A stretch of 64,000 nucleotides of DNA from Bilabrum cf. latius (lineage: Eukaryota), in the NCBI GenBank assembly GCA_965178125.1, contig OZ237745.1, positions 310,001 to 374,000 of the forward strand. The letters run 5' to 3'. Positions within the stretch are counted from its first letter, which is position 1; each line of letters opens with the position of its first letter. The notes below the pieces were generated by a model. That model worked only from the letters and a program-made list of their open reading frames with translations. It was not told the origin of the DNA and did no database searches. Position numbers and translations under genes: made by a program. Positions 1 to 64,000 of this stretch are shown here, piece after piece.

Positions 1-460
1 AAGAAGAAGGAGAACGCGGCAACACTTTGTCCGTGGGTGGGAAGAGGACTAGTAGCGTTAGACATTGTAATTTGATTAACGGAAGAGGCAGTCCACGAAG
101 AGTGGAGGTTGCATTTCTCCAATCAATCGCATCCATTCGGGGTGGAAGAGCTCAGGACTGACAGATTATCTTGAGTTCTTTTCCCATCCGCCCGGGCCCG
201 GAGAACTCGTTGTGTGTCTCCGCTGGTGGACAAATCCATCGGCGGATTTGGCATATGGCGACGGCTCTGTGTTCGATGCCATGACTGGTTGAATCTGGGT
301 GGTCGAGTCTGTAAAAGAAGCTTTCATGGAAGTCACGATGTCATGATGTCCTAAGCGTTGTCTCCGTGGCTATGCCCCACCCCACCCCACAGGGCTCCAA
401 ACTTGCTGGCGCAGGCTGTCCACTCTACTCACTGCCGCCCCCTTGCAGGGAGCGCGGCTT

Positions 461-2932
461 TCACGTGATATCTACATCAGCCCATACAACTTGTTCTGCC
501 TTCATAGGCGACTCGAATGGTGCAAGCATCCAGAATTTGCCTGCGTCGCGATACCTTTCTATGATACCATCACAGTACCCACGCAAGAAGAGTGCATGCC
601 TCACGGCTCGCTCGCAGCGGCCCGTCAGAGTTGTGGAGTGTGATAAAGGGCCCAGGCCGTCGGCAGCCGCGATGGCCGTGGAGCAGTCGGACGGTGTGAA
701 CTCTCCATCCGGAAGGTGCGATGCAGTGACTGATTGAAAGAGCTTTGGGTGGTAGGACTGCTCCATCAAGTGGACCATGGCTGCTCCCTGCTAAATACTC
801 TCTGCGCGCAAATGAGAAGGTTGTCGAGCACCGCCCAACGACTAGACTAGAGACCGAACTTCCTCAATAGGAGAAGCTGCCCCAGTCAACAGAGCACCCG
901 AAGTACACAGCTGGTCTAACAGTCGCACACTTTTGAGGTTAGAGCCTCGCAACTGCCTCGAAAACATGTCCCACTGCCTCACGGAAGGTGCGGGTTGGGC
1001 CGCCAGTTGCACTCTGTGAATGGCCAGAATTTCGATCAGGTCGGTTCTCGCCATCCACTTGCTCCGTATCTAGTTGAATGCACTGGTTCCAGATGCCATG
1101 ATCGTACGGGGTGCAACAATGAGTGGCCAGTATTTGTCTGGGCGCTGCCGTACCATCCACCAGGCGTCGTGTCTTGCTAGCTGCACCAGCAACGGCGACG
1201 CAGCTCGACCTACTAGGTCACCAACAGTGCTCCAGTCGCCGAGGCGGGCAGCATCTACGGAGGGAATGCTCTGCTTAGGCAGACCCGCGAGCGCAAACGG
1301 TCTATCCATTTCTGCCTAGGACTGATATCCTATGTCCTAGTACATTGGTGCCCCAGCGTTCAACTGAAGTGGGACGGGAGGACACTGCTGGAATTTGCTA
1401 GCCACGGCGGGCTTCAGCGACGCCACAGCAAAACGATTCTAGAAATGAATCGAGCCAGGCAGGACCGAGCCCTCCTTCAGCGCGTTTGCGTCTGCCTTCC
1501 GAATCAACCGATCGAAGGAAGTCACGTTGAAGTACTCGTCAACGTCCATGTTGATCATCCACTCGGCCAAGGGTTTGCCGTACTTGAATAGGAAGTGCAT
1601 CATCGAATGCGGCTGAGCCTCGTGTCTGTACCGCTGGTACTAGTCGGCGTGGCTATTTACTTTCCTGAAGGGCCATGATAGCTCGAGCACAGTAGGGTTA
1701 CGCCTGTTTGACACGTACGCCGTGTCTAGGCACCACTTGGAATATGGACTTGCAAGCTCAGGTGGCTGGGAGCACACCATTTTGCTACTGCTAGGGAAGA
1801 AATCTGCCGAGGGATCCACCGGGGCTTGCCGTGCATCGTCAAGCTGAATGCCCTCGCAGTAGAACTATACAGCCTGCACGGTCAGGCAGACGCCCTGTAG
1901 CCATTCGTCGTCATTCCGGTAGGCCACCACCGCCTCCACGCCCCGGTCAGCATGAAAAGCCGCCCATGACGCCATGTACCGCTCCTTGTCTTCCAGCAGC
2001 ATCATCGTGGTGGCCATGATGCTGTAGGGGCGGGGATCAATAGCTGTCTCTCCGTTGGGGTGCGGCTCAGACTCGGGTTCGAGTGAAGCGCCGGACGTTA
2101 TCGAGCTGGCGTCGCTATTGTGCTTGCGTACCTGTAGTCGGGGCCACATGCAGTTCCACCCCGGGTGCGTGATACACTCGACTGGTGCGTCACCATGCAC
2201 GCCTCGATGAATCGAGACTGCCTCATTGCTTTGACGTCGCAGTGCTTGCTGTGCGTTGAGCTGACTGCCAAGCATGTCAGCGTGCCATACACGCATTGGA
2301 TGAAGGTTCCCCTCATACTTAATGACAACATGGATAAACTAGCCAGGCGTCAAGTCAGTTGGAAGTATCCAGCGCAGCACATCCCAAGAGTTATGCGGGA
2401 AAATATCCTGTAAAAACGCTCCTGACTGCTGTCGCACGAGAAGCTCGTGCCATTTCGATCCGTGTTTCGTCGCCCGTACTCTAGGCTTGATCTCTTCTGT
2501 ACGAATTGCCATTCGTAAATACTGTGGTACGATTGCAAATAGCTGACGATCACGTGCGAATACGTCGTGCGCCAGCCAGCGTCGACCAGTATTTGGCGGG
2601 TGCAAGACCGACACATTTGCCTCTGTGTCTGACTCCTCCCCAAGGCGCCAGGCACAATCATGTAAAGGTACACCTGCCGGCCCAGACACGTATTCTTCAG
2701 CCGAGTAATGGTGGTGCAGGGGATTGATGCACAACATGATCGGATTAATCCTATGGAACGGGTGCTTTGCGTCTTGTAGCAAGGATTTTGGAACACCCCT
2801 GCTACCAGAATTTTTCGGGCTTAGATTTCGCTCTGCCAATCCATCCAGGTACTCCACAGAAATCAGCTCGCATGCGGATAGATTCAACCGGAGCAAGGCC
2901 ATTGAGATTAAGGCAGCCGTAAAACTGCACAT
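461..2932 (-). CDS. Glycosyltransferase family 92-like protein (~820 aa) read through in-frame TAG codons
   Basis: Track ORFs 2339-2932, 1865-2296, 1070-1309, 842-1054 and 461-778 share one frame and are separated only by TAG; ends at TGA (461-463). Hydrophobic N-terminus; ASWAAFHADRGVEAVVAYRN and EWMINMDVDEYF (~1530-1565) resemble GT92/GT-A DxD motifs. Start codon uncertain. Confidence 0.65.
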
Positions 2933-3459
2933 ATTGGCACATCCTCCTCGCTATAACCTGCAATCCTAGGCTTTAAGACGTCCAAATTGGCATAACATTT
3001 TGTATCAATGAGCTGGAGTCGATAGGCACTATACTGCAGGTTTGAAGGTGATCGAGAATTCTTTCTGAAAGCACACGCTACCGAAGGTGCCGCAGGAGGC
3101 CACGCGGGGATAGTGCCCGGTGGAGGCGACCTACGGGGATGAGTTCCAGCACAATATGCCTGCCCTATGGGTAGATGGGGTGCTGAACGTGTCAGCGAGG
3201 CTGGGGAGTGCCAAGACGTGGAGGAGCACCGGGAGTGTACCGCAGGAGGCAGATACCGAAAAGGGTCTGGAAGCTCGGAGGCCGTCGGGACGACACAGGC
3301 AGGCAGGGCCAGCCAAGTGTCGAGTGGCAGCAATGCATGTTGCCCCCGCCATGGTCTGAGTGGAAGGGCGCCTGTAAGGTCTGTCTTTTCAACATGCATA
3401 ATCGTGATAGCGTGCACCTTCGAGTTGAATTACAAACTACTAGAACCCCCCCCCAGGAG

Positions 3460-3535
3460 GCTGAAGCGTGAAGTCTGGTAGGCCTTCGTTCCAGATGTGC
3501 TTTCGTGATAGCGTGCGCTTATGAGTTAATTGCAC
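3460..3535. repeat. Dispersed repeat A, copy 1 (partial internal duplicate at ~3404-3435)
   Basis: gctgaag...ggccttcgttccagatgtg...tagcgtgc...gagtt recurs in the same orientation at 27355-27436. Confidence 0.65.
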
Positions 3536-3583
3536 AAAATAGCATATCCCCCAGCCTTCAGCTAGGATGAGCCAGCACACGGC

Positions 3584-6500
3584 TTACTAGTACTCTCTCG
3601 CTCTGCTGGAGCCCCCACCCCTCCCTGATCCTCCTCTACGTCGGTCCCAACTACTACTGCCGCTTTCGGCACCTCGACCACTTCTGCTTCGCCCCCGGCC
3701 TCCGCCACGAAAGGCACGCCGACCGCGCCCTCTACCACGGCCTGTTCCACTTGCAGCAGCATCGCTGGCGCCCTACACATGTTCATCTCCTGCCCCAGCG
3801 CCTCCGAGTCGACCCCTCCACCAGCTGGTTGACGGTCTGCTTGAGTGCTGGGCCCGAGGATTGCCTGCTCGGTCAATGGTAACATCCCGGTCCCCGCCTG
3901 TCCGCGCCTGTCCTGGCGATGCTTGACTGCTGTCCGAGCGCTACTGCGAAGAGCTGTGACCTGGCACCTGGTGGCTCGGGAGCATACTGTCCGTTGAGCT
4001 GTGACCTGGTACTTCGGTTGCTCTTGTCGCACCCGCAGGTTCTGACCTCGCACCAGCAACACTTGCACGGATCGAGCGGCTTCCCCGCCGGGATATCTGG
4101 CTGGACGCGCCCGCAAGAGCAGCTTTCCCCCACAGTGTCGTGGGTGCGGGCGCGGGCGCGGGCACGCGTGCAGGCGCTTGTACCCGCGCAGATGCAGATG
4201 CAGGCGCAGGCGCAGGCGCAGGCGCAGGCGTGGTGGGTGCCCGTGCATTGCTGTTTACCAGCACTGCGGTGCAGCCATCCGGGTGCTGGCTGGCGGCAGG
4301 CTCCGCAGCTTTTCTATTAGTGTCCTGCATAAACCTCGGATGCGATGATGACCTCCGACTTCGCCCAGATCCCAAAGCGCTAGGGGAGTCAGCGACAAGC
4401 TTCGGAACGCCAGCCAAGGAGCAAGCCGTGTCCACCACTGCCTCAGCCAACCGATCCATTCCCAGCGATAGCGCAATGAAGATGACGCGAAATGCGTTCA
4501 CGTGTTGCGTCAATCCTCGCTACGCTTTGTTCGGACTGCTCGATGGCGACAGCATGAATGCCGCAACCGAGTGAACGAGGGCATTTCGTAGCTGAAGCTC
4601 AGTGTTCTAGGAAGGAGAGTGGCCAGTCGACCACGACCTGCAGAGACGATCGCGACTGGATGCAGGGGCTGCAATCGGCGGGGGTCTCCAGCTTCCACCT
4701 GTACTGCCTGCACCTAAAGTGGTGTGTCTATCTCTCGGAGTGCTCGCGCCTGACTATCCCCTAGGTACCGGAGACGAAAGCGCTATGCCAGTCGAAGACG
4801 CCCGAGGTGCCGCTCGATGAGACGCTGGAGTCCCCGGAACAACGCCAGGAGAAAAGCCTGCCCGGGCAGCTCCGCCACCCGATGCCACCCCTTGTCTGTG
4901 TGCCTGCGACGAGTCTTCCGTTAGAGTACCCGAAAGGCCAGTCGAGTGCGTGGCAATCCTTAGAGTGGTAGGTGGTGCTAACCGCCGGGGGTCTGCAAGC
5001 ACGTGCTCCTTGAATGAATCCCGGAGCTGCAAAGCTAAATCCAGGTTGAAGTAGTCGTTTGGGTCCTTGACCAGCCACAGATGCGACTCCATGAGCGAGT
5101 CAGCAAACACCGCACTCACTACAGCTGCATTGTCGACACCAAACTCGCCCGTCTTGTGCAGTGCAATCTTGGCGTAGTGCACGTGTTTTCTTGCTCCTTT
5201 CTGGCTGATTTGGATCCTCACAATGCTCCTCACGGCCTTGCACATCATTGACTAGATCCGGGGCATGAGCCCGTCGTCGCCATCCGAGTCCTCGTGACCT
5301 CGGCTACCTTTCTCACGTTCAGTTTCTTTCTGCAGTGACGAATCAACGCGCCTTTCCCGCGGAGGTGTACTGGCGATTGCAATTGCACTGGGACTGCGTT
5401 CGCTCGATGCCTCTAGCAGATGATCGACATTTGGCGGAGGTTGGGATAGCAGACACTTGAGGCTCAGCGTCAGCTACGTATTGCGAGCCAGTGACTCCAG
5501 CATCCGCCGGGGGTCCTACAGGTGCATGAGAAGCAGCTTCCGGATGTCATCACGCCTACCAGCAAGCGCGTGCAGATGCTTGAATGATCTCTGCCTCATG
5601 GCAGCGTCGTCTCGGGATGCCTGCCGGGCCAGTTGATCGGGACTACTGCTCTGCCTGTGAGACTGGGCTTCGGGTGCTGCCTGTGCCTTGAGGCAGTACT
5701 TTGAGCGTGCAATCACCACTTGCGAGTCGCTTGCATTGAGCACCTCGGCGCCATTCAAGAGGTGCTCGGCATCCACAAGCAGGCCCCACTGAAGGCATTG
5801 CATAGCACACTGCGACAGCTTCTTCGTCTTGTCCAAGATCGACCTGTTCAAGAGATCGGGGTCCGTGCCAACGCCCATCACAAACGCAATGTTCTCCTAT
5901 CCGCCCTAGCTGGCCTGCACGAGCCGGCAGCTCTGCTACAGCATCAGAATATGCTGTCGGGACCAGGGGTCAAGGGAAGTGTCGCCTCCGCGGTACAGCA
6001 GGCTCTCAGGCAGGCAGCTCCGGCCGTGACCCCTGCTGGGTTGCCGAGCCAGTAAGACCGGCACCGACTACCCAACATACGCCTGCAGCGTGTGCAGCGG
6101 CAGTTCTGGCTTGTCCCACACCGGCGGTCCCCCATGTGCTTGCCGCAACCCGTTCTGCTTCCTTGGGTCGATGTTCCAAGACTGCAGCTGCGTGAGCCAC
6201 TCACCATACGCGTCTAGCAATGCTTGTTCCCCGGATCGAACGATCCATGCATTAGAGAAAAGTTTCTCGAACTTCTTCTGCATAGCGGATAGCTTGGCTG
6301 GCTACGCAGTTGACGTCATCCTTTTCTCCAAGCGGTAGTAGTTCTTCAAGGTAAGGCTGTGGGTAGGGTCTACTTGCAGTGCCTCCTTATAAATGGCCTT
6401 GCCCTTCGACAGATTGCTCCAGTTCCAGTCCTGCACGGGTCTCGGCGCCAAGTTCAGCTTGCCAATGTTGATTTGGTGGTGCATGTGCTGGTACAGGTTG

Positions 6501-9500
6501 GCCAGATCCTTCGCAATGCTCGAATGAATCGTCTCGCTGAGCCGGAGGGCGTTTCTGTAGTATGCCCGGGCGCGAATCATCATCGCAAAGGAGCGCGGGT
6601 AGTCCCAGATTGGTTCTCGATGCAGCTTCATCGCACGGTCAGCGAGATGCTTGCCAAAGTAGTAGTTGAGTCTTGCATGGGTAGGGTGCATGGCCAGCGC
6701 ATACTCGTACAGCAGCTGTGTCCCCTCCTTGGCCGACTGCGGCAAGATGGAGTCAAGCAGGAAGCACAGGTTGGAAAGGGCCTGGGCATCGCTGCCGCCC
6801 ATTGACAATGCCGTCTCGAAATCGCGGAAGGAGTCGCCTGCCAGACGCAACACCTCTGGTCCGACCTCTACCTGTTCAGCCTATTCGTCAGATTTCTTGT
6901 CCTTTGCGGTCTGTTTTGAGGCACCCTGCTTCGACGCAGCAGCTGATTTGCCTCCATCATGCCCCGACCCCTTGCTTCCAGCTGCGGATGCCTTGGTGTG
7001 CTTTCCGCTTGGCTGCGCTCGCACCTCCATTACCCGCCCACGCACGATGTCTCTCGCTTCCGGGTGCCCCGTTATATACTCCCTCAGCAGCTTGCGGCCC
7101 TTAAGCATGCTGTCCTTGTCATCATCTCGCTCGTGGATACTGGCGGCCTGCTGTCCCTTCTATCTCGCCTCCTGTTTCTCCAGGTTGCGTCGCTCCATGG
7201 CACGGATGCAGTTCACGGAGCCCTGGGTATAGTGCACCACAGGAGTGTACTTGATCTGGGGCTGAAGGGACTCCACGTACATGTATCCGAACGGATAGTT
7301 CTTGTCAAAGAAAGCTGGACCATGTCGCCGGATGTCGTTCAGCGCGCTCTGACTCAGCTTGATGCCGCAAAGGTCGCAGATGCGCTGCAGCAGGTACGGC
7401 TGCGGTAGCGACTGCCTTATCCACGCCGCAACGTTGGCAGCTGTTGCCATTTTAATCGCCTCATCCACGGCGGCCTGCTCTCTGGAGTCCTCGATGGCCT
7501 GCTCCGCATTAGTCGCGTCATCTTGTTCTTCGTCGCTGCTGCCGTTCACTTCAACCCCTACAGCACCCTCAGCACCACCCGCAGCACCCTTTACCTCGTC
7601 GAGAATGCCGCCGACGCTGGTCGATGAGTCCATCCGGGACGAGGACGGGGGCATCTCGCCATAGATCTACTCCACACCAGCGCCGTCCGTGCCCTCGGCA
7701 GCCACGCCATCAATCGTGACGGCACCGCCAAAGCCTGTGGCAACAACTTCGCCCGTGGTCTGAAGCATGTCTGAGCTGGCTGTGCTAGACTGCAATGGCG
7801 AGGACGTGCCTAACCCACGGCCTTTCGAGTCGGGATCTGGCCAGCCACTGCTAGAAGACTGCGACTCGACAGACTCTTCCCGCACCATGATTGGGGGACC
7901 ATTCGGAAAGCCGCTCAAGCTCAAGGGCGTGGAGGCTGTTGCTGCCGGGTTGCGGCTAGCAGAAACGGAGGTGGAGTCCACAGCAGCAGCCACAGGCCTG
8001 TCGAATTCCTAGCGCTGTCTGGCAGCAAGCCTTACCCCGCGCCTCGCTTCGTCCAAGTTTTTGCCCACCTGTGCCTTCGATTGGGAAGGCACGGGTGGTG
8101 GTCGCTTCGGCTGAATGAAGCTTCGGGCAAGCTCCTTCTTTCCAAGAGAAAACTTGTGGTCCATCAGCTCCAGGAGATCCTGACACCACAATGACGTCTG
8201 CGGCGAGCCCTGTGCAGGCTGATCCAGCCAAGCCCTCCCGAACACGTCGTTGAGGAACTGTTGGGCCACCTCTCTGTATGGCTCCACCAGCGGCACACTG
8301 GTGTGCTCTTCGTTACTGTCCCTGAGCCGCCGGTGGAACACTACCCTTAGACACCTAGACACCATCTCGAGCAGCAGACGTCGTCGGGCCACGTCGCAGT
8401 GCACGTCTCCATAGATCGCGCCCATGTGCCTCATGTTGGCGCCCTGGGAGTGGAGCAAGGCCTTGATGCTCCTGGGTCGGTACGCATGGCTTGCAGGTAC
8501 GAAGAAACTGCCTCCACTCGACCCAGATTCGAAGTCATCTTCGCCACCTTGCCACCCATTGCTCCCGTCTCTTCCCCCTTCGTCAGAGCCAGCGGCAGAG
8601 GATGACTGCCGAAGTACAGCGGCTGGATCCACCTCCTCGGCTCCAAACACATCCACCCTGACCTTTGGTTCACCCCAAGCGTACTTGCCCCTCTGGCCGC
8701 CCGATCCCACGTCCTTCGTGTAAAGAGACAGGCGTCCTGGGTACTCATGACTGTAAGAGGGGTGTGCCGTACTGAGTGTCTTGTGCAGCCTGCCTCTCAG
8801 GTAGGCTGGCACAAACACGCGAGTCTTCGGCTCCTCGCTCCAACCCGCACCAGGAGCGTCGATGCTCTTGCTGCCGCTCGAGCTGGACCCCCCAAGAAAT
8901 CCAGTGGCCTAGTCCATCGGATCGTCTACAGGCCGATGAGAACCTGTGCCGCCGTCTTGCAGCTCCCCGTCGCCGCTTTTAAAGGCCATGGCATACCAGT
9001 TCTCAAGCCTGAGGGGTCTCGGATTCGGCAGCTTGGCAGGTTTACCAAACGGATACGGTGACGTGTGGCTGGAGGGGCGGCCGGCTGTATTGCCCTTTTG
9101 CACGCTGCCAGAAGCTGTTGCAGCCACGGGGTCAAGCAAGGCCTGCATGTGGGTGCTGTTGGGTACCTCTGCACACTGGTCTTCAATTCCCACCCCAATG
9201 CTGTGCTGCTGCATGAGCGGCTGCGGGCCGGCATTATCACCGATGATGCCCTCCTCACTGCTCGCTGTGACCAGCCCTTCGACTGGCCCCGCATCATCCT
9301 CCGCCACGAACGGCCACACAGCCTCCCTGAATCCGCGCTGTTGAATGCAACTTTCCATGTATTCCCGTTTCTAGCCTCGCGCGCGGTTTGCGACGTGCTC
9401 AACGGCTGCGGCGTCTTTCACCGCCTCATCGTGGTCCTTCTGCCGGTCACGCTGGCGCAGCCGTGGATTGCGAGCAAACACGCTGCCATCTCCCACGCAA

Positions 9501-12500
9501 AGTCGCCATGCGGGGTGCTCACCGTGCGAGCCCGATCCCTGGCCTGCCGCGCTGCTGCTTGCAGTTGCATAACTCGCCGCGCTTGCTGCGGATGCATTGC
9601 TCTGCTGCCTCCCCATCCGGTTACGCTGCATGCGCTGCTTGGCCGCATCAGGGTCCAGCCAAGCCCTCTCACCTTCGAATCCGAGGGACTTAAGCTGCTC
9701 CTCAAACGGCGGCACCAGCGGCTTCACACCCGCCTTCTCCTCCCACTGCTGTCTGTCCGGCCTAGCCACCCGTGAAAGGCCATCAGGACCGACGATGCAC
9801 CCACAGGGGAGGACTGTAAAACGCTGCCAGCCTCCAAACCGAGGCTTTCTGGGTGCCGTAGCTTCCCAGGCCCCCTGCCAGTCTGCTGATGTCGTCGTTT
9901 CGTCCTAAGAGTCTGTTCTGGGGCCAATCCCGGGCGGGTAGATGCTGTTCATTCCCTGCTGGCTAAAGTAAACCTACGAGTCGCGGTTGGAGCCCATTGT
10001 AAACGACTGTGCCGACTGCAGCGCCCGCGAGGTCTCTGGCGCGGGTGCCAACTGGGGAACAGCCATATCCGGAGCCTAAATAGTCAGACCACCTTGCACC
10101 GGCAACGAGGTCGATTTTGTCGAGCTGGGGTGGATGGGCAGCCTGTTGCGAATCCCCGCCTGCAGTCGCTTTGAGGGAGGATTTGCAACAGAAGCTCTCC
10201 GCTTCGGATCCGCCAGTGCCTCCATGCCGGGAACAAGAGCCCCGCCACCCCTATCTCCGAACGCAACGCCCGTGCTGGTTGGTGTGGCTCCGGGCTGCGT
10301 TGTAGCGAGAGAGGGCAGGCCGCGGGCATCGGCAGCATGCTCTGCTGCAGGGGGTGCATTAAAGCCGCCTACCACTCCTAGGGTTGGCCCGTCCAGCACT
10401 GGCGTAGTTGGCTGAACGACGAACGCAGACGACGTGCCATCATCGTACGAGTACCCTGACCCCGCCCTGCCTCCTCCGGTAAAGTTCATCTCAGAGGCAA
10501 TGGCTGCACCATCCATGCCGTATCCGCCCGTCCTGCTGCCAGAGCTGGAGCCGCCACCCCGCAGGCCAAGAAGCTGCTTGATCGTGTCTCGCCTGACCAA
10601 AGGTGGGAGGGCACTCACCTCAACCGGTGTGCCGTCTGGGGCCAGCGTCGCGACCGTCCCTGAGGCAGGCAGCACCAGCGCAAAGTGGCCGAACCCTTTC
10701 CGCGACGCAGCCGACACTGCTAAAACATCGGCTGGTGAGATGTTCGAGATGAGTTCTTCTTCAGCGGCACAGATCAGGTCGATCTCCAAGGATTCTGGAT
10801 TAGATAGGGCTTGCGACATGGTGGAGTCTTGCCGACCGAGGGGCTGAGGGCCCAGCTCCTCTGTGTCTCCATCGTGATGGCGGTCATCGGCCGGCCCAAG
10901 TTCATGCGCTCCCGAATGTGTGTCAGGTCCTCCAGCGCCGCTGGCTGCTTGCAGGTTCGACGCAGCACCATGCACCTCCCCCCCATCCTCGTCCCCTTCT
11001 TCTTCATCGTCATCACTGCATGGCTCGCGACCAAAAAGCCCTGTGCCTCCAAAGCTGCCTCCCCATTGCTCGGATCCACCAGTAAGGCCAAGCTCATCGC
11101 TCGATGCGGCATCGGCATTGTCACCCTTGCCGCTAGAGCCGCGCCCTAGAGCCTCAGATGCCGTCGGGGAGTCTTCGTTGTTGCTGCCCGACCGACAGGT
11201 GTTGGAGCCGTCGTTGGTTCGGTATGTCTCAGTACTGTGTACCCGCACTAGGTTGGACGATCGAAGGTTGGCTCGGGAATCGTTGGGCTCTGGGGACACC
11301 CCTGGCGTCAGCTCCATCACGGGTGATGTGTCAACCAGCCTGGCCTTTGCTTCCTGCAGAAGCGCCCCAGGGGCCTTTCCGATGGCATCGTCGACTATCA
11401 CACCGGTCCCTTGAGGTCCAAAAATATCGACAACTTCTTTGTCCATGGCCTCGTTTGCGTGGCTACTCGGGTGGCTCCGGGCGTGCCGATCTCCCGCGCC
11501 GGCGCGGGCACCCTTTACCAACAACTGCCGAAGCCTGAACGTTGCACCAAATCTGCCGGTATCGGAGTACTTACCCAGGTCTCGGCCCTCCCACCTAGCA
11601 GGGTCCCAAGCTGTACCTGACACTGACCCGGCTCCCGACCTCGATCCAGACCCTGCGGTAGAGTCTGTGTCGTTGCGGCGCACAAATCGGGGTCCCACTC
11701 CAGCACCCTATCCGGACACAAAGAAAGGCGAGCTACCGTGCGTTGGGCTAGAGGCCTGCGTCACACCTGTACCCCAAGACACCCGGCTGTCGTCGCGGCC
11801 GACTGGGCCTGGCAGCCGAGGCGGCGGCTGCAGCCTGCCAGTCTTGGGCTGCTCTACAGTGCCTGCACCTGAGGATGCCGAGCTCATGTGCTGGGCACCT
11901 TTTGGAGGGGCATCGAACCTCCTGTGAACTGAACGAAGGTCATCCATGCCGTGCTGTGATGCAAGGTCTGCCCCATGCCGGCCATGCCGTGGGCCGAGCG
12001 TTTCGCTGTACGCCACGGCCCGGCGAACCCGAATGCCGTCGCACTCTCCAGAGAGCTCTCTAGCGAGCTACGGCAGGATGTCCTTCATCAGCTTATTGTG
12101 CAACTTTCTCACGTTCTGGTTGTGCCTGTCCGAATCTGGGCCCTACTGGAAATTGCTGAGGGCATCAGATGACAGCGGCTCGGGGCTCTGAGCCACCAGC
12201 TCTGGCCTCAACCGGCGAGTGAGGAGCCACTCGTTGCACTCGTCTCGACCCAAGCTGCGCGGGGCTGGCTCGGGCGGAAATACCCTGGCTACGTCGAGGC
12301 AATACAGCTGCTTCTGCTGGGGGTTGTAGTGGATCTCAATGTCACCAGGGCCCACCACCAGCTTGGAGAGGCGGCCGATCCTCCCATTCTGCAAGACGGG
12401 TCCACGCTGGATGTTCCCCGCCACTGGCTGCGGTGACGCCAGAACTTCCTTCGTCTGATCGTCAGTGAGGCCTACCTAGGCTGCGAGGTACCTGCCGTAC

Positions 12501-24900: not shown

Positions 24901-26874
24901 GTATGGGTACCATTTGGATCTAGCAACATCTGTTGCCGATGATACACGATAGTACAGGGGGAAGGCTGAGTACTCGTATAAGGTAGCAACCGGTAGCGGT
25001 GCCGCTGCCGGGTAGCTGACCCGGATGGACCTGCAAACAGCAGCTGTTGCGTCAAAGGCAATGGACAAAAACTTGAATGGGGGCCTTCTAGCGGTGGATA
25101 ACTACTTTAAATCGGCTCCACTGTGTGATTGGGCCACCAGCAAAGGCCTTCGGGTTGTTGGCACGCTTCGCCAAGGCAAAGTGAGCGGTGAGCTGTACCA
25201 CGCGATTGGCAAGCTGAACAGACGAACCCCAGGCGAACGCGGGCAGGCTGTGAAGCGCGCTCCTCCTGGGTCCAGCAAAGTCTCTTCATGTCATGTAATA
25301 GCTGATGATGTTTTTGATGCGAGTGAGCTTCCTGCGGGATCGCTGCTGGCCGAAGAGGACCTTGGCAGTCGGGGCCTGTTGAGCCCTGGCCAGACAGTAG
25401 CCTTTGACTCGCCAGTTGATTCAGCTTCTGGGATGCAAGTTTTTGGATACTGTGACCGCGCATCATTTCTTATGGCTTCTAACATTCCTACGAAGTACTT
25501 TGTTCGGTTGGTAAAGAAGCTACGGAAAGATGGTGGCGAACTGAGTGTGGTGAACGCGCCCCTCGTGTCCGTCCTCTACAACAAGTACATGGGGGGTGTG
25601 CATCTAGCTGACAAGTTCCGGACGCAACTTTCGCTAACAAATGCATTCCAGGGAAAGAATAGGGCATACTTAAGAGTGTGGGAAGGTTTAATGGAGCAAG
25701 TTATCGTCAATACGTACATCATCTGGGTCAACTTGGAGGCACGTCGACTGCTACGCCACGGACCCAGTCGTCGGCAAGCTGCTGGAGCTAGCAACGAATC
25801 CGTTCAGGAACAGGTTTAGCACATGGTGCTGCATCGACAAGCTCATGTTATGTTTGTGCAGCTGTTGTATGACGAATTGATGCGTCCTTACCGACATGCA
25901 CGTGCAGGAACTCGCGGTGCTGCAACCTCAGCTGGGATGCGTGCGGAGGCGACCCCCGGGAACCTTGGATGTAGAAAGCAGCACACGGTAGCTACGCTGC
26001 TGGGCTCGCTCCATTTGATTGGAAAGGAGTAGTTGCAAGCAGGACTGATTAAATTTCTCAGTAGCGGACGATCAAAGAACCGTCGAGTGGGGTGCAGCGC
26101 CAAGTGCAAGGACTCCAGATGCAGCAAGCGGCAGCATCATTAGTCAGTTTCTTCCTATAAAGTGTGTTCACGCTGCTGCAAGTTCATTTGTGGGGATTGT
26201 AAAGAATCTATGTATCATCTGGAAACAGGATTTGGCTGTGATGTGGATATAGTTGATATTAATGCCAAGTAAATGGATGCGCAAGAATCGGGTCACGAAG
26301 CACGTCATTCATGGCAGGTCCACATTCGATTCAATATCTTGTAAACCGTTCGGTAACTTTTTCGCGCTAAGACTTATATATAATATAACTACCAATTAAT
26401 TCAAAAAAGCTTGTTTATTTCTCAAGCATGCCTGCTTGGACAAACTTCTGCAGTATCAAAGTAGCCCTTCCTGAAAATCGAGCGTATGGTTTCATGACCA
26501 CCAAGTATACTATTCTCGCAAGCTCATCAATGAGTAACTCTCGCAATCGATAGTTAACTTATACAATTTTCAATATTTTGATATTATTTTAGGATTACTT
26601 GAATGGTACGCGAGAATCGGTAAGGTGAACTCATGGTACCGATATCGGCGATACCGGTCGGTCGGCCAAATCCGACCTTTCACGGCGCCGGGTACCCTCC
26701 TTGCACTGGCACGATCTTGTTTCCGTAGCTGTAATCGATCGGAGTCGTGTTGATATCGTAGACCCTCAAGTCGGCGAACCATCGGGTCTCGGAAGTGGGC
26801 AACGTGTAGTCGATCCGTGTTAGGGATTCGCCGTTAATGCACGGAATAAGCGCGATTGCCGCGAGAAGCGCCAT
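18916..26874 (-). CDS. Type I cell-surface protein (signal peptide, beta-propeller-like region, P/S/T linker, Cys-rich module, SEA-like domain, TM helix), interrupted by a transposon at 22796-26691
   Basis: N-terminus MALLAAIALIPCING at 26874 rejoins in frame (QGGY|YLTINIP) after removing the element plus one GTAC (3,900 bp). Downstream ORFs share the frame, broken only by TAG, and end TGA 18916. Motifs LLVGDLLPGTGG / ISDINPGTGG, TCLDGETSGSESDIDCG..C..C, TM VGVIVTIVVLVWAVAAAAGYYF, ETDAKG repeats in the tail. Confidence 0.75.
22796..26691 (+). mobile_element. piggyBac-like DNA transposon, 3,896 bp, 18-bp perfect TIRs, GTAC target-site duplication
   Basis: ccggcgccgtgaaaggtc (22796-22813) is the exact reverse complement of 26674-26691; GTAC flanks both sides (22792-22795, 26692-26695); AT-richer interior carrying a piggyBac-type transposase. 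Confidence 0.9.
23733..26272 (+). pseudogene. Degenerate piggyBac-family (PGBD-like) transposase
   Basis: Motifs SIAVDEMMV, MPNKPTSHGFKLW, AVDNYF, GTLR, YNKYMGGVHLAD and a C-terminal Cys-rich domain ending TAA 26270-26272. Apparent frameshift near 24450-24470, in-frame TAA at 24530, and the third catalytic Asp (GGVD) replaced by His. 5' end approximate. Confidence 0.8.
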
Positions 26875-27354
26875 CACAGATGCTCAACTCTTTTGACTCA
26901 AGCTTCGCGTTGCTATATGAATCTGTATCAGCGGCCGGCAGGCTTCATGATAGATGCGCGCTACTTTCCGACTTTAGGCGTAAGGTTCGTTCGTTCGATC
27001 GTTCGTTTGAGAACAATCACAAACTATAAGAGCTCCCCCGACACGTGTCACGGGTGATGCGCAGGACCACTCAAGGATCCTCGACTTATATCTTGAAGAG
27101 ATCGAGGAGGGCTGCAGCGAAGGCCAAACGGGCGCTCGTCAGGGCGGTTTGGGACGACTTTGCCAGCCCGGCTGTTGGGGCAGCCGGAAAAGAACAACCT
27201 CGCCACGGCGGTCGCCAATGTCAAGGCAGGGTTGGACCGGAACGGGCAGTAGGACGGGGTGCCGGCAGCGGGCACCGGAGGGAACGTGAACGCTGACGCT
27301 CCCCAGGGGCAGAAGGGTCCTCAGGATGGAGCTTTGGTGGTTTAGGCCATTGCA

Positions 27355-27436
27355 GCTGAAGTGTGATGCCTAGTAGGTCCTGGGCCTTCGTTCCAGATGT
27401 GGTTTTGCGGTAGCGTGCCATTTTGAGTTGAACACA
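27355..27436. repeat. Dispersed repeat A, copy 2
   Basis: Similar to 3460-3535. Confidence 0.65.
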
Positions 27437-28040
27437 ATATATGGGTCAGACTGGCCGGACGAGAGCGCACTACAGATACGACGAAGAGAGAGCGGAACAG
27501 CAACAGGAAGCCACAGATGTGGCACCTGCAGGTGTAGTGGCACATGCCGCAGCACTCGCAGCAGTCGTTGAACAGGCCGAATCTGAAGAAGCCGACCAGC
27601 AGCAGAGAGAAATGCCGGTTGCACTCAATCCGCAGAGCACAGCCCAAGGTGGAGCGGCAGCAGCTGCTGGTCCTGGTGTAGCACCTCCTCAAGAGATCGA
27701 GCCAAAGGATCTAGTAGGTCCAGCTGCACCACAACCTCACCACAGCGGGGTATATGTGTTGCTGGATCATCCTGCCGATCAAAAAAGGTCAGAGTGCTCC
27801 ACCTCGCTCTCTTGTCGCATACGGCTGTCGCGCCGCATCCGACTTTTCTGTATCTGCCGATCCTTCCGATGACGGCATTCGGATAGGGGATTGTAGCCTC
27901 TTCTAGACTACCCTCCATCCTATCCCGAACCCCTCCGGGCCCCACCGCCCCCTGTCCACATTCCTGCCCTGTCTGCGCCTCCCGCTTCATCCACCCCGTC
28001 CACTTTGTCCACTTTTCCTCTATTTTCCCCACCCGGCTTC

Positions 28041-28138
28041 TCCTTCACCTCAGTCACGCCACACGACTTGTCGATTCGCCCGAGCGCTGTGCCCAGCGCG
28101 CGACCTAAGACTTAGAGGTGGAAGCCCCTCACACACAA
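28041..28138. repeat. Dispersed repeat B, copy 1 (inverted relative to copy 2)
   Basis: Reverse complement matches 39855-39951 (ttgtgtgtgaggggcttccac..ctaag..aggtcgcgcgctgggcacagcgct..gcga.tcgacaagtcgtgtggc); weaker purine-rich similarity extends beyond. Confidence 0.8.
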
Positions 28139-28363
28139 GAGATTCAGGTTGGACGAAGGTCCGGTGCGAGATCTCGAAGGCGGCGATTCTGAGCCCATTT
28201 AGACCCATGACTATGCTGTTACCCGGAGCTTTCCCGGAACGTTCTTGATCGACCGGAGCTTGAGGCATAATCTCGAATCAACTGCACCAAAGGGCAACCA
28301 CAATAAAACAGCGCAAGGAGATTGTGAATAGGATCGATTTCCAGTAGATTTGCATTGTGCATA

Positions 28364-31300
28364 ATGTAGGTAAGAAGATGGTATGATTTCGATCTGCAAT
28401 TACTGGTAGTACTGCTCGATTTCTGGAGCACTCAGTATCTCCGCAACTAGCTATGAGCAGCCCATGTATGCGATTGATACTGTGATTATTTTTCGCAGAC
28501 CACCCGGATATCGTATGATGATAGTAGTTGGAAGCCATCTGAGCTCCCACTGCAAGGCTTCTGGCCGTAGATGTGGGCAATGCTGCGTCTTGCAGTTCTG
28601 CGAAAGCTCCGCGCACCGGCAGCTACCTTGGTTTCGACAGTGTTTCCCGTCATTATCTTCCTGGGGATATCCGCGTCCATGAATTTTTAGTTTCCAGAGT
28701 AGACTGAGGAAGAATCTGTCCCTTTGAGCACTGAATCGCACTGGGCTGCGGCCGCTGTAGCCCAAGCGGTTGGTTCAGCACTCAACAGGTCGGCAGCCGA
28801 CCAGAGTTTCAGGATCACCGACAGCGAAGCCATGCTGGCAGCCCTACATCCTCTAGTAGGAGTTTTTGACCAAACTGTTACCTCCGGCAGTACTCCTGTG
28901 GATCCAGGCATGCAGGGCATACTGTCCTCCAGCCTCTTCCCCGCCCTGCCCGCCGGCGCATCACTGGGTGCTCTCTCGAGGAATGTCGGTGGCATCGGCC
29001 AAGACTTTGAGAGGGCATTCAACCAGTCTTTACAGCTGCAGCAAGCAGGCCAGGACTCCCTACCGTTTGGCTCTCTCTCTTCGCCCCCCTACAAGTGGCC
29101 CGGACCCGATGGCTCCCCCATCGTGCTGGTCGCACCCATGACAGACAGGAAGGACATCGCGCGACTCGCGCCGGGGTCCGCAGCGACGCATCCAGATCCA
29201 GACGGGTATCAGCCTTCATCAGCTGCAAGCGGGTCAGGCGATGCAGGAAGCTCCCTCAGTGATGCTCAGCTTGCCGCACTGCAGGCAGCCTCGAGGAGAT
29301 GTGCTGCCACCGTGGCACAGGCACTGGGTGCCAGTGTGGATCGCGCGAGAGCAAGCCGGGATGCGGCTCTCGAGTAGTGCCAGCAAGCGATGGCTACGGG
29401 TGGTGCTGCTCCAAGTGGCGAATGCTCGGCAGTCTTTCGGTCTCAGCCACTGCCCCGCGGCCCAGACACGGTCGTTCTTGTGGGTAGCCTACCTGCGGCC
29501 CGTGACATGGCAGAAGGACTCAAGACCATTCGAGGCAGACTGCTGAGAGAAGGCGCTGTGCTGACCATTGTAGGAGTGGGTCCTTGCAGCGGCGGGGCAC
29601 TGCTTGCTGGCCCGTCTTCCGTGGGCAACCTAAGCTTGGTTGTCAACGCGTCGGTCGACACTGACAGCCTGCCAACTGGGGGCCAATGCCCCAATTCAAT
29701 TCGGGAGAGTGCTGGATCAGGTATTAGCTCCAGTGACGACGAATATATGCGAGTGGAGAGTGCCTGCTGGCCAACTAGTCCCGAGGCAGCCGCAGATCTT
29801 GCTCTAGCAAAACATGCCGGTATGTCGCCTGCAGAGGCTGATTCCATGCGATACGCTACCAGTATGGCTTGGAATGCTATCGGTGGGAACGATACACACG
29901 CACTTGTAAACACCACGCGAGCAGTGCACTCGCTGTGCTCAGGAAACAGCAGCGCGTGGAGCCAGCAGAAGGCAGACATCTGCAGCTCGTTGGTGCAGAG
30001 CCTTGCGTCACAGGAGACCGGGCATGCATCCACCTCTGACGGTATCCAGCAGAGCACAGCGGCAGCCCCCATGCTACCCATCCGTCTGTATATCAACGAG
30101 TCCTTTGGGTATTCGCTTGATCTGACGAGCATCGCCGACCGGCCAGACGCGCGGCTGCCTGAGCTAGACTGGAAGCAGCAGCAAGGAACACGGCAGTTTG
30201 CTGCTTCATACACGACCGGGGCCTTGCAGGTCCTTCAATGGATCGGCAGTGAGCATTTCCGAGCAATAACTCGTTGGGTCACTGCTGGCAGTGGTGGAGA
30301 TGCAAGTGCCAGGGCACAGCGACTGTTTGATGCTGTGCAGCCACACAAGGTCATGGACGGCCTTGATGGGGCAAGTTCGATCGGCTTTGTTCGGATGCCA
30401 TCTGTAATGCAAGGATCTGGCGGATCCAAAGACCTGTACGAGCCTCCACAATCGATGGAGATATCTCTAGGACTACCCTTTGCCTTTGCGATTTAGGCCT
30501 TCCTTGTGTCCCTGATCATAAGCCTCGCGAAAGAGGCAAGCGAGGGGCACCGTGATCACTTAGCAGTGTTGGGGCTATCATCGTCTGCGTATCACTTTAG
30601 CTGGCTGGTTGTCAGTCTCTTGCATGGGCTGCTCCCGGCTGCGCTCTGTGCAGGAGGTGCCATGCTGACCAACGTTGTGGGCGGAGCCGGTTTCTTCCTT
30701 ATTTTCGTGCTGTTCGCGTGCTTCGTGTTCGCCGGGTTGGCATTCAACGCCTTCCTGATCACGGCACTGCAGAAGACGGCAAACCCACAGGCAGTCGGCC
30801 CGGCACTTGGCCTGCTGCCAATCTTCTTCATCGGGGTGTGGGCCGCCATCGTGCAGCTGACTGATGGCCCCGTTGCGAGAACGATCGTGTCCGTGCTGCT
30901 TCCCTATGGCGGGGTCTTCTCGGGCATGTACATTTTCGTGATCATTCCCGAGTCCGAGGGCGGAAGAGCACCCACCTGGGGGGATTTCTGGAGCTACGAT
31001 GAAGGCGAGACTCTGCTGGGATATGCCGTGGTGAGCATGCTCGCCAGCGGGGTGTTGTATACGGCTGGGTCGCTCATTATCAGCCACTTCTGGTACGTGG
31101 CCAATGTATCCCCGGAGGTGAATACCGCCAGCAGCGCCTCGTCTGATGGTGGTGCCACCGGTAAGGCCCTGCTTGGCCGCGACGACGCGCTGTTTGAAGC
31201 TGTACCGCGCTCTCAAGACAAAGACTGCTTGCGGGTGAAAGGACTGTCGAAGGCCTACAGCGCGGGCGGAACACCATGGGTGCTCTCTAGCGCAGCAAAT

Positions 31301-34300
31301 GGAGCGGCTCGAGCCATCGGATCCAGCGCCCAATTTGGATCCATGAGCGAGCAGCACCTGAGCCAGGCGCAGCGCGATGCCCTGAAGCGATTTTGCGACG
31401 GAACAGTGACCGATGCAGAGGTGAGGCAGTTCAATGATGCGCTGCATGCGTCTCAGCTGGGACTCGGGGACTGCTTTGGCGAATACTCGAACCGGAAGCT
31501 CGCCGTGGCTGGTGTGGATTTACAGCTGCGACGCGGCGAGATCACTGCACTGCTGGGGCACAACGGGAGCGGCAAGACCACCACATAGAAGATCATCACA
31601 GGCCAGCTGCCTCCCACTGCAGGTGAGATCAGCTATTTTGGCGTGCGCATGTCTGCATAGAATGCTAGTCAGATCCGAAGGGAGCTCGGCGTGTGTCCTC
31701 AGCAAAACGTGGTGTTCGACGAGATGACCGCAGCTGAGCACCTGCAGTTCATTGCCGAGATCAAGGGGCCCGAATGGGTCGTACGGGCAGACCCGAAGGT
31801 GAAACAAGCGCAGAAGGCCGTCCGAGAAGGCACGGCGGGACACTCCACCGGTGGAGAGAATGCTCATCAGGCCCTGCAAAAGGCCATCCAAGAGGCCCTG
31901 GAGAAAGAAATCGAGCACAGGCTGCACCAAGTCACCTTATCAGATCGTGATGACGGCTACACGAAGCTGGTGGGCACTTTTAGCGGCGGGATGAAACGGA
32001 AGCTGTGCATCGCCATGGCGCTGCTCGGTGGTCCCGAGGTGCTGACCATCGATGAGGGCACGAGCGGAGTGGATCCTGCCAGCAAGCGCAAGCTGTGGGA
32101 CCTGCTGCTTCGCGAGAAGCATGGCCGCGTGGTGTTGATCACCACGCATGCCATGGATGAGGCGGAGCAGATCAGCAACCGTGTGACGATCATGAGACGC
32201 GGTAGGCTGTTTGCGGAGGGTAAGCCGTTGTTCCTTCGCGTGAACCCCAAGTTCTCCGAGGGCTTCACGCTGTCTGTGAGACTGCCTAAGCTGGACGGTG
32301 CCGGCAAGGTGGGAGGACCTGGCGAGAGGCACGCAGGCGCTGCAACTAGCCGTGACAGCGCGGTGGGTGCCCGATTTAAGAATGTGGACGAGTTGTCAAG
32401 CATGGGCTGGTCGTAGTTAGACCGTGCTGTCCGAAGAGCGCTGCCATCGGCACGTCCTGTAGAGCGTTCGAAGTCGGGTGCTACTGCGTCTATGTCCTCT
32501 TAGAAGGGCTCTTCTAGAGACTACGTGCTTCCTTTCGAGGACAAAGCTGAATTCCCGGCTCTGTTCAGCATGCTGGAGAAGTCGATTCAGACCTCAAGTG
32601 GAGGAACTTCTTCGTCCAGCCTCACCTGCATTGATGGGTCGAACGAACTGGTGCTTCCCGCAGGCACTGACCTGCGCCTGCAGCACACCACCCTGGAGCA
32701 AGTATTCGTTCGAGTCTCGGAGATGTCAGAGGTGCCACACATCAACGATGACGGTGGCAAAGGTGATGCGGCACATCGGGGTACATATACAGCGAGCCGG
32801 TCTGCCAATGGTATTGCACCAGCCCCACCATCCGGCTCAATGACAGAGTCCCAGGTTGCACCCTCTTCCCTGGACCAGCCAAACCACGGCTTCGACAGCA
32901 AGCCAGCAGCTGGCTGGAGCAAAGAGCAGCATGAGGTCGTTGAACAGGCAGGCATGAGCTCATCAGGCGACAGCCACTCACCAGTGCTCAGGCACATCAA
33001 GGCCAACCTGAATCGAACCAGGCAGTACCAGGCGATGCTGTACATCAGGTACCTGAAGTACACGACTCAGTTCGAGCTGATGTTTTGGATCGTGCTGTTC
33101 CCATCGCTGATGCTGATAAGTGGGATTCTCATGATGTGGCTGCTCAACAGCCCCGGCCAAGAGCCAACGACGATCACCATCGACCCGTTCTAGGCACATG
33201 GCGGCGCTGGGTCTGGTGTGCTGCTGGCTCCAGTGGGGACAAGTCTAGGACAGCAGAGCGAGCTGTCATTGGACACCACCAGGGATCTGGTCGCGTGGTA
33301 CAGCCAGTCGGGACAGCCAACGGAGGAGGGCCTGCTTGGGAACGTCTCTGCAAGTGGCTTGGAGGAGCTGCAGCGCTATGCACGCGGAGCTGAGTCTGCG
33401 GCAATCGACCCTTTGCTTCTCCGGCCCGAAGAAGGGCTTGCCCCATTCTCCGCCATGCTCTCGGCATGCGGGCTACTCGGGCTGACTGGCCGGGGAGTCG
33501 GGACTGGAGACACGTCTACTTTCGCTGCATCGGCTGCAGGAATCGGTTTGCCCTCCTGGGGCTGCCAGGCCCTGGCCCTGCAGCTGTCGCTTGCCGGCGA
33601 GTGGAATGATGTGACGACCCCGGCTGCAAATGTCACTGCAAGAGGAGCGTCTGCGGGCAGCTGGCTCCAGGTGATCAACCAGGACACCGTGGATGAGACA
33701 GGCACTCAGCAGCAGCCCATGCTGGCGATGGTCCCAAGCGCCGACAAGGTACTGCTGAATTCTGCAATCCGATTCACGTTGAGCTCACCTCTGCGCCCAG
33801 GCAACCTGACAGAGGACAACGCTTCCCAGCTGCAGCCGTTCGGCCTGAGCCTCGATGCACCCGCGAGGCTCGGTACAGGCATCATGTGGGACGGCAACAG
33901 CTCTGATATAAATGTTTGGGATCGCCAGCGCGCACTTGCCTTCAACGCATCTTTGCCATTCGTTCTGTTTGCTGCAGTGCTTGCCGAACACCACGCGGCG
34001 GTATCGATTGCGCTGGGTGCGTTTCAGCAGCACGGGATGCGGCTGGAGATCGCCCAGGAGGAGCAGGTGTTCGACTTAAGCTCGCTTCAGAGCTTCGTCA
34101 TCCCGCTTCTGATCGGCGGCGCTTTCACGAGTCTGCTGCAATCGGGCGCGTTTTTGCTTGTAGCAGACCAGGAGAAAGGGATCATTCAGAAACTGAAGTC
34201 ACTCGGGCTGGACGGCACGTCGTATTGGACAGGCCTTTACCTCGGCGACTTGCTGCAAACCCTCCCAGCCATAGTTGTGCTGGTCATTAGCATTCTCGCA

Positions 34301-36229
34301 TTTGACCTCAGTGTGCTTGGCGGGCCCAAGCTGCTTGGCTTGGTGGTGCTGCTGGTGCTTTACAGCATCTCTGTGTCATCCCTTTTCTACCTCATGGTGA
34401 CCTTCATCCCGAAGCAAGAGATTGCGGGTGGAGTCATCCCGATCGTGAATCTCGTGTTCGGGCTGGGTCTCTTCTCTGCGTTCCAGCTGCTCGCTGGTGA
34501 AGATGCTGATACTGAGCTGCTTGACACGATCGCCGATTCTCTGCTGTGGATGCCGATATTCGGATTTTACCGCGGTGTGGAGGTGCTGGTGTCTTTGGAC
34601 GACTCCGTGCGATCGCTTGGTACCTTGGACCCGACAGTGGCGCATGTGTTCCGTTGGGACATTGGTCTTGCCAAGGTGATCGTTGGTCAGATATGCGCGG
34701 CACTGGCTTGTGCCTTGGCATTGGTGGTCGTGTGGAACTGGGAGATGATCCATGCCTCCAACGATCGCTCGCGGGTTGCTGAGGTGGTCAACTGGGTGAG
34801 AACTGCCGGCGACAAGCAACAAGAGGCTGCGGAGAGCTCGGCAGCGATCGAGCGAATCAAGAAGGACAAGGGAACCATTGCAATCCAAGACGCCTGGCGG
34901 GTTGTGCAGTCAGGCGAGGAGTCCGCCCATGACGAGTCCACCTCGACAAGGCCTGCAGCTGGGGCCGCCCGTGACTCGAACGGAATCCAAGGTCCGCAGT
35001 TGGGGTCGCACGACAAGGTGATTTTGCAGGGATGCAACCTAGCGGTAAAGCGAGGAGAAGCTGTCAGCGTGGTGGGGCCTTCTGGTGCAGGCAAGACCAC
35101 CATGATCAACCTGCTCAGCGGCTAGGGACACCCGCAAGCAGGCGAGGCCTGGATCGATGGGGCGCCCGTGGGGTCGGAGTCCAACCGCGGCAGCCTCGGG
35201 ATGTGCCCGCAGGACGATCCATTGTACAACACGGTGACTCCTCGCCAGCACTTCCACATCTTTGCCATGATCAAGGGGATGCCCACTGAGGAGGTGGAGG
35301 CAACAATCGAGGCCCTTGCCAAGCCCATCGATCTAGAGCAGCACCTGGACACTCCCGCAGATCAGCTGTCCGGGGGCAACAAGAGGAAGCTGGGCCTGGC
35401 GTCGGCGTTATTTGGCCTACCGCCGGCGATCGTGGCCGACGAGGTGTCGACAGGGGTGGATCCAGGAGCGCGCAGGGGCATCTGGGGGCTGATCGCTCGG
35501 TGCAGGCAGGGCTCCAGCATGGTGTGGTCGACCCACTCCATGGAGGAGGCTGAGGCCACGGGAGACCGCGTGCTGATCATGGCCAAGGGGAAGACGCTGG
35601 CCCTTGATACCCCTCAGAGGCTGGTGCAAACGCTGGGTCGCGGCCTGCTTGTGGATGTGGAGGTAGCCGAGCAAACTGCGGCTAGCTCGGGCTAGTCGAC
35701 TGGTAGCTCGGGTGCAGCTGGCGCGGATGGTAGAGCTACAGATTCCCTAGGGGACGAATCCTTGTCGCAAGCGGAGAAGGGGCACGGTGCCGTGGCACTC
35801 GCAGGGCAGCCGGGGGGTGGTGGTCCTCGCACCGCCAACATGACGCAGCGTGTAGATGACGTTCTGTCCGAAATACGCAGGCGAGTCGAGCAGCTTACAC
35901 CACCACGGATGGAAGAGCATATGTCAAATGGGTCTGCGAGGGATGGCGCCGGGTCGAACGGCAGCCCTCCCAGCGGTGCGTCCTGGCAGGTTGAGGTGCT
36001 GGAGAGGACTGGCGGATCCCTGCGTCTGCTGATCCAGGGCAAGCATGCTCAACCGGATGGAGCGAGTGCATCAGGGCATGAACAGTCACTTTGCTCCGAT
36101 ACAATACCGCTCTCGGCGGCCTTTGATCTCTTGCTGCGGGTGCAGCAGAGCCAACCTGCCGTGACGCATTTCTCGATCGGACAGCCAACGCTTGAGCAGG
36201 TGTTCTTGCGGCTGGTCAAGGAGGAATGA
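28364..36229 (+). CDS. Full-size ABCA-subfamily transporter, copy 1 (~2,578 aa; exons 28364-28369 and 28499-36229)
   Basis: All fragments 28724-36229 share one frame, broken only by TAG; ends TGA. TMD-NBD-TMD-NBD with GHNGSGKTT, GVCPQ, FSGGMKRKL, IDEGTSGVD, TTHAMDEAE, TTLEQVF; GPSGAGKTT, GMCPQ, LSGGNKRKL, ADEVSTGVD, STHSMEEAE, QPTLEQVFL. The 6-nt first exon plus GTAAGA donor is mirrored in copy 2. Confidence 0.9.
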
Positions 36230-36539
36230 ATGTACCTTTGGAGCGCGGCCTTGCTAGATCTACTACTCATCAGGATCCGTGGATGCGGTTCTGCCCGTGC
36301 CTTGTCTATTATCGCATGGGATTGCGCCGTGCCGCTACATGGAGTAGCCATCTCGAATTCGATACTTGGGATTCGACAGAGGACGATCTAGCGTATGGAA
36401 GCCACATGTGCATTCTAAGTTTAAATCAAATCAAACTTGGTCGCGGGAGCCAAGGGATTGACATGAATCAGCCCAATGCTCTCCACAGCCGCAGCGGTTA
36501 TGAACCTGCAAGGTGCACCTGGCTGCAACTGTACCGCGC

Positions 36540-64000: not shown

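Follow-up and report, generated by a model that had tools for sequence, protein, structure and literature searches.

Does TAG still end translation in Bilabrum cf. latius, and if not, which amino acid does it specify? This question was raised by a stretch of 64,000 nucleotides on contig OZ237745.1 (hereafter, the window), which has ~58% G+C and GT-AG introns of 87-129 nt. In nine of its long open reading frames (ORFs), which reach up to 3780 codons, we counted internal TAG at 107 of 14,967 codons. The same nine ORFs contained no internal TAA or TGA, and their terminal codons were TGA (six) or TAA (three). Because 107 internal TAGs were found in nine ORFs devoid of internal TAA and TGA, their occurrence is beyond chance. 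Furthermore, all 22 ORFs of at least 300 codons that were open apart from TAG had a TGA or TAA end or ran off the window. In-frame TAGs were also spanned by Pfam domains, namely ABC_tran, ABC2_membrane_3, CLU (clustered mitochondria), MACPF, and FG-GAP. UAG is an ordinary sense codon in Bilabrum cf. latius, and the only stops are TAA and TGA. The features discussed below are collected in Table 1.

Table 1. Positions of the genes, exons, introns, and codons considered in this study, numbered from the first nucleotide of the window.
Feature	Position	Strand	Basis
CLU homologue, 3780 codons, 37 in-frame TAGs	3584..14926	-	Pfam, ORF scan
MACPF-domain gene, TAG at 16270-16272 and at 15376-15378	15187..16518	-	Pfam, paralogue alignment
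MACPF paralogue with CAG and GAG at the TAG sites	about 16560-18258	+	sequence
Exon 1 end of ABCA copy A: ATG (28364), TAG as second codon (28367), donor GTAAGA	28364..28369	+	sequence, transcript joint
ABCA copy A intron, 129-nt GT-AG	28370..28498	+	spliced contigs
ABCA copy A main exon to TGA stop, 12 in-frame TAGs	28499..36229	+	two ABC_tran domains, ABC2_membrane_3
N-terminal TAG, ABCA copy A (codon 26 in the spliced model)	28568..28570	+	sequence, alignment
Copy A TAG versus copy B GAG	30494..30496; 31658-31660	+	codon alignment
Copy A TAG versus copy B CAG	31586..31588; 32414-32416	+	codon alignment
CAG (Gln) in RQYQAML of the second transmembrane half, counterpart of the N-terminal TAG, copy A	33023..33025	+	sequence, same alignment column
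TAG at ABCA residue 2216, LLSG-TAG-GHPQAGEA, second ATP-binding domain	35123..35125	+	deep column
ABCA copy B main exon to TGA stop	48188..55912	-	sequence, codon alignment with copy A
N-terminal TAG, ABCA copy B	55841..55843	-	sequence
Predicted ABCA copy B intron, 109-nt GT-AG	55913..56021	-	sequence

The TAGs were also analyzed at the level of transcripts. Runs X4, X5, and X7 were taken as RNA from the splicing that they display, as the run records are silent on type. A contig of 7946 nt from X4 was equal to positions 28497-36388 with no letter differing from the DNA, and a second spliced contig was similarly identical to positions 36408-39469. The same contigs lacked six GT-AG introns of 87-129 nt, which are retained in the DNA run X1. 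Since the spliced contigs kept all 12 TAGs of ABCA copy A, no editing had occurred at these sites, and TAG is present unedited in mature mRNA.

A sequence-only reading of the window had proposed that both ABCA copies read G(F/C)WP-TAG-MWAMLRL at their N-terminus, and this motif was confirmed in copy A (CAA GGC TTC TGG CCG TAG ATG TGG GCA ATG CTG) and in copy B (CAA GGC TGC TGG CCG TAG ATG TGG GCA ATG CTG). In both copies, the stretch from the preceding stop to this TAG is free of in-frame ATG, and the codon immediately after the TAG is the first one. In copy A, exon 1 ends with ATA ATG TAG/GTAAGA (the slash marks the splice site), from which the reading frame continues into ACC at 28499; upstream of the start, the same frame carries a TGA at 28325-28327. 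The intron joint (28367 to 28497, 129 nt skipped, cut +2) was observed in one contig each of X4, X5, and X7, and in none of the DNA run X1. Because this spliced mini-exon supplies an in-frame ATG, the N-terminal TAG of copy A is coding. For copy B, the same layout of mini-exon and intron is predicted: ATG ATA (56027-56022) precedes the predicted intron, whose boundaries would be ATG ATA/GTAAGAG at 56027-56020 and TCTCGCAG/GTC TAG at 55913/55912, and TCGCAG is equidistant from the shared part in the two copies. The main exon of copy B carries eight TAGs common to copy A, together with TAG as its second codon (55909-55907). The possibility that the N-terminal TAG belongs to a 5' untranslated region, with the start at the following ATG, was ruled out by the spliced in-frame ATG in copy A and by the like layout in copy B.

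At the start of transmembrane domain 1, ABCA proteins have a conserved Gln, and the N-terminal TAG of copy A aligned with it. ABCA homologues display the N-terminal pattern M-x-F-x-x-Q-L-x-L-L-L-W-K-N in this region, and the N-terminus of human ABCA1, on which the sequence-only reading had drawn, presumably follows it as well. In the second transmembrane half, the corresponding codon (in RQYQAML) was CAG in both copies (33023 in copy A and 51394 in copy B), as that reading had stated. Its argument from the conserved N-terminal Gln therefore holds, but only since the upstream mini-exon provides the ATG; in the MAFFT alignment, the TAG is located in the Q column.

Codon alignment of ABCA copies A and B covered 2580 aligned codons with 90% amino-acid identity. 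TAG was paired with TAG at eight sites, with CAG at two, and with GAG at two. Similarly, in the MACPF pair, ERY-TAG-VFD was aligned with SKY-CAG-IYD (16941, + strand), and SPP-TAG-LLN with SPP-GAG-LEE (18067, + strand). Consequently, all six paralogue pairs listed previously, three TAG=CAG and three TAG=GAG, were recovered (2:2 in ABCA and 1:1 in MACPF). The substitution rates of the ABCA pair were calculated from 1364 four-fold sites, where 91 transitions and 57 transversions gave a per-path transition/transversion ratio of 3.2. First-position C/T differences were found at 10 of 174 Leu codons, and Q/E pairs at two among about 126 Q sites. At these rates, the 3:3 split is powerless, as Gln and Glu would each produce it with about equal likelihood, and the paralogue Q:E ratio (2:2 in ABCA) was rejected as a discriminator for the same reason. 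The sequence-only reading had favored Gln while leaving Glu or ambiguous decoding open from the window alone, a judgment with which these calculations agree. An excess of Glu per TAG site (6 of ~45, versus 2 of 352 at CAG/CAA) was also rejected as a measure, because most TAG/GAG pairs originate from GAG codons, whose pool is ~9-fold larger; between the ABCA copies, GAG/TAG and GAG/CAG occurred twice each. TAG trinucleotides in the wrong frame of the same pair (n=21) were matched by CAG (9), TGG (3), AAG (2), Leu codons of the TTG/CTG type (2), GAG (1), and four others (1 each).

Comparison with sequences beyond the window appears to shift the balance further to Gln. Among 11 distinct gene-call fragments of close relatives (59-99% identity), six ended exactly before a TAG of the Bilabrum cf. 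latius window (CLU 572, 1852, 2875, and 3469; ABCA 1572/1596 and 2406). Two fragments ended at CAG (CLU 316 and 1026), and one each before AAG, GAA (P0069), and GCG, these three ends being uncertain. TAG positions are kept in the related genomes. At the 15 TAG sites that the relatives read through, their residues were Q at eight, E at three (CLU 236, CLU 481, and, in P0069, ABCA 2216), and R, K, M, and H at one each; W, Y, L, S, and D were not seen at these 15 sites. A further R was observed opposite TAG at site 1313 of copy A. Most comparisons of TAG with relatives were obtained from the CLU homologue.

These counts were calibrated with 2115 positions of the same relative alignments. Canonical Glu codons faced Q in the relatives at only one of 102 sites, so that Q at 8 of 15 would be hard to obtain if TAG were Glu. 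Canonical Gln codons faced E at none of 99 sites, compared with 3 of 15 at TAG; this number exceeds the expectation for a plain Gln codon, except when TAGs gained from the more abundant GAG codons are taken into account. The canonical Q sites changed mainly to R, P, K, and H, which are partners of the kind met at TAG sites. When all changed comparisons from paralogues and relatives were combined (n=22), Q stood opposite TAG 11 times and E six times. In these alignments, TAG exchanges mostly with Gln codons. A metagenome scan with a TAG-free ABCA piece of 1040 aa gave 80 loci, none of them a relative; in all 80, the ATP-binding domain showed 29-35% identity.

We then considered seven deep homologue columns, for which log2 odds were summed after redundancy clustering. 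Q was the best of the 20 residues (+1.48), followed by T (+0.67) and M (-0.87), while E reached -5.11, so that Gln exceeds Glu by 6.6 bits; this sum depends on three strong columns (two Q, one E) plus the pseudocount. In the ABCA N-terminal column (Q +3.4, E -2.9), 40 homologues were reduced to 20 clusters with weights of Q 9.5, K 3.5, T 3, and E 0, and Glu was found in none of the 40. At CLU 217 (Q +2.3, E -2.4), Glu was likewise found in none of 22 homologues. ABCA 2216 was the sole column of the seven that favored Glu/Asp (n=49: D 36, E 8, G 2, I 2, M 1, Q 0). The first ATP-binding domain of this protein has Gln at the corresponding position (ITGQLPPTAG). A classifier of Q and E based on the composition of neighboring residues was uninformative in a held-out test, as Q and E sites were separated by only 1-3 sd, and the outcome depended on the number of neighbors included. 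With two residues either side, its sharpest setting, the log-likelihood ratio for TAG was -3.7 (held-out Q +5.3 +/- 4.1, E -6.2 +/- 4.1), nearer E, and with eight residues either side TAG was nearer Q. Alignments to solved ABCA structures were confined to the ATP-binding and part of the membrane domains, an ESM Atlas query matched generic ABCA clusters, and a search of solved structures with the piggyBac-like ORF and the 761-aa MACPF ORF gave no match for either.

From these comparisons, we consider it likely that UAG has glutamine as its main, and probably sole, meaning, with TAA and TGA as the only stops. A dedicated tRNA with the anticodon CUA, charged by glutaminyl-tRNA synthetase, would read UAG. 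Its C34 would pair with G only, whereby UAA would stay a stop, and eRF1, the release factor, would no longer recognize UAG. ARAGORN and Rfam found no tRNA or other RNA genes within the 64-kb window. The Glu residues opposite TAG may represent ordinary E-to-Q change, for which one G-to-T substitution in a codon of the large GAG pool is enough. NCBI translation table 15 (TAG as Gln, with TAA and TGA as stops) would presumably translate the ORFs of the window as proposed; it is a table rather than a lineage, and its initial attribution to Blepharisma is doubtful.

Among the other readings, UAG might be decoded ambiguously as Gln and Glu, by one tRNA charged by both synthetases or by two tRNA(CUA) species, with TAG confined to sites accepting both residues. 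The anticodons for Gln and Glu differ only at position 36, and this difference is lost in CUA. Mixed decoding, if true, would explain why TAG occupies both a Q-conserved column (the ABCA N-terminus) and a D/E-conserved one (2216), and why only Q and E recur opposite TAG, while W, Y, L, and S, equally near by mutation, are absent. A stochastic codon has a precedent in the CUG of Ascoidea asiatica, as described in PMC6041473. Nevertheless, in this small sample, the E and Q counts show no clear departure from a plain Gln codon once the large CAG and GAG pools are counted, and in the ABCA copies GAG was paired with TAG as often as with CAG. Furthermore, because the first-domain equivalent of site 2216 is Gln, Gln is tolerated there. 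We regard mixed decoding as quite unlikely.

Pure glutamate, read by a tRNA-Glu(CUA), is quite unlikely in our view. UAR specifies Glu in peritrichs and Blastocrithidia, and under this reading the Gln partners would reflect frequent E-to-Q change through the fast T-to-C transition. It agrees with the three TAG/GAG paralogue pairs, with the Glu of relatives at three sites and the D/E column at 2216, with an ABCA-pair likelihood about equal to that of Gln, and with the classifier at its narrower setting. However, only about one Q would be expected among the 15 sites of the relatives, even with the 3.2-fold transition advantage, and eight were counted. Ends of relative ORFs were found twice at CAG and never at GAG, the lone GAA end being uncertain. 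The deep columns also oppose Glu, which was favored in one of seven and was missing altogether from the ABCA N-terminal and CLU 217 columns.

It is very unlikely that TAG specifies another residue (Leu, Ser, Tyr, Lys, or Trp), has a near-cognate reading with multiple outcomes, or still ends some genes. UAG as Leu (rhizarian exLh and one ciliate lineage) and as Ser (Scotinosphaera) do exist according to PMC11687900, and Thr was second in our deep-column sum. In addition, the CLU ORF terminates with TAC TAG TAA and the 1863-codon ORF with TAG AGT TGA, so some TAGs may be old stops. However, since TAG should be paired most often with the codons of the residue that it specifies, these residues are disfavored: TTG, TCG, TAC/TAT, and TGG were opposite in-frame TAG in none of the 22 changed comparisons, and AAG only once. 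The deep-column sums were similarly low for L (-8.8), S (-3.2), Y (-18.3), W (-17.7), and K (-4.1 bits). Lastly, an unchanged code, with the TAGs removed by RNA editing or the ORFs being pseudogenes or assembly errors, drew no support from any observation and is extremely improbable, as the spliced contigs of three runs carry them unchanged, ORFs of up to 3780 codons are open but for TAG, and TAG sites are common to relatives and, at 8 of 12, to the ABCA paralogues.

Nuclear reassignment of UAG only is reported for a handful of lineages (PMC11687900, PMC5304391). UAG as Gln with UAA as a stop is described for Iotanema spirale, Protocruzia tuzeti, and two phyllopharyngean ciliate lineages (PMC11687900, PMC5304391). 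In the nuclear code of I. spirale (Fornicata), UAG is Gln and UAA and UGA are stops (PMC5304391, PMC11687900), such that UAG alone is reassigned, as in the Bilabrum window. There, the assignment to Gln was derived from positions conserved in alignments, canonical Gln codons served as the control, and the existence of a tRNA-Gln(CUA) and of an altered eRF1 was predicted (PMC5304391). That case was based on a transcriptome and hundreds of alignments (PMC5304391), whereas ours is based on one 64-kb window, seven deep columns, and the relatives. Protocruzia tuzeti and the phyllopharyngean lineages share the codon and the inferred residue, with independent origins (PMC11687900). These are ciliates, whereas no feature of the window suggests a ciliate: it consists of large multi-gene DNA with high G+C and ordinary introns.

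In the oligohymenophorean ciliate PL0344, UAG is Glu and UAA is Lys (PMC10553269, PMC11687900), and UAG likewise has a meaning separate from that of UAA (PMC10553269). In Bilabrum, however, UAA is a stop, ending three of the nine long ORFs, and Q rather than E predominates opposite TAG. The rhizarian exLh and Scotinosphaera are also non-ciliate eukaryotes with UAG-only reassignment (PMC11687900), but to Leu and Ser, which obtained negative sums and no TTG or TCG partner here. The CUG of Ascoidea asiatica (Ser/Leu), which we cite as the only natural precedent for mixed decoding, is a sense-to-sense codon for which two competing tRNAs were shown (PMC6041473), whereas mixed reading of UAG is a hypothesis.

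Our literature search found no publication fitting such an organism, and an earlier description may exist. UAG-only reassignment in one more lineage, whose genome is GC-rich and has ordinary introns, would add an independent origin. Gene prediction with the standard code splits proteins at each TAG, as the public calls of the relatives illustrate, where 6 of 11 fragments end there. Close relatives that share the TAGs, together with the existing transcripts, make the identity of the tRNA(CUA), the changes in eRF1, and the gain and loss of TAG directly testable.

Reading through TAG opened very long ORFs in the window, where the G+C content was ~58%. Across nine long ORFs, TAG made up 107 of 14,967 codons, all of them internal, and TAA (three) and TGA (six) were confined to the terminal stop position, indicating that TAG is decoded as sense and that TAA and TGA are the stops of these ORFs. 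TAG was rarer relative to CAG (107:482) than TTG was to CTG (207:551), a low share consistent with a codon that is young or mildly disfavoured. TAG was also observed within the final two codons at 2 of 13 ORF ends examined; the CLU (clustered mitochondria) ORF terminates in TAC TAG TAA (3584-3592) and the 1863-codon ORF in TAG AGT TGA, then TCC TGA (56770-56781). These terminal TAGs may be former stops, now read through to a close back-up stop. The CLU homologue is ~3 times the usual length, and homologue alignments place its N-terminal conserved core in two blocks (~residues 180-412 and 845-960), parted by low-complexity inserts common to close relatives. No tRNA or other Rfam RNA genes were found within the 64-kb window.

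Features of the window, with in-frame TAG codons where counted
Feature	Position	Strand	TAGs	Remarks
CLU homologue	3584-14926	-	37	3780 codons
MACPF paralogue	15090-15330 (3' region)	-
MACPF paralogue	18040-18258 (3' region)	+
High-depth stretch	23650-26270
piggyBac-like transposase ORF	24533-26272		6	DDE_Tnp_1_7; within the high-depth stretch
Short repeated element (probable)	26669-27335
ABCA copy A intron	28370-28498	+		129 nt, GT..AG
ABCA copy A ORF	28478-36229	+	12
Introns of 99, 90 and 87 nt	within 38773-39277	-		upstream of MACPF ORF
Introns of 124 and 128 nt	within 41621-41976	+
ABCA copy B ORF	48188-56011	-	9
1863-codon ORF			17	Asp/Arg-hydroxylase domain
Further long ORFs				MACPF, FG-GAP, piggyBac-like (above), others

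Next, we analyzed the N-terminal TAG of the two ABCA transporter paralogues (28568-28570 in copy A; 55841-55843 in copy B). Coordinates and codons in the sequence-only reading were all correct on re-reading: both copies carry G(F/C)WP-TAG-MWAMLRL, and the second-half equivalent, RQYQAML, is encoded with CAG. Neither ORF contains an in-frame ATG 5' of this TAG, and an ATG lies immediately 3' of it, so the TAG was possibly untranslated. Public runs were mapped on 22000-41999. Contigs from three runs of two studies (X4, X5, X7) skipped the copy A intron, which the DNA run X1 retained. Exon 1 ends in ATA ATG TAG|GTAAGA and joins the ORF in phase at the acceptor TTTTTCGCAG|ACC; an in-frame TGA is located at 28325, shortly upstream of the exon-1 ATG. 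The copy A protein model reads M-TAG-TTRISYDDSSWKPSELPLQGFWP-TAG-MWAML... Copy B appears to have the same layout (ATG ATA|GTAAGAG, 109 nt, TCTCGCAG|GTC TAG). These results indicated that the N-terminal TAG lies in coding sequence, as observed in spliced contigs for copy A and as predicted from sequence for copy B; a 5' UTR reading was ruled out by the spliced in-frame ATG of copy A. The second codon of copy A is itself TAG (ATG TAG|GTAAGA, with ATG TAG at 28364-28369), where copy B has ATG ATA; under the standard code, ATG TAG would make a minimal ATG-stop upstream ORF.

A 7946-nt X4 contig was identical to 28497-36388 with 0 other letters, and an adjoining MACPF transcript contig was likewise identical to the DNA, indicating that the mRNA carries unedited UAG. 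The three runs lack an RNA label in their records and were taken as RNA because their contigs are spliced. Five further GT-AG introns (87-128 nt) in neighbouring genes were seen only in spliced contigs; introns concentrate towards the 5' ends of genes that otherwise consist of one long exon, and two convergent transcript ends are separated by 20 nt (36388 and 36408). X1 contig depth over the piggyBac-like stretch was ~200-230 vs ~29-36 in flanking single-copy contigs, which, with 13-18 differences per contig, indicates a multi-copy element; the spliced-contig runs showed almost no depth there. Very high summed depth (X1, 1042; X5, 154) and several loose ends at 26695 probably mark 26669-27335 as a short element present in many copies.

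The residue encoded by TAG was then compared between paralogues. The ABCA copies, which share 90% amino-acid identity over 2580 aligned codons, form a convergent inverted duplication. Of their codon differences, 227 are synonymous and 243 non-synonymous; copy A holds the TAG in all four TAG/sense differences. The similarity of the copies begins abruptly ~45 nt upstream of the N-terminal TAG, yet both have a TCGCAG acceptor exactly 30 nt further upstream. We confirmed TAG/CAG pairs at 31586 and 32414 (ABCA) and 16270 (MACPF), and TAG/GAG pairs at 30494 and 31658 (ABCA) and 15376 (MACPF). In the ABCA pair, two CAG/TAG and two GAG/TAG differences were observed, against expectations, calibrated by Leu CTG/TTG exchange (10/174), of ~2.7 and ~1.1 under Gln and ~3.4 and ~2.3 under Glu. 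GAG/TAG equalled GAG/CAG (two each), as a Gln reading predicts; TAG/GAG pairs come mainly from G-to-T changes in the GAG pool, ~9 times larger than the TAG pool. Judged from this pair alone, Gln and Glu are about equally likely, and since the expected counts are similar, the 3:3 split speaks neither for nor against Glu. As a rough control, on trinucleotides that overlap real codons, 21 wrong-frame TAGs of the ABCA pair faced CAG (9), TGG (3), AAG (2), Leu codons (2), GAG (1), and a single codon each for Tyr, Met, Ile and Ser. The MACPF paralogues, divergently oriented and ~58% identical overall, are identical over their final 26 codons, stop included, and the next 9 bases, which suggests recent gene conversion; the + strand copy shifts frame in its 5' half, pointing to introns or decay.

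Close relatives were represented by 11 distinct fragments (59-99% identity) from public gene calls under a standard-type code. Six ended exactly before a window TAG, two before CAG (CLU 316 and 1026, the latter on two contigs), and one each before AAG, GAA and GCG, perhaps at contig ends or through poor alignment. As TAG is ~1% of codons, the six matches are not chance; the relatives' sequences place in-frame TAG at the same sites and the code is shared. At 15 read-through TAG sites, relatives had Q 8, E 3, R 1, K 1, M 1 and H 1, with one more R at ABCA copy A site 1313. In the same alignments, canonical Q sites (n=99) gave Q 85, R 6, P 3, K 2, D 1, H 1, G 1 and E 0, and canonical E sites (n=102) gave E 83, D 5, K 3 and only one Q.

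Deep columns were scored with 65 ABCA and 146 CLU homologues, clustered for local redundancy. Q led at the ABCA N-terminus (Q 9.5, K 3.5, T 3 of 20 clusters; E 0) and CLU 217 (Q 3, T 2.2, L 2, M 2 of 13; E 0); CLU 953 had E 19, R 13, N 13, A 12 and Q 12 of 105, ABCA 1037 was hydrophobic, ABCA 1061 S/T/N and CLU 928 mixed. Log2 odds summed over these and ABCA 2216, the seven informative columns, were Q +1.48 (best of 20), T +0.67, M -0.87 and E -5.11, a result that leans on three of them together with a pseudocount of 3. FG-GAP residue 536 (43497-43499, GDINGD-TAG), where Gly is the residue in the protein's three other calcium-binding-type repeats (GDIDGDG, GDVDGDG, SDFDGDG), is uninformative on Q vs E and an odd site for either.

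TAG is therefore probably read as Gln, and the preference for Gln in the sequence-only reading was supported by relatives, and the deep columns leaned the same way. Under a Gln reading, E at three relative sites is more than the 0/99 at canonical Q sites suggests, but the larger GAG pool is the main source of TAG/GAG pairs. Mixed Gln/Glu decoding, which that reading had left possible, is unlikely. Decoding as Glu alone, slightly less likely again, would account for E at these sites and in three paralogue pairs, and for the ABCA 2216 column (D 5.6, E 5.4 of 15; Q 0). This contrary column is softened because the protein's first ATP-binding domain has CAG-encoded Gln at the equivalent position (ITGQLPPTAG vs LLSG-TAG-GHPQAG). 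Glu predicts only ~1 Q at the relatives' sites, against the eight observed, even with the transition advantage (3.2-fold at four-fold sites), and has a negative column sum. Another residue, or partial stop, is improbable: W, Y, L and S were never opposite in-frame TAG among relative and paralogue comparisons, unlike the wrong-frame control, indicating that selection holds these sites Gln-like or Glu-like. That the pattern is an artefact is hardly credible.

A literature search found no description matching this case of UAG as Gln. PMC11687900 lists UAG as Gln with UAA retained as stop in Iotanema, Protocruzia and two phyllopharyngean lineages, as Glu in one ciliate, as Leu in a rhizarian and a ciliate, and as Ser in Scotinosphaera. 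The code of the window would be best placed among these known UAG=Gln, UAA-stop codes. Along the lines put forward for Iotanema spirale in PMC5304391, a UAG-only reassignment would need a tRNA with anticodon CUA, unable to read UAA, and eRF1 would have ceased to recognise UAG.
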